A stretch of DNA of 64,000 nucleotides from Thermoplasmata archaeon (GTDB lineage Archaea > Thermoplasmatota > Thermoplasmata > Lutacidiplasmatales > UBA184). The notes beneath the pieces were generated by a model. That model made no database searches. It saw only the letters and a program-made list of their open reading frames with translations, and was not told the DNA's origin. Below are positions 1 through 64,000 of this stretch, piece after piece (the first letter of the stretch is position 1; each line of letters begins with the position of its first letter). A program made the position numbers and the translations under genes. The stretch covers positions 63,822 to 127,821 of the forward strand of contig DATGZO010000012.1 of the NCBI GenBank assembly GCA_035297105.1, in the 5' to 3' direction.

Positions 1-2
1 AT

Positions 3-33
3 CGTCAGACAAAGATGGGGGTCTTGTCTGACG
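3..33. promoter_or_regulatory. Perfect 10-bp inverted repeat (CGTCAGACAA N11 TTGTCTGACG) immediately upstream of the RHH gene; candidate operator
   Basis: Read directly: bases 3-12 are the reverse complement of 24-33. It ends 4 bp before the ATG at 37. RHH/CopG regulators typically bind such repeats in their own promoters. Confidence 0.5.
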
Positions 34-36
34 AGC

Positions 37-399
37 ATGGTCGACACGTCCGAACGAGTGACCGTGAGAATCCCGCAGGAGCTCATCGAGAAGCTCAAGC
101 AGATCCAAGAGGTCAAGGGCTCGCCTACGATCTCCGACACGATCCGCGAAGGACTCGAACAGTACATCGAGTTCCATCTCCCGCCGCAGAACGTCCGCAA
201 GGTGGTGGTGGAGCTCTCGCGCCAGGACAACAGCCGGCTCGAGGCGTTCGTGCGCGAGGGCAACTCCGTGAGTGTCGACGACGCCGTCCGTTCGGCGGTC
301 CGGGAGTACATCCGCGGTCGTCTCGAGCAGTTCGGCGCGACCCGTCCGCACCGGCGCGACGGGGAGGCGCTCGCTGCGGAGGGCTCCCCTCCGCCCTAG
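37..399 (+). CDS. Ribbon-helix-helix (CopG/MetJ-like) DNA-binding protein with two tandem RHH modules
   Basis: N-terminal 'VTVRIPQELIEKLKQI...ISDTIREGLEQYI' and second 'VVVELSRQDNSRLEAFV...DDAVRSAVREYI' both fit the beta-strand/helix/helix RHH pattern. Sits upstream of the FtsZ-like gene (cdrS-ftsZ2-like arrangement). Confidence 0.6.
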   Translation: MVDTSERVTVRIPQELIEKLKQIQEVKGSPTISDTIREGLEQYIEFHLPPQNVRKVVVELSRQDNSRLEAFVREGNSVSVDDAVRSAVREYIRGRLEQFGATRPHRRDGEALAAEGSPPP

Positions 400-415
400 A
401 GGGCATCGGGAGCCG

Positions 416-1444
416 ATGAAGGACGATTCGTCCGTTGCAGCGTGGGCGGCGCTCGCCGCCACGCCGTCGGTCGCCGTGGTGGGCTTGGGCGGGGCCGGAG
501 GAGAAGCGGTCCACGACCTCCTCAGCCTCGGGATCCCGGGCGTTCACGCCCTCGCCGTCAACACCGACGCAAAACACCTCATGGGCACCGGGGTTGAGGA
601 GAAGATCCTCCTCGGACAGCGGGAACTTAAGGGCCGGGGGAGCGGAGGCGATCGGGCGGTCGTCTTGCGGGCCGCCGAGGACGGGAAGGAAGAGCTTCTC
701 CGCCGGCTGCGACCGTTCGAGATCGTCTTCCTCCTCGCCGGACTCGGTGGGGGAACGGGAAGCGCCCTCCTGCCGTTCCTCTCTCGGGAGCTGAGGGAAA
801 CGGAGACGCTCGCCATTCCCGTGGTCTTCCTCCCGTTCCACGTGGAGCTCGACTCGAACTCGGGCCGCCGCGAGAACGTCGAGGCGACCGTGGACGACCT
901 GGAGGCGATGGGAGGGCTCCTGGTCGCGCTCGCCAACGAGAAGCTCCGTCGGTTCCAGTCGCTCCCCATCCACCGGGTCTTCCAGGTCCGGAACGCCTAC
1001 CTCCACTCGCTCGTGACGAGCCTGGTCGACATGGTCGAGAACCCCTCGCAGATCTCCGTCGACCTCTCCAGCCTCAAGAACCACCTCCGCTCCTCGGGTC
1101 TCTCCACGCTCATCGTCGGCGAGTACCACATCTCCGAACCCGAACGGGTCGTGCATGCGGCGTTGAGCGAGAGCCTGCTCGATTTCCACCTGTCGCCGCG
1201 CGCGTCGGCCCTGATCCACCTGGACGGAGGCTCGAACATGACCCTCGGCACCCTCGACCAGGTGCTCTACGCCGTGCGTCAGCGCTTGGGTGAACCCGAG
1301 CAGCTCGTCTTCGGCACCCGCGTCCACCCGGAACCCCGGGAGGTCGTGCGCATGACCGCGGTCTTGGGGGGGCTCAAGCCCCGGACGGTGCGCGATGCCC
1401 TGACGTCTCGCCCGAAGGGCCCGACTCCGCTCCTCGCCCGGTAG
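416..1444 (+). CDS. Divergent FtsZ/tubulin-family GTPase (FtsZ-like or CetZ-like)
   Basis: Gly-rich nucleotide loop 'VVGLGGAGGEAV', 'AVNTDAKHL' (FtsZ NTDAQAL), tubulin signature 'GLGGGTGSA', T7-like 'ISVDLSSLKNHL'. The ATG at 416 follows the RHH gene closely. Confidence 0.65.
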   Translation: MKDDSSVAAWAALAATPSVAVVGLGGAGGEAVHDLLSLGIPGVHALAVNTDAKHLMGTGVEEKILLGQRELKGRGSGGDRAVVLRAAEDGKEELLRRLRPFEIVFLLAGLGGGTGSALLPFLSRELRETETLAIPVVFLPFHVELDSNSGRRENVEATVDDLEAMGGLLVALANEKLRRFQSLPIHRVFQVRNAYLHSLVTSLVDMVENPSQISVDLSSLKNHLRSSGLSTLIVGEYHISEPERVVHAALSESLLDFHLSPRASALIHLDGGSNMTLGTLDQVLYAVRQRLGEPEQLVFGTRVHPEPREVVRMTAVLGGLKPRTVRDALTSRPKGPTPLLAR

Positions 1445-2063
1445 CCGCCGCCCCCGCGACGCCGGGAGGCACCCGACGGTCGAGCTCCGAGTGGACGAGA
1501 TCGATGACCTGGGAGCTTCGAAGGCTCCGGGGCCCCACCGAGAGCTGAGGGACTCCCGATGCCCGAAGTCGGGTCGCCTCGTCGTCGGTCGGGTCGAAGG
1601 GGTCGGAGAGGACGGCCGCGATCCCTTCCCCCGACGGGGTCCAAGAGCCGATCGGGGAACCGTCCTCGGTCATCCAGACCGCTCCGGGAAGGGCCAAGAA
1701 CTCCGCGAGCGCCACCACGGGGTCGACCGCGCCGATCCGGAGGCCGGGAGAGGACTCGAAATCGCCCGGGAACGCGACCGACCGCACGAGGGCGTTCTTG
1801 AGCAACGCCGCGGTCGAGCGTTCATCCGGGTTGAGGTAACGGACCCGGGCGCCCACGATGTCGATCCGTCGGGCGGCCGGGGGCGGCTCCGCCACGAACA
1901 GGATGGAGAACTCGGTGTCGCGGCGCAGGTCGTTCGAGAGGGTGAAGGCGGTCGAGACGGCCCGGGCGACCTCGTCCATCCGGCCGGCGCCGCCGGCGAG
2001 GTCGTTGAGGGTGAACGCCCCGCTCGGAGGGACCTTGTGGGCGAGCAGCAGGAAGCGACGCAC
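1374..2063 (-). CDS. trmY: tRNA (pseudouridine54-N1)-methyltransferase TrmY (SPOUT, COG1901)
   Basis: 'FTLNDLAGGAGRMDEVARAVSTAFTLSNDLR' closely matches the TrmY motif ([30 protein letters not shown] in M. jannaschii). GTG start at 2063. The 3' end overlaps the FtsZ-like gene by about 70 bp convergently. Confidence 0.65.
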   Translation of the reverse strand: MRRFLLLAHKVPPSGAFTLNDLAGGAGRMDEVARAVSTAFTLSNDLRRDTEFSILFVAEPPPAARRIDIVGARVRYLNPDERSTAALLKNALVRSVAFPGDFESSPGLRIGAVDPVVALAEFLALPGAVWMTEDGSPIGSWTPSGEGIAAVLSDPFDPTDDEATRLRASGVPQLSVGPRSLRSSQVIDLVHSELDRRVPPGVAGAAATGRGAESGPSGETSGHRAPSGA

Positions 2064-2109
2064 GAAGGGGTCTCAGGCCGGGGACCCCTAAAGCTCTCGG
2101 ACGGACGGA

Positions 2110-2778
2110 CTACGGGGCGCGGGGAGAGTGCCGACGGACCTTCGGAACGAGGGACGTCTCGGGCGCCGGCATCGGGTTCTGCTTGCGCTCGAGCCAGATC
2201 TCGTCCCCCAGCTCGTGGTAGACCGCGTGGGCGGCGAGACCGGTGCCACGCTCTCCGTGGGGGAGCAGGAAGCCTCCCGACCGATTGGCGTTCGAGGAGT
2301 AGACGACCTCCGCTTCGCCGGCCGCGGCCATCGCCTCGGACTCTTCCCGGGCGAGGTCGAAGATGCGGTCCTTGCGGAACATCCAGTAGTGGATGCGCCA
2401 CTCGCGACCGTCGTAGAGGGTCGTCTCGTCCCGCTCGGTCTCGAGGATGCCCGTATCCTCGAGCATGTAGAAGGTGTCTCGGTCGTCGGGCTCGAGGACG
2501 TTGTCGATGATCCGCTGGTTGAACCCAAAGAAGTTCAACACGTGGGCGGCGATCGAGCGGGCGTCCTCGGGACGCATCCCCTCGTGGCCGACCGACCGGC
2601 GGATGGCCTTGGCCAAGGAATCGAAATCCACCGGGCCGTTGACATCCTGCAGCACGGCATCGGTAGGGATCCCCGAACGGGTGGTCGTGACGTCGGCGGC
2701 TGTACGCAGGGGAAGCGGGTTCCGCAGCACGTAGGGCTTACCCACGTTCTTCGTGTTTGGGGTGGCCCCTGCGCGCAT
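2110..2778 (-). CDS. Hypothetical protein (conserved-looking, function unknown)
   Basis: Long ORF with coding-like GC3 bias and no recognisable motifs. Start is uncertain (N-terminal ~30 aa may not be translated). Confidence 0.4.
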   Translation of the reverse strand: MRAGATPNTKNVGKPYVLRNPLPLRTAADVTTTRSGIPTDAVLQDVNGPVDFDSLAKAIRRSVGHEGMRPEDARSIAAHVLNFFGFNQRIIDNVLEPDDRDTFYMLEDTGILETERDETTLYDGREWRIHYWMFRKDRIFDLAREESEAMAAAGEAEVVYSSNANRSGGFLLPHGERGTGLAAHAVYHELGDEIWLERKQNPMPAPETSLVPKVRRHSPRAP

Positions 2779-2864
2779 ACACGATTCAATTCGGACCTAT
2801 TCTATAAATAACTTCGGAAATCCGCCGAACCTTCCGTGGTTATCCTGCATGGCAAGAAGCCCCA

Positions 2865-3443
2865 TCACGGACCGCTCCGGCGGGGTCGGACGACCCGTTG
2901 GAGGGCCCGGACCGCGGGTCGCCAATCCGCCTCGATCTCGTCCTCGAGGTCAGAGAGCCCGGCGATCCCCTCGGGGAACGGGTAGAGCGACCGGGTGAGG
3001 TAGACGTGGGCGAACGCAGCGTTCGACGGCTGGGTCCAGCCTCGGTCGGCCTCGATGACCGAGTGGTACTCGTAGTATTCGGGGGCCGGGACCAACCAGA
3101 CGAGACCGTCGTCCGTGCCCCGGCCGGCGCGGGGGCCCCGCTCGACCACCCTCAGCCCCAGATAATCGATAAGAGCGGTCGGGAGGGCGAAGACGTGACG
3201 GTCCCCCGGACGGGCCGTGGCGACCAGACGGCTGCGAACCGTCTCGACCGCGAGCACCTCCCGCGCGGGATGGGTCGCGACCACCCGGGCGATCCGGGGG
3301 CCCCGGGCCAGGAAGGAGATGCTCCGACTCGTATCTCGGTGGGTCCCCTCCTCGGGTCGGTACCCGATCAGCTGGGCGACCTCCCTCGGGAGCTGGAGGC
3401 TCAGCCAGGACGGGTGCGACGCCCAGACGACGACGTACTCCAT
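2865..3443 (-). CDS. Hypothetical protein
   Basis: 192-aa ORF on the same strand as, and adjacent to, the previous hypothetical. No motif recognised. Confidence 0.4.
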   Translation of the reverse strand: MEYVVVWASHPSWLSLQLPREVAQLIGYRPEEGTHRDTSRSISFLARGPRIARVVATHPAREVLAVETVRSRLVATARPGDRHVFALPTALIDYLGLRVVERGPRAGRGTDDGLVWLVPAPEYYEYHSVIEADRGWTQPSNAAFAHVYLTRSLYPFPEGIAGLSDLEDEIEADWRPAVRALQRVVRPRRSGP

Positions 3444-3504
3444 CGCTCGGGGAGTTGGAGGGAGCCGTCGATATAAGAAATCTGGTACGACCTCGGGGCA
3501 CCGT

Positions 3505-4155
3505 TCACGCTCGGGGGGCGAGCGCGAGCACGGCGTCTACGACCGTCCCGAAGTCGGTCGCCCGGAGCACGAGGTCCGCCGCCCGCTCGACCTCGGGAAG
3601 GCGCGAGTTGAGCGCGACCCCGCGGCCGACCGTGGCAAACACGGCCGCGTCGGCCCTTCCGTCCCCCACGTGGACCACCGAAGAGGGCTCGGCGCCGAGG
3701 CGCTGGGTGAGGTATCGGAGCCCTCCGGCCTTGTCGGTCCGGATCCCCGCGGCTCGTCCGATCACGTCCCCGACCGGCTGGCGGCCAACCAGTCCCGCGG
3801 CATCCTCGAACCCCCCGAACCGACAGTACCAGTCGGCGACGTAGCGAGGGTTGTGGGTCAACAGCGCGACGTGGATCCCCTGGGAACGTAAGCGGGCGAC
3901 GCCTTCCGGAATGTGGGCTATCTTCGGGGTGGCCGCGAGGACCTCCTCCACTTCCGCGAGCGAGCGTCCCTCGGCGAACTCGAGCAGTCCCTCGATGTTC
4001 ACGTCCTCGCTGATCTCCCCCGCCCGGAAGCGGCGGAGGAGGGCGTGATAGTCCGCCTCCCGGTCGAACCGGCGAGCGATCTCGAGCCACCCGTGGGTGG
4101 TGGTGAGCGTGCCGTCGATGTCGACGGTGACGAGGCGCCAGGGGGAGGTCGCCAT
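3505..4155 (-). CDS. HAD-superfamily hydrolase (HAD-IB, phosphoserine-phosphatase-like)
   Basis: Motif I 'VTVDIDGTLT' (DxDGT), motif IV 'VGDGRADAA', with conserved Thr/Lys positions. Confidence 0.7.
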   Translation of the reverse strand: MATSPWRLVTVDIDGTLTTTHGWLEIARRFDREADYHALLRRFRAGEISEDVNIEGLLEFAEGRSLAEVEEVLAATPKIAHIPEGVARLRSQGIHVALLTHNPRYVADWYCRFGGFEDAAGLVGRQPVGDVIGRAAGIRTDKAGGLRYLTQRLGAEPSSVVHVGDGRADAAVFATVGRGVALNSRLPEVERAADLVLRATDFGTVVDAVLALAPRA

Positions 4156-4162
4156 CGGCGGA

Positions 4163-4393
4163 CTACGAACGGCTCCCGATCCCCATCAGGATCCCCCCGA
4201 CCCAGAGGACGGTCATCCCGGCCGCGGCGATCGGCAGGAGCCGGTCGAACTGCCCGGGGTCCGTCGGGAGCAGGATCGAGAGGAGCAGCAGCCCGAAGAA
4301 CGTGAGGAAGAGGCCGAGCACGATGCGGGCCGACCGGGAGAGTCGGCGCCGTCGGGGAGCCGGGGTCGGCGGGGAAGTGGGGACCGCGGCCAT
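4163..4393 (-). CDS. Small membrane protein (two predicted TM helices)
   Basis: C-terminal part of a long GC-frame ORF. 'RIVLGLFLTFFGLLLLSILLPTD...AAAGMTVLWVGGILMGIGS' is strongly hydrophobic. Start at the internal Met is uncertain. Confidence 0.3.
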   Translation of the reverse strand: MAAVPTSPPTPAPRRRRLSRSARIVLGLFLTFFGLLLLSILLPTDPGQFDRLLPIAAAGMTVLWVGGILMGIGSRS

Positions 4394-4440
4394 CCAGCGA
4401 GGCCACCGGATGCGGCAGATAACCGTACCGGCAGTGGGCT

Positions 4441-5766
4441 CTATACGATGGGGCGCTCGTCCCTCGGCGCGTTCGCGGGGAGGGGGATCGAACTCCCGAC
4501 CGGGGGCTGCCGGCCCGGCTCCTCGCGTTCTCGTCGGGTGGGCGTGATGGCCCGGATGAACCCTTTCGCACCGATCGGGGAGACGAGGGTGGTGACGAGC
4601 CCGACCCCCGCGACGATCGTGTAGATCTGGATGGTGAAGATGTGAATGTCGAGAAGGATCACGGCCATCGCGAGCTCGACGGCGCCGCGGCTCGTCAAGA
4701 GCCACCCCGCGGCCATCGACTCCTGGGGGGACCAACCCAGGGTCCGGGTGACGGCGGAGCCGATGAGGATCTTCGAGATCAGGGCGAAGCACACGAGGAG
4801 GGCGAACACGATGACGTTCGTGGGATCGGTGAGGATCTGGGGGAAGTTCATCCCGAAGCCGACCAGGGCAAAGAAGAGCGGGATGAAGAATCCCCACGTC
4901 ACGGCTTCGAAGACGGCGCTGATCGTTCGATGTTCCCGCGTCCCGGCGCTTTCTGGCGTGATCAACATCCCGGCGTAGAAGGCCCCTACCAGGAACGTGA
5001 GTCCCAGGAACTGGGAGTAGAGGGCCGCACCGAGGCCGATCACCATCAGGAGCGCGAACCCGGCCTCCCGGGACCGCCACGTCCGCCGGAACCGTTGGAC
5101 GATCCGGTCCCAGATCCGGAGCTGCCGGAGCGCACGTAATCCCATGTGGATGGCGAGGATCGTGGTCAGGAACAGTCCCACGGTGACGCACGCGGTCGCG
5201 ATCGCGAGCAGGGGCGCCTCCCCGCTTGAGGTCACCGCGAGCAGGATGGCGAAGGCGGTCACGGCGGTCAGCTCGTTGATCACCGACGCATTGAGCAGGA
5301 ACGTGCCGAAGCGGGTGTGCATGAGGCCGAATTCCCGGAGCATGATGGCCAGCACCGGGAGCGCGGTGAGGGAGATCGTGAGAGCGATGAACAGCGAAGT
5401 GGTGGCCGGTTCCGTGGGCAGGAGGAGGCGGACGATCCCCGCCCCCGCGATGAACGGAACGAGGAAGATGGAGACCCCGAGGAGCGCTGAGGAGGGGCCG
5501 GTGGCCCAGACCGACTCGGGGCTCACCGAGAGGCCCGCCATGAGGAGGATGAAGAACGTCGCGAGGGTGAGCAGCGGCGAGAAGGAGCTCGCGACGCTGG
5601 TCAGCCCGAGGTAGGGGGCGAGCAGGCTCGGGCCGAGGACCACCCCCACGATGAGCTGGCCGACGAGGGCCACGCTCCCCAGTCGGCTGAACACCTCGCC
5701 GACGATGACGGAGCAGGTGACGAGAAGGAAGAGGCCGATGATGAACTCGGTCGTCGCGTCAACCAT
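4441..5766 (-). CDS. Monovalent cation:proton antiporter (CPA family, Na+/H+ exchanger-like)
   Basis: About 12 hydrophobic helices; Gly-rich transmembrane core typical of CPA1/CPA2 exchangers. Confidence 0.65.
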   Translation of the reverse strand: MVDATTEFIIGLFLLVTCSVIVGEVFSRLGSVALVGQLIVGVVLGPSLLAPYLGLTSVASSFSPLLTLATFFILLMAGLSVSPESVWATGPSSALLGVSIFLVPFIAGAGIVRLLLPTEPATTSLFIALTISLTALPVLAIMLREFGLMHTRFGTFLLNASVINELTAVTAFAILLAVTSSGEAPLLAIATACVTVGLFLTTILAIHMGLRALRQLRIWDRIVQRFRRTWRSREAGFALLMVIGLGAALYSQFLGLTFLVGAFYAGMLITPESAGTREHRTISAVFEAVTWGFFIPLFFALVGFGMNFPQILTDPTNVIVFALLVCFALISKILIGSAVTRTLGWSPQESMAAGWLLTSRGAVELAMAVILLDIHIFTIQIYTIVAGVGLVTTLVSPIGAKGFIRAITPTRREREEPGRQPPVGSSIPLPANAPRDERPIV

Positions 5767-5871
5767 GTCTCAGCGAACCTCGCTCGGTCGGGTAGAGGGT
5801 CGCCCCGCGCGGGAGGCCGGTTCGAGCGGGGAACCCATGAGTTTCACGTTCCGCCGGGGTGCCGGCTCGGT

Positions 5872-6456
5872 ATGCTAGCAGAACTTGCGTATATACAGAC
5901 CGACATTCGAGGCGGTGTGCACCCCGATAACGGTCCACGTCCCGCCCATCCCCGCCCCGAGGACGACCCGTGGGCGGTCGCCGAGCGGCGCAGCCGGGCC
6001 GTCGAGGAGCCGCTCGACGTCCGCCTGGAGCGGCTTGACCCATTCCCGATCCTGGAGGTGCGGAACCCCCTCCATCGCACCGCGTACCGGGTGATGCTGC
6101 CGGCGTTCCCGGATCGGTCGGTCGCCCTCTGCACCTGCACCGACTTCGCGCGTCGCGGCCTCGGCACGTGCAAGCACATCGAGGCGGCGGGACGGTGGAG
6201 GGAGCGGCATCCCGACACCCCGCCCCGCTTCCCGCCCCGTCCGTTCGACCCGGCGGCCGTCTGGGCCGAGGTCGACCGGCGGCTCGCGGTGCTGGATCCG
6301 GACGCGCGACCCGCCAGCCGCACCTGGCGAGCGCCTGGCGCGGTCCTGTTCGAACGGGCCCCCGGTCCGTGGGTGGAGCGGGAAGAAGGAAAGGAAGAGG
6401 TTCGCCGCGGAGCGCCCCGACGGTCTACGCCGAGGACATCCCGGGGGCGCCCTTGA
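5872..6456 (+). CDS. SWIM zinc-finger domain protein
   Basis: 'CTCTDFARRGLGTCKHIEAA' fits the SWIM CxCxnCxH signature. Start is uncertain. The 3' end overlaps the radical-SAM gene convergently by ~30 bp. Confidence 0.4.
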   Translation: MLAELAYIQTDIRGGVHPDNGPRPAHPRPEDDPWAVAERRSRAVEEPLDVRLERLDPFPILEVRNPLHRTAYRVMLPAFPDRSVALCTCTDFARRGLGTCKHIEAAGRWRERHPDTPPRFPPRPFDPAAVWAEVDRRLAVLDPDARPASRTWRAPGAVLFERAPGPWVEREEGKEEVRRGAPRRSTPRTSRGRP

Positions 6457-8137
6457 GCGCCCGCACCCGGTAGTACTCGGGGTCGACGATGACTTCGCCG
6501 TTGACACCCATCGTCTCGAGGGTCCTCAACTGGGCGCCGCCGGCCTTCTTGGCCGCCTGCCAATCGGGGATCGGGATCGAGAACTTCTTCTCGACCTCTG
6601 TCCGGTAGATCGGGCCCGAGTTGTACGAGCAGAACGGGATGATCCGCCCGTCGGGAACGGCGTAGTGGATGTCGCAGCGCATCAGGCGCTGGATATCGTA
6701 GTCGTAGGCGTCCTGGAAGTGCATGTTCCCGATGTAGAGAGTGCGCCAGGTGAACTTCGCGACCGCTTCCTTGTTCCCCTCGGTGAAGATCGAGGCGATC
6801 ATGCGGACGCAGTTCTTCTCCGTGACCCCGTCGGGCGCCTTCGTGAAGTCGAAGTACTTCGACACATCGTGGAGCAGCTTCGCGCCGGCGACCGCCGTCC
6901 GGACCCGCGAGAAGCGGGCGTCCCGGTACTTCTCGATCATCGTCTCGACGTTCTCGAAGAACCCGTCGACGTCCATGAACCGGGGGAGCGGCGTGATCTT
7001 CTGCCCGTCCTTCGAGACGAAGGCGAAGGTCGCGCACCCGCATCCGGGGTGGGTCGTGAGGGTCATCTTCTCCTCGCCGTGGATGATCGAGGCGAGCTCC
7101 GAGATCGGGGCGACCGACGGCACGGGGAAGAAGTCCGACTTCTCGAACGGTCCCTCCGTGCAGAGGATCCGGACCAGGTCCGACTGGGTGAACCGCATCT
7201 GGAAGCGGTCCTTGTCGGGAATCCGGGCCGTGAGCGCGACCGGCTGGAAGTTGACGCCGCGGACGACGTCGATGTTGTCGATCGCGAACTTGACCGTCGG
7301 CCAGATCTCCTTCTCGTTGAACCCGCCGACCAGCGTCGGGACGAGCACGATGGAGAGGGGCTTGTCGGGCTTTCCGGCCGCGAGGTCGGAGGCCGGCGAG
7401 TGGGTCTCCCGGGCCGCCTGGATGGCCTTCTGCTTCACCTTGAGCAGGGGCACGCCGCGGACCTTCCGGTAGATTTCGTCATCCAGCCCGTCGAACTGTA
7501 GGTAGAGGGTGTGGAGCCCGTTGTCCCGGCACGCCTGGGCGAAGCCGGGCTCGTTGGCGACCCGAATCCCGTTGGTGGCGACCTGGACCTGCTTGAAGCC
7601 GAGGTCGCGGGCCATCCCGACCGCATCCAAGAAGAGCGGCGAGAGCGTCGGTTCCCCGCCCGAGAACTGGACGGCGACCGTGCCCACGGGCTTCTGCTCC
7701 CTGAGGGTCTTCAGCATGAAGTGGATCTGCTCGCGGGTCGGCTCGAAGACGTAGCCCGCGGCGTTCGCGTTCGCGAAGCAGACCGGGCACTTCAGGTTGC
7801 ACCGGTTCGTGAGGTCGATCAGGGCGAGTCCCGTGTGGGACTTGTGGTGGCTGCACATCCCGCAGGTGGTCGGGCAGCCGCGGAACTTGTCGTAGTAGGG
7901 GTTCTCGTAGCCGACCCCGTCGTGGGCGTAGACCTCCATCCGGAGGTAGAAATCGACATCGTTCGATATGATGTCCCAGAAGTAGCCGTGCGTTCGGCAC
8001 GTCTTCTCCATGATCACGCGGTGGTCCTTCTCCCGGACGACCGCGGGAATGACCTTGATGCACTCGGGGCAGACTGACGCCGTCTTACGGGGCAGTCCAC
8101 GGGGGGCTTGGAACTCCTTCATCACACGCGCCGGCAT
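6425..8137 (-). CDS. Radical SAM enzyme with N-terminal Cys4 zinc ribbon (COG1964-type; possibly tetraether-lipid-synthase Tes/GDGT-MAS-like)
   Basis: 'CNLKCPVCFANA' CxxxCxxC radical-SAM cluster motif and 'FSGGEPT' SAM-binding motif. N-terminal 'CPECIKV...KTCRTHG'. Length 570 aa is typical of archaeal Tes-family proteins. The Tes assignment is inferred, not proven. Confidence 0.6.
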   Translation of the reverse strand: MPARVMKEFQAPRGLPRKTASVCPECIKVIPAVVREKDHRVIMEKTCRTHGYFWDIISNDVDFYLRMEVYAHDGVGYENPYYDKFRGCPTTCGMCSHHKSHTGLALIDLTNRCNLKCPVCFANANAAGYVFEPTREQIHFMLKTLREQKPVGTVAVQFSGGEPTLSPLFLDAVGMARDLGFKQVQVATNGIRVANEPGFAQACRDNGLHTLYLQFDGLDDEIYRKVRGVPLLKVKQKAIQAARETHSPASDLAAGKPDKPLSIVLVPTLVGGFNEKEIWPTVKFAIDNIDVVRGVNFQPVALTARIPDKDRFQMRFTQSDLVRILCTEGPFEKSDFFPVPSVAPISELASIIHGEEKMTLTTHPGCGCATFAFVSKDGQKITPLPRFMDVDGFFENVETMIEKYRDARFSRVRTAVAGAKLLHDVSKYFDFTKAPDGVTEKNCVRMIASIFTEGNKEAVAKFTWRTLYIGNMHFQDAYDYDIQRLMRCDIHYAVPDGRIIPFCSYNSGPIYRTEVEKKFSIPIPDWQAAKKAGGAQLRTLETMGVNGEVIVDPEYYRVRALKGAPGMSSA

Positions 8138-8408
8138 TCTCGTTTCCTCAGTTTGAGCCCGTTCCGATGGGTCTGAGCTCAGACGGGCCAGCCACTTGGG
8201 CTTACTTAATCAGATTGTCGTGCAAGTGGCTACAAAAGCCCTATCCCGTGACGGGGACTGACATGGTCTAAATCGCTACAAACCTCCCGGCATTGGGCAT
8301 TCCATCACCTCGAGGGATGCAATTTGGCCAAGGTGCGGGTCGGGCCGAGCCTCGCCCGCGGAACCGACTCCGACAACTTATCGCTCGCGGCGGCTGCGGA
8401 CCCTCGTC

Positions 8409-8951
8409 ATGCCTACGCAGAAGAAGAAGCGCGCCCCGGTCCGGGCCCAGCGGCGCCCCCGGAAGGGAGGCTTTGTCGGACGGGACGCATCCCCTGTTCT
8501 AGACAAGTACCCGGCCAAGGACCCCTCGCTGAGCCCCCGGGGTCCCCCCCGGGTCACGGAGGTCCCGGCTCCGGCCCAGACGTCTCCAATGGTTCCTGCC
8601 GCTTCGCCGTCCGCGCCCGCCTCCGCGACAACGGCAGCTCCGATCCCCCTGATCACCTTGGAACGGCCGTTCGACGTGGACGAGTTCTCCGGTATGCTGG
8701 GCGAGACCTCCCTGCGGGTGACGGTGCCGCGGGAGGATCTTCCGGAGGTGCTGAGGCGGGTCGTCGAGTTCATGGGATTCGGGATCTACGTGTACTCGAT
8801 CTCGGTCCGCCCGGCCGCCTCCGACCTGCTGAAGTCGTTCGTGGTCGAGTTGCATCGGGTCGACTTCTCCGCCCCGAAGGGAGATTGGATCCCGTTCGTG
8901 GAGAAGGGCGCCTCGGACTCCCCGTTCGGCCCTTCGGGGACCCGAACGTAG
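8409..8951 (+). CDS. Hypothetical protein with basic N-terminus and Pro/Ala-rich linker
   Basis: ORF with coding GC3 bias. C-terminal region 'FGIYVYSISVRP...FVVELHRVDFS' looks globular. Confidence 0.35.
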   Translation: MPTQKKKRAPVRAQRRPRKGGFVGRDASPVLDKYPAKDPSLSPRGPPRVTEVPAPAQTSPMVPAASPSAPASATTAAPIPLITLERPFDVDEFSGMLGETSLRVTVPREDLPEVLRRVVEFMGFGIYVYSISVRPAASDLLKSFVVELHRVDFSAPKGDWIPFVEKGASDSPFGPSGTRT

Positions 8952-9061
8952 CGGACACGAGTTCCGTGAGACCTCCTCACTTCACGCCACGCCGGGCGTC
9001 CAGCTCCGCGGCGCGCACCTAATCAAGGCCGCCGCCCTCAGTCGGCCGGAGAGGGTCACTC

Positions 9062-9274
9062 GTGAGCGGATCGTCGCAGGAGAGCCACTGGGAGGCCGAA
9101 GTTCGCATGCTCCGCAAGGAGATCGAGGAACTGCGGAACGAGCAGCGGCAGATGGCCCAGGCGATCAACCAGCTGGTCACCACCTTCCGCAGCCTGGCGA
9201 CCCATCTGGGAATCGCGAGCGAGCCGTACGGCGGCAAGAAGGCGGACGACCGGGACCTTCGCGGGTTCGGCTAG
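9062..9274 (+). CDS. Small coiled-coil protein
   Basis: 70-aa ORF 'WEAEVRMLRKEIEELRNEQRQMAQAINQLVTTFRSL' with heptad-like pattern. Immediately precedes the M61 peptidase gene. Confidence 0.35.
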   Translation: MSGSSQESHWEAEVRMLRKEIEELRNEQRQMAQAINQLVTTFRSLATHLGIASEPYGGKKADDRDLRGFG

Positions 9275-9287
9275 GCTGGGGGCTCGG

Positions 9288-11066
9288 GTGCAGATCCGCT
9301 ATCGGGTCGACACGGTCGCCCACGAGGGGCACCGGGGTCGATTCACGGTCGAACTGAACGGGGTGACCGATGCCTCGGTCGACCTGGTGGTCCCCTCCTG
9401 GGTCCCGGGCTCCTACCATCTCGTGAACTACGTCCGCGGGTTCCGGAACGTGACGGCTCGCGCCGGCCCCGACGGAGCCCTTCTCCCGACCGAGCGCGTG
9501 GAGTCCAGCCGGTGGAGGATCACGACCGGCGGCCACGCGGAGGTTCGGGTGGACTACACCGTCTACGGTCACGAACTGATCACGGAGGCGTTCGATCTTA
9601 CGCCGGAGCATCTATTCCTCAACGCGGCCCTGTCGCTGCCCTACGTCGAGGGCCACCTGGAGGATCCGGTCGAGGTCGAACTCCACCTCCCGCCAGACTG
9701 GCGGGTCGTCACCGAACTCGAGGAGGTCCGATCCCGACCGCCGACCTACCGGGCCCGGAACTACGACGAGCTCGTCGACAACCCGATCGACGCGGGGCAC
9801 CCGGTCGTGTTGACGATCCGCCCCCACGGGATCCCCCACCGGATCGCGATCTGCGGGGAGGGGGGCAACTACGAGGCGCACCGATTGGAAGAGGACTTGG
9901 GGAAGATCGTCGACGCCGCGATCCGGCTCATGGGCGATTCCCCTCTCACGGGGTACACCTTCTTCGTCCACCTGACCGACGTCCCGGACGGGGGCCTGGA
10001 GCATGGCGCCTCGAACTCGTCGGTGGTCCACCGAACGACCTTCGAGCCGCGAGAGCGGTACGAGCGGTTCCTCGGGCTCGAGAGCCACGAGTACTTTCAC
10101 CTGTACAACGTCAAGCGGATCCGGCCGAAGGTCCTGGGCCCGTTCGACTACACTCGAGAGAATTACACCCGCCTGCTCTGGTGGATGGAGGGAACGACCG
10201 ACTACTTCTCGGACCTCGTCCTCCGACGGGCGGACCTGTTGTCCCCCACCCGGTTCCTCGAGGAGTCCGCCAAGATCGCGAAGCTCCTCTTGGAATCTCC
10301 CGGTCGCCGGTTGCTCTCGCTGGAAGAGCTCTCGCAGATCACCTGGGTCGACTACTACAAACCGTACGAGGAATCCCCGAACCAATCGGTCTCGTACTAC
10401 ACCAAGGGCTACGTGGTCTCCCTCTGCCTCGACCTCGAGATCCGGCACCGGAGCGAGACGCGCGCCTCGATCGAGTCGGTCATGCGCCTCCTCTGGAAGG
10501 AGTACGGTCAGCCGGGGCGAGGGCTTGCGGAGGGCGAGCTCCAGCCGGTCGCCGAGCGGGCCACGGGTCTGGAGCTCGGCGAGTTCTTCGACCGGTACGT
10601 CCGGGGGACGGCCGAGCTCGACCTCGACCACTTCGCGGGGTACGCGGGCCTCACGTTCGGACCGAAACCGAAGCCCTCGGACGACCCGAGCCCCGAGGCG
10701 GGCTACCTGGGGATCCGCCACCGCGACGTGGGGGGTTTCGTGAAGGTCACGCACGTCCTCCTGGACACGCCCGCGCACCGGGCGGGGGTGAGCCCCGGCG
10801 ACGAGATCGTCGCCGTGAACGGCAACAAGGTCGCGGCCTCCTCCTTCGTGAAGGACCTCGAGGCGTACCCGCCCGGCACGCCCCTCGACCTCGCGGTCTT
10901 CCGACGGGGGTTCCTGCGCCACATTCCGCTGACCTCGGGGTCCCCTCCGCCCGAGAAGTACCGGTTCGCGTCGCTCGAAACGACCACCGACCTCGGAAAG
11001 AAGGTCTACCAGGCCTGGATCGGGGTCCCCTGGGAGCCCGCGAAGCCGGCCGCTACGAACCGGTAG
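9288..11066 (+). CDS. M61-family glycyl aminopeptidase with C-terminal PDZ domain
   Basis: Zinc motif 'HEYFHLYNV' (HExxH) plus downstream Glu. C-terminal 'GYLGI...VSPGDEIVAVNGNKV' PDZ-like. Confidence 0.7.
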   Translation: MQIRYRVDTVAHEGHRGRFTVELNGVTDASVDLVVPSWVPGSYHLVNYVRGFRNVTARAGPDGALLPTERVESSRWRITTGGHAEVRVDYTVYGHELITEAFDLTPEHLFLNAALSLPYVEGHLEDPVEVELHLPPDWRVVTELEEVRSRPPTYRARNYDELVDNPIDAGHPVVLTIRPHGIPHRIAICGEGGNYEAHRLEEDLGKIVDAAIRLMGDSPLTGYTFFVHLTDVPDGGLEHGASNSSVVHRTTFEPRERYERFLGLESHEYFHLYNVKRIRPKVLGPFDYTRENYTRLLWWMEGTTDYFSDLVLRRADLLSPTRFLEESAKIAKLLLESPGRRLLSLEELSQITWVDYYKPYEESPNQSVSYYTKGYVVSLCLDLEIRHRSETRASIESVMRLLWKEYGQPGRGLAEGELQPVAERATGLELGEFFDRYVRGTAELDLDHFAGYAGLTFGPKPKPSDDPSPEAGYLGIRHRDVGGFVKVTHVLLDTPAHRAGVSPGDEIVAVNGNKVAASSFVKDLEAYPPGTPLDLAVFRRGFLRHIPLTSGSPPPEKYRFASLETTTDLGKKVYQAWIGVPWEPAKPAATNR

Positions 11067-12060
11067 ACGGGACCGGGGAATCCGGGAGCGGGACCGCCTT
11101 GCGGCCGTACCGCCACTCGCCCTCCATCGGATAGAGCCGGCGAAGGCGCGTCCCGATTCGGGCGTCGATCCCGATCTCGCCGGGCGCGGCGTCCGCCACC
11201 TGCAGCGTCAACCGCACGCCCGGCGCGAACTCGGCGAGGACGACGGAATACTCCCCGAGCGCGTCGACCTGGGCGTCGAACTCCGTCGGTTGGCCTCCCT
11301 TCCCGATCGTTGTGACGGCGACCACCCATGCGCCGTCGCGGGGGAGGGTTTCGACCGTGAGCGACTCCTCGATCCCACAGGACCGACACCGGTTCCGCGC
11401 GGGGAAGGTGAGGGAGCCACACCGCCCGCACCGTTGCCCCTCGAGCCTCCATCGGCTCGGCAGGTTCTCGAGATACCGGGCCCGGGGGACGTAGGCCCCT
11501 TCCGAGAGGCCTCCCAGTGGGGCCTCGACCCACGCGCGGGCGCGGGCTTCCGCAGGAGGGGCCAGGCGGACGGGGGTGGTACTCTCCGCGACGGCCGAGG
11601 AAGGCAGTCCTCGGAGGAGGTCGCGCACCACGCCCGCGACTCCCTGGCCCGACAGCGGGGGGATGCCGGCCGACCCACCCGTCGACCCGAACCGAAGGGC
11701 CACGGCCGACGGCCCGCCCTCCGGCCGGTCCGGGAGGTCTACGGCCACGAGGAGGGCGGGACCCGAAGCTCCGGCCGCCGACAGCGCCGCGAGCGTCTCC
11801 CGGAGACCGGCGATCCCCGGCGGGTGCGGGACGACTCCGACCGGGTGGCCGAGGAGGGCGGCGAACCCCCACTCCACCACGGGCGGGAACGTCCCGACCA
11901 GATGGACCGAGATCGGTGGGGGAAGTCGGGCGGAGACCGTCGCCAGGCCCTCGAGCGCGGTCGCCGCCATCGTGAACGCATCTTCGTCCGGGCCGCCGAC
12001 CGCCCGTCCATCCCGGCGGAATCCGGGAACGTAGACCGCGCCCCGCTCGAGACCGGCCAT
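11053..12060 (-). CDS. DUF35 (Zn-ribbon + OB-fold) thiolase-partner protein with an N-terminal cysteine-free HMG-CoA-synthase-like remnant
   Basis: C-terminal 'CGRCGSLTFPARNRCRSCG' rubredoxin-like ribbon followed by an OB-fold-like region (DUF35). N-terminal 'AVYVPGFRRDGRAV...GPDEDAFTMAATALEGL' resembles the HMGCS N-terminus, but the first ~190 aa contain no Cys. Confidence 0.55.
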   Translation of the reverse strand: MAGLERGAVYVPGFRRDGRAVGGPDEDAFTMAATALEGLATVSARLPPPISVHLVGTFPPVVEWGFAALLGHPVGVVPHPPGIAGLRETLAALSAAGASGPALLVAVDLPDRPEGGPSAVALRFGSTGGSAGIPPLSGQGVAGVVRDLLRGLPSSAVAESTTPVRLAPPAEARARAWVEAPLGGLSEGAYVPRARYLENLPSRWRLEGQRCGRCGSLTFPARNRCRSCGIEESLTVETLPRDGAWVVAVTTIGKGGQPTEFDAQVDALGEYSVVLAEFAPGVRLTLQVADAAPGEIGIDARIGTRLRRLYPMEGEWRYGRKAVPLPDSPVPSTGS

Positions 12061-12064
12061 CGTT

Positions 12065-13237
12065 CTACCCCCGCGAGAAGAGGGTCACGGTCGCGGTCGC
12101 GCCCGCCCCCCCGACGTTGTGAGCGAGGGCCGTCTCGGCGCCCGGGACCTGGCGGCCCCCCGCCGCGGCTCGCAACTGGAGGAAGATCTCGTAGGCCTGA
12201 CTGACTCCCGTGGCTCCGATCGGATGCCCTTTGGCCTTGAGCCCGCCGTCGGGATTGACCGGTAGGCGTCCTCCGGCGCGGGTGGCTCCCGAGAGGGTCA
12301 GGTCGACCGCTCCGCCGGGCCCGACGAAACCGAGGTCCTCCAGCGCAAGGAGCTCGGCGATCGTGAAACAGTCATGGACCTCCAATAGATGGATCCGGTC
12401 GCGGGCGAGCTCGGCGTCGCGGAACGCCTCTTCCGCGGCCCGTTGCGTCGCGGTGAAGCGGGTGAGGTCGGGGCGCTCCTGTACGGCCAGACGGTCGCTG
12501 CCCGCCCCCAGCCCGTCGATGTAGACGGGCGTGTCCGTGAACTCCCGGGCCCGGTCCGCGCGCGCGAGGAGGAGGGCTGCCGCGCCGTCGCTGACCGGGC
12601 AGCAATCGAAGAGGCCGAGCGGGTCGGCGACGCGGGTCGCTCGGAGGACGTCCTCCCGCAGGATCCGCTTCTGGAAGTGGGCGTTCGGGTTCCGGCTTCC
12701 GTTCTCGTGGTTCTTGACCGCCACCTCGGCGAGGGCGTCCCGGGCCGACGGGTACCGGTGCACGTAGTCCGAGGCGATGAGCCCGTAGACCCCGGCGAAG
12801 GTCAGACCCGCGAGGCGCTCCCATTCGGTGTCGCCCGAGACCCCGAGCCAGTACCGACGCCGAGGGGCCCGTAGGTCCGTCATCTTCTCGACCCCCGCGA
12901 CGAGGACGAGGTCGGTGCGTCCCTCTTCCAGGGCCCGCACTCCTGCCCGGAGAGCGAACCCGCCCGAGGCGCACGCGTTCTCGACCCGCGTTGTGGGCAC
13001 TCCGACGAGCCCGGCTTCCTCATCCAGGACGGCCGACGCGTTCCCGATCTGCCAGCCCCCGAAACCGAGCGTCGCGAGGAACGCTTCCCCGACTCGCCGA
13101 CGCTCCGCACCCCGGTCTACGCTCGCGAACGCCCCGTCGACCGCGTTCCGAAGGAGGGTCCGCGGACCGGCGTCGAGGACCCCGAACCGGGTGTGGCCGG
13201 CCCCTACGATCGCTGCCCGGTGCCCCAACGTGCCCAC
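12065..13237 (-). CDS. Thiolase (acetyl-CoA C-acetyltransferase, archaeal type)
   Basis: 'AAIVGAGHTRFG', 'VENACASGGFAL' (active-site Cys), C-terminal 'GHPIGATG' and 'NVGGAG' motifs. GTG start. Directly upstream of the DUF35 gene. Confidence 0.8.
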   Translation of the reverse strand: MGTLGHRAAIVGAGHTRFGVLDAGPRTLLRNAVDGAFASVDRGAERRRVGEAFLATLGFGGWQIGNASAVLDEEAGLVGVPTTRVENACASGGFALRAGVRALEEGRTDLVLVAGVEKMTDLRAPRRRYWLGVSGDTEWERLAGLTFAGVYGLIASDYVHRYPSARDALAEVAVKNHENGSRNPNAHFQKRILREDVLRATRVADPLGLFDCCPVSDGAAALLLARADRAREFTDTPVYIDGLGAGSDRLAVQERPDLTRFTATQRAAEEAFRDAELARDRIHLLEVHDCFTIAELLALEDLGFVGPGGAVDLTLSGATRAGGRLPVNPDGGLKAKGHPIGATGVSQAYEIFLQLRAAAGGRQVPGAETALAHNVGGAGATATVTLFSRG

Positions 13238-13291
13238 CCGAGAATCGTCTTATCGGACGAGTCGCTCGCGCAGATAACGCTGGGGCATCTC

Positions 13292-13867
13292 GTGGTCGAA
13301 TCACCGCCCATCGTCGTCGGGGTCTCGGGAGCGAGCGGCGCCCCGATCGCCGTGCGGGTGCTCGAAGCCCTGCATGCAGCGGACGTCCCGGTCGCCCTGG
13401 TCCTCTCCGATGGGGCCCGGGCGGTCCTCCAGGAGGAGAGCCAGCGCACCCCCGATGACCTGGGAACGCTCGCCACGGTCGTCTACTCGGACCACGACCT
13501 CGGGGCGCCGATCGCGAGCGGCTCCCGGCCGACCCGGGGGATGGTCGTGGTCCCCTGCTCGGCGAACACGGCCGCCAAGATCGCCCTCGGCTTGTGCGAC
13601 ACGCTGCTCACCCGAGCGGCCCACGTTCACCTGAAGGAACGCCGTCGCCTCATCGTCGTCCCTCGCGAGACGCCGCTCCCCACGACGTTGCTCCGCCACC
13701 TGACGACCTTGAGCGAGCTCGGCGTGGTCGTGCTGGACGCTGCGCCCCCGTACTACCTGCATCCGCGCTCGATCGACGACCTCACCGGATACCTGGCCGG
13801 GAAAGTGCTCGACCACCTGGGCGTCCCCCACCATCTGTACCACGGTTGGAAGGCGGACGAACCATGA
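13292..13867 (+). CDS. ubiX: Flavin prenyltransferase UbiX
   Basis: 'IVVGVSGASGAPIAVRVLEAL', 'MVVVPCSANTAAKIALGLCDTLLTRAA', 'LIVVPRETPL' are typical UbiX/Pad1 motifs. In-frame GTG at 13292 avoids overlap with the thiolase start; an upstream ATG at 13193 is the alternative. Confidence 0.75.
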   Translation: MVESPPIVVGVSGASGAPIAVRVLEALHAADVPVALVLSDGARAVLQEESQRTPDDLGTLATVVYSDHDLGAPIASGSRPTRGMVVVPCSANTAAKIALGLCDTLLTRAAHVHLKERRRLIVVPRETPLPTTLLRHLTTLSELGVVVLDAAPPYYLHPRSIDDLTGYLAGKVLDHLGVPHHLYHGWKADEP

Positions 13868-14427
13868 CGCGGCGCGAAACGGTCTCCCGCCTCGTGCCGG
13901 CGCCTCTCGCCGGGATCACCCTCCTCCTGGTCGTCGTGATCCTCCTCACCCCGGTGCTGGACTCGAATGGACCCCCCATCGCCGGGACCCTCCAAACGCA
14001 GGCGGAGCTGATCGTCGACCGGGTTCCCGGCGACAACACCACCCATTTCTACGTTCGAGGAGTCGGAACCACCACGCGCTACACCCACATGTCCATCCAG
14101 GTGGCCACGGGGTTCAACTGGACCGGGTCGTTCCCCTTGGGCCGTCTCACTTGGACGAACGGAACGAACGGAAGTGATGTCCTCACGATCGTATGGGCAA
14201 CGACCGACAGCGTGGTCGCCCTCAACATCTCCGCGCTGTATCAGGCGTACGGCGCCAGCGCGCGTTACGTGGGCGTGATCGCGTTCGAGTTCACGTCCCT
14301 CTCCGACTCGTCGGGCGGGACCCTCAACTCGGTCACCGCGACCCCCGGCCTCGCCGGGACCGGGCAAACCAGCGTCTCCCGCCTCCCGCTCATCCTGCAG
14401 CTCGTGAACTTGGGAGGCGGCCCGTGA
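13864..14427 (+). CDS. Secreted or membrane-anchored protein with multiple N-glycosylation sequons
   Basis: ATG overlaps the ubiX stop (ATGA). N-terminal TM/signal 'LAGITLLLVVVILLTPVL'. Several NxS/T sequons (NTT, NWT, NGT, NGS, NIS). Confidence 0.45.
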   Translation: MTRRETVSRLVPAPLAGITLLLVVVILLTPVLDSNGPPIAGTLQTQAELIVDRVPGDNTTHFYVRGVGTTTRYTHMSIQVATGFNWTGSFPLGRLTWTNGTNGSDVLTIVWATTDSVVALNISALYQAYGASARYVGVIAFEFTSLSDSSGGTLNSVTATPGLAGTGQTSVSRLPLILQLVNLGGGP

Positions 14428-14783
14428 GGACCTCCCGCCTGGTGATGATCGCGTGGGCCGTCCTGATCGGGCTCCTCCTGATCGTCGAACTCGCCGAAAT
14501 CACCCACCTGTTCACCCTCCCCGTGGAGTCCGCGGTCGGTGACCCGCTCGTCTTCGTCCTCGCGCTCGTCTTCACGACCATCGTCGCGCTCGTCGGCGCC
14601 ATCTTCATCGGGATCTACATCTCGGCCCGGATCCTCTCCCCGTCCGGCTTCACCCCGTTCGAGGAAGAGATGCTCCGCATGCGCACCGATCTCTCTGACG
14701 TGAAGGCCGCGGTCGAGGAGCTCCGGCGGGGATCGAACCCCGACCCCTCCGTACAGACCGCCGAGAAGGAGGAGGACCCCTGA
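14424..14783 (+). CDS. Small membrane protein (two TM helices, acidic C-terminal tail)
   Basis: GTG overlaps the preceding stop (GTGA). 'MIAWAVLIGLLLIVELAEI' and 'LVFVLALVFTTIVALVGAIFIGIYI' are hydrophobic. Confidence 0.4.
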   Translation: MRTSRLVMIAWAVLIGLLLIVELAEITHLFTLPVESAVGDPLVFVLALVFTTIVALVGAIFIGIYISARILSPSGFTPFEEEMLRMRTDLSDVKAAVEELRRGSNPDPSVQTAEKEEDP

Positions 14784-15343
14784 GGATCCTCGTCATCGAC
14801 AACGGAGGTCAGTGGACCCACCGAGAGTGGCGCGTCCTCCGCGACTTGGACGTCGAGACCGCGATCGTTCCGAACACGACGCCGCGGGCCCAGCTCGCGG
14901 CGGACGGGATCGTCCTCTCGGGCGGCGCGCTCAGCCTGGAAGGGAGCGATACCCCCCTCGGCGCCGTCGCCGAGTGGATCGATACCATCGACGTGCCGGT
15001 CCTCGGGATCTGCGTCGGGCACCAGTTTCTCGGCCGGCATTTCGGTGCCCGGGTGGTCCGGGGCGACCCGGAGTTCGGGGCGACCGAGGTCACGGTGGAC
15101 CGCCCGGACCACCCGATCTTCGAGGGTCTGCCCACCCATCTCAAGGTCTGGTCGAACCACAACGACCACGTGACGGTCCCGCCACCGGGCTGGGCGGCCC
15201 TCGCGCACTCCACGTCGTGCCCGGTCCAGGCGATGGCCCACCCGACGCGCCCGATCTGGGGCATCCAGTTCCACCCCGAGGTCGAGCACACGGACGGCGG
15301 TCGGGAGATTTTCCGCCACTTCATCGCGGCGTGCCGACGCTGA
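14780..15343 (+). CDS. guaA-A: GMP synthase (glutamine-hydrolysing) subunit A / class-I glutamine amidotransferase; no canonical start codon upstream of the conserved N-terminus
   Basis: 'RILVIDNGGQWTHREWRVLRDLDVE' matches the archaeal GuaA-A N-terminus. Catalytic 'LGICVGHQ' and 'HPEV' present. The frame has no ATG/GTG/TTG between the in-frame stop at 14696-14698 and the TTG at 14846, so the start was placed at the CTG at 14780 (uncertain). Confidence 0.6.
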   Translation: MRILVIDNGGQWTHREWRVLRDLDVETAIVPNTTPRAQLAADGIVLSGGALSLEGSDTPLGAVAEWIDTIDVPVLGICVGHQFLGRHFGARVVRGDPEFGATEVTVDRPDHPIFEGLPTHLKVWSNHNDHVTVPPPGWAALAHSTSCPVQAMAHPTRPIWGIQFHPEVEHTDGGREIFRHFIAACRR

Positions 15344-15394
15344 CCGCCCCCCTCGGGAATAAGTAGACCCCCTCGCTCCGCACGATGGGTCTCG

Positions 15395-16948
15395 ATGGCA
15401 CGGATACGACGGGCGTCCGGAGTACGGGAGCACGACCTCGTCGCGCGGGCGAAGGTCCTCAGGGAGTCGGTCGACTCCCTCCTGCCCCGCCTGACGGGGG
15501 ACGCACCGCACGACCGGTTCGACCGCCTGCGGGCCGACCTCGAGGAGATACGGGAGGCCCGGGACGATTCCCGGCGGCTCGAGAAGCTCGCCCGACGGGG
15601 CGATTCCATCCCGCGCGCGTACGCGGGACTGCTCGCGTTCTACCTGGACCCGAAGACACCCACGGTCGTTGCGTTCCCCCTCCCCAGCGGGGACGTCTCC
15701 TTCGCGGCCCTCTCGAAGGCGGACCGGGAGGCGGAGGTCGCCGTCCAGCAGTCCGACGACCCGAGCCGACTCCTCCTCGGGTACATGGAGTGGGCCCGGA
15801 AGGGCCTCCACTTCTACGCCTCCCGCAAGGCGCTCTGGTGCACGGGCCGCTCCGCCCGGCCGCCCGGGGAGGTCCTCGCGGAGCGGATCGCCGAGCTCCC
15901 GTACCGCACGGTCCCCGACGAGGGTGGGCGGGTGCTCGCCTGCCCCCATCTCGCCGCCCACGAGGCCCGCCCGTACCTCGAGGTCGGGTGGCCCGGAGCG
16001 GAGCGCGCCTTCCGGATCTGTCGGAGGTGCGCGAAGGACGACCGGCACCTCCTGAGCGTCCTCTCCGATGATGCGGCCGTCCCGGACCCGGCGTCCGCCT
16101 TTCCGGTCGAGGTCGAGCTGAACGTGGAGTGCCGGGGCGGACCCGAATGCGTGCACGCCGACCTCCCGTCGCTCCCGAAGCGGCTCCGTCGCGACTACGA
16201 GTTCGGTCGGCTCTCCGACGCGGCCCTGCTCGATGCGTACCGCACGGAGATCCGACCCACCATCGAGGGAACCCGCCGCACGACGCTGGTCGCAGGAGGG
16301 ATCTGCTACGGGGACCGGATGACGGAGTTCCTGGACGCGCTGCACCCGACCGCGGTCGAGCGCCGGGCGCTCGAGGCCGCGCTCGCGGACTTGCGCGGCT
16401 ATTTCGAGGTCGACGAACCGGCCGCGAGCCGGGCCTTGGAACGCCTCTGGCCCCAGCACGCGGAGGAGATCGTCGGCGCCATCACGGAGGACGAGGCCGA
16501 GGCCCGGCGCGCCCTCCAGGAAGCGCGCGATGCACCGGGACGGATCGCCGAGATCCTGAAGCGGGCGCAGCGACGCGGCGAGGAACGGGAGCTACTGGAA
16601 GCCCTGCCGCGCTACAGCCGCCTGACCAGCGAGGCCGCGTGGGTCGACCGCGTGGCCCGGGCCTACCGGACGCACCGCGAGGCGGGCGCGGAGCGCACGC
16701 TGCTCCAGACGCTCCCTCGAGAAGGAAAGGAGCGGGGACTGGCCTACGCGTTCCTTCTCGCTCTCGGACGGGCCGCCTCCCATGCGTGGCAGTTCACGCC
16801 CACGGAACAGGAGTTCGGCTCGTCCCTCGCCGGACCGGCGCGGACCCTGCTGGACTCCGCCGCGCCCGCGTACCACGACGCGCTGGACGCGCTCCTGCGG
16901 ACCGCCGGCGTCGCGGACTGGGGTTCCCGGGAGACGGCCTCGGTGTAA
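15395..16948 (+). CDS. Hypothetical 517-aa protein with central Cys/His cluster
   Basis: 'CPHLAAHEARPYLEVGWPGAERAFRICRRCAKDD' and 'ECRGGPECVH' suggest metal binding. No family recognised. Confidence 0.4.
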   Translation: MARIRRASGVREHDLVARAKVLRESVDSLLPRLTGDAPHDRFDRLRADLEEIREARDDSRRLEKLARRGDSIPRAYAGLLAFYLDPKTPTVVAFPLPSGDVSFAALSKADREAEVAVQQSDDPSRLLLGYMEWARKGLHFYASRKALWCTGRSARPPGEVLAERIAELPYRTVPDEGGRVLACPHLAAHEARPYLEVGWPGAERAFRICRRCAKDDRHLLSVLSDDAAVPDPASAFPVEVELNVECRGGPECVHADLPSLPKRLRRDYEFGRLSDAALLDAYRTEIRPTIEGTRRTTLVAGGICYGDRMTEFLDALHPTAVERRALEAALADLRGYFEVDEPAASRALERLWPQHAEEIVGAITEDEAEARRALQEARDAPGRIAEILKRAQRRGEERELLEALPRYSRLTSEAAWVDRVARAYRTHREAGAERTLLQTLPREGKERGLAYAFLLALGRAASHAWQFTPTEQEFGSSLAGPARTLLDSAAPAYHDALDALLRTAGVADWGSRETASV

Positions 16949-17026
16949 CCGAGAAATCTCTCCCCCGGCCGGCGGACAAAAGGTATCTATTCTCGACCAC
17001 GGTGCGGTCCGGAGGCGACGCCCCGG

Positions 17027-17443
17027 GTGGGAGGGTTTCCCCCGGACGAGGCGTTCAGATTGAGCGGAGGAGAGGTGGTTCCGAGCACGGCCATCGTCGT
17101 GGCCGGCGACGAGGAGACCCGGGTACTCCTTCGGGGGCTGCTCCGTCTCCATCACTTCCGAGTGGATGGCGAAGCCGAGGGTTCGACCGAGGCGCTCGAG
17201 CTGATCCGCCACCATCGCCCCGGCCTCCTGGTCGTCGACGTCAACCTGGCAGAAGGAAGCGCGACCCCGTTGCTCGCGGAGGCCCGGACGGCCGTCCCCG
17301 GGATCCGTACCATCCTGGTCGCCCCCTCCTCCCGACCCCCGCCCGCGGGGTCGAGCGCGTCGGTCGATGTCGTCCTGCTCCGGCCGTTTAGGATCCGCCA
17401 GTTCGCCGAGGCGCTGACCCCGAATCCCACCGGAACGCACTAG
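17027..17443 (+). CDS. Orphan response-regulator receiver-domain protein (CheY-like)
   Basis: 'AIVVAGDEETRVLLRGLLRL...GLLVVDVNLAEGSATPLL' has the acidic pocket and phospho-acceptor Asp (VVDVNL) pattern. No histidine kinase in the window. Confidence 0.55.
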   Translation: MGGFPPDEAFRLSGGEVVPSTAIVVAGDEETRVLLRGLLRLHHFRVDGEAEGSTEALELIRHHRPGLLVVDVNLAEGSATPLLAEARTAVPGIRTILVAPSSRPPPAGSSASVDVVLLRPFRIRQFAEALTPNPTGTH

Positions 17444-17447
17444 CCCT

Positions 17448-18215
17448 CTATCGAACCCGAAAGCGCTCGAGGGCCGCGGCCTCTTCGAAGTGGAGGTCGG
17501 CCGGTATCACGACCGCGTGGAGCGGAGGGCCGAAGTCCATCTTGATCAACTGGCCGAGCGGCCCGAACCAGCCGGCGGCCGAATCGTTGCCGACGCGCGC
17601 GACCACCGCCACGGGAGTCTCAGGTCGGAGCACGACGTGGTCGGGATCCCGTTCGGTGAGGGTGCGGAGCGCCTCGCCCGCTGTGAGGTACCGTCCCTCC
17701 CCCGGCCGCAGGTCCAAGAGGACCAGCGTATGGAGGCCCCGGTCGAGATTCCCGGCGATCTGGTCGATCATCGACCGTGGGACGAACCCGGGGTCGGGCA
17801 TCGGCACCGACACGGTGCGCCCGAATCGATAGTGCATCAGGCCGAGAAAGCCCGCGGCCGCGGTGAGGATGCTCGCGTTCGGGAGATACCGCCAGGAGTG
17901 CCCCGCCCGTTCCGCCGCGAGCCGGATCGCCACGTGGGTTGTCGCGGCGAACGGATCGCCGACCACGAGCAGCGCGACGCGGGGGTGCTGCGCGAGCGCC
18001 TCCAGCACCGGGCGTTCCGACTCGAGCTCCGCGCGGTCGAGGGGCTCGATCGGGTGGCCGATCCGGGCGGAGAGGCGGAAAAGCGTTCCGGCGGGCGCCA
18101 CCGCCGTGTACTCCTCCGCAAAGATCCGGTCCGCTCGCCGGAGCGCGTCCAACGCCTGCTCGGAAAGTCCCCGCTCGTCGGAGAGACCGAGGCCGACGAA
18201 CCAGAGTTCGGCCAT
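17448..18215 (-). CDS. dphB: Diphthine synthase
   Basis: 'LWFVGLGLSDERGLSEQALDALRRADRIFAEEYT' is typical of the archaeal Dph5 tetrapyrrole-methylase fold. Length 255 aa. Confidence 0.75.
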   Translation of the reverse strand: MAELWFVGLGLSDERGLSEQALDALRRADRIFAEEYTAVAPAGTLFRLSARIGHPIEPLDRAELESERPVLEALAQHPRVALLVVGDPFAATTHVAIRLAAERAGHSWRYLPNASILTAAAGFLGLMHYRFGRTVSVPMPDPGFVPRSMIDQIAGNLDRGLHTLVLLDLRPGEGRYLTAGEALRTLTERDPDHVVLRPETPVAVVARVGNDSAAGWFGPLGQLIKMDFGPPLHAVVIPADLHFEEAAALERFRVR

Positions 18216-18230
18216 CGGGTCTCCGCTCGA

Positions 18231-19040
18231 TCAGGCACGGAGGGCGAGCACGGGACAGGGAGCGGCGCGGAACAACTCCTCCAGGAACCAGCGGGTCAGG
18301 AGGGGCCCCTCAGTGCCCTCTTCCTCTCCGCCGACCAGGAGCAGGCCGAATCGTTCCCGCTGGGCCGCCTGGAGCATCAGCTCCGGAAGGCGACGCCGGC
18401 GACCCAGCACGGCCTGGGAAAAGAACGACTGCTTGTGGAAGCGGGGGACGCCGCGCGCGCTCGGCTCGTCGCGGGCGGAACTGTCGGCCCCCGCGTCCGA
18501 GCGGGTCCCGAGTTGGAGGGTGATGACCGGGACGCCGCCGCCGCGTACGGAAAGCTCCTCCGCGATCCGCATCGACTTCGGGGGGGCGGATCGCCGGAAC
18601 GTCGGGATCAGGATCCGGGGGACACGGTCGCCCGCGAGGGCGAGCCGATTGAGGATCAGCACGTCGCAGGTCGCGTGGTGGAGGATACCGCTGGTCGTGT
18701 GGCCGACGAACGGGTTGCGGCTCCCCGGGTTCCCACGGAGGGTCATGAGGATCGCTTCGACTCCTTCGGTCTCCGCGCTCTCGAGGATCTCCCCGGGGAC
18801 GTCGGTGGAGGCCTTCACCTCGGGCTCGACCCGAATGTCCAGGGAAGCGCCGGTCTCATGCGCGGGCACGACGATGTTCACGGAGGAACGCCACTCCCGG
18901 GCGACCTGGGGAAGCGTGGTCGTGGGGATCACGTGCAGGAGACGGATCTCGCCGTCGGCGTCCAGGAGGTTGGCCGCGAACCGGATCAGCGGCTCGACCT
19001 CGGAGGGGAGTTGGACCGGCACGAGAATGCGCTTGTACAT
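18231..19040 (-). CDS. Tandem universal stress protein (UspA) domain protein, KdpQ-like position downstream of kdpC
   Basis: Two Usp repeats ('MYKRILVPV...LLHVIP', 'RILIPT...GLLLVGGEE'). Gene order kdpFABC-usp resembles Halobacterium kdpFABCQ. Confidence 0.6.
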   Translation of the reverse strand: MYKRILVPVQLPSEVEPLIRFAANLLDADGEIRLLHVIPTTTLPQVAREWRSSVNIVVPAHETGASLDIRVEPEVKASTDVPGEILESAETEGVEAILMTLRGNPGSRNPFVGHTTSGILHHATCDVLILNRLALAGDRVPRILIPTFRRSAPPKSMRIAEELSVRGGGVPVITLQLGTRSDAGADSSARDEPSARGVPRFHKQSFFSQAVLGRRRRLPELMLQAAQRERFGLLLVGGEEEGTEGPLLTRWFLEELFRAAPCPVLALRA

Positions 19041-19044
19041 CCGG

Positions 19045-19653
19045 TCACCCCTTTCCTATCAGGGGGAGCAGGGCGAGATCGAGCTCGAGCACGTTGACGT
19101 AGGCGACCCCGACGAACGGTAGGTACGGGTTCGTGATATGCTGGTTGACCAGGTTCGTCACGACCGCGAGAGAGAGGTTGGTGTTCTCGGAGACACGGAG
19201 GACCTGGACGAGCACCGCCTCCGGCGTGAGATCCGGGTCGACGTCCGACGCAGAGGGAGTGACGTACCACGCCGGCAGCGACGCGTTCACCGAGTAGTTT
19301 CCATACTCCTTCATGTACGCAATGGTTTCGTTGAGGAGGGTACCCAGCGCCGGGTCGCTCGGACCGGGCGGCGTATCCGCCCCCAGCGTCATGTTGTAGT
19401 CGGTGAGGGACGGGCGCTCCCAGAACAGGTAGGGAGCGCTCGTGTTCTGGGCGATCAGCGCGGAGGCGGCGACGGTCCCATTCGGGTAGTGGAGCAGGGA
19501 GCCGTTCGCAGTGGCCGGGTCGAGCACCTGGGCGACCTCCGTCACGAACACCGGGTACGCGAACCCGCTCATCAGCAGCGTGAGGGCGAGGAAGAGGGCC
19601 GCGGCACGCAGGTGGGTGGTCCAGGAATGCGCCGGGCGCCCGACCTCGGACAC
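19045..19653 (-). CDS. kdpC: Potassium-transporting ATPase subunit C
   Basis: N-terminal TM 'LRAAALFLALTLLMSGFAYPVFVT' then 'ANGSLLHYPNGTVAASALI' matches the KdpC N-terminus. Start placed at an in-frame GTG; the upstream ORF extension is GC artefact. Confidence 0.7.
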   Translation of the reverse strand: MSEVGRPAHSWTTHLRAAALFLALTLLMSGFAYPVFVTEVAQVLDPATANGSLLHYPNGTVAASALIAQNTSAPYLFWERPSLTDYNMTLGADTPPGPSDPALGTLLNETIAYMKEYGNYSVNASLPAWYVTPSASDVDPDLTPEAVLVQVLRVSENTNLSLAVVTNLVNQHITNPYLPFVGVAYVNVLELDLALLPLIGKG

Positions 19654-19760
19654 CGCGAGCGGCTTGGGAGGAGGCGGCGCGGCCCCCGGTGCGGGGGCGA
19701 CCGACGGCGCGGAGGAAGGTCCGGCGGACGCGGGAGGCGGCGAGGTCCGGTCCGGCGCGC

Positions 19761-21896
19761 TCACCGGCCTCCGAGCGGCAGGTAGTGGGTCACGACCGTC
19801 CCCACCGCGTGGACGAAGGGGAGGGTCTCCACCCAGGCGAGCCAGAGGTACAGCAACTTGATGCCGGCAAACGCGCTGACGAGCCCCCCGACCCCGTACA
19901 GGAGGAGATTCTTCCGGAGCAGGTCGATCGCACTGCTGGGCCGGAACGGCACCCCCGCGAGAGCGAGCGGGATCAGGATCGGGATGATCAGGGCGTTGAA
20001 CAGGAGCGCCGAGAGGACTGCGAGCTCGGGGTTTCCCAGGCCCATGATGTTCAGGACGGCGATCCCCGGCAGGGTCGTCGCCCCCGCGGCGATGAAGATC
20101 GCCGGGATGATGGCGAAGTACTTCGCGACGTCGTTGGTGATGGAGAAGGTCGTGAGCCCGCCTCGGGTGATCAGGAGTTGCTTGCCGATCGACACGACCT
20201 CGATCAGCTTGGTGGGATCGTTGTCGAGGTCGACCATGTTCCCCGCCTCCTTGGCCGCGCTGGTGCCGCTGTTCATGGCGAGACCGACATCCGCCCGGGC
20301 GAGGGCGGGGGCGTCGTTCGTCCCGTCGCCCGTCATCGCGACCATGCGTCCCTCCGCCTTCTCCCTCTGAATGAGGAGCAGCTTCGTCTCCGGCTTCGCT
20401 TCGGCCACGAAGTCGTCCACGCCGGCTTCCTTGGCAATCGCCGCCGCGGTCAAGCGGTTGTCCCCCGTGCACATGACGGTCCGAATCCCCATCGTGCGCA
20501 ACTCGCGGATCCGGTCCTTGATGCCGGGCTTGACCACATCCTTGAGCAGGACGATCCCCAGGGCCCGCTTGTTCACCGCGATCGCGAGCGGCGTCATCCC
20601 TTGGCCCGAGGCCGCGGCGGCGGCCCGACGCACATCGGGCGATATCGCCGCGCCGTACGCCTCGATCGCTGAGATCGCTCCCTTGTAGGCCTCGGTGCCG
20701 TCCTGGAGAGCGATGCCGCTCATCCGTCGCTCGGCCGTGAAGGGCATCACCTTGAAGGAGCCGAGTTCGAGCTTGCGGGTCGGCGCGTTGCGACGGGCGG
20801 CCAGGCGGACGATCGACCGACCCTCCGGCGTTTCGTCGACGGAGGAGGCGAGGAGCGCCCCCTCCAGGAGCTCCGGCATCTCGACGCCCGGCGCCGCGAT
20901 GAACTGGACCGCGAGCCGGTTCCCGATGGTGATCGTCCCCGTCTTGTCGAGGATGATGAGGTCGAGGTCCCCGGCCGCTTCCACCGCTTTACCCGACTTG
21001 GCGATGACGTTCGCGCGGGCCACCCGGTTGATCCCCGAGATCCCGATCGCGGGGAGGAGCGCGCCGATCGTGGTGGGCATGAGGCAGACGAAGAGGGCGA
21101 CGATGGTCGCGACGTCGATGTAGACGATGTTGGTGAAGTCGGCGAGGAAGATGAACGAGACCACGACTGTGAACAGCGTGATCGTGAACGCGTACAGCAG
21201 GACCCCGAGCGCGATCTCGTTGGGAGTCGATTCCCGGCCCTGCCCTTCGACGAGCCGAATGAGGCGGTCGAGGAACGATTCCCCCCGCACCGCGGTGACC
21301 CGGATGTGGATCGTGCCTTGGAGGACCCGGGTGCCCCCGAGCACGCTGGTCTTGTCTCCGCCGCCCTCCCGGATGACCGCTTCGGACTCGCCGGTCATCA
21401 TCGACTCGTCGATGAGGGCGGCACCGTGGATGATGTCGCCGTCGATCGGGATCGGTTCTCCGGGCCGGACCTCGACCGTGTCCCCGACGCGCAGGATGTC
21501 CGAGGGGACCCGCTGGAGGTGCCCGTCGGGAAGGACCTGGTTCGCCCGGACCCCGCTTCGGATCTGTCTCAGGCTGTCGGCCTGGGCTCGGCCCCGCGCC
21601 TCGGCGATCGCCTGGCCCAGGTTCGCGAACCAGAGCGTCAGAAAGAGGATGACGGTGACCGCGAGGTAGTAGTTCGCACTGTAGCTCCGCGCGATATCCG
21701 GGAAGGCCCCCGGCACGAGGGTGAGGACCACGAGGAAGAGGAACAGGACGTAGACGCAGAACATGACCGGATGGCGGACCTCCTGAGCCGGGTGGAACAT
21801 CCGGAACGAATCGGCGATCACCCGCCGCCAGGAGGTGTGCGGGGTGCGGCGCACGGAGACGCGGGCCCCGTGCGCGCTCAAGGTTGAAGTTTCCAT
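19761..21896 (-). CDS. kdpB: Potassium-transporting P-type ATPase subunit B
   Basis: 'DKTGTIT' phosphorylation motif, 'MTGDGTNDAPALA' hinge motif, 'TGD' motif. Confidence 0.9.
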   Translation of the reverse strand: METSTLSAHGARVSVRRTPHTSWRRVIADSFRMFHPAQEVRHPVMFCVYVLFLFLVVLTLVPGAFPDIARSYSANYYLAVTVILFLTLWFANLGQAIAEARGRAQADSLRQIRSGVRANQVLPDGHLQRVPSDILRVGDTVEVRPGEPIPIDGDIIHGAALIDESMMTGESEAVIREGGGDKTSVLGGTRVLQGTIHIRVTAVRGESFLDRLIRLVEGQGRESTPNEIALGVLLYAFTITLFTVVVSFIFLADFTNIVYIDVATIVALFVCLMPTTIGALLPAIGISGINRVARANVIAKSGKAVEAAGDLDLIILDKTGTITIGNRLAVQFIAAPGVEMPELLEGALLASSVDETPEGRSIVRLAARRNAPTRKLELGSFKVMPFTAERRMSGIALQDGTEAYKGAISAIEAYGAAISPDVRRAAAAASGQGMTPLAIAVNKRALGIVLLKDVVKPGIKDRIRELRTMGIRTVMCTGDNRLTAAAIAKEAGVDDFVAEAKPETKLLLIQREKAEGRMVAMTGDGTNDAPALARADVGLAMNSGTSAAKEAGNMVDLDNDPTKLIEVVSIGKQLLITRGGLTTFSITNDVAKYFAIIPAIFIAAGATTLPGIAVLNIMGLGNPELAVLSALLFNALIIPILIPLALAGVPFRPSSAIDLLRKNLLLYGVGGLVSAFAGIKLLYLWLAWVETLPFVHAVGTVVTHYLPLGGR

Positions 21897-21906
21897 GTTG
21901 CCTCCC

Positions 21907-23610
21907 TCACAGGATCTGGGCGAGGGGGCCCAGGGCGATCACCGGAAGGAAGATCAGGGCGGTGATGACGATGAGGAACAGGGCCAGGTACAGCGTGAAC
22001 GTCCCGCTCGCCGTCCGGAGGGTCCCGGAGGTGGGGGGCATAGTCGGCTGTCGGGCGAACCGCTCCCCGACCATCAACATCGCATAGAATGGCACGTACC
22101 GGCCCACGAGCATGACGAGCGCCCCGGCCACGTTGAAGAACGGGGTGGTATCGGTGAATCCCCCGGTGGAGAGCGCGCTCCCGTTGTTCGCCGATTCGGA
22201 CGTGAACTCGTACAGGACCGACGTGAAGTTGTGGGAGGTCGCTCCGATGGCGGAAGTGTCGAGGGTGACGAACCCCCCCAGGACTGCGACGACGAACGGC
22301 AGGAAGATCGTCGCCGGATGGACCAGCAACGCGAGGGTCGACCACTTGACATGGGCCGTCTCGATCTTCTTCCCGAGATACTCGGGTGTTCGGCCGACCA
22401 TCAATCCACCGACGAAGATCGCGAGGACGGCGTATAGGAGGAGCATCCCGAACCCCGACCCCTCGCCGCCGGGCGTGCTCTGGGTGAACATCCCGAACAG
22501 GAGGACCATCTGGCTGACGGGGCTGAGCGCCCCGATCATCATGTTGTTCGCGCCGACGTTGCTGTACACGCTCACCACTTGGAAGAGCGACGCGTCGCCG
22601 AGACCGAACCGTGTCTCCTGGCCGACCGGATACCCGTTACTGGTCTGCGACCCCAGCCCCGCGACATCCGCAAGGGCCGGGTTCGAGGCCGCCTGGTAGA
22701 CGATGAAGAGAGTGAGGGCGACCACGAGGACGATCAGGATCGTCCCGAGGTACGGCCACGCCTCGTTGCGTCGTCGGATGATCTGCGCGAACGCGAACGG
22801 GGTCGAGAGCGGGATCAGGAGCATGAGGAACACTCCGAACAGGTCCGAGACCGCGGATGGGTTCGCGAAGGGATTGGCCATGTTGGCGGAGTACCACCCT
22901 CCCCCGTTAGTCCCGATGAGGGAGATCGACTGGTAGCTCGCGACCGGCCCGAGATAGATCGTCTGGGTCCCTCCCGTGATCGGGTGGGCGATGACGCTCG
23001 CGGTGAGGGTTTCGGGGACCCCCAGGACGACCATGACGAGGGCGCCCACCACCGAGAGCGGGATCAGCACCCGCGTCAGGGTCCGAACCATGTCGACGTA
23101 GTAGTTTCCTAGGGTCCCGTCCTTCCGGATGAACCCGCGGACCATCGCCGCGAAGACAGCGAGCCCGGTCGCCGCGGAGATGAAGAGCGCGAGCTGCCAA
23201 CCCAGGACGAGCGCGCCGAAGCTGATCTGGGACTCGTTGGTGAAGTGGGTGAAGTCGGTGTTGGTCGTGAAGCTGGACGCCGAGTGGAACGCGAGGTCCC
23301 ACGTCATGTTGGGGACGCCGGTCGGGTTGAAGGGAAGGCCCGCCTGCATGAAGAAGAACCAGAACAGGTAGGCGATGACGGCGCCGTTGACGAGCAGGAG
23401 CGCGGCCATGTATTCCCGCGCGGGCATCGACTTGCGGGGCGAAGTTCCCAGGAGGCGGTAAATCCCCCGCTCGAGGGGCGCGAGGACCACATCCCCCAGG
23501 ATCGGGCGGTTCGTGTAGACCTTCCCGAGGTACTCTCCGAAGAAGGGGGCGACCGCCACGGCGATGGCGAGAAGGACGACCACGTCCCACAGGGAGCGGA
23601 GGTCGATCAC
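21907..23610 (-). CDS. kdpA: Potassium-transporting ATPase subunit A
   Basis: 567 aa, about 10 TM helices, KdpA-like N-terminus 'LAIAVAVAPFFGEYLGKVY' and selectivity-filter-like Gly-rich loops. Confidence 0.85.
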   Translation of the reverse strand: MIDLRSLWDVVVLLAIAVAVAPFFGEYLGKVYTNRPILGDVVLAPLERGIYRLLGTSPRKSMPAREYMAALLLVNGAVIAYLFWFFFMQAGLPFNPTGVPNMTWDLAFHSASSFTTNTDFTHFTNESQISFGALVLGWQLALFISAATGLAVFAAMVRGFIRKDGTLGNYYVDMVRTLTRVLIPLSVVGALVMVVLGVPETLTASVIAHPITGGTQTIYLGPVASYQSISLIGTNGGGWYSANMANPFANPSAVSDLFGVFLMLLIPLSTPFAFAQIIRRRNEAWPYLGTILIVLVVALTLFIVYQAASNPALADVAGLGSQTSNGYPVGQETRFGLGDASLFQVVSVYSNVGANNMMIGALSPVSQMVLLFGMFTQSTPGGEGSGFGMLLLYAVLAIFVGGLMVGRTPEYLGKKIETAHVKWSTLALLVHPATIFLPFVVAVLGGFVTLDTSAIGATSHNFTSVLYEFTSESANNGSALSTGGFTDTTPFFNVAGALVMLVGRYVPFYAMLMVGERFARQPTMPPTSGTLRTASGTFTLYLALFLIVITALIFLPVIALGPLAQIL

Positions 23611-23623
23611 GTCCGGAAGCCTC

Positions 23624-23696
23624 TCAGAACTGCTCGGGGTGGACCATGGAGTAGATCAGGTAGACCGTCAGGGCGAGGCAGATGACCGTCAACATG
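23624..23696 (-). CDS. kdpF: KdpF, 23-aa single-helix subunit
   Basis: Minus-strand ATG at 23696 gives 'MLTVICLALTVYLIYSMVHPEQF*', similar to the E. coli KdpF end 'LGYLVYALINAEAF'. Directly upstream of kdpA; not in the ORF track. Confidence 0.55.
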
Positions 23697-23817
23697 GTGA
23701 GCCCCAGGTTCTGGACGACCCAGCTCGACACGGTTTCGACGCCTGAAGCGTTGGACCCGGGAGTCGGTATTTAGCCTCGTTTGGCGAGTTGCACGCTACC
23801 ACGCGGGTTCCGAAGAT

Positions 23818-25551
23818 TTATGAGGGGGTCTCTTTCGACGGCGGCTTCCTTCCCCGGCCGCGTCGGGGCGGCTTCTCCTCGCCCGGATGCGCCCGCTGGC
23901 GGGCCTCCGCGGAGAGGCGCCGGACGATCCGTCGCATGGCCCGTTCGCGACGTACCTCCGCGGCCTGGTACTGGACGTCCCGGGTCTCCCGGGTGAGCAG
24001 GACCGCGACGCGCCCGACCGAGCTACGACCCGTCCGGCCCCGGCGTTGGATGGCCCGGATCTCGCTGGGCACGGACTCGAAGAAGACGACGAGGTCGACA
24101 TCGGGGACGTCCAGCCCTTCCTCCGCCACGCTGCTGGCGACGAGGACCGGGAACTGACCCGCGCGGAACCCGGCCAGGATGTGGGCCTGTTCCTTCTGGT
24201 TCATCCCTTTGTCCTCGGGGTCCCGGGTCGCCTGGCCCACGAACCGGCCGACCGCCCACCCCTCCTGTTCGAGCCGATCCTGGATCGACTGGATCGTATC
24301 CCGGTACTGGGCGAAGACGAGGATGCGGGCCGGGCGCTCTCGGGTCCCGCCCAACACTTCCCGCACGAGTCCGACGAGGGCGTCGAGCTTCGGGTGGGAG
24401 GGTTCCTTCGACACGCGAAGGAACTCCTCCGCCTCCGTCCGGGCGCGCGCCACCTCCGGAAGCTTGAGGAAGGCGAGGTCGCCCCGGGAGGCCTTCGGCT
24501 TCGCCCCCACCCGCTCCAGGTACTGGAGGAACGGGGTGAAACCCTGCGTTTCGAGCCGCTCTTGCGCGTGGTAGAGGTGGAGGAGGACGAGTTGGTGGAA
24601 GAGGGGGCCGAACCGTCGGACCATCGGCCCGGGGCGGGCGAAGATCTCGGCCCGGAGCGCGATCAGGTCCTTGACGGTCAACGAACCGATGGGCTTCTTC
24701 CGCAAGTAGCCCATCTTCTGGAGCTTGCGTGCCTCTGCGTGGGCCGCCTCTTCCAATGAGGTCTGGATCCGCGCCGCGGCCGGAGAGAGGTCGACCCAGA
24801 CGTAATCGACGTCGATCTGATGGACGTACTCCGCGACCCCCGGATCCTCCCGGCTCCGGGCCTCGATGCGGCGGACCCCCAGGGCTCCGACCACCTCCTC
24901 GATCCGCTCGTCCTTTCCCCCCGGGGACGCGGTGAGCCCGAGGACTCGTCCCCCGGCGGGACGTTCCGCGCGGTACCGCTCCGCGATCGGGACGTAGACG
25001 TACTTACCAACCGCGTGATGGGCTTCGTCGAAGACGAGGAGGGCGACGCGCGTGAGATCGTACCGTCCGGCCGCGAGGTCGTTCTGCACGATCTCGGGGG
25101 TGGCGAAGACGAGGTCGGCATCGGCCCAACTTCCCTCGCGCACGGGCCGGTGGACGGTCCCGGTAAAGCGAGCGATCCGAAGGGGGATGAACCAGTGCCG
25201 AAAGGAGTCCGCATGCTGCTGGACCAGAGGCCGGGTCGGTGCCAGCACCAGGACCTTTCCGTCCTGGCGTCGGAGGACCTCGGAGGCGATCAGCCCGGCG
25301 ATGACCGTCTTCCCGAGGCCGGTGGGAAGCACCACCAAGAGGTCCTCCTCGAGACCGATCCGCGCCAACTCGATCTGGAATGGCAACGCGCGGATCAGGC
25401 CGGGTCGAAGAAGCGGATGGTCGACCATCCCGTCGGTCACCCGCCAGATCCCGGGGTAGGCGTCGGGATGGGCGCGTACGCGAGGCATCGGCTCGGGTGC
25501 CGGCGCCTCGCCGGGAACTCCGAACTCATCGAGGCGTCGCTGCGGACTCAC
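23818..25551 (-). CDS. Hef/FANCM-family DEAH-box helicase (helicase domain only, no ERCC4 nuclease domain)
   Basis: 'LVVLPTGLGKTVIA' Walker A, 'VFDEAHHAVG' DEAH box, helicase C motifs 'VLVASSVAEEGLDVP' and 'QRRGRTGR'. Basic C-terminal tail 'KPPRRGRGRKPPSKE'. Confidence 0.7.
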   Translation of the reverse strand: MSPQRRLDEFGVPGEAPAPEPMPRVRAHPDAYPGIWRVTDGMVDHPLLRPGLIRALPFQIELARIGLEEDLLVVLPTGLGKTVIAGLIASEVLRRQDGKVLVLAPTRPLVQQHADSFRHWFIPLRIARFTGTVHRPVREGSWADADLVFATPEIVQNDLAAGRYDLTRVALLVFDEAHHAVGKYVYVPIAERYRAERPAGGRVLGLTASPGGKDERIEEVVGALGVRRIEARSREDPGVAEYVHQIDVDYVWVDLSPAAARIQTSLEEAAHAEARKLQKMGYLRKKPIGSLTVKDLIALRAEIFARPGPMVRRFGPLFHQLVLLHLYHAQERLETQGFTPFLQYLERVGAKPKASRGDLAFLKLPEVARARTEAEEFLRVSKEPSHPKLDALVGLVREVLGGTRERPARILVFAQYRDTIQSIQDRLEQEGWAVGRFVGQATRDPEDKGMNQKEQAHILAGFRAGQFPVLVASSVAEEGLDVPDVDLVVFFESVPSEIRAIQRRGRTGRSSVGRVAVLLTRETRDVQYQAAEVRRERAMRRIVRRLSAEARQRAHPGEEKPPRRGRGRKPPSKETPS

Positions 25552-25634
25552 GGTGGTGCGACGGCCAGAGTGACCTCGCCCTTAGGGGCTTCCCTCTAGC
25601 GTGTCTCGCGAGGCGCGCCCGAGCGTCCGGAGCG

Positions 25635-26957
25635 TCAGAACCGACCGGGCTCGGGGGTCAACGCCGCGCGGCCCCCCATGTACGGGCGGAGTACCTCGGG
25701 AACGGTCACGGAGCCGTCGGGTTGCTGGTACTGCTCGAGGATCACGGCCAACGCACGCGACGTCGCGACGGCCGTGGAGTTGAGTGTGTGGGGCACCCGC
25801 TTCCCGGGTCGACCGGCCTTTCCGAGCCGGATGCCCAGTCGACGAGCTTGGTAATCCGCGCAATTCGAGCAGCTCACCACCTCGCGGTAGGCCTGCTGGC
25901 GGGGGAACCACGCCTCGACATCGTACTTCTTGGCGGCGACCGTACCCACGTCCCCGGTGCAGACGTGGACCACTCGATACGGGATCTCCAGGCGACGGAA
26001 GACCTCCTCGGCGTTGGCGCGGAGCTCCTCCAATATCGTGGGGGACTCTTCCGGTCGGCAGAACACGAACTGCTCGACCTTTTGGAACTGGTGGACCCGA
26101 AAGATCCCCTTCTGGTCGACTCCGTGGCCTCCGATCTCCTTGCGGAAGCACGGACTGATGCCGGCCAGGCGGACGGGGAGACGGTCCTCGTCCAGGATCT
26201 CCCCCTGGTACAGCGCGGCGAGGGGATGCTCGCTCGTCGCGATGAGGTAGAGGTCCTCTCCCTCGATCTTGTACATCACGTTCTCGAAATCTGCGAGGTC
26301 GGTGACGCCCTCGTACGGGTCGCGTCGGAGAGCGTAGGGCGGAGTGACCGGCGTGAAGCCCCGATCGACCAGGAGGTCGAGGGCGAATCGCTGCAGCGCG
26401 AGGTCGAGCAGCACGATCGGGCCCCGGAGGTAGTAGAAGCCGGCGCCGCTCACGCGTCGGGCCCGGTCGAACTCGGCCATGCCGAGCTCCTCGAGGACCT
26501 GGCCGTGTCCCTTCAGCTCCCCGGCGCCCTGCCGGGGATGGCCCCACGTCGCGAGGACGACGTTCTCGGAATCGTCCTTGCCGTACGGCACGGACGGGTC
26601 GAGCAGGTTCGGGAGGCGACGCAGGAGCGCGTCGCGGTGTCGGAGGAGCTCCCCTTCCCGTGCTTCGGTCTCCCGCAGGGTGTCGGGGATCGTCTTCGCC
26701 TCGGCGTCGAGCTCGGGAGAGGAGGCCCCCTTGGCCCGCGTCTCGCCGATCCGTCGGCTCAAGTCGTTGCGGCGGCGACGGAGCTCGTCGGCCGTGCGGA
26801 GGCACTCCCGCCATTCCGTGTCGGTCTTCCGCACCTCGTGAAAGATGGTGAGGTAGGCGGGGTTGCGGCGCCGGGCAAGGTTCTCCTCGACCTGGGCGGG
26901 TTCCTTGCGGAGGAGGTCGAGGTCGATCACGATAGGGCCGGAAGGCCCTCCGACCAA
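25635..26957 (-). CDS. serS: Seryl-tRNA synthetase
   Basis: N-terminal 'IDLDLLRKEPAQVEENL' coiled-coil arm. Class-II motifs 'FRVHQFQKVEQFVF' and 'GAGFYYLRG'. TTG start. Confidence 0.85.
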   Translation of the reverse strand: MVGGPSGPIVIDLDLLRKEPAQVEENLARRRNPAYLTIFHEVRKTDTEWRECLRTADELRRRRNDLSRRIGETRAKGASSPELDAEAKTIPDTLRETEAREGELLRHRDALLRRLPNLLDPSVPYGKDDSENVVLATWGHPRQGAGELKGHGQVLEELGMAEFDRARRVSGAGFYYLRGPIVLLDLALQRFALDLLVDRGFTPVTPPYALRRDPYEGVTDLADFENVMYKIEGEDLYLIATSEHPLAALYQGEILDEDRLPVRLAGISPCFRKEIGGHGVDQKGIFRVHQFQKVEQFVFCRPEESPTILEELRANAEEVFRRLEIPYRVVHVCTGDVGTVAAKKYDVEAWFPRQQAYREVVSCSNCADYQARRLGIRLGKAGRPGKRVPHTLNSTAVATSRALAVILEQYQQPDGSVTVPEVLRPYMGGRAALTPEPGRF

Positions 26958-27065
26958 AGTCTTTGCCCCCAGGGGGCCGGGACGCCCCGGAACGCCCCGC
27001 GGAGCCCCACCGGCAAACTCCTATGTACCCTCGCGGGGGATTCGCCCGGCGGAGTGGGGAGAGTC

Positions 27066-28562
27066 ATGCCTTCGAAGGTCGAGCAGTTCGGTCTGTTCAT
27101 TAACGGCAAGTGGAGCTCGCCGGCCAACGCGAAGCGATTCGAAACGGTGAACCCGGCGACCCGGGAACCGCTCGCCTCCTTCGTCGCGGGCACCCCCGCC
27201 GACGTGGACCGGGCCATCTCTGCGGCCCACGCGGCCTTCCCCGCGTGGCGGGACACGCCGGCTCCCAAGCGGGGCACCCTCCTGCTCGAAGCCGCCCGCA
27301 TCCTGACCGAACGGAAGAGCGCGGTCGGGCGGATCGTCACGCAGGAGATGGGGAAGGTCATCAGCGAGGGCCTGGGCGACGTCCAGGAATCGATCGACTT
27401 CATCGAGTACATGGCCGGCGAGGGACGGCGTCTGGTCGGCGAAACGGTCCCCTCGGAGCTGCGGTCCAAGTTCTGTCTCACCGTGCGCCAGCCGAAGGGG
27501 GTGGTCGCCTGCATCACGCCCTGGAACTTCCCCACCGCCATCCCGAACTGGAAGATCGCGGCGGCCCTCATCACGGGCAACACGATCGTATTCAAGCCCG
27601 CCTCCAACACCGCGCTCTGCGCGGCTCAGGTCGTCAAGGTCTACGAATCCGCGGGGATCCCGCCCGGGGTCCTCAATTTCGTCACCGGTTCCGGCAGTGT
27701 CGTCGGCACCGCCCTCGTCGAGGACCCCCGGATCCGGACGATCTCGTTCACGGGAGGTGTCGAGACCGGCCGGGATGTCTACGTGCGCGGCGCCAAGGGC
27801 CTCAAGATGGTCCACTTGGAGCTCGGAGGCAAGAACCCGGTGATCGTCATGGACGACGCGAACCTTCCCCTTGCCCTGGATGGCGTCCTGTTCGGCGCGT
27901 TCGGCACGAGCGGCCAGCGCTGCACCGCGACCAGCCGGCTCATCCTGCACGAGAAGGTCTACTCTCAGTTCCTCGGCATGCTCACCGACCGGCTGAAGAA
28001 GTTCACGGTCGGGGACCCGCTCGACCCGAAGACGGGGATGGGACCGGTCGCGTCGGCGGACCAGGAGCGCAAGATCTTGGAGTACATCGCGATCGGGAAG
28101 AAGGAGGCCAAGCTCGTCTGCGGCGGCGAGAAGCTGAAGGGCGGGATCTACGACCGCGGGTACTTCCTCGCCCCGACGATCTTCGAGACCCGCCACGGCA
28201 GTCGGATCTCGAAGGAGGAGATCTTCGGGCCCGTGCTCTCCGTGATCAAGGTCGCGGACTACGCCGAGGCGGTCCGGGTCGCGAACGACGTCGAGTACGG
28301 TCTCTCCTCCTCCATCTACACGCGCGACGTGAACCGGGCCTTCCGGGCGATCGAGGACCTCGAGGCGGGGATCACGTACGTCAACGCGCCCACGATCGGG
28401 GCGGAGGTCCACCTTCCCTTCGGGGGCGTCAAGAACACCGGGAACGGCGGCCGGGAGGCCGGCTCGGCCGCGATCGAGGAGTTCACCGAGGTCAAGACGG
28501 TCTTCGTCGACTTCTCCGACAAGCTCCAGAAGGCGCAGATCGACTCCGAAACGGCGGCATGA
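27066..28562 (+). CDS. NAD(P)-dependent aldehyde dehydrogenase
   Basis: 'FTGGVETGR', catalytic 'ELGGKNP' and 'GQRCTATSR' (Cys), 'EEIFGPV'. The 5' part of the track ORF upstream of the ATG at 27066 is artefact. Confidence 0.85.
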   Translation: MPSKVEQFGLFINGKWSSPANAKRFETVNPATREPLASFVAGTPADVDRAISAAHAAFPAWRDTPAPKRGTLLLEAARILTERKSAVGRIVTQEMGKVISEGLGDVQESIDFIEYMAGEGRRLVGETVPSELRSKFCLTVRQPKGVVACITPWNFPTAIPNWKIAAALITGNTIVFKPASNTALCAAQVVKVYESAGIPPGVLNFVTGSGSVVGTALVEDPRIRTISFTGGVETGRDVYVRGAKGLKMVHLELGGKNPVIVMDDANLPLALDGVLFGAFGTSGQRCTATSRLILHEKVYSQFLGMLTDRLKKFTVGDPLDPKTGMGPVASADQERKILEYIAIGKKEAKLVCGGEKLKGGIYDRGYFLAPTIFETRHGSRISKEEIFGPVLSVIKVADYAEAVRVANDVEYGLSSSIYTRDVNRAFRAIEDLEAGITYVNAPTIGAEVHLPFGGVKNTGNGGREAGSAAIEEFTEVKTVFVDFSDKLQKAQIDSETAA

Positions 28563-28765
28563 CCGGCTTCCGAGGCTCTGACGACCAACTCGACCGCGAG
28601 ATCGCGGCCATCGAGGGGATCGCCCGGGTCCGCGTGCGCCGCGCCGCGGCGGAGCTGCGCGACCTCGACCGGGACCTGCGCGAGCTGAAGCGGGAACGCG
28701 CCCGCCGTCGGTCGATGGTCAGCGAGAACCTCCCGACGGAGGAATCCGTGCCTGTCCCCGGCTGA
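28559..28765 (+). CDS. Small hypothetical protein (68 aa), start overlapping the aldehyde-dehydrogenase stop
   Basis: ATGA overlap at 28559-28562. Arg/Glu-rich helical sequence. Weak evidence. Confidence 0.25.
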   Translation: MTGFRGSDDQLDREIAAIEGIARVRVRRAAAELRDLDRDLRELKRERARRRSMVSENLPTEESVPVPG

Positions 28766-28774
28766 CCGACCCGG

Positions 28775-30257
28775 TCAGAACGGTCCGGTCCGGCCCGGGT
28801 TGTCGAAGTTCGTGAGGAGGAGCTGCCCGCGCGAGCGCGGACGGCCCACCGGCGCGATGAGCGGGTCCTCCTCGAGGGCCGGCATCGTGTCGGAGATCGG
28901 GACATCGACCAGGATCTCCCGGGTGCGTCCGCCCCGGCCGCGGGAGACGATCGTCGCCCGGATCAGGCCGAGGGATTCGAGCTCGGAGACGTAGTTGGAG
29001 ATCGAGCGGGCATGGAGAGGCTGGAGTCCCAAGCGCTCGGCGAGTCGGCGGTAGGCATCGTACACTTCTCCCGTGAGGACCCCGTTGCGCCGACGCTCGC
29101 ACGCCTGCAGGATCGCGTAGAGGAGGACCTTGCAGTGCGGCGGGAGCGTGCGGCAACAGTCCAGGATGATGTCCTGCTCGAGCCGGTTCTTCGCCTTCAC
29201 GACGTGGTCGGGCGTGATCCGCTTCGCCCGGTCCCGCTCCGCCATCTCGGCCGAGAGGCGGAGGAGGGCGAGGGCCCGGCGGGCGTCCCCGTTCTCGAGC
29301 GCGGCGTACGCGGCGCACCGCTCCACCACGCCCGGGTCGATGACCCCGTCGCGGAACGCTTCCTTTGCCCGGTCCCTAAGGATGTCCTGGAGCTGGAGCG
29401 CATCGTACGGCGGGAAGAGGATCTTCTCCTCGTTCAAGCGGCTGCGAACGCGCGCGTCGAGATGGTTCGTGAACTTCAAGTCGTTCGAGATCCCGAGCAG
29501 GATGAGGCGCGCGAGCTCGAGCTCGGTGTTGAGCTGGCTCAAGGTGTAGAGGACGCTGTCGCCGGACCGCGCCACGAGCCGGTCGATCTCATCGAGGACC
29601 AAGATGACGGTGCCGCCCTTCGTGTCGAGCAGTCGCCGCATGGCGGCCTGCACCCGGTCGAGCGACCAGCCGGTCGGGATCCGCTCGGCCTCCGTCTTCG
29701 CGAACGTGTTGCCCACGTTCTGCAGGAGCCCGTACGGCGTGTCGATGTTGCCGCAGTTGATGTAGATGAACGAGATGTGGCTCGCGAGCTCGGTGCGGCG
29801 CATCACGTCCTGGCGCACTTGGGCCACGACCGCGGTCTTCCCGGTCCCGATCTTGCCGTAGATCAGGAGGTTCGAGGGAGTATCGCCGCGGAGAGCGGGG
29901 GCGAGGACCTCGGCCACCTGGCGGATCTGCTCCTCCCGGTGCGGCAGGCGGCTGGGTATGTAGGAGTCGCGTAGGATCTCTCGGCTGCCGCGATAGAGCT
30001 CGCTCTTCGTCTCGAGAAGGGAGTCGATGAACGCGCCGGCGGTGGCGGTGGGTGCGGGTGGAGGGGCGGGGCTCCCCAATACGGGAGCCGTCGCCGGACC
30101 TCCACCCGTTGGGCGGTCGCTGACGGGGACGACCGCCCCGGTGGCGAAGGGCACTGGGTCTTGCCGGTCGGAGATGTCTATCGACCGGTTCTCAGGAGCA
30201 GGTGACACCGTCGATGCCTGCCCGGGCCTCGGGCGGGCTGTCGCACGTGCGAGGGCC
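28775..30257 (-). CDS. orc1: Orc1/Cdc6 replication initiator with Pro/Ala-rich N-terminal extension
   Basis: 'LLIYGKIGTGKTAVV' Walker A, 'ILVLDEID' Walker B, C-terminal winged helix. 'PSRLPHREEQI' matches the conserved Orc1 N-terminal motif. Start placed at MALARATA (30257); the alternative is 30427. Confidence 0.8.
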
Positions 30258-30354
30258 ATATCTACCTTTGGTAGATTTTTTTCGGCGAGTGACGTCGAAC
30301 GCGGAAATTTCTCCGGGTACCGGCTCGCGTCGCGACGTGACCTGGGTCGACGGC
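30258..30354. promoter_or_regulatory. orc1 upstream region: 7-bp hairpin ATCTACC-TTT-GGTAGAT, T7 run and GGAAATTTCTCC near-palindrome; candidate leaderless promoter and/or origin element
   Basis: Read directly. On the minus strand it reads AAAAAAATCTACCAAAGGTAGAT immediately 5' of the orc1 ATG. This is the most AT-rich stretch in a GC-rich locus. Confidence 0.35.
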
Positions 30355-30516
30355 TCACGCGCACTCGAGCGGCGTCGCATCCCAAGGGTCGAACCGCTCC
30401 CGACACTTCGGACAGTAAAGATAGCACTGGACTTCGCCGGAGATCGGGCCCTCCAGCAGTGCGCCGCAGTCGGGGCAGCGTCCCGGGGGAGGCCCCGATT
30501 CGGTCGTTCCGGCCAT
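30355..30516 (-). CDS. Small zinc-ribbon protein
   Basis: 'CPDCGALLEGPISGEVQCYLYCPKCRERF' is a CxxC...CxxC ribbon. Start taken at the internal Met. Confidence 0.4.
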   Translation of the reverse strand: MAGTTESGPPPGRCPDCGALLEGPISGEVQCYLYCPKCRERFDPWDATPLECA

Positions 30517-30598
30517 CGCGAAGGGAGGGTCAGGGAGCGGATGACCCTTCGGGATTCCGACCGAATCCATTTGAAGGGGGGGCTCCTCGCCGCTACCG

Positions 30599-30823
30599 AT
30601 GTCGGAGTACGGGGACGCGCACCACGCGGGGACAAAGGCCCACGTGCGCAGCCCGATCAATGTCGGTTGGGTCGTTCTCGCCGCGCTCCTGATCGGGAGC
30701 GGACTCTTCCTGATCGCCTACTGGCTCTACATGTTCGACCTCCGGTACTCCTTCGGCATCGCCCTCGTCGTGATCGGGGGGCTCATGCTGTTCCACCCCC
30801 GGGCCGGCTTGGACCACGCCTGA
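30599..30823 (+). CDS. Small membrane protein (two TM helices)
   Basis: 'VGWVVLAALLIGSGLFLIAYWLYMF' and 'FGIALVVIGGLMLF' are hydrophobic; coding GC3 bias. Confidence 0.4.
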   Translation: MSEYGDAHHAGTKAHVRSPINVGWVVLAALLIGSGLFLIAYWLYMFDLRYSFGIALVVIGGLMLFHPRAGLDHA

Positions 30824-30838
30824 CGAAGGACCCATCTC

Positions 30839-31678
30839 ATGGCGGCCTCACCGGGGACGACCCCGCCGGTGATCGTCAAGCTCGGGGGGAGCGTGATCAC
30901 CCGGAAGCGCGAGGTGGAGCACCTCCGCCCGAAGATCCTCCGTCGCCTCGCCGAGGAGCTCGCCGCGTGCCGGGACATTCCCCTGATCGTGCTCCACGGG
31001 GCCGGATCGTTCGGCCACCCGGGCGCCCAGCGGTTCGGACTCGCCCGAGCTCCGGACGCCGCGATCTCCCCGGCGCAGCGGGCTCGGGGCGCGGCGATCG
31101 TCGCCGCGGAAGTGCGTCGCCTGCATCTCGCCGTCCTCCGCGAGCTCGTGCGCGCGGGCGTGTCGCCGGGCTCCGTGCCGCCGGCGACCCACGCGATGAA
31201 CCGCGCGGGCCGTCTCGAGACGTTCGACCCGACTCCGTTCAGGACCGTCCTCGATTCGGGGCTCACCCCGGTGTCGTTCGGGGACGTGGTCCCGGACCGG
31301 GCGTGGGGATGGTCGATCCTCAGCGCGGACACGATGGCGATCTCCCTCGCCGCCGCCTTCCGGGTGGAGCGGGTCCTGTTCGTCAGCGACGTCCCGGGGA
31401 TCCTGGAACCCGGGACCCAGGGGCGGCCGGTCGCCCTTCCGAACGTCACCGAGTCGGTCGTTGAAGGGCTTCGGCCCCGCGGCGGAACCCCCGACGTCAC
31501 CGGTGGCATCCGGGGGAAGGCCGAGGCGATGCTCGCCATCGCCCGTCTCGGCGCGGACGCAGGTCTTATTAGTGGACTCAAGGATGGAGAGCTCTCGCGC
31601 GCGGTGCGGGGGGAATCCGTCTACGGGAGCTGGGCCCACGGACGACCCAGCGACGGCCCCGGATCGAACCGGACTTGA
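30839..31678 (+). CDS. ipk: Isopentenyl phosphate kinase (amino-acid-kinase fold)
   Basis: 'VIVKLGGSVITRK', 'LIVLHGAGSFGHPGA' and 'DVTGGIRGK' match IPK/fosfomycin-kinase family motifs. Adjacent to IDI-2. Confidence 0.75.
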   Translation: MAASPGTTPPVIVKLGGSVITRKREVEHLRPKILRRLAEELAACRDIPLIVLHGAGSFGHPGAQRFGLARAPDAAISPAQRARGAAIVAAEVRRLHLAVLRELVRAGVSPGSVPPATHAMNRAGRLETFDPTPFRTVLDSGLTPVSFGDVVPDRAWGWSILSADTMAISLAAAFRVERVLFVSDVPGILEPGTQGRPVALPNVTESVVEGLRPRGGTPDVTGGIRGKAEAMLAIARLGADAGLISGLKDGELSRAVRGESVYGSWAHGRPSDGPGSNRT

Positions 31679-32729
31679 CTTAAGCCACCGGAAGGCGGAA
31701 CACGTCAAGGTCGTCCTGGGCCAGAAGGTCGAAGGACGGTACCGTTACTGGGACGACATCCAACTGATCCATCGGGCCCTCCCGGACATCGACTTTGATG
31801 AGATCGACCCCTCGACGACCCTGCTCGGCCACCGTCTGGCCGCCCCGATCGTGATCACCGGGATGACCGGGGGCTTTCCGGATGCGAAGAAGATCAACGA
31901 GAACCTCGCCCGCGCCGCGGCGGAGGTCGGCGTCGCGATGGGCGTGGGCAGCGAGCGGGCGGCCGTGCTGAAGGGGCAGTACCCCGAGAGCTACTCGTGC
32001 GTCGCCCAGTACGCCGTCCCGCTCAAGTTCGCCAACATCGGGGCGCCCCAGATCATCCCGCAAAAACCCCACGACCAGGTCGTAGGCCCCACGGAGGTGC
32101 GTGCCGCGATGGAGCTGATCCACGCGGACGTGCTCGCGATCCACCTGAACTTCCTCCAGGAGATGGTACAGCCCGAGGGGGACCGGAAGGCGCGCGGGGT
32201 TTTGGAGCAGATCGGAGTTCTTGCGGCCCAGTTCCCGGTCCTGGTCAAGGAGACCGGCGCGGGCATCTCACGGGCGGTCGCGGAGGACCTGCGCGACCGG
32301 AAGGTACGGGCGTTCGACGTAAGTGGGACGGGAGGGACCTCCTTCGCCGCGGTCGAGCACTATCGAGCGGTCGCCCAGGGCGCCGAGCGGGAAGCCCGAG
32401 TGGGCAAGACGTTCTGGGACTGGGGCATCCCCTCTCCGGTCTCCGTCCTACAGCTGGTGCCGCTCGGCCTTCCCGTGGTCGCGAGCGGAGGCGTCCGCTC
32501 GGGCCTCGACGTGGCCCGGGCCCTCTCGCTCGGAGCCTCGGCCGCCGGTACCGCCGCGGGGGTCCTGCGCTCGGCCTCGGAAGGATACGAGGCGACCCGG
32601 CGCGAGCTCGACCACCTGGTCCACGAACTCAAGGTCGCCATGTTCCTCACCGGTTCGCGGACCGTGGCGGAGCTCCAGCGTGCGCCCCATGTGATCACCG
32701 GGGAGAGCCGACAGTGGCTGTCCCACTAG
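31584..32729 (+). CDS. fni: Isopentenyl-diphosphate delta-isomerase type 2 (FMN-dependent)
   Basis: 'SHRKAEHVKV' N-terminal motif, 'PIVITGMTGG', 'VKETGAGIS', 'ASGGVRSGLDVARALSLGA' TIM-barrel FMN motifs. No canonical start lies close to the conserved N-terminus, so the ATG at 31584 (overlapping ipk by ~95 bp) was used. Confidence 0.7.
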   Translation: MESSRARCGGNPSTGAGPTDDPATAPDRTGLDLSHRKAEHVKVVLGQKVEGRYRYWDDIQLIHRALPDIDFDEIDPSTTLLGHRLAAPIVITGMTGGFPDAKKINENLARAAAEVGVAMGVGSERAAVLKGQYPESYSCVAQYAVPLKFANIGAPQIIPQKPHDQVVGPTEVRAAMELIHADVLAIHLNFLQEMVQPEGDRKARGVLEQIGVLAAQFPVLVKETGAGISRAVAEDLRDRKVRAFDVSGTGGTSFAAVEHYRAVAQGAEREARVGKTFWDWGIPSPVSVLQLVPLGLPVVASGGVRSGLDVARALSLGASAAGTAAGVLRSASEGYEATRRELDHLVHELKVAMFLTGSRTVAELQRAPHVITGESRQWLSH

Positions 32730-34261
32730 GCGACTCACCGCCCTCCCCGGAGGAGATCCACCGCACCAAGCTCGAGGCGCTCCGAGCCGGCGGCGCCGGT
32801 CCGCTTCCCTCGAACGTCGATTGGGTCAACTCGCTCGCCCCCGAAGCCCGCGCCCGGTACGCCTCCTCGGTGCGACGAAAGCCGTCCCGGACCCTCTCGG
32901 GCGTTGCGATCGTCGCGGTGATGACCGCTCCTGCCCGATGTCCCCACGGGCGGTGCACCTACTGCCCCGGCGGCGTGGAGAACGCGAGCCCGCAGAGCTA
33001 CACGGGCGAGGAACCCAGCGCCCTAAGGGGCGCGCAATTCCACTGGGACTCCGCGGCGATCACGCGGAACCGCCTCGAGACCCTGGACGCCATCGGACAC
33101 CCGACCAGCAAGGTCGAGGTCATCGTCATGGGCGGAACGTTCCCCTCCCGGCCCCGCCCCTATCAGGAGGGAGTGCTGCGCGGCATCTACGAGGGTCTCA
33201 ACGGGAACCCGGCCCCGTCCCTCGAAGCAGCGATCCGGGCGAACGAGACGGCCGCCCACCGAATGGTGGGACTCACGGTCGAGACCCGGCCGGACTGGTG
33301 CGACGGACGGGTCCTCCCGTTCCTCCTGGATGCGGGGGTGACGCGGGTCGAGGTCGGGGTCGAGTGCCTCCGGGACGACGTGCTCGACGCCGTCGGGCGA
33401 GCTCACGGCGTGGGCGACGTCACGACCGCCAGCCGGGAGACACGGGACCGGGGCCTCAAGGTCGGCTACCATCTCATGCTCGGTCTCCCCGGCATGGACC
33501 CGGACCGGGACTTCGCCGATTTCGTCCGCCTGTTCGAAGATCCCGCCTTCCGGCCGGATTTCCTCAAGATCTACCCGACCCTGGTGATCCCCGGGACGAC
33601 GCTCTACGACGACTGGAGGGCCGGTCGGTACCTCCCCTACGACACTCCGACGGCGGCCGCCCTCCTCGCGCGCATGAAGGCGATCCTGCCGCCGTGGGTG
33701 CGCATCCAACGGATCCAGCGGGACATTCCCTCGCGCCTGATCGCGGACGGCGTCCGGACGAGCAACCTACGAGAGCTCGCCGTCGCCCGGCTCGCGCTTG
33801 AGGGGCGAAAGTGTCGGTGCCTGCGATGCCGCGAAGGAGGGCGACGGGCGACTCCTCCGCCCGAGGCGTTCCTACCTTTCCGCACCGAGTACCTCGCCTC
33901 GGGCGGGCGGGAGATCTTCCTTTCCGTCGAAGCGCCCGAGACCGACACGATCGCGGGTTTCCTCCGCCTTCGGTTCCCTTCGCCCGAGACCGTCGGCGGT
34001 CTCGCCTCCCCGGTCATTCGCGAGCTCAAAGTGGTCGGCCGGGAGGTTCCCGTGGGAGCCGCCGGTGGCGGTTCGGGGGAGTACCAGCACCACGGATTCG
34101 GAAGGGGGTTGATTGAGCGGGCCGAGGAGGAGGCCCGCGCAGCCGGCTTCGACCGGATCATCGTGACGAGCGCGGTCGGGACCCGGGAGTACTACCGGGC
34201 CCGGGGGTTCCATACGGACGGTCCCCTCATGTCGAAGCCACTTCCCGCCCGAGCAGGGTAA
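32714..34261 (+). CDS. elp3: Elp3-family tRNA uridine(34) carboxymethyl-modifying enzyme (radical SAM + GNAT acetyltransferase)
   Basis: 'CPHGRCTYCPGG' radical-SAM cluster. C-terminal 'EYQHHGFGRGLIERAEEEA' GNAT acetyl-CoA motif. GTG start at 32714 overlaps the fni stop. Upstream part of the 754-aa track ORF is artefact. Confidence 0.8.
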   Translation: MAVPLGDSPPSPEEIHRTKLEALRAGGAGPLPSNVDWVNSLAPEARARYASSVRRKPSRTLSGVAIVAVMTAPARCPHGRCTYCPGGVENASPQSYTGEEPSALRGAQFHWDSAAITRNRLETLDAIGHPTSKVEVIVMGGTFPSRPRPYQEGVLRGIYEGLNGNPAPSLEAAIRANETAAHRMVGLTVETRPDWCDGRVLPFLLDAGVTRVEVGVECLRDDVLDAVGRAHGVGDVTTASRETRDRGLKVGYHLMLGLPGMDPDRDFADFVRLFEDPAFRPDFLKIYPTLVIPGTTLYDDWRAGRYLPYDTPTAAALLARMKAILPPWVRIQRIQRDIPSRLIADGVRTSNLRELAVARLALEGRKCRCLRCREGGRRATPPPEAFLPFRTEYLASGGREIFLSVEAPETDTIAGFLRLRFPSPETVGGLASPVIRELKVVGREVPVGAAGGGSGEYQHHGFGRGLIERAEEEARAAGFDRIIVTSAVGTREYYRARGFHTDGPLMSKPLPARAG

Positions 34262-34327
34262 CGCCCGTAACAACGGGAACGGGGGCTCCGCAACGCTTTA
34301 GCCCGGCCGCGCCCCCAAGGGGGCCCC

Positions 34328-34522
34328 ATGACCGACCGATCGTCGGGGGGCTCCGCCGCCCCGTCCCCCAGCCGCAGCCGGTGTCGCTGCGGCCATCTCC
34401 CGACCCACCACATGGTGGTGCTTCCGATCGGCACGTCCGACAGCTTCCGTCTGGACCCGTCCGGGCCGTGTGCGATCTGCGGGGAGGGCGTCTGCCGCCA
34501 CTTCGCGCCGGGCGGGGTATGA
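34328..34522 (+). CDS. Small Cys/His-rich putative metal-binding protein (64 aa)
   Basis: 'CRCGHLPTHHMVVLPIG...CAICGEGVCRH' in the convergent intergenic gap between elp3 and the SRPBCC gene. Weak. Confidence 0.25.
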   Translation: MTDRSSGGSAAPSPSRSRCRCGHLPTHHMVVLPIGTSDSFRLDPSGPCAICGEGVCRHFAPGGV

Positions 34523-34538
34523 CGTCGCGCGGGCCGCC

Positions 34539-34994
34539 TCAGCCGTAGGCGGCCTTGATCATGTAATCCTTGAGCAGCTGGAGACGGTCGTCCCACAGGT
34601 GGAAATGCCACGAGCGGGCCTCCTCCCAGGCCTCCCCACTCCCCCAGCCGGAGTGTTCGAGCGTGATGTCGATCCCCTCGGGCGACTCCTGGAGACGGAC
34701 GTAGACATGGGTCTTCGGCTCCGGTTGGTTCATCAACGCGGCGAAGGTGGGAGGCGCCTGCCAGGAGAAGCCGAGCTCGAGGTCGGGCGTCAACTCCCGG
34801 ATCACGCCGCGGCTCTCGAACGCGACGGGCTCCTTCCAACCCAGGACGTACTTCCCTCCCGGTCGGAGGTCGACCTCCGCGGAGTCCGCGAGCCATCCCG
34901 TCAATTGCGCAGGGTTCGTGAACGCCCCGTATATCATCGGGATCGGGAGGGGAACCGTGACCTGGATCAGGATCGGGTCGAGGGTGTCGTCCAC
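34539..34994 (-). CDS. SRPBCC-superfamily protein (Aha1/polyketide-cyclase-like)
   Basis: 151 aa; 'GGKYVLGWKEP' and 'FSWQAPP...THVYVRLQESP' pattern typical of AHSA1/START-like ligand-binding domains. Confidence 0.55.
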   Translation of the reverse strand: MDDTLDPILIQVTVPLPIPMIYGAFTNPAQLTGWLADSAEVDLRPGGKYVLGWKEPVAFESRGVIRELTPDLELGFSWQAPPTFAALMNQPEPKTHVYVRLQESPEGIDITLEHSGWGSGEAWEEARSWHFHLWDDRLQLLKDYMIKAAYG

Positions 34995-35070
34995 GGCTTC
35001 CCGTTCCCGCGACCGGGCCTAAAGGGTTTTGCCTCCGAATCGGACCGCCTCAGGAGCGCCTCCCGACCGC

Positions 35071-35082
35071 ACGTTCATATAG
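35071..35082 (+). promoter_or_regulatory. TATA-box-like element (TTCATATAGC) about 27 bp upstream of tRNA-Pro
   Basis: Read directly. Spacing matches the archaeal TATA-to-TSS distance. Confidence 0.45.
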
Positions 35083-35108
35083 CGAGGCAGAGTGGGCGAC
35101 CCCCGTCT

Positions 35109-35183
35109 GGGACTGTGGGGTAGCTTGGTCCATCCTTCGGGGTTCGGGACTCCGAGACGCCAGTTCAAATCTGGCCAGTCCCA
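35109..35183 (+). tRNA. tRNA-Pro (anticodon CGG)
   Basis: Acceptor GGGACTG/CAGTCCC plus discriminator A. Anticodon stem CGGGG/CTCCG with loop TTCGGGA (U33, CGG, G37). T-arm GCCAG-TTCAAAT-CTGGC. CCA not encoded. Confidence 0.8.
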
Positions 35184-35216
35184 CTGCCGGCCCGCGGGCC
35201 GGTCCGCCCGGCCGCG

Positions 35217-35933
35217 CTAGAACTTCTCGACGAGCTTGCGGACGGCCGCCCCACCATGCTGGAGGACGGGTCCCCCGTGGTAGCTCATGAGGGAGTCGAC
35301 CGAGAGCTGGCTCATGCGACGCGCGGAGATCTGGGCCGTCGGAGTGTGGTGGGTGTACTCGGGGGGGGTGAGCGTGATCTGGTTCCCGGCGCCGAAGAAC
35401 AGGTCGCCCGAGAAGAGGATCTTGCGCTCCGCCTGGTAATACGACGTGTGGCCGGGGGTGTGTCCGGGTGTGTGGTAGGCGATCAACCCTCCCGCCGCGT
35501 CCACCGCGTCCCCATCCTTCAGGACCTCGTCCACCTGGAACGGTTCCGCGGGGGGGGTCCCGGGTCCGTCGTACTTGGGCCGCTCGGCGATGTAGGCCGC
35601 CTCGATCCAGTGGGCAAAGGTGCGCGCCCGGGTCTTCTGGGCCAGGTGCTTCAGCGACCCGGTGTGGTCCCGGTGCAGGTGGGTGAGGAGGATCTTCGTG
35701 ACCGAAGTCGGCTCGACCTTTATCTTCGTGAGATACGCCTCCACCTTCTCGAAGGCCCCGGGGAGACCGGTATCGATCAAGGTCCAGGTCGAACCCTTGT
35801 CCCGTACGAGGTAGACGTGGGTCGTGAAGCTCGGATCCGGGTCGATCCCGTCGATCAGGTGCACTCCGGGTAGGATTTCGCCCATGGTCGTGGACGCGGG
35901 AGTCGCCGGGGCGATAAATCCGTTCGGAGCCAC
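35217..35933 (-). CDS. MBL-fold metallo-hydrolase
   Basis: 'LTHLHRDHTGS' (HxHxDH) and downstream His/Asp ligands ('YHTPGHTPGH'). Confidence 0.75.
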   Translation of the reverse strand: MAPNGFIAPATPASTTMGEILPGVHLIDGIDPDPSFTTHVYLVRDKGSTWTLIDTGLPGAFEKVEAYLTKIKVEPTSVTKILLTHLHRDHTGSLKHLAQKTRARTFAHWIEAAYIAERPKYDGPGTPPAEPFQVDEVLKDGDAVDAAGGLIAYHTPGHTPGHTSYYQAERKILFSGDLFFGAGNQITLTPPEYTHHTPTAQISARRMSQLSVDSLMSYHGGPVLQHGGAAVRKLVEKF

Positions 35934-36026
35934 CCGGAGACGGGCGAAACCCCCATCGGCGGGGGTCGGCGCTCGGGAGTACCTCTACCGGAGTGATTTT
36001 ATAGTAAAAGAACGCAGGTTCGAGAG

Positions 36027-38495
36027 ATGGCGCGCCGTATTTTGGTTTTGGGCCTGGCCGTACTGCTGATCGTATCGACCCTGATGGTGCTCGGCACCGG
36101 AGGGAGCCGCGCCCAGGTCGCGCCGCTGGCTCCGCCTTCCGCGGCCCCGCATCCCGCGGCCCCGCATCCGTCGGTCAACTCCATCCAGGTCGAAACGTAC
36201 GAAGGGAACGACGTCTACTACAACGACACGTACTTCGCGAGCGGGGGATACAACTACCCCGGCGAGAACATCCTCTTCTTTTGGGTCTATGACCCCACGG
36301 CCGACTCGAGGCTGAACTTCACGCTCAGCGACCCGAACGCGTCCCGCGACGGCGTGGGCTCCCCCGCGTTCACCGTCAACGTCCCGCTGAACACCACCAC
36401 CCATGAGTACTTCTCCTACCTCGCCGGCGTTTCCTACACCTTCCCCTCGTCCCTCGCGATCGGCGGGACCTGGGTCGTGAACGCCTCCGCCCCGCTCGGC
36501 GGCTCGGCCCAGTACAACATCACCGTCGCGACGTTCGGTTCCGACATGAGCGGGAGCCCGCGACCGTACACCGGTGTTCTCCCGGGCGAGTCGATCACCG
36601 CGGCCTGGCAACTGTACAATCTCGTGAACGGAGCGTACGCCACTCACGTCACCAACCTCGCCCTGGACGGCTGGTATTACTCCAACGGGAGCTACCACAA
36701 CCTGTTCCCGGGCGGCATCGTCAACGTCTCCGTCTCGGCGGCCGGGGACTACACCTTCACGGTTCCGGCGAACGCCTCCGTCACCACCTACCTGTACTTC
36801 GACCTCTGGCCGACGATCATCTCCAACGGGAAGTTGGCCGAGAACGAGAGCGACGAGATCTGGTGGGGTGTGGGCTCCGTGGACCTCCAGGTCGAGCAGG
36901 AGACCGAATACAATGGGGTCTGCCCCACGGGGTACGACAGCAGCTACTACTCGGGCTCCCTGGTCCAGGTCTGCGCCACGGTGGGCGCGCTCTGGAACGA
37001 TGAGCTCTACGGGGTACCCAACCTGCCCGTCTCGATCCACTTCTGGAACGGCCTGAGCGTCGTCACGCCCGGCGGAAGCCCCCCGACGACGCTGATGAGC
37101 AACTCGACCGGCAAGGTCTCGTTCTCCTACCTCGCGACCAGCCCGCCGCTCACGAGCGAGTACGTGTACCCCTACGAGAACTACCTGAACCTCTCGGTCA
37201 CCGACCCGGTCGCGACCTCCCCTACCTCCGACTGGTCGAAGTGGTCCAACACGTCGCTCTACGTGGACGTGAATGGAGCGACCGGAGGGGTAGCAGTCCA
37301 GCTCAACCAACTCGAATACTATCCCGGCCAGACCGTGACGGCCACCTGGAGCCTAAGTTCCACCAACACCGCTCAGACCGGCACGCTCACCGCCGTGGGC
37401 TGGTATGCGTACAACGAGCAGACCGACGCCTTCCTCGCCCAGGGGATGATCTCTTCGACCGCGTCGACCGGAACCTTCAACGTCGCGCTCCCGACGGGCT
37501 TCGTCGGTCCCTTCGTCGTCGAAGTGTACGCGGTCAACGCCACCACATCGTTCTACGGGGAGGCGTACGGGTACTCGACCACCCCGCGCCTGTTCCTCAA
37601 CCCGAGCTCGACCACGTTCACGCCCGGCTCGACCGTGACCATCACGGCGGAAGCGTACGGGGACGCCGCACTCACCGGGGCGACCATCACGTACCAGGTG
37701 TGGGCCAGTTTCGACCTCGGCAGGAACTACGGGAACTATGGGATCGTCGAGACCGGGACCGTCGCGAACAACACCGCGTTCACGATCGCCGTTCCGTCGT
37801 CCGCGGCCCCCGGCTACTACGAGGTCTACGGCTACTTGGGCTCGACCGCCTCCGGAATCGTGGCCAGCGATGAGCTGGAGATCGACCAGGTGTGGGGGTA
37901 CTACGTCACCTTGGGAGTGAACACCGCCTCGAGCTACTCCGATGGAAGCTACCAGCCGGGGCAGACCCTGACGGTCGCCTTCCAGATCACCCCGTACGGG
38001 AACGCACCTCTGCCGGTGTTGTACACCTTCTATGTCGATCTCAACGGCGCACAGATCTACGACCAGCTGTCGTCCGCGAGCACCTCCGGAACCTTCCAGA
38101 TCACGATCCCCTCGGGGCAACCGAGCGGGATCGCCTTCCTGGAACTGGAGTTGGACGGAACGTACCTCTCCGGCAACTCGTGCGGCAGCGGCTACTGCTA
38201 CGGGGAGACGGCGATCACCATCAACGCGCACCCGTCCGTCCTGAGCATGGAGGTCGGAGGGAACAGCGGCATCACGGTCGGCTGGCTGATCCTCCTGATC
38301 GTGATCCTCGTGGTGGCGGTCGTGCTGGCGCTCCTGATCCGGCGGAAGAAGACGCCGCCCTCCTCCGGAGGGGCCTCGACCACGACCCCGATGTCGCCGC
38401 CCGCGCCCGCTCCTTCGGGAACGGGGGCCCAGGAGTGGAGTGAGCCGGCCCCGAACCAGCCACCCATGCCGACCCCTCCGCCGGGCAGCACCTAG
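36027..38495 (+). CDS. Large cell-surface glycoprotein (signal peptide, many N-glycosylation sequons, C-terminal TM anchor and Pro/Thr-rich tail)
   Basis: N-terminal 'MARRILVLGLAVLLIVSTLMVLG'. More than 25 NxS/T sequons. C-terminal 'ITVGWLILLIVILVVAVVLALLIRRKK' followed by a PT-rich tail. Confidence 0.7.
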   Translation: MARRILVLGLAVLLIVSTLMVLGTGGSRAQVAPLAPPSAAPHPAAPHPSVNSIQVETYEGNDVYYNDTYFASGGYNYPGENILFFWVYDPTADSRLNFTLSDPNASRDGVGSPAFTVNVPLNTTTHEYFSYLAGVSYTFPSSLAIGGTWVVNASAPLGGSAQYNITVATFGSDMSGSPRPYTGVLPGESITAAWQLYNLVNGAYATHVTNLALDGWYYSNGSYHNLFPGGIVNVSVSAAGDYTFTVPANASVTTYLYFDLWPTIISNGKLAENESDEIWWGVGSVDLQVEQETEYNGVCPTGYDSSYYSGSLVQVCATVGALWNDELYGVPNLPVSIHFWNGLSVVTPGGSPPTTLMSNSTGKVSFSYLATSPPLTSEYVYPYENYLNLSVTDPVATSPTSDWSKWSNTSLYVDVNGATGGVAVQLNQLEYYPGQTVTATWSLSSTNTAQTGTLTAVGWYAYNEQTDAFLAQGMISSTASTGTFNVALPTGFVGPFVVEVYAVNATTSFYGEAYGYSTTPRLFLNPSSTTFTPGSTVTITAEAYGDAALTGATITYQVWASFDLGRNYGNYGIVETGTVANNTAFTIAVPSSAAPGYYEVYGYLGSTASGIVASDELEIDQVWGYYVTLGVNTASSYSDGSYQPGQTLTVAFQITPYGNAPLPVLYTFYVDLNGAQIYDQLSSASTSGTFQITIPSGQPSGIAFLELELDGTYLSGNSCGSGYCYGETAITINAHPSVLSMEVGGNSGITVGWLILLIVILVVAVVLALLIRRKKTPPSSGGASTTTPMSPPAPAPSGTGAQEWSEPAPNQPPMPTPPPGST

Positions 38496-38560
38496 ACCGA
38501 GGTCCCGCTCTCGAGTCGAACCCTTTCCTCCCTCTTTCTTTTCCGTTGCACAGGTAGCCC
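38496..38560 (+). terminator. Pyrimidine/T-rich tract downstream of the surface-protein gene (archaeal oligo-T terminator candidate)
   Basis: 'CCTTTCCTCCCTCTTTCTTTTCCGTTGC' directly after the stop codon. Confidence 0.4.
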
Positions 38561-38594
38561 CGGCAAGGCCCGTGCCAGGGTTCTCCAATGCGTC

Positions 38595-39569
38595 TCAGGG
38601 AACAAAGTCTCGTCCCAGTGCTCGAACCGAGCCGACCGCGTCGTCGATCGGGAGTCCCCCGAAATCGAAGATCCCCAGGACCTCGTCAACGCCCGCCGCC
38701 CGGTACGCGTCCAATCGGTGGGCGACCTCCGAAGGGGTGCCCAGGAGCGCGAGGTTGGCCGCCTCGAGGCCCGCCCGGCTGGCCTCGTGCGGATGGTGGG
38801 CGGCCTTCGCCTGGTAGAAGGTGCTCTGCGTGCGCAGGCGGCTGGAAAGGAACCGGTCGAGCGCCTCGCGGGCCCGTTCGGGGTGATCGCCGGCATACAG
38901 ATGGACCGCGACGGCGACCTCGGCCCGACTTCCGTTCGGTAGGGCGGCCCGGAACTCCCGGATCTCTTCCGCCAGTTCCTCCACCCCCGAGACGGTCGCG
39001 TACGGGATGAGGGCGAGCGAGACGCCCCTCTGGGCGACGAACGGGATCGCTTCGCGGCGCTGCACCGCGATCCACAGCGGGGGGTGGGGAGTTTGGACCG
39101 GCAGGACGTTCAGGCGCACCGGAGGGGCGCCGGGCCCGCCGATGCGGACCTCTCGACCGGCCATCAATTCCAGGATCGTGGTGTACGCGGCGTCGAACCG
39201 TTCGTGCCGCGACGCCGGATCAATCCCGAATCCCTCGAACTCGGTCGGGATGTAGCCGCTGCCCAGGCCCAAGTTGACCCGCCCACCCATCATCCGGTCC
39301 AGGAGGGAGTACTCCTCCGCCACGTCCACCGGTCGGTGGAACGGGAGGACGCTCACGAGCGCACCCAGGCGCAGTCGTCGGGTCCGCGCCCCGCATGCGG
39401 CGAGAAGTACCGGCGGAGATGGGCAGACCCCGGCGGGGTTGAAATGGTGCTCGGCGACCCAGAGTCCGGACAGTCCGGCTTCCTCGGCGGCTCCGGCCAG
39501 TTCGAGGATGTCCCGGTACCGATCCCGTCCGGGGACCTCGTCGACGATCGAGAAGACCGAGAGTTTCAC
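38595..39569 (-). CDS. LLM-class flavin/F420-dependent oxidoreductase (luciferase-like monooxygenase family)
   Basis: 'LSGLWVAEHHF' and 'LGLGSGY' motifs typical of the LLM TIM-barrel; 324 aa. Confidence 0.7.
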   Translation of the reverse strand: MKLSVFSIVDEVPGRDRYRDILELAGAAEEAGLSGLWVAEHHFNPAGVCPSPPVLLAACGARTRRLRLGALVSVLPFHRPVDVAEEYSLLDRMMGGRVNLGLGSGYIPTEFEGFGIDPASRHERFDAAYTTILELMAGREVRIGGPGAPPVRLNVLPVQTPHPPLWIAVQRREAIPFVAQRGVSLALIPYATVSGVEELAEEIREFRAALPNGSRAEVAVAVHLYAGDHPERAREALDRFLSSRLRTQSTFYQAKAAHHPHEASRAGLEAANLALLGTPSEVAHRLDAYRAAGVDEVLGIFDFGGLPIDDAVGSVRALGRDFVP

Positions 39570-39703
39570 GTCCCCGGCGACCGGAATCGCCTACATGGCC
39601 TTTGGCAGGACGGAACGACCCGTTTCCGCCCCATCCTCCCCGAGGCCGCGGTGACCGACCGAGCAAAACCCTAAGACCCACGGGCCGCCCTCGGGACCTC
39701 GGT

Positions 39704-39777
39704 GGGCTGGTAGATCAGTTCGGAAGATCGCCGGTTTTGCAAACCGGAGGTCTCGGGTTCAAATCCCGACCAGTCCA
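39704..39777 (+). tRNA. tRNA-Ala (anticodon UGC)
   Basis: Acceptor GGGCTGG/CCAGTCC with G3:U70 (the Ala identity pair). D-stem GATC/GATC. Anticodon stem CCGGT/ACCGG with loop TTTGCAA. T-arm TCGGG-TTCAAAT-CCCGA. Confidence 0.85.
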
Positions 39778-39833
39778 TTGAGCCAACGGCGTGCGGCAGC
39801 GTCGGCATCGATCCGGAACGCGTAAGTGCCGGA

Positions 39834-40169
39834 ATGACCATTCCCCGCCTCGGAGGCACCATGCCACTGCTGCGCGAGGCGCGGTCCAGACTTCTGAGCC
39901 GCGTGTTCTGGTCCATTCTTGCGGTCGGTGTGGTGTTGATTCTGGTGGCGGCCGTACTGTACATTCACCCTGTCTGCACGGGCCCCTACCCTTGCCCCCC
40001 GGCCCAACCGTGCTCCACGCCCCCCGTCGGGTGCACGATCGATCCCGCCGCGGCTGTTGTTGCATTCGCCGGACTGCTTCTGATCGTGATGGGAGTTGGC
40101 GGATCGCTCGCCGTCCGTCGTCCCCGGGCTCCGCTCAGGGAACCGAATCCCCCGTCGACAATCGACTAG
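39834..40169 (+). CDS. Small Cys/Pro-rich membrane protein
   Basis: 'VFWSILAVGVVLILVAAVLYI' and 'AAAVVAFAGLLLIVMGVGGSLAV' TM segments flank 'CTGPYPCPPAQPCSTPPVGC'. Lies between tRNA-Ala and its partial 3' duplicate. Confidence 0.35.
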   Translation: MTIPRLGGTMPLLREARSRLLSRVFWSILAVGVVLILVAAVLYIHPVCTGPYPCPPAQPCSTPPVGCTIDPAAAVVAFAGLLLIVMGVGGSLAVRRPRAPLREPNPPSTID

Positions 40170-40217
40170 ATTCATTGAGGTTCGAATCCGGCGGATTCGA
40201 GTGACGGGGTCTGCTCC

Positions 40218-40235
40218 GGAGGAGCAAATCCCGAC
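40218..40235 (+). repeat. 18-nt direct repeat identical to the tRNA-Ala 3' end (CAAATCCCGACCAGTCCA); att-like integration scar
   Basis: Read directly: 39760-39777 (T-loop through discriminator of tRNA-Ala) is repeated at 40218-40235 in the same orientation. The short flank 'CATTGAG' is also shared. Confidence 0.6.
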
Positions 40236-40467
40236 CAGTCCATCCACCACTCCTCGAGGACGGATCCGCGGATCCGGATGTCGATCGTCGGCCCCCGACA
40301 CACGAGGTCAGGATCGGTCAGCGTAAGAACCCGACTCGGGTCGACATGACTCCGACGTCAGGTCCCGTGCCCGAACCTGGGCCACCGGCACGCGCTCCGC
40401 GATCGCTCCGTCTCCCCGGGCAGGATCACCGCGACCAGGAGTCCGTACCGCTCGCGTCGGCGCAAGG

Positions 40468-41181
40468 CTAGACGAACACGAGTTCGAAGGCTTCCTGACC
40501 GTTCGGATACTCCTTGGTTCGGACTACTTTCCGGTCGAGCCGGATCCCCGCCGCCTCGAGCGCCGCGGTATCCCGTTCGAGAGCGCTGCCCAGGTAGACG
40601 TTGAGGATTGTCTGGTGGGCTAACGCGCCCTCGACCATCCGGGTCGCCCCCACGATCGGGCTTCCGACGATCGTCAGGAGCTCCCCTACCCGCACGAGCT
40701 CGCATGGGCCGGCGTCGATCCCTATCGACAACCCCGTTCCGGCGGGGAAGTTTCGGGAGTTCCGGCGTAAGTTGGCCAGAAGGGAGTCGGCCGCCGAGAG
40801 CGCGGTGCGGCAGAAGTCCGGGATCGTTCCGATGTCGGCCGGACGCTCTCGTGGGGGGATCCAAAAGGCGACGAATCCGTCCCCGGTGAACTTGTCGAAC
40901 CAGCCCCCAGAGGAGTTCGCCAGCGCTCGGACCGCCTCGGTGAACCCCACGATGAATCGAGCGAAAACGGACGGTTGCACCGCTTCCTTCAGGACGAGAG
41001 TGGACATCCGAAGGTCGCCGACGACCACGATCGCTTCCACGGCGGTGGATCCCATGGAGACGAGCTCCTGGATCGCCTCGGCGGAGAGCTGTTCGCGGGC
41101 ACTCTCCGGTCCCTGGCGAAGAAGGAGCGCGTCGAACTCGGTGGTCCCGCCTTCATCGGCGCTAGAAGGGAGTTCGAACAT
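40468..41181 (-). CDS. Class-III nucleotidyl (adenylyl/guanylyl) cyclase-homology-domain protein, standalone
   Basis: 'VVVGDLRMSTL' (metal Asp, F-x-D-I-x-G-F-T-like). 'DKFTGDGFVAFW' matches K-T-I-G-D-A-Y-M-A-V-F, including the base-specifying Lys. 'IGIDAGPCELVRVG...IVGATRM' matches the GxHxGPVVAG...TASRME region. A Thg1-like alternative was considered and is less favoured. Confidence 0.55.
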   Translation of the reverse strand: MFELPSSADEGGTTEFDALLLRQGPESAREQLSAEAIQELVSMGSTAVEAIVVVGDLRMSTLVLKEAVQPSVFARFIVGFTEAVRALANSSGGWFDKFTGDGFVAFWIPPRERPADIGTIPDFCRTALSAADSLLANLRRNSRNFPAGTGLSIGIDAGPCELVRVGELLTIVGSPIVGATRMVEGALAHQTILNVYLGSALERDTAALEAAGIRLDRKVVRTKEYPNGQEAFELVFV

Positions 41182-41440
41182 GAGGCGTTCCCCAGGGCTG
41201 GACCCGTGGCCGTGAACGTGGTCCGGGACTTCAGCTTGAGCCCCGTCTCGGTAGATTCGTGGCCCTCGTTGGCCCGACCACCGGTTGGGCCCCTTCGCGG
41301 ATGTGCCTGCGGAATCTTCAGGGAGACATTCGCCGTCCAGCGGACGACGGATTCGGGGAGGGCGGCGCTATCGAACCCATCTCGTCACGAGAGCGCTGAT
41401 CTGCCCGAGCCTGCGGATCCGGTTCTGCAGGGGGCGGAAC

Positions 41441-41710
41441 TCAGCCTCCGCTACCGCCGGTGTGCACGGCGCCGGACCCACCCGTATGCTCCTCACCCGA
41501 ATCGGTCACCGCGCCGCAGGCGGGGCAGATCGTGGCATTCGTCGGCAGGGGTCTATGACAGTTCGAACACAACACCGGACTCGTCACGCCTTCGGGGAAC
41601 CCGAGGGCTCTCATGAACGTGGCGGGGGTCGATTCGAACCGGGGGCGACGAACTCGGCCCCGGGCAACTCCGGGGGCGGCAGGGGCCGGAGGGATTTCGA
41701 CCCGTTTCAT
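41441..41710 (-). CDS. Small zinc-ribbon protein
   Basis: 'CSNCHRPLPTNATICPACG' CxxC...CxxC, Gly-rich tail. Divergent from nre. True start may be the internal Met. Confidence 0.35.
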   Translation of the reverse strand: MKRVEIPPAPAAPGVARGRVRRPRFESTPATFMRALGFPEGVTSPVLCSNCHRPLPTNATICPACGAVTDSGEEHTGGSGAVHTGGSGG

Positions 41711-41721
41711 GCCCCCTCGCC

Positions 41722-43074
41722 GTGAGCTATAGCCAGTCGCCCCCTTTCCCGTTGGCCGTGATGACGTCCCCCCACGCTCCTCCCCTGCTCGGGGTGGAGC
41801 CCACCGCCGGGCTCTCGTGGAGCATTCCGGGCTTGCGCGAGGACCCCAGCATGTGTTTGCGGTGTCGCTCGGCCCAACTCTTGTGCGGTAAGCCGGTGTG
41901 TCCGCTTCTGATCCGGTACCACGCCTTCGAACGGACGTTGCCGATGGTCCAGGGAACGGAACTCTCGGGCTCCTCCCCGCCCGGATTGTTCGTCGGTCGG
42001 TTCGGGTATCCGCGGGTCTCCTTCGGCCCCCTCCTCAGCCCGGAGCACGGGTCGACCGAGATGCTGGACACCCCCGAGCAATGGGTGGGCCGCTCGGTGG
42101 CCGAGGTCGTCGGGTTTCGGACCGGCCTGGTGCGAGGAACGAGTCCCATCCGGGTCACGGATGCCGAGAAGCCGATCCCCCTTCTCGAGGACCTTCAGCT
42201 GCTCGGACTTTCCTCGGAATCGGTGGAGAGCGAGACCCGGTTCCGCCGCCCCCCCCGGGGCCACATCACGCTCTCCGATTCCGCCCCTCCTTTCGGCCCT
42301 TCGGCCCCGATTGAGCACCTACGGTTGGACGTCCGAAGGGTCGATCCTCACCTCGATCGCCTCTCTTCCGACACCGCCGCGAACGCACGGACCGCGGTGA
42401 CCGAGCTCTATGCGAGGGGGGTTCGGGTCAGCCGTATCCAGCGCGCGTTCAGCGTCGGGACGCTCGGACGGCGGGGGCGGCGCAAGCTGGTCCCGACGCG
42501 ATGGAGCATCACCGCCGTCGACGATGTACTTTCCAAGCAGAATCTCCTCCGGGTCCGCGAGTTGCCGGAGCTGGGAGAGATCCGCGTGCACCGTCTGACG
42601 GCCCTCGAGAACCGTTGGGTGATCGTCCTCTTACCCGGAGTGTGGCGGTACGAGTCGATCGAGGCCTGGTATCCCGAGACGCTTTGGAACCCGAGCCCGA
42701 CCCAGGTCATCCTGATGGGCGACCACGAAGGGCACGACGGCCGGACGACGTACGCCTCCATCGGAGGCTGCTACTACGCGGCGCGGCTTGCGGTCTCGGA
42801 GGCGCTCCTTCGGTTCGGACGTCAGGCCGGGGCCATCGTGTTCCGGGAGGTCCACCCCGGAGAGATCCTCCCGTTGGGGGTCTGGAACGTGCGGGAGCAC
42901 GTCCGGGCGGCGCTCCAGGAACCGGCCCTTCGCTTGAGTTCCTTGCCCGAGCTGAACCAGGTGTTGCAGACGACGTTCTCCATCCCGCTCGACCGATGGC
43001 TCGCTCAGAGCGCGGTCCTCCACGAGACCCGCACCCAGCGGCGGCTGGACGACTGGCTCGGGACGGCGAACTAA
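41722..43074 (+). CDS. nreA: Archaeal Nre-family DNA-repair protein (DUF650/DUF651, COG1602)
   Basis: N-terminal 'CLRCRSAQLLCGKPVCPLL' zinc finger characteristic of Nre; 450 aa. Confidence 0.6.
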   Translation: MSYSQSPPFPLAVMTSPHAPPLLGVEPTAGLSWSIPGLREDPSMCLRCRSAQLLCGKPVCPLLIRYHAFERTLPMVQGTELSGSSPPGLFVGRFGYPRVSFGPLLSPEHGSTEMLDTPEQWVGRSVAEVVGFRTGLVRGTSPIRVTDAEKPIPLLEDLQLLGLSSESVESETRFRRPPRGHITLSDSAPPFGPSAPIEHLRLDVRRVDPHLDRLSSDTAANARTAVTELYARGVRVSRIQRAFSVGTLGRRGRRKLVPTRWSITAVDDVLSKQNLLRVRELPELGEIRVHRLTALENRWVIVLLPGVWRYESIEAWYPETLWNPSPTQVILMGDHEGHDGRTTYASIGGCYYAARLAVSEALLRFGRQAGAIVFREVHPGEILPLGVWNVREHVRAALQEPALRLSSLPELNQVLQTTFSIPLDRWLAQSAVLHETRTQRRLDDWLGTAN

Positions 43075-43991
43075 GGAGTAAAGCGCGCGCCGCACCGACC
43101 GCAGAAGGTGTCCGCGGGGGCCCGGGGCTCACCGCAGGACGCACAGCTGAGCGCGATGCGGGGCTTGCCGCACCCGCGACAGAACCCGTCCGTCGCCATC
43201 ATCGGGTAACCGCAGTCCGGACATCGCTCGGAACTGGCGAGCCGCTCCGCGATCCCGGTCGCATCCTCGGGCGCGCCGCTGGTGGGGGTCGGGGCGAATC
43301 CCTGGCCGGGAGCGAGGGTCTCCACCCGCCCGAGCGCACGCCGGCCCCGAAGGGCGAGTCGGAACGCCTCGGTGTACTCTCCTCCGTCGAACGCCGCCTG
43401 GGCCTGCTTCTGGAGCGAGGCGGCCTCCGACGTGGACCCCGACGGGGCCGCGGAGGCCAGGTCGGCCTCAAGGAGACCGATCTGGAAGTGCGACTCGGCC
43501 CGGTTCTTGGGAGGAGCGACCACCACGGGACCCGAGGGGATGGTGCTGGCCGACGACCCCGACCGCGAACCCTGCGCGGCAGTGCCGACGGAGGACGAGG
43601 AGTTCGCGGCGCCGCCGGGGATCGGCATCGAGATCGGGGCCGTGGACCGTCCGCGCGCGTTGACGAGGCTCTCGTGGGCGGACTGGGCGAGCTCGTACGC
43701 CCGGCGGAAATCGCGGAGGTCGAAGGATGCCTGGGACTGGGCGATCAAGTCCTGGGCCCGGGTGATGACGGTCCCCGTTCGGGCCAGCACCGCCGCCTCG
43801 CGACGGGCCATCTCGAGGCGGTTGAACGCCCGGTCCTGGATCAGCTCGGGCTTGGCGCTGAGCTCGCCCAAGATCTGGTTGCGGCGGGCGCGGAGACGGT
43901 TCGCGAGGTAGACGAAGATCCCGACGACGACGACCACCAGCACGACGGCGAGGACGATGACGAAGACCTGCGAGCCGGTGAGAGAAAACAT
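43071..43991 (-). CDS. Membrane-anchored protein with C-terminal double zinc ribbon
   Basis: N-terminal TM 'VFVIVLAVVLVVVVVGIFVYLA'. C-terminal 'CPDCGYPMMATDGFCRGCG...CASCGEPRAPADTFCGRCG'. Confidence 0.45.
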   Translation of the reverse strand: MFSLTGSQVFVIVLAVVLVVVVVGIFVYLANRLRARRNQILGELSAKPELIQDRAFNRLEMARREAAVLARTGTVITRAQDLIAQSQASFDLRDFRRAYELAQSAHESLVNARGRSTAPISMPIPGGAANSSSSVGTAAQGSRSGSSASTIPSGPVVVAPPKNRAESHFQIGLLEADLASAAPSGSTSEAASLQKQAQAAFDGGEYTEAFRLALRGRRALGRVETLAPGQGFAPTPTSGAPEDATGIAERLASSERCPDCGYPMMATDGFCRGCGKPRIALSCASCGEPRAPADTFCGRCGARFTP

Positions 43992-44128
43992 CCGAACGAC
44001 CCGGCGGCCCGTGCGGGGCGTCGCCGAGGAAGATACTGCGTGGGCCGACTATTTAGAGGCGGTCCCTGGCGCACGACGTCCCACCTCGAGAGGGACCGGC
44101 CCGGGTGGCCCGACCGGCGACGGGCCGC

Positions 44129-45325
44129 CTAGAAAACGGACAACTTCCCGGTCAACAGAAGCTTCGGGATGGTGTCGATCTGCTCGAACCACGAGTTCGC
44201 GACCGCCTCGGCCGTCGGCTTGACCTGGGCGAGCTTCACGCCGCTCGCGGGGAGGATCTGCAGGCTCGCGACCTGGGGTTCGTCGACCGGTTTGCCGATC
44301 TGCGAAAGGATCCGGACGTGGACCTCCTTGACGTTCCCGCCGGTCTCCTTCACGATGTCGCCCGCGATCAGGTTCCCGAGCAGGTTGTAGATCTTCCCCA
44401 CGTGGTTGATGGGGTTCTTTCCGGCCGAGGCTTCCAGGCTCATCGGTCGGCAGGGCGTGATCAACCCATTGGCGCGGTTGCCGCGTCCCACGGAGCCGTC
44501 GTCGCCTGCTTCCATCGAGCAGCCGGTGACCGTGAGGTAGTACCGGCCGAGCTCGGGGTCGTCCGCCGTGTTCACGTCGATCTGGACCTCGCGGTGCGTC
44601 AGCTTGGCGGCCTGGTCCGCGAGCTTCTCCGTGATCTGGGCGCAGACGTTCTGGTAGGCGTCGCCGTCGGAGATCTCCCGGTCGACGAGCGCGGCGGCGA
44701 CCGTGAGGTGGATCTGGTTCCCCGAGCGGTAGCCCATCACTTTGACGTCCTCCCCGAGCGCAGGGAGCTTCTTCTTCAGCTTCAGGGTCAGGAATCGCTC
44801 GCTCTCGAGCACGAGGCGCTCCAGGTCGGAGAGGGGCGCGAAACCGACGCCGAAGGAGGTGTCGTTGGAGAGGACCGTCTTCTGCTCGAAGACCCCACGG
44901 AGGTCGATCGAGCCCGACCCGATCTTGGAATCGAACTCGACATCGTGCTCCAAGTCGATGTGGGAACAGACGGATCCCACGTACTTCTTGGCCGCCTCGA
45001 TCGCGGTGTCGTGGATGGGCAATTTCTCCTTGTTGACCTCGGTGGTCGCTCGGCCGACCAAGAGCATGTAGATCGGCTTCGTGACCTTCCCGCCGCCGAA
45101 CTTCGGCTCGGAGGCCCCCCCGACGACCTGGGTCTCGTCCGTGTTGTGGTGGAGGATCCTCCCGAACTCGTCGAGGTAGAGGCGACAGAGCGCCCGGCTG
45201 ACCGATTCCGAGACCCCGTCCGCGATCGAGTCGGGGTGCCCGAGGCCCTTCCGCTCGACCAGCTCGACGGCCTGGTCTTCGATATGGACGGTGCGCAGTG
45301 GCTCCACCTGAACGTTTCGGGCCAT
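44129..45325 (-). CDS. mat: S-adenosylmethionine synthetase, archaeal type
   Basis: '[11 protein letters not shown]' and overall archaeal MAT architecture, about 398 aa from the ATG at 45325. The upstream part of the track ORF is artefact. Confidence 0.8.
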
Positions 45326-45442
45326 GGGGGTACTCGAGGTCGGCCGAGACGGGGTGGGGTTTAACCCTTGCGAGATGGCGGGGATGCACGCCACTTGCGT
45401 CCGGGGAAACCCGGGACGGTGGCCCTCCCGGGTCCTCTCGGA

Positions 45443-45462
45443 CAGGCCTATAGCAGGCCCCG
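45443..45462 (+). promoter_or_regulatory. TATA-like element within an inverted repeat (AGGCCTATAGCAGGCC), about 25 bp upstream of the GcvH-TusA start
   Basis: Read directly: GGCCT ... AGGCC arms around CTATAG. Lies in the mat / gcvH-tusA divergent intergenic region. Confidence 0.35.
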
Positions 45463-45476
45463 TACCTCCCCGAGGC

Positions 45477-46175
45477 GTGGAGATCGCGGGATGTCCCCTG
45501 CCTGAGGATCGGTTATACAACCTCGAGCACGACGTCTGGTGGTCCCCCGAGGGTGACACGGCCCGAGTCGGCGTGCTCGGCACCCTCGCGGCCTTTGCCG
45601 GGCCGTTCGTCTCGTTCTCCTTCCGCCCGGTCGAGGGCGTCGTGGCCCGGGGTCGGAGCATCGCGACCGTCGAGAGCATGCGGTACACCGGAGCGGTCCG
45701 GCTCCCGGTGGAAGCCGAGATCCTCGAGAGGAATCCCGCGGTGCGGGAACGCCCCCGGCTCCTGAACGATGCCCCTTACGGCGAGGGATGGGTCGCGCGG
45801 GTCCGACCGACCCAGGCGGACGAGGTGCCGCGGTACCTCGAAACCGCGGCCCAGGTGGCGACCCGTCTCGAAGAACGGATCCGCACCCAGCGGATCCGCT
45901 GCTGGCCCGCCACCCCGGACCTCGAGCTGTACGAGATCGGGATCGAATGTTCCGCCGTGCTCACCATGCTCAACGAGGAGCTCGCCCGGCGACCGCCGGG
46001 GGCCCACATCCTTCTCGTGACCGACGACCCGACCAGCCCGATCGAGATGGTCCGCTGGTCCGACCAGACCGGCTACCCGGTCCTGGCCCGGCGCGACGAG
46101 GGCACGCTCCACCAGTTCCTCGTCCGCAAGGACCCGGATCCGAGGCCCCGCGTGCGACGCGGGTCATCGCTCTGA
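45477..46175 (+). CDS. Fusion protein: glycine-cleavage-H-like lipoyl-carrier domain + TusA-like sulfur-carrier domain
   Basis: N-terminal 'YNLEHDVWW...GVLGTLAAFAGPFVSFSF...ESMRYTGAVRLPVEAEILERN...NDAPYGEGWVARVRPT' follows the GcvH pattern (HEW, lipoyl-Lys region, PYGEGW). C-terminal 'IRCWPATPDLELYE...HILLVTDDPTSPIEMVRWSDQTGYPV' is TusA/SirA-like (CPxP-type Cys). GTG start at 45477 inferred. Confidence 0.55.
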   Translation: MEIAGCPLPEDRLYNLEHDVWWSPEGDTARVGVLGTLAAFAGPFVSFSFRPVEGVVARGRSIATVESMRYTGAVRLPVEAEILERNPAVRERPRLLNDAPYGEGWVARVRPTQADEVPRYLETAAQVATRLEERIRTQRIRCWPATPDLELYEIGIECSAVLTMLNEELARRPPGAHILLVTDDPTSPIEMVRWSDQTGYPVLARRDEGTLHQFLVRKDPDPRPRVRRGSSL

Positions 46176-46232
46176 GCTCGGCCGAGCCAGCACCCCCTTT
46201 GAGGGGGAGGAAAGGGTTCGAACGATCCCGGA

Positions 46233-47090
46233 CTACGGCTTTTCGATCGGGGTCCGGACCAAGTTCCCCCACTCGGTCCACGAGCCGTCGTAATTGCGGA
46301 CGTCGGGGTACCCGAGGAGGTACTTCAGGACGAACCAGGTGTGGCTCGAGCGCTCCCCGATGCGGCAGTACGTGATGACCGGCAGGCTCGAGACGACTCC
46401 CTTGCCCCCGTAGAGGGCCTCCAGCTCCTCGCGCGACTTGAACGTGCCATCCTCCTTGACAGCCTGGGCCCACGGGATGTTCTTCGCGCCGGGGATGTGG
46501 CCTCCGCGCTGCGCGTGCTCGGTCGGGTACTCGGGGGGCGCGGTGATCTCGCCCGAGAACTCCTTCGGCCCGCGGACGTCGACGAGGGCGGATTTCCCGC
46601 CCTTGACCTCGGGGAGAACCTTGCGGACGTCGTCGAGATAGGCGCGCAGCTTGAGATCGGGGTGGCCGGGGACGTACTTCGTGTGGGTCACATGGGGAGC
46701 GTCCTTGGTGAGCGGGCGGTCCTCCGCGATCCACTTCTTGCGCCCGCCGTTGAGGAGCTTCAAGTGCTTCGCCCCGTAGTACGTGAAGACCCAGTAAGCG
46801 AACGCCGCGAACCAGTTGTTGAAGTCGCCGTAGAGGACGACCGTGGTCGCGTCGTCGATGCCGGCCTTACCGAACAGCGAAGCGAAGGCCTCGCTGGAGA
46901 GGATGTCTCGGGCGACCGGGTCGTTGATGTCCTTCCGCCAGTCGAACAGGACCGAGCCCGGGACGTGGGCCAATTCGTAGTTCGCCGCCGGATCGTAATC
47001 CACTTCCACGACCCGGACCTGCGGGTCGTTCAGGTGGGCTGCCAGCCAATCGTTCTCGACCAGGACCTCAGGGTGCGCGTACGCCGCCAT
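46233..47090 (-). CDS. sseA: Thiosulfate / 3-mercaptopyruvate sulfurtransferase (tandem rhodanese)
   Basis: Two rhodanese domains; active-site loop 'CRIGERSSHT' (Cys-containing) in the C-terminal domain. Confidence 0.8.
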   Translation of the reverse strand: MAAYAHPEVLVENDWLAAHLNDPQVRVVEVDYDPAANYELAHVPGSVLFDWRKDINDPVARDILSSEAFASLFGKAGIDDATTVVLYGDFNNWFAAFAYWVFTYYGAKHLKLLNGGRKKWIAEDRPLTKDAPHVTHTKYVPGHPDLKLRAYLDDVRKVLPEVKGGKSALVDVRGPKEFSGEITAPPEYPTEHAQRGGHIPGAKNIPWAQAVKEDGTFKSREELEALYGGKGVVSSLPVITYCRIGERSSHTWFVLKYLLGYPDVRNYDGSWTEWGNLVRTPIEKP

Positions 47091-47220
47091 GTGGGGACTC
47101 CGGCCCCGGCGAGGCGCCGAGGGTTATACCGTTCACGTTCGCCACAATCAGCACCTATTCAGGTCGGTCCCGCGCCGATTTCCTGCGAAATCTGGCGTTT
47201 TGTGCGCGGGATTTGCCAGA

Positions 47221-47538
47221 TCACCCGCGCCGACCGCGCTTCGGTAGGGCCGCGTCGGAGATCTCGATCGTTTCCGGGTCGAAGCCGAGCTTCGCGAGCT
47301 CGTCCCGGATGCGGGTGCGGTGGTCGCCCTGAAGATAGACCTCTCCGTCGACGACGGACCCGCCGGTCGCGAGGCGGTTCTTGAGCGTCCGGGTGGTCTC
47401 CTCGAGGTCGACCCCCGGCGGGAAGCCGGAGATGACCGTCGCGGGCTTGTTGTAACGTCGGGGCTCGGCCCGGACGCGGATCCGGGCGGTCTCTCGGTCG
47501 AGGGCGGAAAGGATCTCATCGAATTCGTCGTTCGGCAT
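47221..47538 (-). CDS. sui1: Translation initiation factor aSUI1 (eIF1 homologue)
   Basis: 'IRVRAEPRRYNKPATVISGF...LKNRLATGGSVVDGEVYLQGDHRTRIRDELAKLGF' matches the SUI1 fold. Start taken at Met 'MPNDEF'. Confidence 0.7.
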   Translation of the reverse strand: MPNDEFDEILSALDRETARIRVRAEPRRYNKPATVISGFPPGVDLEETTRTLKNRLATGGSVVDGEVYLQGDHRTRIRDELAKLGFDPETIEISDAALPKRGRRG

Positions 47539-47700
47539 CGTTAGCTGCTCCTCATGGAACGCCGTACCCCGGCGCCGTATCGAGAAGGAGGAGGGTGGAC
47601 GGCCGCTCGGCCCGACGCGGACCAACGAGCGGCTTCTTGCGGGGGAGCACCGGCGGCTCCATACCCGGCACACCGTATGAACGTTCCGGGGACCCTCGCC

Positions 47701-48483
47701 TCACTGTTCACCCCAACGGTAGAGACGGAGGCAGAGGGCGACTCCGACGACGGCACAGACCGCGAGCAGCCCGGCGTACAGCGCCAGTTGGGCCGGGGTC
47801 GCCGGAGTGAGGCCGAGCGCCCCTTGGGCGAGCAAGGCGGCGTACGTGGTCGGGAGGAACCGGGCGACATCCTGCCAGAGCGGCGGGAGAGACGAAAGGG
47901 GGTAGTACAGCGGCGAGAGCATCCCGAGCATGGTGAACGTGAGGTTCCCGACCGGCCAGATCTCCCGCTGGCTCCGCACCCGGCTCGAGATGGCCATGCC
48001 GACCGCGGAGAACAGGATCCACAGCGTGAACAGGCTCGCGAGCAGCGCGAGCGCCGCGAACGGCGTGAGGGGATGGCCCCGTTCCCCACCGATCCACGCG
48101 AGGAGGACCGTGAGAATGGCGAGCGCCGGTAGCATCGCGATCAGGTTCGAGAACGCGATGCCGAACAGGTAGCGGATCCGGCTGAGCGGGCTCGCGACGA
48201 AGAGGTCCTGGAGCGAGCACTCGATCCGCCAGGTGGCGCTGTCGCCGAGCACCCAGCTGCCGATGTTCTGCATCGTGAACAGCATCGCGCCGACGATCTC
48301 GAGCGGGAGCAGGGAGGGGGGCGAGATCAGCGACAGGAAGTACAGAAAGATGAACGGGAGCAGGACCGGGGTGATCGTCACGGCCGGGTTGCGGCTGATC
48401 CATCGCCACCCGACGAGCGCGAACGCCGGCAGGGCACGCCCCTCGGTCGGGACGTTCGGGAACTGCGCTTCTACGCTCGCCAT
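47701..48483 (-). CDS. ABC-2 type transporter permease
   Basis: Six hydrophobic helices; ABC-2 family pattern. Downstream gene of an ATPase-permease-permease operon. Confidence 0.65.
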   Translation of the reverse strand: MASVEAQFPNVPTEGRALPAFALVGWRWISRNPAVTITPVLLPFIFLYFLSLISPPSLLPLEIVGAMLFTMQNIGSWVLGDSATWRIECSLQDLFVASPLSRIRYLFGIAFSNLIAMLPALAILTVLLAWIGGERGHPLTPFAALALLASLFTLWILFSAVGMAISSRVRSQREIWPVGNLTFTMLGMLSPLYYPLSSLPPLWQDVARFLPTTYAALLAQGALGLTPATPAQLALYAGLLAVCAVVGVALCLRLYRWGEQ

Positions 48484-49248
48484 CTAGTTCCCCCGGACCG
48501 TGCGGCGAGCCCAGAAGACGGCGACCGTGAACACGAGCGCGGTCTCCACGACGAGGCCGAGGGAGGCGAGCCAGAGGTCGCTCGAGGTGAGCGAGGCCGC
48601 CCCGGTCCTAGATTGGATGAGCGCCGCCGCGGCGCTCGGGGGCATGAGGAGGGCGACCGGGCGCAGCGCGGCCGGGAAGAACCCGAACGGGTAGAAGACC
48701 GGTGGCAGAACGCCGAAGACGTTGAAGAACAGGCTCGCGTACGCCCAGATCGCCCGGTTGTCCCGGAAGAACGTCGAGAAGATGTAGCCGGTCGACGCGG
48801 AGAACAGCCAGACGACAGCCGCGAGAGCGATCAGGGCGAGGCTGGTGACGAGGGTGAGGTGACCGACCACGATCGCGAGCCCGCCCAGGAGGGCGACCGG
48901 CGGCAGGTAGACCAGCAGGATCCCGGTCGACATTCCGAGGAAGTACCCCTCCGGGCTGAGCGGGCCGGCCAGGTACAGGTCGGTCGCCTTGTGATCGATC
49001 CGGAGGTACGCGGCCTCGTTGAGGACGCGCTGGCCCATCGTGAACGTCGAGAAGAGGGTCGCGCCGATGAGCGCCACGCCGAGCAGGCCCGGGTTCAGGA
49101 TGTAGACGAAGACGAGGATCACGGACTGGGTGACCATCGAGGTCGCCATCGCGAGCCCTTCGTGGGCCTGCACGAGGGCCTCCGTCCAGAGGAAAGCGGT
49201 GGTGCCCCGAAAGGCGCGGCTCGACCCTTCGGTGGTCTCAATCCTCAT
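48484..49248 (-). CDS. ABC-2 type transporter permease
   Basis: Six hydrophobic helices. Start at 'MRIETTEG' just after the ATPase stop; the N-terminal part of the track ORF is artefact. Confidence 0.6.
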   Translation of the reverse strand: MRIETTEGSSRAFRGTTAFLWTEALVQAHEGLAMATSMVTQSVILVFVYILNPGLLGVALIGATLFSTFTMGQRVLNEAAYLRIDHKATDLYLAGPLSPEGYFLGMSTGILLVYLPPVALLGGLAIVVGHLTLVTSLALIALAAVVWLFSASTGYIFSTFFRDNRAIWAYASLFFNVFGVLPPVFYPFGFFPAALRPVALLMPPSAAAALIQSRTGAASLTSSDLWLASLGLVVETALVFTVAVFWARRTVRGN

Positions 49249-50164
49249 TGATCGACCGTCCCACCACACGGAGGAACGCCTCCTCGAGCGATACCGGCCC
49301 GACGGTCGCGGACAGGTGGGCCTTGACCGTGAGGTCCATGACCTCCCCGAGCCGCTCGGGCGAGACGATGACCGTGAGGACGTTCCCGTCCGAGACGAGC
49401 TCCCCGAACGAACGGAACGCATCTGCGTGAGGGGCCCCGCTCGGCATCGAGACCTTGAGGGTCCCTCCGACCGACCGCTTGAGATCGTCGGCGGTCCCGC
49501 TCACGATGACCCGCCCTCGCTCGACGATGTAGAGCCGGTCGCTGAGCGCCTCCGCCTCGTCCAGGTAGTGCGTCGTGAGGAGGATGGTCGACCCCTTCCG
49601 GGTCAGGTCCCGGAGCGAGGCCCAGACCTCCCGCCGGGCGAACGGGTCCATCCCGATGGTCGGCTCGTCCAGGAACAGGAGGGGCGCTTGGGTCGCGATC
49701 ACGGTCGCGACCATCGTCCGCTGCCGTTGTCCGCCGGAGAGGGTGATCGACAGGCGGCCCGCGATCTCGGTGAGACCCATCCGCTGGAGCGCCTCGGCCG
49801 TACGGTCCTTCGCCGTTTCGCGGGAAAGACCTCGGGCCCGCAAGTACGTGTAGACCTGCTCGCGCGGGGAGAGATGGAAGAACGGCTTCCCCTCCTGCGG
49901 CACGACCGCGATGTACGGTCGGGCCTTCTCCGGATGCTCGTCGACGTCGTAGCCGAAGACCCGGATCGACCCCGAGGTCGGCCGGAGGAGCGTCGAGGCG
50001 ATCCGCAGGAACGTGGTCTTGCCCGCGCCGTTGCGCCCGAGCAGCGCGACCCGCTCGCCGGGATGGACCTTGAGGGAGACCCCCGCGAGCGCTTCCACGG
50101 GCGCGCCGCCCTTCACCGGGTAGGTTTTCCGGAGGTCCTCGCTCCAGAGCGGCTCAGCGCTCAT
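49238..50164 (-). CDS. ABC transporter ATP-binding protein
   Basis: 'LLGRNGAGKTT' Walker A, 'LSGGQRQR' signature, 'LLFLDEPT' Walker B, H-loop 'LLTTH'. Confidence 0.85.
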   Translation of the reverse strand: MSAEPLWSEDLRKTYPVKGGAPVEALAGVSLKVHPGERVALLGRNGAGKTTFLRIASTLLRPTSGSIRVFGYDVDEHPEKARPYIAVVPQEGKPFFHLSPREQVYTYLRARGLSRETAKDRTAEALQRMGLTEIAGRLSITLSGGQRQRTMVATVIATQAPLLFLDEPTIGMDPFARREVWASLRDLTRKGSTILLTTHYLDEAEALSDRLYIVERGRVIVSGTADDLKRSVGGTLKVSMPSGAPHADAFRSFGELVSDGNVLTVIVSPERLGEVMDLTVKAHLSATVGPVSLEEAFLRVVGRSINED

Positions 50165-50230
50165 CGCGCCCCGCTACAGGGGACGGACCGCGAAGGGAGA
50201 CGACGGCCGGTGGCGAACCCGGGAGAACGC

Positions 50231-50626
50231 TCAGTGACCGCAGCCGCACCCGCCGCCGTTCTCCGAATTGCTGCCGCAGGACGTGCATCCGCCCGCCTTG
50301 CCGGCGGCATCCGGCTCGGGAAGAGTGGGGTTGGTGATCTTGAATCCGGACTCCTGGAGCCCTTCGACGTAGTCGATGACCGCCCCGTCCACGAACTTGG
50401 TGCTGGTTGGGTCGACGAGCAGTCGGTAGCCATCGCCCGTGATGACCTCGTCGTCGGCCCGGGGTTTCGCGAACGCGAGTCCGAACTGGACCCCGCTCGC
50501 GCCACCGCCGCAGCAGCTGCCGCCCGACGGTTGGGCGTAGACGCGCACGCCGACTTCGGGGCCCTGGCCCCGGATCAGGGTTCGCACTTGCTGGGACGCG
50601 GCGGGTCGAATCTCTACATGGATCAT
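50231..50626 (-). CDS. HesB/IscA/SufA-family iron-sulfur cluster insertion protein
   Basis: 'GGSCCGGG' and C-terminal 'CGCGH'-type Cys ligands, with the A-type carrier fold pattern 'GYRLLVDPTS'. Confidence 0.65.
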   Translation of the reverse strand: MIHVEIRPAASQQVRTLIRGQGPEVGVRVYAQPSGGSCCGGGASGVQFGLAFAKPRADDEVITGDGYRLLVDPTSTKFVDGAVIDYVEGLQESGFKITNPTLPEPDAAGKAGGCTSCGSNSENGGGCGCGH

Positions 50627-50809
50627 GGTCGTGGCCTCGATGTGACCAGCGAGCCGCGGGGCTTAAGCTCTGCGAAGCGAGCGCAGCTACAATCTCGGCC
50701 TGCGGTATCGGTTTTTCGGAACAGAGCTTCGGTAGCGGAGCGGGATACAAACCGTGCTGAAGTGACTCACGGTAGGTCGGTTGAGTCTCGTCTTGGGGCG
50801 ACAACTTCC

Positions 50810-52564
50810 TCACTGGAGAGGACCGCTGTTCTTGCTGTCCTCGGGAGGCGGGACCTCTTCGGGGAGGGTTGAGATCTCGGGCATCTCCCGGTTCCCGGTG
50901 AACGTCTCTGGTAGCTCGGTGGAGCGGAGCCCGGGTGCCCGCGCCAAGTCCACGGGGGGCAGGTCGGGGTTGCGCTTTCGCCACGGAATCCGCGCCGCCC
51001 CCGCCACCAGTCGGCGCGGGAGGCCCAAGGAAGTGCCGATCCGTCGGACATCCTCCTGGGTCAGTTCGCCGATTCCGGCGAGGACGAAGAAGTAGACCGT
51101 GAACCCGATCAGCACGGCGGCGAACAGCTGGTAGGAGGAGCTCACTGGGAAGAGATGGTAGTGGTTGAGGAGATAGAGGGCCGAAAACGCACCGGCCGCG
51201 CTCGCCGTGATGCCCCCGATAGAGATCGGTCGAATGTGCACCCGGATGAGGGTTTCCATGAAGTAGCTGTTCATCGCCAGGGCGGCGAAGGACGAGGCGA
51301 GAATCGCCACGGAGCCGGCCACGATCCCGGGGTGGATCTGGAGCGGCCCCCAGGGAGGCATCAGGAGCGCGAGCCCGGCGAGGAGGACCATGATCTGGGT
51401 GCTCGTGATGTAAAGCTCGAGACGCTGCCGACCGATCGCGTTGATACTGGACTGGATGATCTGGCTCAGGGCGAGCGGTACGGCACCCACGGCGAGAAGG
51501 GCGAGGGCGAGCGAGCCCTGGTTCGCGACGTTTGTCGTCGCGAATACGTTGAGGAAATTGTAGCGGTAGACCACCAGCGCTACAACCCCCGGGACGAGCA
51601 GCATCGCCGAATACCGGAGCGCCTGCCACGTTCCGGTCCGTATCGCTTCGTACCGCTCCTGCCGATGCAAACCCGCGAAATAGGGGAAGAGCGGAGTCGT
51701 CACCGCCCCCGGCAGCGAGAGGACGAGCACGCGCCACCCGTTGGCGATGAGGAACACGGAGAAGGCGGCGGCGCTCACGCCGATCTTGATCAGGAGCGGG
51801 ACCGTGTTCGTGACGAGGTAGTTCAGCATCAGGCTCGCCATGAGCGGCCAGGCGAAGCGAAACATGCGGGTCGCTTCGGACGAACGCCAACCGGAGAGGT
51901 GCTTCCATACCGCGGGCAGGCTGTATACCGCGGAACTCGCGGCCCCGACCATGTAGGCGAACGTGATCCCGAGGATCGTCGGGTTGTAGTACGCGACGTA
52001 GAACAGGACCGGCAGACGAACGGTCGCCTCGACTAAGGAGGGATACTGCGCCTTGAGCGAGTTGCCCTGGCCGATGAACATCTGGTTGTAGACTGTGGAG
52101 AACGACCAGAAGATGGGCAAGGAGATGAACAGACCGAACGCCTCCAAGTCAACGCCCGGGCTCGCGATCTGGCCACCGGCGATCGAGGTCGGCGCGATGA
52201 CGAAGAGGACCAGTCCTACGACCCCGACCATCGCGGTCCGGGCGAACAAGTACGTGGTCGTGTTGTCGGTCGCGGATTTCCCCCGTGCCAAGAAGTAAGT
52301 GTACGCGGTCCCGAGGCGGAGGTCGCCGATGCCGTTGATGGAAGAGGCGATCAGCAGGAAGAACTGCGCCGTGCCGAGGAGGGCCAGGCCGGAGTTGTTG
52401 ACCCCGAAATGCTTCTGAAGGAGCACGTTGCCGGCGTACCCGATCAGTTGGACGAGGAGACTGACGGCGAAGACCGCGCCAGAACTCAGGGCGAGCGAAA
52501 ACGCCTGCTTCGGGACCGCGACGGGGGGTGCGGTCGCCCCCGTTGCCGGTCCGGAAGCCGCCAC
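50810..52564 (-). CDS. Polysaccharide-biosynthesis / oligosaccharide flippase family (Wzx/MOP superfamily) membrane protein
   Basis: At least 12 TM helices with the PST-family pattern. GTG start at 52564 inferred; the upstream track ORF is artefact. Confidence 0.6.
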   Translation of the reverse strand: MAASGPATGATAPPVAVPKQAFSLALSSGAVFAVSLLVQLIGYAGNVLLQKHFGVNNSGLALLGTAQFFLLIASSINGIGDLRLGTAYTYFLARGKSATDNTTTYLFARTAMVGVVGLVLFVIAPTSIAGGQIASPGVDLEAFGLFISLPIFWSFSTVYNQMFIGQGNSLKAQYPSLVEATVRLPVLFYVAYYNPTILGITFAYMVGAASSAVYSLPAVWKHLSGWRSSEATRMFRFAWPLMASLMLNYLVTNTVPLLIKIGVSAAAFSVFLIANGWRVLVLSLPGAVTTPLFPYFAGLHRQERYEAIRTGTWQALRYSAMLLVPGVVALVVYRYNFLNVFATTNVANQGSLALALLAVGAVPLALSQIIQSSINAIGRQRLELYITSTQIMVLLAGLALLMPPWGPLQIHPGIVAGSVAILASSFAALAMNSYFMETLIRVHIRPISIGGITASAAGAFSALYLLNHYHLFPVSSSYQLFAAVLIGFTVYFFVLAGIGELTQEDVRRIGTSLGLPRRLVAGAARIPWRKRNPDLPPVDLARAPGLRSTELPETFTGNREMPEISTLPEEVPPPEDSKNSGPLQ

Positions 52565-52717
52565 GCGGAGACCCTCCTCCGAATGACGGGGCCCCCCTCT
52601 TATCCCCGCTGGTCCACCCGGCGCAGGGCGTCCTCCGCGCTCCGGGTCCCCGGAGGAGGCGACTAGGGGCAGCGACGGCGGACTCAGGCGACGCTCAGCC
52701 CAGTGGCGGGAGAGGGG

Positions 52718-52878
52718 ATGGGAGCAGGGGGATTTGAACCCCCATATGCGGGTCTCTCCGCGCGCTCCAGTCAATCGTCATGGGGGCGGGAACCGCCCCT
52801 CCGCAGACCCATATCACAGGGGGCTCGAAAGCCACCCTGACTGGAGCCCGCTGGTCTACCAAGTTAGCCTATGCTCCC
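52718..52878 (-). tRNA. Intron-containing tRNA gene (about 161 nt between acceptor ends; anticodon not confidently resolved, GCG/Arg under one model)
   Basis: Minus strand: 5' GGGAGCA pairs with 3' TGCTCCC + A. Canonical T-arm GGGGG-TTCAAAT-CCCCC. About 87 nt more than a mature tRNA lie between the D-region and the T-arm, including the 7-bp hairpin GGGGCGG-TTC-CCGCCCC. Candidate stem TGGGT/ACCCG with loop CTGCGG|A. TATA-like AAGGATATCT about 27 bp upstream. Confidence 0.6.
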
Positions 52879-52993
52879 TCCAGAGTTTCGGAGTGGACCG
52901 ACAAGATATCCTTTGCTGACGGGCACGGCAGCCGTCCTCCCGGGGGGACGGGTTTCGTAACCTTTATGTTCAATTACGTTTGCCGCGAGTACA

Positions 52994-54034
52994 ATGTCAT
53001 TGAATCGTTCGCCCGATGGACCACGGTCCGTCACGGGCACGCTCGTCGTGGTCGCGATCCTGTTGACCGCGGGCGTCGCGGTGATCGCCACTGCCGCCTA
53101 CTACGGGGCCCGCGGAACGACCACGGCCGGGACGGTCACCGTCGTGGATGATCTCGGCCGAACGGTGACGGCGCCGGCCGACGCGAGCCGGGTGGTCGTC
53201 CTCGCGCCGAGCGTAATGGACATCGTCTATCGACTCGGACTCAGGGACCGAGTGGTGGGCGTGGGGTGCACTCCACAACTTTACGGTGGGATGCTGGACG
53301 AGTATTCTCCCAACCAGACCGCGCTCTGGAACCTGACCAGCTCGATGTGCGTGACGGATTTCCCGAACCTGAATACAGAGGAGGTCGCCACTCTCGCTCC
53401 CCAATTGGTCCTCGCGTCCACCCTGACCTCGGCCGGCGACGTGGCGAAGCTCGTCACCACCTACAACCTGCCCGTGGTCCTCTTGGCCCCGTCGACCCTC
53501 GACGGGATCGTCGGCGATGTCAACCTCGTCGCGGAACTGTTCCCCAGCGTCCGCACGGTCGCGACGGCGCTCGACGCGAGCTTGGAGGGGATCCTGGCCA
53601 ATGCAACGGCGTTCGACACCCTCCTCGCGGACAATGGGACCGCGATCCCCTCGGTATTGCTGACCTACTATTTCGACGCGGGGGGGTACTACACGTACGG
53701 GCCGGGTACGTTCGGACAATCGCTCATCGATCTCGCCGACGGCTCGAGCATTTCGGCGGGGGTTCCACTCGAGTACGCCGAGATCAACGCCACCGTGGTG
53801 CTGGCCGACCAGCCGACCGTATTGATCTACGGGACCAGCTGGAACGACCCCTACCTCGTATTGAACGAGACCCCGAGCGCTTGGCCGAGCGCCCCCTACT
53901 GGGGTCAGCTGGACAGCTCCAAGATCCCGATCGACGTGACCCTGCTCACGGAGGCGGCCCCATCGATGCTGCTCGAACTTCCCTGGTTCCTCCACTGGCT
54001 CCACCCGACGCTCGCCCCGGTGCCGACGGGCTGA
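52994..54034 (+). CDS. ABC transporter substrate-binding protein, class-III/type-8 (iron-siderophore/cobalamin BtuF/FhuD-like), membrane-anchored
   Basis: N-terminal TM, then 'TVTAPADASRVVVLAPSVMDIVYRLGLRDRVVGV', typical of the BtuF/FhuD family. Confidence 0.65.
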   Translation: MSLNRSPDGPRSVTGTLVVVAILLTAGVAVIATAAYYGARGTTTAGTVTVVDDLGRTVTAPADASRVVVLAPSVMDIVYRLGLRDRVVGVGCTPQLYGGMLDEYSPNQTALWNLTSSMCVTDFPNLNTEEVATLAPQLVLASTLTSAGDVAKLVTTYNLPVVLLAPSTLDGIVGDVNLVAELFPSVRTVATALDASLEGILANATAFDTLLADNGTAIPSVLLTYYFDAGGYYTYGPGTFGQSLIDLADGSSISAGVPLEYAEINATVVLADQPTVLIYGTSWNDPYLVLNETPSAWPSAPYWGQLDSSKIPIDVTLLTEAAPSMLLELPWFLHWLHPTLAPVPTG

Positions 54035-54046
54035 GCCCGTCGGCCG

Positions 54047-55183
54047 GTGCGCACGGTGACGACCTCCTTGAACCCCGACGGGGGGCCCGTGGCCCCTGCT
54101 CTTCGACGGAGTCGTCGTTGGGTCGTACTGGCCATACTGTTGGTCGGTCTCGCACTGCTCGTCGTCTTTTCGACCACCGTCGGAGCGTTGACGGGCTCTC
54201 GGGTCATTCCGTGGACGACCGTCCTTTGGATCGTGGGGTACCACCTGACGGGGGGTCTGCTACCGTCCGCACCGTGCCCGCCCTCCCTGAGCGGGATGAC
54301 CTGCACCATCCAGACCGAGATCGTCTGGGGGGCGCGGTTCCCTCCTCTCCTGCTGGCGGTGCTGGTCGGGGCGGCGCTGGGGATCTCGGGAGGTGCCCTG
54401 CAGGGAGTGTTCCGAAATCCACTGGTCGACCCGTACCTCCTCGGACTCTCGACGGGCGCCGCAGTGGGCGCCGCGATCCTGTTCACGTTCAACCTCGCCC
54501 CAGCCCAGCAGGCCACGGTGCTGCCCCTCCTCGCGTTCGGAGGAGGGTTGATCCCGGGGACGGTCGTCTACCTGGCCGCCGGCGGTCGGGCCCGGTCGGT
54601 CGAGACCCTGCTTCTGACCGGCGTGGCCCTCAACTTCCTGTTCTCCGCGGTGCTCGACGCCCTCCTCCTCTACAATCCGACGAGCGGGGTGCAGGTCAAT
54701 TTCTGGCTGCTCGGAGGGTTGAGCGACGCGACGTGGGACCGGGACGCGATCGTGTTCGGGGTTCTTCTCGTGGCGGGGACCTTGATCGCCCTCCACGGAC
54801 GCTCCCTGAACGTGCTGCAGCTCGGACGGGACGTCGCCGAGAGCGTCGGCGTGGATGCCCGTCGCACGACGCGCCGGGTCATCCTTCTCTCCACGGTGCT
54901 CACGGCGGTCGCCGTGGCGTTCACCGGCGTGATCGGGTTCGTTGGTCTGGTCTCCCCCCATGTGGTCCGGCGGATGGTGGGGTCCGACTATCGGATCGTC
55001 CTCCCCATCTCCGGACTCTTCGGAGCCGGGTTCCTCGTCCTCGCCTGGGATCTCGCCCAGTCCGTCGTCCCGTCGGTCGTGATCCCCGTCGGGATCCCGA
55101 CCGCCTTCGCCGGGGCGCCGTTCTTCCTCTACCTGCTCTACCGACGGCAGGGGCTGACGGGCAGCGGGACGTCCGGCACATGA
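54047..55183 (+). CDS. FecCD-family ABC permease (BtuC/FhuB-like)
   Basis: About 9-10 TM helices. 'LLGLSTGAAVGAAIL' and 'LLLTGVALNFLFSAVLDAL' FecCD signature regions. Confidence 0.75.
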   Translation: MRTVTTSLNPDGGPVAPALRRSRRWVVLAILLVGLALLVVFSTTVGALTGSRVIPWTTVLWIVGYHLTGGLLPSAPCPPSLSGMTCTIQTEIVWGARFPPLLLAVLVGAALGISGGALQGVFRNPLVDPYLLGLSTGAAVGAAILFTFNLAPAQQATVLPLLAFGGGLIPGTVVYLAAGGRARSVETLLLTGVALNFLFSAVLDALLLYNPTSGVQVNFWLLGGLSDATWDRDAIVFGVLLVAGTLIALHGRSLNVLQLGRDVAESVGVDARRTTRRVILLSTVLTAVAVAFTGVIGFVGLVSPHVVRRMVGSDYRIVLPISGLFGAGFLVLAWDLAQSVVPSVVIPVGIPTAFAGAPFFLYLLYRRQGLTGSGTSGT

Positions 55184-56502
55184 CCGAGGCCCCACTCCTC
55201 CCACTGACCGTCGACGCTGTCTCCGTTCGCTACCGGGACCAGGTCGCGGTCCGCTCCGTCAGTCTCGCCGTCCCCCCAGGAGAAGTGCTGGCCCTCGCCG
55301 GACCGAACGGGTCGGGCAAGTCGAGCCTGTTGAGAGCCATCGCGGGCCTCGAACCCCTTTCCCAGGGGTCGGTCCACCTACTGGGCCGGCCGCTCGCCTC
55401 GCTCTCGCTGCGGGAGCGGGCGCGCGTGGTCGCCTGGATGCCACAAGAGGAGGCGCCCGGCGACAACGTTCCCCTGCTCGACTACGTACGGTACGGACGC
55501 TTCGCCCACATTCCCCCGCTCGCCCCCGAACGCGCAGCCGACGTGGGGGCGGTGGCCGCTGCTCTGGCCGACGCGGACGTGACCGACTTTGCGAGCCGAG
55601 GCATGCTGACCTTGAGCGGCGGCGAGCGCCAGCGGGCCCGCCTCGCCCGTACCCTCGCCCAGGAGACCCCGGTCCTCCTCCTGGACGAGGCGACCGCCCA
55701 TCTGGACGTCGGCCACCAGCTCGACCTCCTGGTCCGCATCCGACGGATCGCCCGTCGGGACGGACGGGCCGTCGTCATCGCCCTCCACGACCTGAATCTG
55801 GCCGCCCGGTTCGCGGACCGGGTCGCCGTGCTCTCCCACGGCCAGCTCGTGGCCGAAGGCGATCCGGCGGCGATCCTCTCGCCGGAACTCCTCGCCCGGG
55901 TCTGGGGCGTCGTGGCCGAAGTACGTCGCGACGCCGCCACCGGACTCCCGTACCTCATTCCCCAGCTGCCGCTGGGCCTACAGCCGGCGTCGGTCCGATC
56001 ACCCCGACGGCTCCGGGTCCACGTGGTGGCGGGGGGCGGGACCGGAGTTCCCTACCTTCGGAGGTTGGTGGAAGAGGGCTACGAGGTTTCGGCCGGCGCC
56101 CTACCGCTGTTCGATTCGGATTCGGAAGCGGCCCAAGAACTGGGCGTCCCGGTGGCCGTGGAGATCCCGTTCGCCCCCCTCGGGACCGAGGCACGGGCTC
56201 GGAACCGCGTCCTGCTGGCGGCGGCGGAGGCGATCGTGGTCGCGCCGTTCCCCGTCGGTCCCTCCAACCTGGCCAACCTCGAGGACCTGCACGAGTTCAG
56301 CTCCCGGATCCCGATCTTCCTGATCGAGGCACCGTCCGGCGCCTCGCTCGAATTCGCCGGCGGGCGCGCGACCGAGGCCCGGGAGCAGCTCCTCCGCGAC
56401 GGGGCCGTTCGCGTCGCCGACCTTCCGAACTTACTCGCGACGCTCGCGGCGCGCCGGGGGACGTCGAAGGGACCGGTGCCCGACGGCCCGTCGCAACGGT
56501 AG
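55182..56502 (+). CDS. ABC transporter ATP-binding protein (FecE/BtuD-like) fused to a ~180-aa C-terminal domain of unknown function
   Basis: 'LAGPNGSGKSSLL' Walker A, 'LSGGERQR', 'LLLDEAT', 'ALHDL'. An extra C-terminal region 'RLRVHVVAGGGTGVPYL...IVVAPFPVG...IPIFLIE' follows the ATPase fold. ATG at 55182 overlaps the permease stop. Confidence 0.75.
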
Positions 56503-57333
56503 GAACTCCAGGCTCGGCGTCTCGGGTCGGTCGAACTGCTCGAAGAGCCGCGGCAGGTCCCGGTCCGTCACGACGACCGTCCCGTCGACCCCGAGCTCGG
56601 TCGCTTCCGCGAGGGCCGCCGCGACGCCGAACCGTACGAAGGGACGCGTGGGGGCGGCCCGCGCGAGCACGTGATAGGCTCCGAGACCGAAGGCGGCGAG
56701 AAGCCCGGCGCGGGAGGTGTCCAGTGTGGCGCGAACTTCCGCCGGCAACTCACGGTCGGCGATCCGGTCGCTGGGGAGCGCGATCACCTGGAGACGTCCG
56801 TGCGGGAGCGGTACGATCCCCTCGAGCTCGCCGACCTCGACCAGCTCCCCCGCCCCCGCCGCCCGGCTCGCCCGCCCCCGGGAACCCTCGGTCGCTCCGG
56901 GGGTCGCGGTGAGGACGCCGTCCCGGATATCGAGAGCGACGCGTTGTCCGGCCGCGATGGCGGCGGCGGCGACGGCCGACGTGGTCCGCACGATGTGAAG
57001 GCGGTCGAGGCGCTCGGCGAGGTCGTCCCGGACCCCCCCGAGGGCCGAGTGCAGCCAGTCGACCCCCCGGACGGTGGGACGATAGCGTCCGTCGCGGAGC
57101 TCGACGAGCCCGCGTCGGGCGAGGCTCCGGAACGTGTGGGAGGCCGCTTGGACCGAGAGCCCGAGTCGCTCGGCGATGGTCCTGAGTTGGCCGACCTCCT
57201 GGGTCTCGCAGTCGTAGAGGAAGAGCAGGTCGCTGACCGCTCCGGAGCGCCGGAGGGTGGAGAGACCTCCCCGGCGGAGCGACTTGGAGGGACGACGGGG
57301 GGGCACGGACCCACGACACCGGCGCGGGTACAA
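56431..57333 (-). CDS. Winged-helix (MarR/TrmB-like) DNA-binding domain protein with uncharacterised C-terminal domain
   Basis: 'QLRTIAERLGLSVQAASHTFRSLARRGLVELRDGRYRPT' wHTH. The 3' end overlaps the ABC ATPase gene by ~70 bp convergently. Start is uncertain. Confidence 0.45.
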   Translation of the reverse strand: MYPRRCRGSVPPRRPSKSLRRGGLSTLRRSGAVSDLLFLYDCETQEVGQLRTIAERLGLSVQAASHTFRSLARRGLVELRDGRYRPTVRGVDWLHSALGGVRDDLAERLDRLHIVRTTSAVAAAAIAAGQRVALDIRDGVLTATPGATEGSRGRASRAAGAGELVEVGELEGIVPLPHGRLQVIALPSDRIADRELPAEVRATLDTSRAGLLAAFGLGAYHVLARAAPTRPFVRFGVAAALAEATELGVDGTVVVTDRDLPRLFEQFDRPETPSLEFLPLRRAVGHRSLRRPPARRERRE

Positions 57334-57357
57334 TACCCCGCGGACCCGAGGGTCCTC

Positions 57358-59400
57358 TTACGCCTTGGCCGCCGCGGCGGGCCGGCGGTCGGGCGAGGCC
57401 GCCGAGTCCCGCTTGATCTCGCGGATGCGGTCGCGGATCCGGGCCGCCTCCTCGAAGTCGAGCCGCTCGGCGGAGAGGTGCATCTCCTCCTCGAGGTTCG
57501 CGAGAAGCAGCGGGAGCTTCTCCTTCCACTTCTTGCCGAGTCCCGAGGTCGAGAGCTCGGTGGACCCTTCGGGCGTGCCGAGCAGCGCCCGCACCTCCTT
57601 CTGGACCGATTCGGGGACGATGCCGTGGACCCGATTGTAGTCGACCTGGGCGGTGCGCCGTCGCGTCATCTCGTCGATCGCGCGCCGCATCGAGCCCGTG
57701 GTCCGGTCCGCGTAGAGGACGACCTTGCCGCGTTCGTTCCGGCTCGCCCGTCCCGCGGTCTGGACGATCGAGGTCTCGCTGCGCAGGTAGCCCTCCTTGT
57801 CGGCGTCCAAGATCGCCACGAAGCTGACCTCGGGCAGGTCCAACCCCTCCCGGAGGAGGTTGATCCCGACCAGTACATCGAACTGGCCGAGCCGAAGGTC
57901 GCGCAGCACTTCGACTCGCTTCAGAGTCTCGACGTCCGAGTGCAGGTAGCGGACCTTGAGACCGAGCTTCGTCAGGTAGTTCGCGAGCTCCTCGCTCGTC
58001 CGCTTCGTGAGCGTCGTGACGAGGGCGCGGTCGCCCTCGGCGATGCACCGACGAAGCTCGCCGACCAGGTCCTCGATATGCCCTGCGAGCGGGCGTACCT
58101 CGATCGGAGGGTCGACCAGGCCGGTGGGCCGGATGATCTGCTCGACGACCCCCTTCGACACCTTGTGCTCGAACGGGCCGGGTGTCGCCGAGACGAAGAC
58201 CGCCTGCGGGACGCGAGTGAGGAACTCCGGGAACGTCAGGGGCCGGTTGTCCCGGCAGGAGGGAAGGCGCCAGCCGAACTCGACGAGATTGTCCTTGCGG
58301 CTCCGGTCGCCCTTGTACATCCCCTGGAGCTGCGGGATCGTGGCGTGGGACTCGTCGAGGAAGACGAGCAGGTCCTTCGGGAAGAAGTCGAGGAGGGTGT
58401 AGGGGGGCTCTCCCGGCTTTCGTCCGGCGAAGTAGCGCGAGTAGTTCTCCACGCCCGAGCAGTAGCCGGTCTCCCGAAGCATCTCGAGGTCGTAGTTGAC
58501 CCGCCCCTTGAGCCGCTGCGCCTCGACGATCTTCTCCGCGTCCGCGAGCTCCTTGACACGGACGTCCCGTTCCTTCTCGATCTCGTGGAGGATGCCGCCC
58601 ATCCGCTCGTCCACCGTAAGAAAATGGGTCGCAGGGAACACCGAGAGCTGATCCAGGTCCCGCCGTTCCTCCCGCGTGATCGGATCCAGCTCGGCGATCG
58701 CGGAGACGACCCGGCCATCGAGGACGATCCGGTGTACCGTCTCGCCCGCGCCCATCACATCCAGCGTGCCCCCGCGAACACGGAACCGGCCCCGCTTGAG
58801 CTCCATGTCGTTGCGCTGGTACTTCATCCGGATGAGCTGGTCGATCAGCTCCTGACGACCGATGTCCTGCCCCACGCGCAGACCGACCACGTTGGCGCGG
58901 TAGTCCTCGGGAGAACCCAAGCCGTAGATGCAACTCACGGAGGCGACGACCAGGACGTCCCGCCGGGTGAGCAACGCCTGAGTCGCGCGGTGCCGAAGGC
59001 GGTCGATCTCCTCGTTGATCGACATGTCCTTCTCGATGTAGAGATCGATCTGGGGGACGTACGCCTCGGGCTGGTAGTAGTCGTAGTAGCTGACGAAGTA
59101 CTCGACCGCGTTCCGGGGGAAGAGCGCCCGGAACTCGCTGACGAGTTGCGCGGCGAGCGTCTTGTTGGGGCTCACGACCAGGGTCGGGCGCTGCAGCCGC
59201 TGGACGGTGTGCGCCATCGTGAACGTCTTGCCGCTACCGGTGACGCCCAAGAGGGTGACGTACTTCTCGCGCCGTTTGAGCCGGGCGACGACCTCGTCGA
59301 TCGCCCTCGGCTGGTCCCCCTGGGGCACCATGTCGGTCTCGAGCTCGAAGTGCCCGGGCAGCTCCGGTTCAGCCTTCGCCGTCGTCGCTTTCGGGCTCAC
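57358..59400 (-). CDS. uvrB: Excinuclease ABC subunit B
   Basis: 'LLGVTGSGKTFTMA' Walker A, beta-hairpin region, helicase motifs, C-terminal 'LEEEMHLSAERLDFEEAARIRDRIREI' UvrC-interaction (UVR) domain. Confidence 0.9.
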   Translation of the reverse strand: MSPKATTAKAEPELPGHFELETDMVPQGDQPRAIDEVVARLKRREKYVTLLGVTGSGKTFTMAHTVQRLQRPTLVVSPNKTLAAQLVSEFRALFPRNAVEYFVSYYDYYQPEAYVPQIDLYIEKDMSINEEIDRLRHRATQALLTRRDVLVVASVSCIYGLGSPEDYRANVVGLRVGQDIGRQELIDQLIRMKYQRNDMELKRGRFRVRGGTLDVMGAGETVHRIVLDGRVVSAIAELDPITREERRDLDQLSVFPATHFLTVDERMGGILHEIEKERDVRVKELADAEKIVEAQRLKGRVNYDLEMLRETGYCSGVENYSRYFAGRKPGEPPYTLLDFFPKDLLVFLDESHATIPQLQGMYKGDRSRKDNLVEFGWRLPSCRDNRPLTFPEFLTRVPQAVFVSATPGPFEHKVSKGVVEQIIRPTGLVDPPIEVRPLAGHIEDLVGELRRCIAEGDRALVTTLTKRTSEELANYLTKLGLKVRYLHSDVETLKRVEVLRDLRLGQFDVLVGINLLREGLDLPEVSFVAILDADKEGYLRSETSIVQTAGRASRNERGKVVLYADRTTGSMRRAIDEMTRRRTAQVDYNRVHGIVPESVQKEVRALLGTPEGSTELSTSGLGKKWKEKLPLLLANLEEEMHLSAERLDFEEAARIRDRIREIKRDSAASPDRRPAAAAKA

Positions 59401-60227
59401 GAGGGTCCCTCCGGTTCCCCGCGAGAGGCCCCGTAGCCCCGCGGGTCGATCGTGACGGGGGCGAACCCAAGAGCTCCGATATCGGCGGTGACCCGGGCGG
59501 CGGTCGCCGGGACCGAGAGGAGAGCGACTTCGTCCGGGTCGACCTCAATGCGGGCAGCGCCGTCCTCGACGCGAACGCGGACCCGTCGGAAACCCCGAGC
59601 GAGCAAGAGCGCCTCGGCCGCCTCGATGCGGGCGAGAAGATCCCCGTCGATCGCATGGCCGTGGGCGACGCGGGAGGCGAGGCAGGCGTCGGACGGTTGA
59701 TCGGCATTCGGCAGGCCTCGGACCCGGGCGACCCGTCGCACGTCGGACTTGGTCCAGCCGCCCCAGGCCAGCGGATGGTCGAACCCCGCCTCATCCATGG
59801 CGCGCAGGCCGGGCCGGTCGTCGTGCAGGTCATCCGCCTGGACGCCGTCCAGGAACTGAAGGATCCCCCGGCCGTCCCCGAATTCCCGCAGGCGGCGGGT
59901 CTCCACGGAGCGACAGAAGTAGCAGCGGTCGCTGGGGTTCGCCCGGTATTCCGCGTTCTCGAGCGGATCCGCCCGGACGAGGTGATGCTCGATCCCGATC
60001 GCCCGAGCGACCTCGGTCGCGCGTTCGACCTCCGCGCGGGAGACGGCCGGGCCCGTCAGGGTCACCGCGACGGCCCGCGAGCCCAGCGCCTCGAACGCCA
60101 GCGACGCCACCAGGGCGGAATCGACGCCGCCCGACAAGGCCACCAGCGCCGGACCGCGTTCCCGGATCCGTTCGACGAGCGTGCGCTCGCGGACAGGAAG
60201 TGCCGACGACGAGACCGACGCGACCAC
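59397..60227 (-). CDS. larE: LarE-family PP-loop ATPase (ATP-dependent sulfur transferase)
   Basis: 'VALSGGVDSALVA' PP-loop. 'EYRANPSDRCYFCR', 'ADDLHDDRPGLRA' and 'SDACLASR' match LarE/TIGR00268 motifs. Stop overlaps the uvrB start (ATGA). Confidence 0.65.
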   Translation of the reverse strand: MVASVSSSALPVRERTLVERIRERGPALVALSGGVDSALVASLAFEALGSRAVAVTLTGPAVSRAEVERATEVARAIGIEHHLVRADPLENAEYRANPSDRCYFCRSVETRRLREFGDGRGILQFLDGVQADDLHDDRPGLRAMDEAGFDHPLAWGGWTKSDVRRVARVRGLPNADQPSDACLASRVAHGHAIDGDLLARIEAAEALLLARGFRRVRVRVEDGAARIEVDPDEVALLSVPATAARVTADIGALGFAPVTIDPRGYGASRGEPEGPS

Positions 60228-60305
60228 GGGGCGACCGTCACCCGGCCGATAGGGAAAACGGTATCTCTCGCGACGGCGCCTTAGGCCCGGGGAAGGCTCG
60301 GACGA

Positions 60306-60742
60306 TGCAAGCCGTGCGCGAGGGAACGAAATGGGTGCTACGCCTCGATGAGGGCCAGGACCTCTTCGAGACGCTGACCGCGTTCGCCGAGAAGGAGCAC
60401 GTGCGGGCGGGGGCCGTGCTGTTCGGGATCGGCATGTTCCGGCGCGCGACCTTCGGCTACTGGGACGGCACGCAGTATCGGCCCCACGAGCTCACCGTCC
60501 CGCACGAGGTCGTCGCCCTCCACGGGACCATCGCCTGGGCCGACGGCTACCCCTCAATCCACCTGCACGGCGCCGTGGCCGGACCCGACCACCACGTGGT
60601 GGGGGGTCATCTCCTGCGGGCGACGATCGGGGTCCTCCAGGAGGTCGTCCTCGAGACCTTCCCGTCGCACTCCTTCGACCGCCCCCTCGAGGAGAGCATC
60701 GGCCTCCGAATGCTGGACCTCACGCCCGGACCGAACCGGTAG
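60306..60742 (+). CDS. PPC-domain (DUF296) protein
   Basis: 'LFGIGMFRRATFGYWDG...VALHGTIAWADGYPSIHLHGAVAGPDHHVVGGHL' follows the PPC/DUF296 beta-sandwich pattern. Confidence 0.5.
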
Positions 60743-60792
60743 CCCGCCCCGACACGCCTTTCCGTCCGCTCTGGGTCCCGCCCGCTCCGTCC

Positions 60793-63642
60793 ATGGCGTC
60801 CGACCTAGGCTCCCTCCTTCCCGGCATCGACCCGCGACTCGCCGAAGCAGTCGCCCGTCGGGGAATCCGGGAACCGACCGAGATCCAGCGGCTCGCGCTC
60901 CCGCTACTGAACGGGAATTCGGACGCGCTCCTGTTGTCCCCGACCGGAACCGGGAAGACGGAGGCCGCACTCCTGCCGCTCCTCTCGCGGCGGCTGTCCG
61001 AGCCCACTTCGCCGATCTCCATCCTCTACGTGACCCCGCTCCGGGCCCTCAACCGGGACCTCGAGCACCGGCTGGTCGCGCTCGTCGAGGAGGTCGGGTT
61101 GACGGCCGCCGTACGCCACGGGGACACCTCCCAGTCGGCTCGGCTCGCCCAGTCGCATCGGCCCCCCGACCTCCTTCTCACGACACCGGAAACGCTCCAG
61201 ATCCTCCTGGTGGGCCGTCGGTTGCGCGAGTCCCTCCGCAACGTCCGCACCGTGATCGTGGACGAGATCCACGAGCTCGTCGGCTCCGACCGCGGCGCTC
61301 AGCTGGGACTCACTCTCGAGCGTCTCGACGCCCACACCGGCCGGCGCGTTCGCCGAATCGGTCTCTCGGCGACGGTCGGCAATCCCACCGATGTGGCCCG
61401 GTTCCTCGCGCCCGCGCCGCGCACGGTCGAGGTGCGGACCGCGGAGTCCCGGCGCGAGCTCGAGCTGTTCGCCCGTCGTCCGGACGACGAGTACCCTCCT
61501 CTGGATCCGGAACTGGTCAGCGATCTCAAGGCCGACCCGACCCTTCTCGCAGGGCTGCGCCAGGTCGAGGCCGAGATCCGAGGCCATTCGACCACCCTCA
61601 TCTTCGTCAACACCCGTCCGACCGCCGAGGGGCTGGCCGCACGGTTGGGACTCTTGGCGCCCGACCTCTCGGTCGCGGTGCACCACGGATCCCTCTCCCG
61701 CGAGATGCGCGAGGAGGCCGAGCGGTCGTTCCGGGAGGGTCGGCTTCGGGGCCTCGTCGCCACCTCGTCCCTCGAGCTGGGGATCGACATCGGCGGGATC
61801 GACCACGTCGTGCAGTTCGGCTCCCCGCACCAGGTCGGTCGCCTGGTCCAGCGGGTCGGGCGCTCCGGCCACCGCTCGGATCGGATCATCCACGGTACCG
61901 TCCTCGCGCTCGACAACGACGACCTCGAGGAAGCCGCCGTGCTCGCCCGCCGGGCGGACGAGGGGTTGATCGAGCCCGCGTCGTGGCGCACGCGGAACCG
62001 ACTCGCCGCCGCGCAGCAGATCGTCGCCACCCTTCGCGCGGAGGGACCCACTGACCCGTCTCGCCTGGTGGCGGTGCTCGGCCACGCCGAAGCCGTTCGC
62101 GACCTCTCCCGACCCGACTGGGACGCGCTCCTGGACTATCTCGTCGCGCTCCGCCTCGCCAAACGACAGGACGACGGCAAGATCGCCCCGGGGCGCGGCA
62201 CCCTCGCCCGGTTCTACGCTTCGCTCTCCCTGATCCCGGACGAGCGCACGTACCGACTCCGCGACATCGCCACCCGGCGCCTCATCGGCACCCTCGATGA
62301 GCGGTTCGTCCTGACCCAAATCCTGGCGCAGCCCGAGGAGATCTTCCTCCTCCACGGCCGAACCTGGAAGGTCGTCGAGTACCGGGAGGGGGAGCTCCTG
62401 GTCGAGACCGTCAAGGAGATCGGGGCGGAACCCCGGTGGGCGGGAGAAGACCTTCCGGTTCCCTTCGACGTGGCGCAGGAGATCGGTCGTCTCCGGCGCG
62501 AGGGGGGGTTCGAACGGTACCCCTTGAGCCCGGAGGATGCGGCCCGTCTCACGCGTCGACGGGACGCCGCGATCGCTGCCAACGCCCTGCCGACAGATCA
62601 ACGGGTCACCGCCACCGCCCGCGGCCGCGTCGTGGTCTACGGCGCCTGCTTCGGCACCCGGACGAACGAGACGCTCGCGCTCGCCGTCGCCGGCCTCCTG
62701 ACATCGCGACTCGGTGCCCGTACGGAGGTGATCGCCGTGGAACCGACCTGGTTCGTCCTCGAACTCCCGATCGCGGTCGACGGGCCTACGCTCGTGGACG
62801 CGTTCTCGATCGACCCCGACTCCCTGCTCCCACTCGTCGAACGCCTCATTCCGAGCGGCCTCGACTACCGCTGGGTCTTCCTGGCGGTCGCGCGCAAGCT
62901 CGGCGTGATCCCGTCGACGGCCGACCCGCGGGACCTCCGTACGCTGGAGCCGCTCCTCGAGCAGAGCCGGACCAACCCGCTCGGGGAGGAAACGCTCGAC
63001 AAGACGCTCCACGACCGGTTCGATGTCGAGCATGCGCGCGAGATCCTCCTACGGGTCCGCTCCGGCACGGTCGAGGTCGTCGCGACCGCCCCCTCCGCGC
63101 TCACGGACGGTCCGTTAGAGCGGCTCCGCTGGCGCGCGATCTCCGACACGCCTCCCCCTACCCTCCTGAAGGCCGTCCGGGAACGACTCGCCAAGGAGGC
63201 GCTCGCGCTCGTCTGCCTCCGGTGTGGATTCCAGCGGGAGACCACGCCGGCCCGCTACCAGAAGGAGGGAGGCAGCCGGTGCCTCCTGTGCGGGGGTTCG
63301 CTCTCCGCCGTGCTCTCTCCCCGCCGGGAGAAGGATGTGGAGCGGCTCGTACAGTATGCCAAGCGGAAGTGGAAGCCCCGGGGAAAGTCGACCAAACGGT
63401 CGGCGCGGAAGGACCGCGAGCCCTCTCCCGAGGTGGAGGCGCTCGTCCGGACCGGGTACACCTCGGCCGAGCTGGTCGCCCACTACGGGGACCGGGCCCT
63501 CTACGCGCTCGCGGCCCGGGGGATCGGTCCCGAGACCGCGCGACGTCTCCTCGCGCGACTTTACCGGGACGACGACGCGTTCTTCACCGAGATCCTGCGG
63601 GCCGAGCGGAGCTACGCCAAGACGCGCGCCTTCTGGGACTAG
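60793..63642 (+). CDS. lhr: Lhr-family large DEAH/DEXH-box ATP-dependent helicase
   Basis: 'LLSPTGTGKTEAALLP' Walker A, 'VIVDEIHELVG' DEIH box, 'ATSSLELGIDIG', 'QRVGRSGHR'. About 400 aa of Lhr-type C-terminal extension. Confidence 0.75.
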   Translation: MASDLGSLLPGIDPRLAEAVARRGIREPTEIQRLALPLLNGNSDALLLSPTGTGKTEAALLPLLSRRLSEPTSPISILYVTPLRALNRDLEHRLVALVEEVGLTAAVRHGDTSQSARLAQSHRPPDLLLTTPETLQILLVGRRLRESLRNVRTVIVDEIHELVGSDRGAQLGLTLERLDAHTGRRVRRIGLSATVGNPTDVARFLAPAPRTVEVRTAESRRELELFARRPDDEYPPLDPELVSDLKADPTLLAGLRQVEAEIRGHSTTLIFVNTRPTAEGLAARLGLLAPDLSVAVHHGSLSREMREEAERSFREGRLRGLVATSSLELGIDIGGIDHVVQFGSPHQVGRLVQRVGRSGHRSDRIIHGTVLALDNDDLEEAAVLARRADEGLIEPASWRTRNRLAAAQQIVATLRAEGPTDPSRLVAVLGHAEAVRDLSRPDWDALLDYLVALRLAKRQDDGKIAPGRGTLARFYASLSLIPDERTYRLRDIATRRLIGTLDERFVLTQILAQPEEIFLLHGRTWKVVEYREGELLVETVKEIGAEPRWAGEDLPVPFDVAQEIGRLRREGGFERYPLSPEDAARLTRRRDAAIAANALPTDQRVTATARGRVVVYGACFGTRTNETLALAVAGLLTSRLGARTEVIAVEPTWFVLELPIAVDGPTLVDAFSIDPDSLLPLVERLIPSGLDYRWVFLAVARKLGVIPSTADPRDLRTLEPLLEQSRTNPLGEETLDKTLHDRFDVEHAREILLRVRSGTVEVVATAPSALTDGPLERLRWRAISDTPPPTLLKAVRERLAKEALALVCLRCGFQRETTPARYQKEGGSRCLLCGGSLSAVLSPRREKDVERLVQYAKRKWKPRGKSTKRSARKDREPSPEVEALVRTGYTSAELVAHYGDRALYALAARGIGPETARRLLARLYRDDDAFFTEILRAERSYAKTRAFWD

Positions 63643-63926
63643 CCGTTCGCGAGCGAGCGCGCGACCGTCTCCACGACCGAGCGGGGAGCATCCGTGCGGA
63701 ACCCTCCGGGCCGGGCGTGGGTCGGTGCGGTCCGGTACCCGAGGGCGGACAACCCCGCGACGTACGAAGCGAGCGATCCGGGGGACGGCAAACCGAGGGC
63801 ACCGGCGAGCTCGTTCGCCTCGTAGTAGAACGGCCGGTCGACCTCGATCTCCCCCCGGAGCTTGGAGAGGAAGATCTCGACCTCACGAGGTTGCGCCGCG
63901 GCTGGGGGCACCTCGAGATGGGCCAC
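63639..63926 (-). CDS. Hypothetical protein (gene may extend beyond the window end)
   Basis: 95-aa ORF whose stop overlaps the lhr stop region. No motif recognised. Confidence 0.25.
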   Translation of the reverse strand: MAHLEVPPAAAQPREVEIFLSKLRGEIEVDRPFYYEANELAGALGLPSPGSLASYVAGLSALGYRTAPTHARPGGFRTDAPRSVVETVARSLANG

Positions 63927-64000
63927 GAGGGCAGAGTCGAAGAGGGGACCGAGCCAGAGCGGCCCGAACGGAGCGCCGGTGCCGACGGCGGGTCCCTCCC

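Follow-up and report, generated by a model that had tools for sequence, protein, structure and literature searches.

A new arrangement of thiolase and HMG-CoA synthase (HMGCS) appears to exist in archaea of the order Lutacidiplasmatales. To judge from sequence, two metagenome-assembled genomes (MAGs) of the order hold two sets, one pairing a live thiolase with a dead HMGCS remnant and the other a live HMGCS with a dead thiolase. A set of the first kind lies in the window, the whole 64,000-nucleotide stretch of Thermoplasmata DNA that was analysed. We consider it reasonably probable that the product of this locus in Lutacidiplasmatales/TMEG archaea is a thiolase complex of two proteins, reciprocal to an HMGCS/dead-thiolase/DUF35 set and feeding mevalonate synthesis. 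The order is made up of uncultured archaea of soil and peat, which are abundant in acidic soils and peat.

Two genes make up the locus, both on the (-) strand and present at the coordinates of the original prediction. The thiolase gene (12065..13237) encodes a 390-aa protein of the SCP2-type/archaeal kind, recognised by Pfam (Thiolase_N and Thiolase_C_1) and NCBIfam (PRK06064, 427.6 bits) and matching PDB entries 7yvy (248 bits) and 6esq_A (241 bits). It keeps the nucleophilic Cys (C89 in RVENACASG, 12971-12973, -), the HDxF motif (H288 in EVHDCF, 12374-12376, -) and the GHx motif (H338 in KGHPIG, 12224-12226, -). Among orthologs from about 80 species these catalytic motifs are intact in every case where they were detected, and omega is about 0.06-0.1. 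The product is predicted to be a catalytically competent acetoacetyl-CoA thiolase. Direct reading of the sequence shows that the thiolase TAG is separated by just 4 nt (AACG, 12061..12064, -) from the start codon, ATG, of the second gene (11053..12060, -), which encodes a 335-aa protein with a dead HMGCS-like N-terminal half fused to DUF35. This spacing implies that the two genes are probably co-transcribed and their translation coupled. The genes are also adjacent in orthologous loci, with a 4-nt overlap in some, and thiolase precedes fusion gene in about 70 of 80 species loci, that is, wherever one contig holds both. Synteny around the pair is identical across Thermoplasmata MAGs (TMEG/Lutacidiplasmatales) of at least 80 species. 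UbiX and Tes genes adjoin it, probably reflecting order-wide synteny only and no functional linkage.

The C-terminal half of the fusion protein had been called a canonical DUF35, and both features of DUF35/ChsH2-type scaffolds (PF12172 + PF01796), a rubredoxin-like Zn ribbon with four cysteines and a C-terminal OB fold, are indeed present. This module (residues 184-335; 11056..11511, -) begins with a highly conserved segment, SEGAYVPRARYLENLPSRWRL, contains the predicted string CGRCGSLTFPARNRCRSCG and ends its OB fold with LRRLYPMEGEWRYGRKAVP. The only Pfam match in the fusion protein is zf-ChsH2 (PF12172; residues 205-229, E 9.1e-8, above the gathering score). The ribbon cysteines C211, C214, C225 and C228 (11377-11430, -) are invariant in 49 sequences. 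They are also the only four cysteines in the protein, leaving residues 1-210 cysteine-free, as had been claimed for the N-terminus. The best PDB match of the C-terminal half is the DUF35 protein 6esq_E (E 3.2e-13 with the family profile, TM 0.78), and the DUF35 part evolves slowly (omega 0.07-0.13).

The N-terminal half is where the HMGCS remnant was proposed, on the strength of the strings AVYVPGFRRDGRAV...GPDEDAFTMAATALEGL, which are present. Its resemblance to HMGCS is well beyond chance by sequence comparison. A family profile run against PDB sequences finds the HMGCS 5hwq (E 2.9e-4), and the N-domain alignment, compared by hhalign with 21 genuine HMGCS, gives a probability of 97.6% (E 4.5e-12, 139 columns). 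No HMGCS model matches the fusion protein in Pfam (PF01154/PF08540) and NCBIfam (PRK04262/TIGR00748/TIGR01835) scans, so the homology is at the profile-profile or structural level only. The original prediction took the remnant to be the start of HMGCS. The homology holds, and the extent can be refined to a whole half-fold of about 140 aa: residues ~3-142 form the complete N-terminal beta-alpha-beta-alpha-beta-alpha-beta-beta half. Residues 1-142 (11635..12060, -) constitute a pseudo-HMGCS: of an HMGCS/FabH-like thiolase fold they keep the N-terminal half. The catalytic Cys, His and Asn are lost, as predicted, and the catalytic Glu is lost besides. D25-E26-D27 (11980-11988, -) is invariant and corresponds to the HMGCS motif PxDED, F58 (11887-11889, -) occupies the position of the catalytic Glu, and H79 (11824-11826, -) is the His of KHAC, after which Ala-Cys is deleted. 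The His and Asn regions are gone with the C-terminal half. In other words, the two-half alpha-beta-alpha-beta-alpha thiolase fold is incomplete, and the protein aligns to condensing enzymes over 150-200 residues only. Residues 143-183 (11512..11634, -) are a poorly conserved leftover or linker at the site of the lost half; the hhalign comparison with the 21 genuine HMGCS yields no match there. Mid-length relatives have a complete C-terminal half at this place and align to condensing enzymes over 256-296 residues.

Could the N-terminal region simply be a functionless relic on its way out, with DUF35 alone mattering, as in BbsAB-type thiolase/DUF35 pairs? The region does evolve fast. Between the closest species the fusion protein is 70% identical and the thiolase 94%, and residues 126-183, which include the leftover, have an omega of 0.55-0.65 (about 1 in other pairs). 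Over residues 143-183 alone, identity falls to 33-40% in species pairs with 91-94% identity between their thiolases. The known forms of the protein shorten stepwise from ~480 to ~430 to ~335 aa. A full-length dead HMGCS domain is kept in sister lineages, and related fusions occur in haloarchaea and bacteria. However, omega over residues 1-125 is 0.2-0.4, and seven residues (D25-E26-D27, T30, A35, E37 and G71) are invariant in a 25-sequence alignment of the N-domain. The fusion protein is present in at least 158 GTDB species, nearly all of its 492 homologs are full length, and no DUF35-only version was found at the orthologous locus. The AF2 model is also confident (pLDDT 89.5, pTM 0.89) and sets the N-domain in a fixed orientation to DUF35. 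A mere relic is therefore very improbable. Since the N-terminal half evolves at 3-5 times the rate of the DUF35 part, the constraint on it is modest. Nevertheless, the conservation, invariant residues, omega below 1 and confident fold all fit the proposal that the remnant is kept as a structural module, a role that stays putative.

Where, then, is the working HMGCS? No HMGCS gene occurs in the window or within 10 kb past either end, nor within 10 kb on either side of the ortholog in 80 other genomes. IPK and type-2 IDI genes in the window show that the mevalonate pathway exists. A search elsewhere for a bona fide HMGCS/thiolase/DUF35 trio found one, as a second operon on another contig, in at least two MAGs of the order (JAKABH01, loci L217 and L042; JAKIVX01, loci L232 and L016). 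The assignment of pair and trio to the same genome comes from MAG binning, in these two MAGs, and from composition: tetranucleotide correlation between type-A HMGCS loci and the window is 0.95-0.98, with controls at 0.948-0.996. The HMGCS family of the trio is labelled 'Thermoplasmata archaeon' by its sources.

The trio HMGCS is intact, with motifs GSES, EFACKAG, FHQPN and GNTYS all found. Its thiolase neighbour has lost the nucleophilic Cys (RVEGGGASG for RVEAACASG) and the GH histidine (GRPFG). Nevertheless, this dead protein is under purifying selection (omega 0.13-0.22), and on sequence similarity it is the true ortholog of the Methanothermococcus mevalonate thiolase, being closer to 6esq_A (357 bits) than is the window thiolase, to which it is ~39-43% identical. 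The window thiolase is closest to a haloarchaeal thiolase that is also partnered by a fusion protein (48% identity). The two form an exclusive NJ clade apart from all operon-linked thiolases, which agrees with the suggestion that the window encodes a paralogous complex. An active HMGCS next to a dead thiolase may be widespread among uncultured archaea, since about 45 of 80 operon-linked thiolases aligned from metagenome loci are without the canonical Cys.

In the characterised archaeal complex, thiolase and HMGCS jointly form a CoA-binding cleft and DUF35 joins both. We infer complex formation, a structural role for the remnant and a metabolic hand-over between complexes as follows. The fusion protein would be the thiolase scaffold, in which a pseudoenzyme domain is attached to a DUF35 clamp made of Zn ribbon and OB fold. 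Each surviving enzyme would be accompanied by a dead counterpart of the other, kept for assembly, for solubility and to complete the CoA pocket that they share. Acetoacetyl-CoA would be made (or cleaved) by the window thiolase, and the HMGCS/dead-thiolase/DUF35 complex would then turn it into HMG-CoA for the mevalonate pathway. Because the trio thiolase is catalytically dead, the intact window thiolase is the most plausible candidate to supply the intact HMGCS with acetoacetyl-CoA. The original prediction had considered a non-mevalonate role for the locus; this is not favoured, as the trio's own thiolase is without both nucleophilic Cys and GH histidine.

The window system is a new variant among known thiolase/HMGCS/DUF35 systems. 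The complex of Methanothermococcus thermolithotrophicus (PDB 6ESQ/6ET9) has the same three building blocks and a thiolase of the same family (the 241-bit match above). However, its three components are separate proteins, and its two enzymes are both active and use a single CoA site in common, whereas in the window the HMGCS portion is reduced to a dead half-domain joined to DUF35 and the orthologous operon in the order has a dead thiolase. A closer parallel is the bacterial PfACAT/HMGS-DUF35 of P. fluorescens, in which an ACAT and a fused inactive HMGS-DUF35 form an active thiolase complex (Nat Commun 2026, PMC12960953). There too, the thiolase gene is followed by a fused HMGS-DUF35 gene whose HMGS part is without the E-C-H-N tetrad, and the retained thiolase motifs are common to both systems, as is the absence of PKS/NRPS neighbours. 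The same study reports that the interfacial CoA chamber is kept even with a dead HMGS-like subunit and that MucB, an ACAT-like subunit, is insoluble if expressed alone. Unlike the archaeal protein with its N-terminal half only, the bacterial one has a full-length HMGS domain; the window-type pair also differs in coexisting with a canonical operon carrying a dead thiolase. The PhlABC/MucABC C-acyltransferases (PDB 5M3K, 9VBO), structural neighbours of both domains of the fusion protein, likewise combine an HMGS-like subunit without catalytic residues, an ACAT-like subunit and DUF35. However, these are three separate proteins encoded within secondary-metabolite clusters, and their ACAT-like subunit, from which HDxF is missing, transfers acetyl groups to phenolic or tetramate acceptors, whereas the window thiolase keeps HDxF. 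Live/dead pairs such as PqsC/PqsB and KS/CLF differ in that the dead partner is a paralog of the same enzyme type, with neither DUF35 fusion nor reciprocal arrangement.

The haloarchaeal pair needs separate mention. In Haloferax mediterranei (pHM500, HFX_RS18405/HFX_RS18410) a thiolase is followed by a pseudo-HMGCS-DUF35 fusion without the catalytic Cys, the DUF35 part being 36% identical to that of the window. This uncharacterised pair differs in that its pseudo-HMGCS is full-length (~476 aa) and still matches the archaeal HMGCS model PRK04262 (E 5.6e-37), and in that it sits in a paaK/beta-oxidation cluster with MaoC, 3-hydroxyacyl-CoA dehydrogenase and enoyl-CoA hydratase genes. For HMGCS itself, haloarchaea possess a distinct type, for which there is an NCBIfam model (NF041302). 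What if the window pair is likewise a catabolic or other non-mevalonate complex, acting on some 3-ketoacyl-CoA while another enzyme supplies acetoacetyl-CoA? The grouping of its thiolase with the haloarchaeal one rather than with mevalonate operon thiolases speaks for this, as does the finding that the P. fluorescens complex only cleaves acetoacetyl-CoA in vitro (PMC12960953). However, the sole thiolase found beside HMGCS in the order is without its nucleophile, no beta-oxidation or aromatic-catabolism genes occur within 10 kb on either side in ~80 genomes, and throughout the order the pair belongs to the core loci, universal and slow to evolve (thiolase omega ~0.06). We regard a catabolic function as rather unlikely. 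The haloarchaeal context and the thiolytic-only bacterial complex do fit a catabolic ancestry.

A further scenario is that both sets co-assemble, for example as a live/dead thiolase heterodimer or as half-HMGCS with real HMGCS, which would bring a live thiolase alongside a live HMGCS and keep channeling. The dimer interface of the thiolase superfamily resides in the N-terminal half of the fold, which would explain why exactly that half is retained, and both dead partners are under purifying selection. Nevertheless, the two thiolases share only the ~39-43% identity given above, and each set has its own DUF35, suggesting self-sufficient complexes. Co-assembly is thus a long shot. Returning to two reciprocal complexes, we tentatively propose that an ancestral channeling complex gave rise to two paralogous, half-dead complexes that cooperate obligately, with dead partners kept because the CoA cleft and assembly need both folds. 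One point against separate complexes is that splitting the two activities would forfeit the channeling behind the efficiency of the canonical complex.

Membrane-lipid synthesis in archaea begins with an unfavourable thiolase step, and the thiolase/HMGCS/DUF35 complex is the accepted means of getting past it. Here, a whole order appears to divide the two activities between reciprocal half-dead complexes. If this is true, channeling is either dispensable or reached another way, and pseudoenzymes persist as structural halves that a shared substrate site requires. It would also be wrong here, and perhaps for many other archaea, to annotate an operon of thiolase, HMGCS and DUF35 as a functional route from acetyl-CoA to HMG-CoA. 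With its lone N-terminal half of the fold, the locus supplies a natural minimal construct for finding out which part of HMGCS is needed by a thiolase clamped by DUF35. If sets with live HMGCS and dead thiolase are common, the textbook channeling complex would not be how archaea in general carry out the first steps of isoprenoid lipid synthesis.

Both genes of the pair are real. They lie on the minus strand of the window, whose GC content is about 69%, with the 390-aa thiolase at 12065-13237 and the 335-aa open reading frame adjoining it at 11053-12060 across a 4-nt spacer (TAG-AACG-ATG). The thiolase is recognized by Pfam (Thiolase_N and Thiolase_C_1) and NCBIfam (PRK06064, 427.6 bits). Its closest solved structures are Pyrococcus thiolase 7yvy (248 bits) and 6esq_A (241 bits), the mevalonate thiolase of the Methanothermococcus thiolase/HMGCS/DUF35 channeling complex. 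The catalytic set is complete (nucleophile Cys89 in RVENACASG, His288 in EVHDCF and His338 in KGHPIG) and these motifs are intact at all loci of the order where they were detected.

The original prediction described the 335-aa protein as a DUF35 protein with a cysteine-free, HMGCS-like N-terminus that cannot hold a catalytic triad, and this description has been corroborated. The sole Pfam match is a ChsH2/DUF35 zinc ribbon (residues 205-229), and the family profile of the C-terminal half matches 6esq_E, the DUF35 subunit of the archaeal thiolase/HMGCS complex (E 3.2e-13). There are four cysteines in total, all of them zinc-ribbon ligands. Against the PDB, the family profile of the N-terminal half matches HMGCS 5hwq (E 2.9e-4), with 1x9e and PhlA at ~1e-3. 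With hhalign, an N-domain-only alignment matches 21 genuine HMGCS over 139 columns (residues 3-142) with 97.6% probability and E 4.5e-12, although archaeal-type HMGCS are matched less strongly (88%, 48 columns) than the bacterial type. No match was found for residues 143-183. AF2 predicts the structure with confidence (pLDDT 89.5, pTM 0.89), and in the model residues 1-125 form a beta-alpha-beta-alpha-beta-alpha-beta-beta arrangement, which is one half of the thiolase fold. The protein is not a one-off, since it has 492 database matches, nearly all of them full length (about 320-360 aa), which their sources name Thermoplasmata or Candidatus Lutacidiplasmatales.

Judging from the alignments, the N-terminal domain is a dead half-HMGCS, because the catalytic Glu of HMGCS (GTES/GSES) aligns to Phe58, the Ala-Cys of KHAC is deleted (the family's 'RH' aligns to the preceding 'KH') and the catalytic His and Asn positions fall in the C-terminal half that is missing. 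In a 49-sequence alignment the C-terminal half is strongly conserved and the N-terminal half is looser, with invariant residues in both. D25 and D27 are invariant and E26 is present in at least 90% of the sequences. This DED is the PxDED motif of HMGCS, which is conserved but non-catalytic. E26 was considered as the catalytic Glu, but this is ruled out by the 32-residue Glu-Cys spacing; the true Glu is that of GTES/GSES. In the thiolase superfamily the dimer interface is carried by the N-terminal half, which would account for the survival of precisely this half.

A search of 1.84 billion representative proteins with the N-domain profile returned 166 relatives. Besides the short family and a few true HMGCS, these are ~400-500-aa forms sharing its DUF35 motifs, fusions of haloarchaeal type (~480-500 aa) and Actinobacterium-like fusions (~400 aa). 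In every fusion aligned, the catalytic position is without a Cys. In the mid-length forms, hhalign against HMGCS detects only the N-terminal half, and the C-terminal half is recognized by structure alone. The Haloferax mediterranei fusion HFX_RS18405 still matches the archaeal HMGCS model PRK04262 (E 5.6e-37), and it comes after the thiolase HFX_RS18410 within a paaK/beta-oxidation cluster. This context, together with the purely thiolytic activity of a P. fluorescens homolog, favors a different reading in which the window pair is simply a catabolic thiolase complex, a reading we regard as unlikely. The Haloferax pair (locus L091, pHM500, 378323-380913) is annotated as a 'thiolase domain-containing protein' and a 'zinc ribbon domain-containing protein'. 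It consists of a thiolase and a full-length dead-HMGCS-DUF35 fusion in a paaK/MaoC/beta-oxidation cluster, and similar pairs occur in 36 haloarchaeal plasmid/megaplasmid records.

Where, then, is the real HMGCS? As had been predicted, no intact gene is adjacent: none was found in the 64-kb window, in the 10 kb past either end or, for 80 genomes, in the +-10 kb around the locus. A true HMGCS from the N-domain profile search (P0229) was considered as that of the order, but it is myxobacterial. Nevertheless, the window carries genes for isopentenyl phosphate kinase (30839-31678, plus strand; NF040647, 173.5 bits) and, adjoining it, type-2 IPP isomerase (IDI; 31461-32729, plus strand; TIGR02151, 361.6 bits), which shows that this organism has an IP-kinase-type mevalonate pathway. 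The literature searched on Lutacidiplasmatales/Thermoplasmatota makes no mention of mevalonate genes. A DNA pattern of two archaeal HMGCS motifs (FTGEP...FHQPN, G/C-ending codons), scanned against the metagenome collection, gave 120 loci, all genuine type-A HMGCS and mostly within HMGCS-thiolase-DUF35 operons. Six of them match the tetranucleotide composition of the window (r 0.95-0.98, compared with 0.948-0.996 for 75 Lutacidiplasmatales control loci), one of the six being from a sibling peat sample. Among its best 120 matches the HMGCS family of these loci is 84-94% identical, and the sources call it 'hydroxymethylglutaryl-CoA synthase [Thermoplasmata archaeon]'. Shared assembly accessions link this canonical trio with the fusion pair, on other contigs of the same MAGs, so that the same-genome evidence is that of MAG binning: WH2.bin150 holds the trio on JAKABH010000001.1 and the pair on JAKABH010000030.1, and AcS1-67 holds them on JAKIVX010000021.1 and JAKIVX010000008.1, respectively. 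Metagenome 3300010379, which holds the contig of the window organism, has a third trio on a 159-kb contig.

The trio has a reciprocal defect. Its HMGCS keeps the motifs GSES, EFACKAG, FHQPN and GNTYS. However, its thiolase has RVEGGGASG, GRPFG and HDAY or NDAY where 6esq_A has RVEAACASG, GHALG and HDCF, even though it is the nearer ortholog of 6esq_A (357 bits, compared with 241 for the window thiolase). Its rate of evolution is nearly as low as that of its HMGCS (dN/dS 0.13-0.22 and 0.11-0.14, respectively, by the crude NG86 method). In a neighbor-joining tree, the window-type thiolases group with the haloarchaeal fusion partner in an exclusive clade outside all operon-linked thiolases, in keeping with the paralogous complex originally suspected. 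This separation and the reciprocal residue loss are the reasons for regarding the fusion pair and the trio as old paralogs, each of which has lost one activity in this order. One set comprises a live thiolase and a dead half-HMGCS fused to DUF35; the other has a live HMGCS together with a dead thiolase, and its DUF35 is a protein of its own. Among operon-linked thiolases at loci L092-L211, the metagenome contigs recovered by the HMGCS DNA pattern, ~45 of the 80 that can be aligned are without the canonical nucleophile Cys (EAAGASG, EAADASG, EGGGASG or EGGGACG, the last having a Cys two positions further on), and in most cases the GH histidine has gone as well. HMGCS beside a Cys-less thiolase is thus not confined to Lutacidiplasmatales, the full HMGCS tetrad having been checked only in Lutacidiplasmatales-type loci.

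Relatives occur in 158 genomes, with one genome scanned per GTDB species. The best 80 of these are all Thermoplasmata MAGs except one labelled 'bacterium', and they include UBA184 and the AcS/SubAcS MAGs, the founding set of the order Lutacidiplasmatales, also called TMEG (PMC9287336). The exception, L040 (DAIDCO010000004.1), carries a typical Lutacidiplasmatales locus, and an archaeal-family HMGCS, P0431, bears the label 'Candidatus Acidiferrales bacterium'. Mislabelling or misbinning of the assembly is the probable explanation for both. On two long-read MAG contigs the thiolase and M61 genes (L046 and L027) and the fusion gene (L046) are each split into 2-3 ORFs, most likely by assembly frameshift errors rather than as pseudogenes.

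Gene order is uniform where the flank suffices: one strand carries the genes for the 517-aa hypothetical protein, GMP synthase subunit A and UbiX, and the other those for the thiolase and the fusion, after which an M61 peptidase and Tes usually follow. The UbiX/Tes neighborhood was considered as a functional link to isoprenoids. However, synteny across the order covers the entire +-10 kb, and because unrelated genes share it, it is not taken as functional linkage. Between the window organism and the nearest species the thiolase is 94% identical and the fusion 70%. Within the fusion, dN/dS rises from 0.07-0.13 in DUF35 through 0.2-0.4 in residues 1-125 to 0.55-0.65 in residues 126-183. These NG86 values are crude, coming from highly diverged genes with extreme GC3, and were used only to compare genes or domains in the closest pairs, but the ranking is clear: the HMGCS remnant is constrained, though far less than the DUF35 clamp. 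That it is a functionless relic is very improbable.

Other genes nearby have features of their own. In the archaeal mevalonate route, UbiD-type decarboxylases use a cofactor that UbiX produces. The gene for a UbiX-family flavin prenyltransferase (13292-13867, plus strand; PRK06029, 196.6 bits) is divergent from the thiolase gene, an arrangement conserved order-wide; the 54-bp spacer (13238-13291) has an inverted repeat, TTATC...GATAA. The tetraether lipid synthase Tes (6425-8137, minus strand; NF045702, 573 bits) is 97-99% identical between species whose neighboring genes are 70-94% identical, with dS of 0.13-0.32 compared with 0.5-0.9. Either Tes is under unusual constraint that extends to synonymous sites, or it was exchanged recently. 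The 517-aa protein (15395-16948, plus strand) is without a Pfam or NCBIfam match and is 91-94% identical between close species; its gene always adjoins that of GMP synthase subunit A (14846-15343). The Orc1/Cdc6 gene (28775-30427, minus strand) adjoins ~1.7 kb (27000-28700) without a recognizable gene, where ORF 27021-28412 has no family match. This region may be a replication origin.

Bacterial inactive HMGS-DUF35 fusions beside active ACATs (the HMGCS and thiolase of that work) were described in 2026 (PMC12960953), and dead HMGS-like subunits are known in PhlA and MucA. In contrast, the literature searched holds no description of a dead HMGS domain cut to half a fold, or of order-wide pairing with a canonical operon having a dead thiolase. 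These two features are what would be new here.

Why keep a dead partner? In characterized complexes thiolase and HMGCS are clamped by DUF35 and meet at an interface where the CoA pocket is situated; the chamber there is retained even with a dead HMGS-like subunit, and an ACAT-like subunit expressed alone aggregates (PMC12960953). For these reasons it is proposed that each live enzyme would keep its dead partner for assembly and substrate binding. Perhaps both sets instead form one mixed super-complex with channeling restored, but this is improbable. With two complexes, acetoacetyl-CoA would be provided by that of the window and used by the HMGCS complex.

What the first reader, a model, noticed from the sequence alone, without database searches (positions are those of the whole stretch)
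39704..40235. 18-nt duplication of the tRNA-Ala 3' end about 440 bp downstream of the intact gene: att-like integration scar
tRNA-Ala(UGC) occupies 39704-39777. Its last 18 nt (CAAATCCCGACCAGTCCA) recur identically and in the same orientation at 40218-40235, and the short flank CATTGAG is also repeated. Archaeal integrative elements (SSV/pNOB8-type and other tyrosine-integrase elements) recombine within tRNA 3' ends and leave exactly this signature: an intact tRNA at one junction and a displaced 3' partial copy at the other. The bracketed segment is only ~440 bp and carries a single Cys/Pro-rich membrane ORF. It therefore looks like a decayed or largely deleted element, or a residual junction from repeated integration and excision. 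No integrase is visible in the window.
Basis: seen in the sequence. Interest (0 to 1): 0.6.

Follow-up and report, generated by a model that had tools for sequence, protein, structure and literature searches.

The report
Old integration scar beside tRNA-Ala gene
The last 19 bases of a tRNA-Ala gene are repeated 447 bp downstream around one small membrane-protein gene; this is most likely the old, immobile footprint of DNA that once inserted into the tRNA gene, a common kind of scar at a site used repeatedly in related peat and soil archaea.

Summary
The repeat is real and is not chance. CAAATCCCGACCAGTCCA(T) lies at 39760-39778, the 3' end of tRNA-Ala(UGC), and again at 40225-40243. The 447 bp between the copies hold one 102-aa two-helix membrane ORF and no recombinase.

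Comparison with other genomes supports an att-type junction.
- Among 108 archaeal loci with this tRNA-Ala (mostly Thermoplasmata), 15 carry partial 3'-end copies. Copies lie downstream in the same orientation 26 times, against 2-6 in each control class.
- Sister species have different cargo at this spot: two unrelated ParE toxin-antitoxin pairs, or almost nothing.
- Homology between species breaks exactly at the tRNA end and about 20 nt past the distal copy.
- A second species has the same ORF and an orthologous fragment decayed to 15/18. So the insertion is old, vertically inherited and drifting neutrally.

No integrase was found in the window, in the bracket, or in any Thermoplasmata array. 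No free element with this att site was found either. The recombination mechanism is therefore inferred, not shown. The 'CATTGAG flank repeat' is a chance 7-mer.

Verdict: an ordinary tRNA-gene integration footprint, a new member of a known kind. The mildly interesting part is the lineage-wide hotspot of integrase-less single-gene inserts.

The parts
38595..39569 (-). Luciferase-like monooxygenase gene (LLM). This is the conserved left-hand neighbour of tRNA-Ala.
   Evidence: PF00296 on JGI/Logan contigs. The LLM-tRNA-Ala pairing is conserved in about 65 of the fetched Thermoplasmata loci.
39704..39777 (+). Intact tRNA-Ala(UGC) gene with G3:U70. CCA is not encoded.
   Evidence: ARAGORN; Rfam RF00005, 67.4 bits; sequence read.
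39760..39778 (+). Proximal copy of the 19-nt direct repeat, running from the T-loop to the discriminator plus one base. This is the attL-type core.
39779..39860 (+). Left arm of the inserted segment. It is unrelated to the sequence that follows tRNA-Ala in L092, L082 and L035, but 86% identical to L188.
   Evidence: Homology to L092/L082/L035 stops at 39778-39779. Identity to L188 is 71/83.
39861..40169 (+). Cargo gene: a 102-aa protein with two predicted transmembrane helices and a Cys/Pro-rich loop (alternative start 39834). It matches no family above threshold, and only two homologue clusters exist in 5.8 billion proteins.
   Evidence: ORF list; called as a gene; Pfam has only sub-threshold hits; homologues P0001 and P0002 only; dN/dS 0.52, no indels and 4 conserved Cys against L188.
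40182..40200 (.). Perfect 9+9 palindrome TCGAATCCG-G-CGGATTCGA in the right arm. It is not conserved as a hairpin in L188.
   Evidence: I6; L188 sequence; the region does not fold unusually well, z = -0.74.
40225..40243 (+). Distal copy of the 19-nt direct repeat. This is the displaced tRNA 3' end (attR-type core), lying in a 3'-3' intergenic region.
   Evidence: The orthologous copy in L188 is 15/18 identical to the tRNA.
40244..40263 (+). Short tail after the core (CCACCACTCCTCGAGG...). It is weakly similar to the tails in L188, L035 and L092. Homology with L188 ends here.
   Evidence: Alignments. The blastn alignment ends at 40242.
40468..41181 (-). Class III nucleotidyl-cyclase-like gene (p237), outside the bracket. 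It is a single gene that sits in other genomic contexts in related species.
   Evidence: PADLOC PycC, E = 4.8e-6. Sources name homologues 'class 3 adenylate cyclase'. Contexts differ in L227-L232 and homology is limited to the gene. It is absent from this locus in L092 and L188.
41441..41710 (-). Zn-ribbon protein gene. Homology with L092 resumes here.
   Evidence: PF13240; blastn.
41722..43074 (+). Nre (archaeal Nre_N/Nre_C) gene. This is the right-hand conserved anchor in the window's clade.
   Evidence: Pfam annotation on contigs. Identity is 93% to L092, 90% to L188 and 86% to L082.

Best explanation
The distal 19-mer is the right-hand (attR-type) junction of a small DNA segment that entered the chromosome by site-specific recombination within the last ~19 nt of tRNA-Ala(UGC), from the T-loop to the discriminator.

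Proposed mechanism. The incoming DNA carried its own copy of this tRNA 3' end. Recombination rebuilt an intact tRNA at the left junction (39760-39778) and pushed the original 3' end to the right junction (40225-40243). The segment now holds only a 102-aa membrane-protein gene and no recombinase. It is fixed and vertically inherited in at least two species, and the distal copy is drifting neutrally. It is therefore an immobilised relic (a 'captured gene'), not an active element. The same tRNA 3' end is a recurrent insertion hotspot across soil and peat Thermoplasmata and some DPANN-type archaea.

Shown: the repeat, its orientation, homology boundaries that coincide with the junctions, alternative cargo in sister species, and the lineage-wide enrichment.

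Inferred: that a tyrosine-type integrase, acting in trans or since lost, did the recombination.
For: (1) The 19-nt direct repeat is exact and non-random.
(2) In 108 loci with this tRNA-Ala, copies of CCGACCAGTCCA (up to 1 mismatch) occur 26 times downstream in the same orientation. The control classes give 6 (downstream, opposite), 2 (upstream, same) and 3 (upstream, opposite) over similar lengths. Fifteen loci have at least one fragment. Identity to the tRNA runs 12-19 nt back from the 3' end, so the window's 18-19 nt is the upper mode.
(3) Arrays of up to five fragments separate single genes in L116, L083, L128 and L041.
(4) Fragments from different genomes share non-tRNA arms next to the core. 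Type 1 is a ~65-nt element. Type 2 is GGATTYGAACCCC..GTGGACG plus the core. The downstream arms TTTCGAC and YTATCCCC also recur. This is what element-borne attP arms would leave.
(5) In the window's own genus, the space between tRNA-Ala and the fragment holds a ParE toxin-antitoxin pair in L092, a different ParE/DUF7557 pair in L035/L172, only 54 nt in L082, and the small ORF in the window and L188.
(6) Homology of the window to L092/L082/L035 stops at the tRNA end (39778). Homology to L188 (86%) runs from the tRNA to 40242 (about +20 nt) and then stops.
(7) The bracket is found in only two species among about 110 Thermoplasmata genomes sampled, and the ORF has only two homologue clusters in 5.8 billion proteins.
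(8) A 19-nt att core is within the range reported for archaeal integrated elements: median 17 bp in Thaumarchaeota and 29-69 bp in Crenarchaeota (PMC6563490). tRNA-gene fragments from such integrations are described as pervasive (PMC9897764).
Against: No integrase was found. The bracket has none. There is none within about 10 kb on annotated contigs of the same strain. A phmmer search seeded with E. coli XerD (sequence recalled from memory) over all stop-free ORFs of at least 100 aa in the window and 119 loci hit only L056, a low-GC archaeon whose hit Pfam confirmed as PF00589. That search would miss very divergent SSV-type integrases.

No free virus or plasmid with this att site was found in IMG/VR, PLSDB or the phage collection. 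No truly empty site or excision product was seen for the window's own species; all 11 contigs that span the fragment carry it (L004-L011, L013; L190; L012 ends 3' of it). The bracket shows no compositional deviation (GC 0.64-0.66 against 0.62-0.69 in the flanks). The window's arms are not demonstrably homologous to the type-2 arms of its sister species (E = 0.53 when the profile excludes the window and L188). For this particular copy the inference therefore rests on position and boundaries, not on a shared element.
Confidence: 0.65

Rival explanations
1. This is a gene-cassette platform anchored on tRNA-Ala. Small integrase-less units of one or two genes, each ending in a short tRNA-3'-end-like site, are inserted, stacked and exchanged by a recombinase encoded elsewhere in the genome. 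That would be functionally integron-like or IMEX-like. The window's ORF plus 19-mer would be one such cassette.
For: Arrays of two to five fragments separate single genes or toxin-antitoxin pairs in L116, L083, L128, L041 and L149. No integrase lies inside any Thermoplasmata array. The cargo is typical of cassette arrays: ParE toxin-antitoxin pairs, a methyltransferase, a HAD hydrolase, cyclases and a DpnI-like protein. L082 has an 'empty' unit of about 66 nt made only of arm sequences. L149 has an arm-core-arm arrangement.
Against: No candidate recombinase was identified. There is no attC-like structure: sequence upstream of fragments folds no better than controls (mean z = -0.2 over 53 sites), and the window's site has z = -0.74. 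Gene orientation within the arrays is mixed. Only 8-kb pieces of each genome could be read, so an integrase a little further away is not excluded. Ordinary tandem integration followed by decay explains the same pattern.
Confidence: 0.12
2. The distal copy is the last remnant of a second, tandem tRNA-Ala gene (a pseudogene), or of a local duplication made by replication or repair error. No mobile element was involved.
For: Upstream of the fragment there are weak colinear similarities to the tRNA. CCGGAGG lies 2 nt before the 18-mer. GGTTCGAATCCGGCGGATTCGAGT resembles the stretch from the anticodon arm to the T-stem. In L188 this similarity reaches p = 0.04.
Against: In the window the upstream similarity is not significant (p = 0.42). 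No fragment in 15 genomes keeps any 5' tRNA part, and all start in the T-loop or T-stem. Up to five copies occur with genes between them. Non-tRNA arms are shared between genomes. Different cargo occupies the same bracket in sister species.
Confidence: 0.12
3. The distal copy is a conserved, non-mobile functional element, for example a structured RNA, a processing or termination signal, or a protein-binding site that happens to resemble the tRNA end.
For: A fragment sits at the corresponding place in four or five related species, and the 12-nt CCGACC(A/G)GTCCA is the best-conserved block of the type-2 motif.
Against: There is no Rfam match even at E = 10. Folding is no better than shuffles (z = -0.74). 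No terminator-like site is present. The fragment lies between two convergent genes. The ortholog in L188 has drifted at 3 of 18 positions (83% identity), the same rate as the surrounding non-coding DNA (85-86%). The palindrome next to it is not maintained in L188.
Confidence: 0.05
4. The repeat is a target-site duplication made by a transposon or casposon, or is simply a chance repeat.
For: Casposons are known to insert at tRNA 3' ends and in tandem (PMC6563490 and my own knowledge).
Against: There are no terminal inverted repeats at the ends of the bracket. The 447 bp contain no Cas1 or transposase. Chance is excluded.
Confidence: 0.02

Closest known systems
attL/attR junctions of genomic islands and proviruses integrated in archaeal tRNA genes, for example PYG1 in Pyrococcus yayanosii tRNA-Gln with 44-bp direct repeats (described in PMC9897764)
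   Same: There is an intact tRNA at one end and a partial 3' copy in the same orientation at the other end. The repeat ends at or just beyond the tRNA 3' end. Related genomes differ in what lies between the copies.
   Different: The insert here is 447 bp with one small gene and no integrase, against 9-23 kb with an integrase. The repeat is 19 nt rather than about 44. The junction is old and shared by two species.
Cryptic integrated elements and tandem arrays in Thaumarchaeota (PMC6563490)
   Same: The att sites are short (median 17 bp, down to 8 bp), tRNA genes are preferred targets, elements occur in tandem at one site, and comparison with relatives is needed to define the sites.
   Different: Those elements are multigene and identified through their integrases. 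The Thermoplasmata inserts seen here are one or two genes and lack a detectable integrase.
SSV-type ('suicidal') integrase elements and gene capture (PMC7253208, PMC8371274)
   Same: That model predicts elements trapped in the chromosome next to a tRNA after the integrase is lost. This matches an immobilised, integrase-less insert bounded by a tRNA repeat.
   Different: The defining feature is an integrase gene split into two halves flanking the insert. No such halves were found, and no integrase-like ORF abuts either junction.
Integron gene cassettes
   Same: The units are small, of one gene or one toxin-antitoxin pair, and are stacked in direct orientation beside a fixed anchor. Each ends in a short conserved site.
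   Different: There is no IntI, no attI, no attC hairpin structure and no uniform gene orientation. The conserved site is a tRNA 3' end.
Casposon insertions at tRNA 3' ends
   Same: The tRNA 3' end is duplicated, and tandem insertions are known.
   Different: There are no terminal inverted repeats and no Cas1. The insert is far too small.

Membership tests
tRNA-targeting integrative element junction (tyrosine-recombinase type) | A direct repeat identical to the 3' part of a tRNA gene, in the same orientation, with the intact tRNA at one end | tested here: met
   The 19-nt exact repeat lies at 39760-39778 and 40225-40243.
tRNA-targeting integrative element junction (tyrosine-recombinase type) | An integrase gene inside or beside the bracketed DNA | tested here: not met
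   The bracket holds only the 102-aa ORF, which has no integrase domain. There is no integrase within about 10 kb on annotated contigs. The XerD-seeded phmmer search found nothing in the 64-kb window. The seed was recalled from memory, and divergent SSV-type enzymes could be missed.
tRNA-targeting integrative element junction (tyrosine-recombinase type) | Content differs between related genomes, with breakpoints at the repeats | tested here: met
   L082 has about 54 nt, L092 and L035 have ParE toxin-antitoxin pairs, and the window and L188 have the small ORF. Homology breaks at 39778 and at about 40242-40263. A strictly empty site (the tRNA followed directly by the right flank) was not found.
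tRNA-targeting integrative element junction (tyrosine-recombinase type) | A free or excised form carrying attP, or demonstrated integration or excision | tested here: not met
   No matching attP was found in IMG/VR, and the plasmid and phage collections gave no match. Recombination activity itself cannot be tested with these tools.
SSV-type integrase element | Integrase ORF partitioned into N- and C-terminal parts abutting the two junctions | tested here: not met
   The ORFs next to the junctions are the small membrane ORF and non-coding spacers. No SSV-specific profile was run beyond Pfam on that ORF.
Integron | IntI integrase plus attI, and attC sites with conserved hairpin architecture | tested here: not met
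   No Xer/IntI-like protein was found. There is no structural signal at the window's site or upstream of the 53 fragments.
Casposon or transposon | Terminal inverted repeats and a casposase or transposase, with a target-site duplication | tested here: not met
   There are no inverted repeats at the ends of the bracket and no such gene.
tRNA pseudogene (decayed tandem copy) | Residual similarity to tRNA regions 5' of the repeat, colinear with the gene | tested here: inconclusive
   p = 0.42 in the window and p = 0.04 in L188. Only the 19-mer is significant in the local alignment.
Known structured RNA (Rfam) | A covariance-model match | tested here: not met
   No match was found in 39780-40480 at E up to 10.

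The most novel reading that the evidence does not exclude
In soil and peat Thermoplasmata, the 3' end of tRNA-Ala(UGC) serves as the anchor of a gene-capture array. Integrase-less units of one or two genes (toxin-antitoxin pairs, cyclases, small membrane proteins), each ending in a tRNA-3'-end-like core with family-specific arms, are inserted and stacked by a recombinase encoded elsewhere. This would be an archaeal, tRNA-anchored functional analogue of integron or IMEX systems. The window's ORF plus 19-mer would be one fixed cassette.
Probability: 0.12. Interest if true: 0.65.

Novelty: new member of a known kind. Interest (0 to 1): 0.3.

Why it matters
Taken alone, this is a routine footprint. 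It marks the 102-aa membrane ORF as horizontally acquired accessory DNA, and it warns annotators that the second 19-mer is not a gene.

The wider pattern is of more interest. One tRNA 3' end is used again and again in uncultured Thermoplasmata (and some DPANN-type archaea), with conserved arm sequences, tiny cargo and no visible integrase. That gives a concrete handle (the core plus the type-1 and type-2 arms) for finding the still-unknown mobile elements and recombinases of this poorly studied group. It also helps in mapping flexible genomic islands in their MAGs.

Tried and rejected
1. CATTGAG as a second repeated flank. It is a 7-mer that is not in register with the second copy, is not significant, and is not conserved in L188.
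2. A longer, gapped copy of the tRNA (anticodon arm to 3' end) upstream of the fragment. This was not significant in the window (p = 0.42).
3. Homology of the window's right arm to the type-2 motif of sister species. It was suggested by MAFFT but was not supported when the profile excluded the window and L188 (E = 0.53).
4. A third, distant copy at 57864-57877 (13/14), which would have bracketed an 18-kb island. It lies inside a UvrB-like coding sequence and is a chance match.
5. A hairpin preceding every fragment, as in attC sites. It is not general (mean z = -0.2 over 53 sites).
6. A structured RNA or terminator at the fragment. There was no Rfam hit, z was -0.74, and no terminator-like site was found.
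7. Terminal inverted repeats. None were found.
8. Compositional anomaly of the bracket. None was found.
9. Fragments of the other three tRNAs in the window. None were found.
10. Free elements carrying the site. Three IMG/VR scans and searches of the plasmid and phage collections gave only chance or coding hits.
11. The metagenome scan for the type-2 core mostly returned bacterial MscS-like coding sequence. Only L149, L172 and L187 were relevant.
12. The Pfam screen of 148 downstream ORF representatives shows only the top 25 families, so it cannot exclude a singleton integrase. It was replaced by the XerD-seeded phmmer search.
13. Contig breaks inside tRNA-Ala as evidence of strain variation. 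These are more simply explained by co-occurring species that share an identical tRNA.
14. p237 as a second att-bounded cassette. No fragment lies at its far end or at its homologues' loci.
Full report

The window carries an intact tRNA-Ala(UGC) at 39704-39777 on the + strand (ARAGORN; Rfam 67.4 bits). Its last 18 nt, CAAATCCCGACCAGTCCA, occur exactly twice in the 64 kb, both on the + strand, at 39760-39777 and 40225-40242. None of 100 dinucleotide-preserving shuffles gave two or more matches, even with three mismatches allowed.

The identity extends one base further, making a 19-nt repeat at 39760-39778 and 40225-40243. A local alignment of the tRNA plus flank against the next 1.9 kb scores 38 for this match. 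The maximum over 200 shuffles was 26, and nothing else in the region is significant.

The 'repeated flank' CATTGAG does recur, at 39776-39782 and 40173-40179. Its second copy is 46 nt upstream of the second 18-mer rather than beside it. It is not kept as a repeat in the sister species, and I treat it as chance.

The bracketed DNA (39779-40224, about 447 bp) has no terminal inverted repeats. Its GC content (0.64-0.66) is like that of its flanks.

**2. What lies in and around the bracket**

The bracket contains one gene, 39861-40169 (+). It encodes 102 aa behind a GGAGG and was called as a gene on JGI contigs. The protein has two hydrophobic helices and a Cys/Pro-rich loop. It reaches no Pfam, NCBIfam or PADLOC threshold. 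It has only two homologue clusters among 5.8 billion proteins.

The distal 19-mer lies in a 298-nt gap between two convergent genes. These are the small ORF and, on the minus strand, a 237-aa class III cyclase-like gene at 40468-41181. That gene hits PADLOC PycC at E = 4.8e-6, and sources name its homologues 'class 3 adenylate cyclase'.

The fragment region has no Rfam match at E up to 10. It folds no better than shuffles (z = -0.74) and has no terminator-like site.

Annotated contigs of the same strain show only housekeeping genes within about 10 kb: the luciferase-like monooxygenase (LLM), an 822-aa surface protein, Nre, AdoMet synthase and others.

**3. Where the window comes from**

The same sequence, at 100% identity, is on several JGI, Logan and NCBI metagenome contigs. 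The 18-mer scan of one genome per species returned 119 loci. Nearly all are MAGs labelled Thermoplasmata from soils and peat, with some DPANN-type archaea. The LLM gene next to tRNA-Ala is conserved in about 65 of them, so these loci are comparable.

**4. The lineage-wide pattern**

In the 108 loci with an intact tRNA-Ala, I counted copies of the last 12 nt (CCGACCAGTCCA, up to 1 mismatch).

| Position relative to the tRNA | Orientation | Count |
|---|---|---|
| Downstream | Same | 26 |
| Downstream | Opposite | 6 |
| Upstream | Same | 2 |
| Upstream | Opposite | 3 |

The lengths searched were similar, 411 kb downstream and 345 kb upstream. Three of the 26 are full second tRNA genes. The rest are fragments, spread over 15 loci.

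Identity to the tRNA always runs back from the 3' end for 12-19 nt, that is, into the T-stem or T-loop. No fragment keeps any 5' part of the tRNA. The window's 18-19 nt is at the upper mode.

Several genomes have arrays. L116 has four fragments separating two cyclase-TPR genes and a HAD hydrolase. L083, L128, L041 and L149 have two to five.

Fragments from different genomes share non-tRNA sequence next to the core.
- Type 1 is a ~65-nt element (...CTCCC..CCACAAG..GGARTCCCGACCAGTCCA-TTTCGAC).
- Type 2 is GGATTYGAACCCC(N)GGGGGG.GTGGACG-CCGACCRGTCCA.
- The downstream arms TTTCGAC and YTATCCCC recur both after the tRNA itself and after fragments.

This is what repeated integration of related elements carrying arm-core-arm (attP-like) sites would leave.

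**5. The window's own genus**

Four related species can be compared with the window. Their Nre proteins are 93%, 90% and 86% identical to the window's for L092, L188 and L082; L035 has no Nre in the 8 kb held.

| Locus | What lies between tRNA-Ala and the fragment |
|---|---|
| L082 | A conserved 24-nt stretch, then directly the type-2 motif; the fragment starts 54 nt after the tRNA |
| L092 | The same 24 nt, a truncated left copy of the motif, about 830 bp with a ParE toxin and an antitoxin, then a full right copy |
| L035/L172 | The same layout as L092, with a different ParE/DUF7557 pair |
| Window and L188/L189 | A different left arm, the small ORF, then the fragment |

Homology of the window to L092, L082 and L035 is 100% through the tRNA and stops at 39778-39779. 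With L092 it resumes only at 41441, at the Zn-ribbon gene. Homology to L188 is 86% from the tRNA to 40242, with weak similarity for about 20 nt more. It then stops: L188 continues with AhpC and DsbA genes, while the window continues with the cyclase-like gene.

The bracket sequence is found in no other sampled genome, nor in the plasmid or phage collections.

**6. Age and selection**

In L188 the orthologous fragment reads CGAATCCCGAGCCGTCCA, which is 15/18 identical to the tRNA. That 83% identity matches the 85-86% seen in the surrounding non-coding DNA.

The palindrome TCGAATCCG-G-CGGATTCGA next to the fragment is not maintained in L188. The small ORF shows dN/dS = 0.52, no indels over 102 codons, and four conserved cysteines. 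It is therefore probably a real, weakly constrained gene.

The duplication thus predates the split of these two species. It is inherited vertically, and the distal copy behaves as a neutral relic. The perfect 19/19 match in the window is compatible with chance survival at this level of divergence.

**7. The missing recombinase**

I searched all stop-free ORFs of at least 100 aa in the window and in all loci with phmmer. The seed was the E. coli XerD sequence, recalled from memory. The only hit was in L056, a low-GC archaeon, 2.7 kb downstream of a tRNA-Ala with the same 18-mer. Pfam confirmed it as PF00589. No distal fragment lies in the 8 kb held for L056.

No Thermoplasmata array, and nothing in the 64-kb window, gave a hit. 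ORFs inside the brackets that I scanned individually are toxin-antitoxin genes, a methyltransferase, a HAD hydrolase, cyclases, DUF6058 or unknowns. A DpnI-family hit in the batch screen probably belongs to the L043 bracket. Three IMG/VR scans for the core variants returned only chance or coding matches, none resembling the arm profiles.

The integrase step is therefore inferred from the anatomy. Three possibilities remain open:
- a divergent SSV-type enzyme that my search missed;
- an integrase just outside the 8-kb pieces;
- a recombinase acting in trans.

**8. Interpretation**

The anatomy matches the classical product of integration into a tRNA 3' end. The supporting features are:
- an intact tRNA and a displaced 3' end in direct orientation;
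- breakpoints of interspecies homology at both junctions;
- alternative cargo at the same place in sister species;
- strong lineage-wide directional enrichment;
- shared arms between genomes.

The literature describes tRNA-gene fragments made this way as pervasive in archaea (PMC9897764). It reports att cores as short as 8-25 bp and tandem arrays (PMC6563490). It also describes SSV-type integrases whose genes are split, and so inactivated, on integration (PMC7253208, PMC8371274).

I put 0.65 on this reading for the window's copy. A closely related variant, a tRNA-anchored cassette array serviced in trans, gets 0.12. A decayed tandem tRNA copy or local duplication also gets 0.12, because weak colinear similarity upstream of the fragment exists (p = 0.04 in L188, 0.42 in the window). 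A conserved functional element gets 0.05. Transposon target duplication or chance gets 0.02.

**9. Novelty and verdict**

This is a new member of a known kind: an old, immobilised att-type scar that brackets a captured ORFan membrane-protein gene. It was imprecise on coordinates. The flank motif is not meaningful. The assignment to a named integrase family has no support yet.

The mildly interesting point lies beyond the window. tRNA-Ala(UGC) is a recurrent hotspot in uncultured Thermoplasmata, filled with very small integrase-less inserts that carry recognisable arm sequences. Those arms could be used to hunt for the unknown mobile elements of this group.

Noticed in passing
window 52719-52878 (-): A tRNA found by Rfam (44.5 bits) but missed by ARAGORN. 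It carries an insertion of about 87 nt in the anticodon-loop region. From my reading of the sequence, the anticodon context CUCCAGU suggests tRNA-Trp(CCA). Archaeal tRNA-Trp introns classically encode a box C/D guide RNA (my own knowledge); this was not checked here.
   Followed up: partly
window 40468-41181 (-): A 237-aa class III nucleotidyl-cyclase-like protein (PADLOC PycC, E = 4.8e-6; no Pfam hit). More than 300 homologues exist in Thermoplasmata, but the gene sits in quite different neighbourhoods in related species. Homology is limited to the gene itself, so it behaves as a single relocating gene. Larger cyclase-TPR genes also sit directly next to tRNA-Ala in L116, L083, L093 and L042.
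   Followed up: partly
window 36027-43074, compared with L014, L022, L049, L050, L058, L070, L080, L103, L114, L123: A synteny break lies just 3' of tRNA-Ala. In ten more distant Thermoplasmata the order is Nre, surface protein, LLM, tRNA-Ala. In the window, L092, L188 and L082, Nre lies downstream of the tRNA. Its orientation there is what an inversion of the surface-protein-LLM-tRNA block would produce, with one breakpoint at the tRNA 3' flank.
   Followed up: no
L189 469-1595: In a sister population, an IS630-family (DDE_3) transposase is inserted exactly at the CTAG that forms the stop codon of the small ORF. It replaces the fragment-bearing sequence seen in L188.
   Followed up: partly
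L116 4256-4320, 6655-6720, 7776-7833; L083 3163-3225, 4215-4279; L128 6026-6086, 7366-7428; L126 889-953: A conserved ~65-nt 'type-1' element (CCTGTTTTCAC..CTCCC..CCACAAG..GGARTCCCGACCAGTCCATTTCGAC) recurs in direct orientation between single genes downstream of tRNA-Ala in several species. No integrase is in view. It may be the arm-core-arm site of an unknown element family.
   Followed up: partly
L082 863-928; L092 and L035 downstream of tRNA-Ala; L149 (two copies about 580 nt apart): A 'type-2' motif TGGATTYGAACCCC(N)GGGGGG.GTGGACGCCGACCRGTCCAC. Its first 12-14 nt are the reverse complement of a generic T-arm and its last 12 nt are the tRNA-Ala 3' end. In L092 and L035 a truncated left copy and a full right copy flank ParE toxin-antitoxin modules.
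   Followed up: partly
L001-L003, L005-L011 (contig ends at window 39708-39733): Many independent metagenome assemblies of this organism break inside the tRNA-Ala gene. The likely cause is that co-occurring related species share an identical tRNA with different flanks. This is a practical cause of MAG fragmentation at this hotspot.
   Followed up: partly
L136 about 10105-10132 (IMG/VR contig, GC 38%): A viral contig carries CTCGGGTGCAAATCCCGACCAGTCCA, a T-arm plus acceptor end one mismatch from this tRNA-Ala. No full tRNA and no integrase were seen nearby. It could be an attP of a virus of a low-GC archaeon.
   Followed up: no
L112 133, 3809, 5742; L015, L048, L051: In low-GC archaeal loci a third arm type (GTATTCGCTTAAAAC.TTAATCAAATCCCGACCAGTCCA) precedes the same core, with three copies in L112. 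The same tRNA-Ala end therefore seems to be reused as an attachment site well outside Thermoplasmata.
   Followed up: no

Follow-up and report, generated by a model that had tools for sequence, protein, structure and literature searches.

A predicted minimal class III nucleotidyl cyclase of an uncharacterised subfamily in soil Thermoplasmata, with a stand-alone cNMP-binding partner in some genomes

Archaea are known to contain 3',5'-cAMP as well as other cNMPs, and according to a 2023 review no archaeal enzyme for their synthesis, degradation or binding had been characterised; the annotated archaeal class IV (CYTH) "cyclases" are triphosphatases (PMC10249747). Our literature searches likewise found no characterised archaeal cNMP synthase, phosphodiesterase or receptor. 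The described systems that come closest to the protein considered here include the class IIIb cyclases CyaB of P. aeruginosa (PDB 3r5g) and CyaC of Spirulina (1wc0/1wc1), and the sAC-like group; in CyaB and CyaC the catalytic domain is part of a larger protein. Ma1120 of Mycobacterium avium (PDB 4wp3 and others) is by comparison a minimal adenylyl cyclase, small and with a single cyclase-homology domain (CHD), in which the transition-state Asn is naturally replaced by the small hydrophobic Ala164 and the Arg is kept; the enzyme is active, and the A164N substitution lowered its activity (PMC4215837). The PycC enzymes (AnPycC 8jsz, EaPycC 8jsf, BcPycC 7r65 and PaPycC 6yii) carry the residue sets Y50/D94/R97, F60/K104/F109 and F100/R142/Q144 (PMC11224242), and the Pucsar cGMP cyclases are related to them. 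Immune cyclase clades have been reported to be fast-evolving and effector-linked (Pucsar preprint 10.64898/2026.08.12.744502). A further point of comparison is offered by the cAMP pairs in which a cyclase acts with CRP, PKA-R or MloK1.

The gene described here lies in a 64-kb stretch of archaeal DNA, referred to as the window, the composition of which agrees with Ca. Lutacidiplasmatales, a group of acid-soil Thermoplasmatota whose genomes measure about 2 Mb at a GC content of 67-71% (PMC9287336). The features of the gene, its product and its surroundings are as follows.

39703/4-39777/8, plus strand: tRNA-Ala(TGC), found by ARAGORN and Rfam (RF00005, 67.4 bits); context, outside the cyclase unit
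39834-40169: hydrophobic membrane ORF of 111 aa, without a CNBD
40225-40243, plus strand: att-like 19-nt exact duplicate of the tRNA-Ala 3' end
40468-41181, minus strand: cyclase gene, encoding a predicted single-domain class III nucleotidyl cyclase of 237 aa
41228-41244, minus strand: upstream non-coding motif GGCTCAAGCTGAAGTTC (tandem CTNAAG), 47-63 nt before the ATG
41441-41710: zinc-ribbon ORF of 89 aa (PF13240, E=2.3e-6)
Cyclase residues 11-43: N-terminal helices
Cyclase residues 45-210: palm/CHD core
Cyclase residues 213-236: C-terminal beta-hairpin
Cyclase residues D56 and D101: predicted metal ligands; K97 and T170: predicted base-specifying pair (aligned to solved cyclases)
Cyclase residues V177 and R181: canonical Asn position and predicted transition-state Arg

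The ATG is the first possible start past the upstream stop codon, and a longer ORF is therefore impossible. The translation includes "VVVGDLRMSTL", "DKFTGDGFVAFW" and "IGIDAGPCELVRVG...IVGATRM", the three motifs on which the initial annotation had based its assignment, each exactly as it was quoted there. The core has the beta-alpha-alpha-beta-beta-alpha-beta palm fold of the adenylyl and guanylyl cyclase catalytic domains. Unlike CyaB and CyaC, to which it is 15-19% identical, the protein lacks a sensor or regulatory domain at its N-terminus, carries a Val in place of the ribose-orienting Asn, falls below the PF00211 threshold and is extended by three helices at the N-terminus and by a conserved beta-hairpin (TKEYPxGQE) at the C-terminus. 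These terminal extensions also set it apart from the bacterial Ma1120. The small zinc-ribbon and membrane ORFs that had been described beside the gene are both present, at the positions listed above, and the other neighbours in the window encode a luciferase-like oxidoreductase, an archaeal Nre protein, a protein with a transmembrane segment and a double zinc ribbon, and an archaeal AdoMet synthetase.

Standard libraries do not recognize the protein. Scans against Pfam and NCBIfam returned nothing significant for it, and PF00211, the family against which the initial annotation had proposed to check it, gave no match at E<=10. In a set of 30 close homologues, which likewise gave nothing significant, the same model was matched by a single protein (E=0.12), and the best relatives score 16-17 bits, short of the cut-off of 21.9. 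Because single-sequence phmmer searches of the PDB with the window protein yielded E-values of about 0.4-0.8 only, family profiles were required to reach significance, and we ran two of these, one built from the 30 close homologues (A1) and one from a broader set of 51 sequences (A2), against the solved structures. CyaB was matched with an E-value of 3.7e-4 by profile A1 and of 4.6e-10 by profile A2. CyaC was also matched by A1, and A2 gave 1.9e-7 for CyaC, 6.9e-6 for Cya2 and about 1e-5 for Ma1120, as compared with 1.8e-3 and 0.72 for the solved PycC structures 8jsf and 7r65. A jackhmmer search seeded with a canonical CHD retrieved the window ORF at 1.8e-16. Thg1 was not among the top 60 matches of the family profile, and no profile or fold match to the palm enzymes Thg1, GGDEF or Cas10 was better than those to CHDs. 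Judged from these comparisons, the window protein is a class III cyclase-homology domain, which upholds the original assignment.

The alignments with CyaB and CyaC (HMMER) locate the predicted active site. D56 in "GDLRMS" aligns with the first metal Asp, and "DKFTGDG" falls on "DKFVGD", which identifies K97 as the putative adenine-specifying Lys and D101 as the putative second metal Asp. Likewise, "LTIVGSPIVGATRM" aligns with "YTIIGREVNLASRL", and thereby T170 would correspond to the class IIIb Thr and R181 to the transition-state/phosphate Arg, with V177 in place of the Asn. All six residues are invariant across the 30 close homologues. In the broad alignment (n=51), the two Asp residues are each retained in 49 sequences and R181 in all 51, the position of K97 is occupied by Lys in 41 and by Arg in 6, and T170 and V177 are kept in 43 and 48, respectively. 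The paired metal Asp residues, on beta1 and in the beta2-beta3 turn, and the accompanying Lys that were reported initially thus align with those of solved class III cyclases and are invariant or nearly so, and the substitution of the catalytic Asn is also confirmed, since V177 sits on the canonical position. In class III cyclases, the base is specified by a residue pair; for ATP, Lys is paired with Asp or Thr, and for GTP, Glu is paired with Cys, Ser, Gly and others. The pair K97/T170 is Lys/Thr, as in the class IIIb enzymes CyaB and CyaC, whereas Ma1120 has Lys/Asp. Of the transition-state Asn-Arg pair, the Arg is kept and the Asn is replaced.

It had been suggested that this substitution could alter the activity, but a change of chemistry need not follow, since the active Ma1120 carries an Ala at the same position and loss of the Asn is therefore not disqualifying. 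Beyond the canonical set, R58, S60, W94, D96, T99, W107, P146, D156, N194, K223, E224 and Q229 are conserved in the family, the last three of which are located in the extra C-terminal hairpin. The signature of the subfamily is G-W-F-D-K-F-T-G-D-G, S-R-N-F-P, V-G-A-[TV]-R-M and T-K-E-Y-P-x-G-Q-E.

Relatives with 54-97% identity occur throughout the soil Thermoplasmata (Ca. Lutacidiplasmatales). A search of 5.8 billion proteins recovered 302 close cluster representatives, and the best 120 of these are 191-352 aa long and 57-97% identical to the window protein; those among the best 120 that have an NCBI name are listed there as "hypothetical protein" and stem from Thermoplasmata MAGs, while homologues in IMG carry the label "class 3 adenylate cyclase". 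Among the archaeal MAGs with relatives, several (AcS, SubAcS, UBA184) are members of Ca. Lutacidiplasmatales. An exhaustive profile search of 1.84 billion cluster representatives gave 1113 matches with E<=1e-3, of which 102 reach E<=1e-30. In the GTDB species genomes, relatives are encoded at 222 loci, 80 of which were retrieved: 46 are from Thermoplasmata (54-88% identity) and the rest from Nitrososphaera, Actinomycetota, Rhodocyclales and Nitrosomonadales, where the proteins are full-length and about 40% identical. With 302 close cluster representatives, 222 reference genomes with relatives and an existing IMG label, the protein is not, in the family sense, the orphan that it had been stated to be. 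Class III cyclases, initially described as uncommon in archaea, are not rare in this lineage: 9 of the 47 related loci have canonical Guanylate_cyc genes within 10 kb. The dN/dS ratio of the cyclase gene is 0.085-0.22 at dS 0.7-1.2, and the gene is under purifying selection.

The genes that surround the cyclase gene differ from genome to genome. The neighbours are wholly different at the nine loci for which gene calls had been deposited, and in a BLASTN comparison of the window with 13 of the closest loci the aligned part consisted of the gene and about 70-95 nt upstream of it (40466-41275; 73-82% identity); DNA similarity stops at about 41250-41275, and the flanks beyond the aligned part were unrelated in all 13. 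Within the conserved upstream stretch, the core AAGCTGAAGT is invariant in the seven aligned close relatives (7/7), in which indels shift its frame relative to the ATG. In about 10 loci of the closest clade the distance of the motif is constant, and more distant loci lack it. The motif CTCAAGCTGAAG is a candidate for a promoter or operator dedicated to the cyclase gene, and the gene is found at variable positions as a self-contained unit of putative promoter and ORF. Scans for sigma-70 promoters and intrinsic terminators, which are unsuited to archaea, returned nothing.

To survey the neighbourhoods on a common basis, we analysed 81 loci with our own gene calls, applying a codon-position GC filter (GC3>GC1>GC2). 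Apart from one linkage, no synteny was seen in the 9 annotated and 80 reference-genome loci in which a conserved operon was sought. The sole recurrent partner in archaea is a cNMP-binding (CNB) protein of 143-150 aa (PF00027, E 1e-17 to 1e-22) with an intact phosphate-binding cassette, FFGEMALLDEQPRTADV (G-E...R-T-A). Its gene is located within 10 kb of the cyclase gene in 14 of 47 Thermoplasmata loci (30%), every time on the opposite strand, and this linkage occurs in 7 of 24 cyclase clades. In six loci the two genes are adjacent and tail-to-tail, with a spacing of -52 to +161 nt, and in eight they are 4-6 kb apart, three of the latter being from the clade of the window cyclase itself. The adjacent cases cluster in neighbouring clades and may therefore represent few independent events. 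In the deposited gene calls of JAKIWS010000012.1, a 143-aa PF00027 gene overlaps the 3' end of the cyclase gene by 11 nt. A Pfam scan of 150 immediate neighbours identified cNMP_binding as the most frequent family (six members); TIR families were not among the most frequent. The CNB partner is of the purine type; its closest solved relatives are the CNB domains of PKG, PKA-R and MloK1, and PycTIR was not among its top 60 PDB matches.

In the 64-kb window itself we found no CNB gene, and the link to a receptor is therefore indirect for this genome. The initial annotation had asked whether homologues co-occur with genes for cNMP-binding effectors. The partner linked to the cyclase in 14 of 47 archaeal loci consists of a CNB domain only and has no effector domain. 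Canonical Guanylate_cyc(+TPR) genes are found up to 10 kb away at 9 of 47 archaeal loci and at 5 of 27 bacterial ones, with neither a fixed position nor a fixed orientation. The loci in Actinomycetota have a common SRPBCC/ArsR neighbourhood, which probably reflects their relatedness.

It had been proposed that horizontal acquisition of the gene was plausible from its closeness to a duplicated tRNA end. The duplication is real: the last 19 nt of the tRNA-Ala gene, CAAATCCCGACCAGTCCAT at 39760-39778, are repeated exactly at 40225-40243, 225 nt from the end of the cyclase gene at its stop codon. The repeat spans those 19 nt only, with 0.02 matches expected by chance and two copies in 0 of 100 shuffles. 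The hypothesis that the cyclase is recently acquired cargo of an integrative element inserted at tRNA-Ala draws on this att-like repeat, on the alignment of only the gene and its short upstream stretch in the 13 loci, on the sharing of the family between archaea and bacteria, and on codon usage, as GC3 is 0.80 in the cyclase gene and 0.72-0.73 in the two flanking small ORFs compared with 0.83-0.92 in the neighbouring genes. The GC3 deviation is mild, however, and the regional GC content is unremarkable. The two copies bracket just 446 nt, holding only the 111-aa membrane ORF, and the cyclase gene lies outside the bracket. No third copy was detected in the window at up to three mismatches, no integrase or other mobility gene among the ORFs adjoining the cyclase gene, and no structured RNA besides the tRNA around it in Rfam searches at E<=1. 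IMG/VR contigs, phage genomes and plasmids contained no true relative of the family, the single partial match being to a Persicobacter megaplasmid (26% coverage), and the closest homologues are all from the same archaeal lineage. Since the gene is outside the bracket and neither an adjoining integrase nor viral or plasmid relatives were found, its arrival with a tRNA-targeting element is unsupported, and we regard recent acquisition as mobile cargo as unlikely.

Other explanations concern what the protein does. In a Pycsar- or Pucsar-type antiviral system, infection would trigger synthesis of cUMP, cCMP or cGMP, which would activate a CNB effector and lead to abortive infection. The best library matches of the window protein in PADLOC are indeed PycC models, and such matches are present in all 30 homologues (best E 1e-8), but for the window protein the match is weak, at 24.2 bits (E=4.8e-6), and covers only residues 44-166, and the solved PycC structures rank below the class IIIb enzymes on the family profile. 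The 143-150-aa CNB protein is neither joined to nor flanked by an effector domain, be it TIR, 3TM or another, and it resembles the domains of PKG, PKA and MloK1 rather than the CNBDs of PycTIR. Next to the cyclase gene in the window, no gene was found that combines a CNBD with a TIR or a transmembrane killing domain. Six neighbours matched the "PycTIR/Effector" models of PADLOC. This equals the number of CNB-only proteins, and it is presumably through their CNBD half that the models are matched. No defence system recurred among the 150 neighbours in the PADLOC scan. The luciferase-like monooxygenase encoded at 38595-39569 in the window was considered as an effector in view of the Pucsar preprint; it is non-recurrent among the 150 neighbours and was treated as a coincidence. 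The family also evolves slowly, with a dN/dS of about 0.1 and 54-97% identity across an order, in contrast to the immune clades, and its Lys/Thr pair differs from the residue sets of the PycC enzymes. With no CNB gene in the window either, a role in antiviral defence seems improbable to us.

A loss of catalytic function could be read from the Val that replaces the transition-state Asn in 48 of 51 members. The protein might then be an impaired pseudo-cyclase, either a nucleotide-binding regulatory subunit or the heterodimeric partner of a second CHD protein such as a TPR-linked canonical cyclase, genes for which lie near some of the archaeal and bacterial loci. The fold is also known to have uses other than cyclization, given that PDB 6yii was deposited as a class III adenylyl cyclase-like ATP-binding protein. 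However, a single chain keeps all other catalytic residues, that is, both Asp residues, the Lys, the Thr and the Arg, so that a homodimer would carry two complete sites. Pseudo-subunits of cyclases usually lack the Asp residues, which are retained here, and Ma1120 is active with Ala at the position of the Asn. A second CHD gene is absent from the 64-kb window, and the canonical cyclase genes near other family members are not fixed in position or orientation. We therefore consider an inactive or auxiliary role unlikely. The assignment to another palm family, be it the Thg1-like tRNA-His guanylyltransferases, the GGDEF diguanylate cyclases or the Cas10/mCpol-type polymerases, is already effectively refuted by the profile and fold comparisons described above.

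We favor the hypothesis, with a probability of roughly 0.6, that the protein is a minimal soluble class III nucleotidyl cyclase from a conserved, uncharacterised subfamily, and that it serves in physiological second-messenger signalling, most probably by converting ATP to 3',5'-cAMP. Two Mg2+ or Mn2+ ions would be used to cyclise the NTP, with Val177 occupying the place of the ribose-orienting Asn much like the Ala in active Ma1120, and the most probable reaction would be ATP to 3',5'-cAMP and PPi. The choice of ATP and cAMP follows from the Lys/Thr pair, the affinity to class IIIb and the PKA/PKG-like receptor, although prediction of the substrate from two residues is unreliable, given that PycC clades use differing residue sets (PMC11224242). 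A physiological role, as opposed to abortive-infection defence, is suggested by the slow evolution of the family together with the lack of an effector and of a defence context.

Since the cyclase has no sensor domain, its output would probably be set by transcription, through the conserved upstream motif, and/or by small ligands. In sAC-like cyclases, bicarbonate regulation is said to be predicted by a Thr at the second base position (PMC3383692). T170 is the corresponding residue, and control of the cyclase by CO2, HCO3- or pH is thus a speculative possibility. The likeliest reader of the signal may be the stand-alone CNB-domain protein of 143-150 aa, encoded elsewhere in the genome. The genetic linkage of a cyclase to a CNB protein in 14 of 47 archaeal loci recalls the pairs formed with CRP, PKA-R and MloK1, but the archaeal partner has no DNA-binding, kinase-binding or channel domain.

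The family extends a very well known enzyme class, and new chemistry is not indicated. It is novel as a Pfam-negative and uncharacterised subfamily with a Val for the Asn, extra elements at both termini and, in some genomes, a CNB-only partner. As it is invisible to Pfam and NCBIfam and its members are mostly "hypothetical" at NCBI, soil archaea and Actinomycetota would be better annotated with a dedicated model.

The interest of the protein, as a candidate for an archaeal cAMP synthase, is moderate. The 237-aa soluble cyclase and the 143-aa CNB protein are a simple pair to express and test, and this pair could supply archaeal cNMP signalling with its first defined synthase and receptor. More tentatively, the family, with its Val-for-Asn centre and CNB-only receptor, could possibly be the main synthase of cAMP or another cNMP in acid-soil archaea, that is, in the Lutacidiplasmatales and some Nitrososphaera. 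If this is true, it would be the first tractable archaeal cNMP cyclase, with a receptor output unlike that of the CRP, PKA or channel receptors.

The window's 237-aa class III nucleotidyl cyclase gene is preceded by a conserved non-coding motif with tandem CTNAAG hexamers, which in other genomes is located approximately 50 nt 5' of the cyclase ATG (L010-L018 and L023) and whose spacing to the gene is constant in some 10 loci from the closest clade. The "WLKLKF" N-terminal extensions of the homologous cyclases P0026 and P0034 represent the region of this motif, translated by some gene callers. The motif and the other features considered in the window are as follows.

3202-3295: predicted tRNA-Arg(GCG), 94 nt
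36027-38495: 822-aa ORF whose product has a signal/TM segment at the N terminus, a TM helix at the C terminus and a Pro-rich tail
38595-39569: luciferase-like monooxygenase gene, about 0.9 kb from the cyclase gene
39760-39778 and 40225-40243: 19-nt exact direct repeat, a duplication of the 3' end of tRNA-Ala
39779-40224: 446-nt insert between the repeats
39834-40169: 111-aa ORF with two TM segments, the sole ORF of the insert, GC3 0.73
41228-41244, minus strand: GGCTCAAGCTGAAGTTC, the conserved motif
44129-45688: over-extended 519-aa ORF for an archaeal AdoMet synthetase

Luciferase-like monooxygenases have been described as rare alternative effectors of Pucsar loci, which are cGMP-cyclase antiviral systems related to Pycsar (2026 preprint, 10.64898/2026.08.12.744502). 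The family did not recur among the 150 immediate neighbors of the homologous cyclases, and the closeness of the luciferase-like gene to the cyclase gene in the window is therefore probably a coincidence. The insert bracketed by the tRNA-Ala repeats contains no integrase and resembles what would remain of a tRNA-targeted integrative element after decay. The 822-aa ORF, with weak matches to Ig-like and GEVED domains, probably encodes a protein of the cell surface or envelope. Furthermore, the Pfam domain of the AdoMet synthetase starts only at residue 124, so that the true start of this gene is probably internal to the ORF, and the length of the predicted tRNA-Arg(GCG) suggests an archaeal tRNA gene with an intron.

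In the bacterial relatives, a gene for an SRPBCC/AHSA1-domain protein was identified upstream of the cyclase gene in 18 of the 27 loci, often accompanied by an ArsR-type regulator (gene positions -1 to -3 in the Actinomycetota loci L059-L087). This association may reflect either a functional linkage or inherited synteny. The cyclase copy at approximately 10001-10781 in L018, on a complete Thermoplasmata chromosome (OY970259.1), appears to be N-terminally truncated or frameshifted; the ORF begins at 10176, only 81 codons align in frame and the clustered protein (P0038) has a length of 201 aa. Either pseudogenization or a fault in the assembly may account for this.

In Lutacidiplasmatales-like MAGs, the cyclase shows linkage to a protein of 143-150 aa with a stand-alone cNMP-binding domain (L020, L021, L033, L034/L090 at 4725-5156, L040 and L084, and also L011, L014, L015, L019, L043, L047, L050 and L051). 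Its phosphate-binding cassette is intact and it has no output domain. In 9 of the 47 archaeal loci, a large canonical class III cyclase is encoded no more than 10 kb from the small one. The large cyclases (L003/L004, 8744-10693; L008, 1-1767; L009, 1939-3282; further loci L015, L024, L025, L029, L035, L036, L044 and L045) are proteins of about 650-1100 aa with Guanylate_cyc and TPR domains, one being a Hydrolase_4-Guanylate_cyc fusion. The presence of large canonical cyclases near the small one suggests that the cNMP signaling repertoire has been expanded in these soil archaea.
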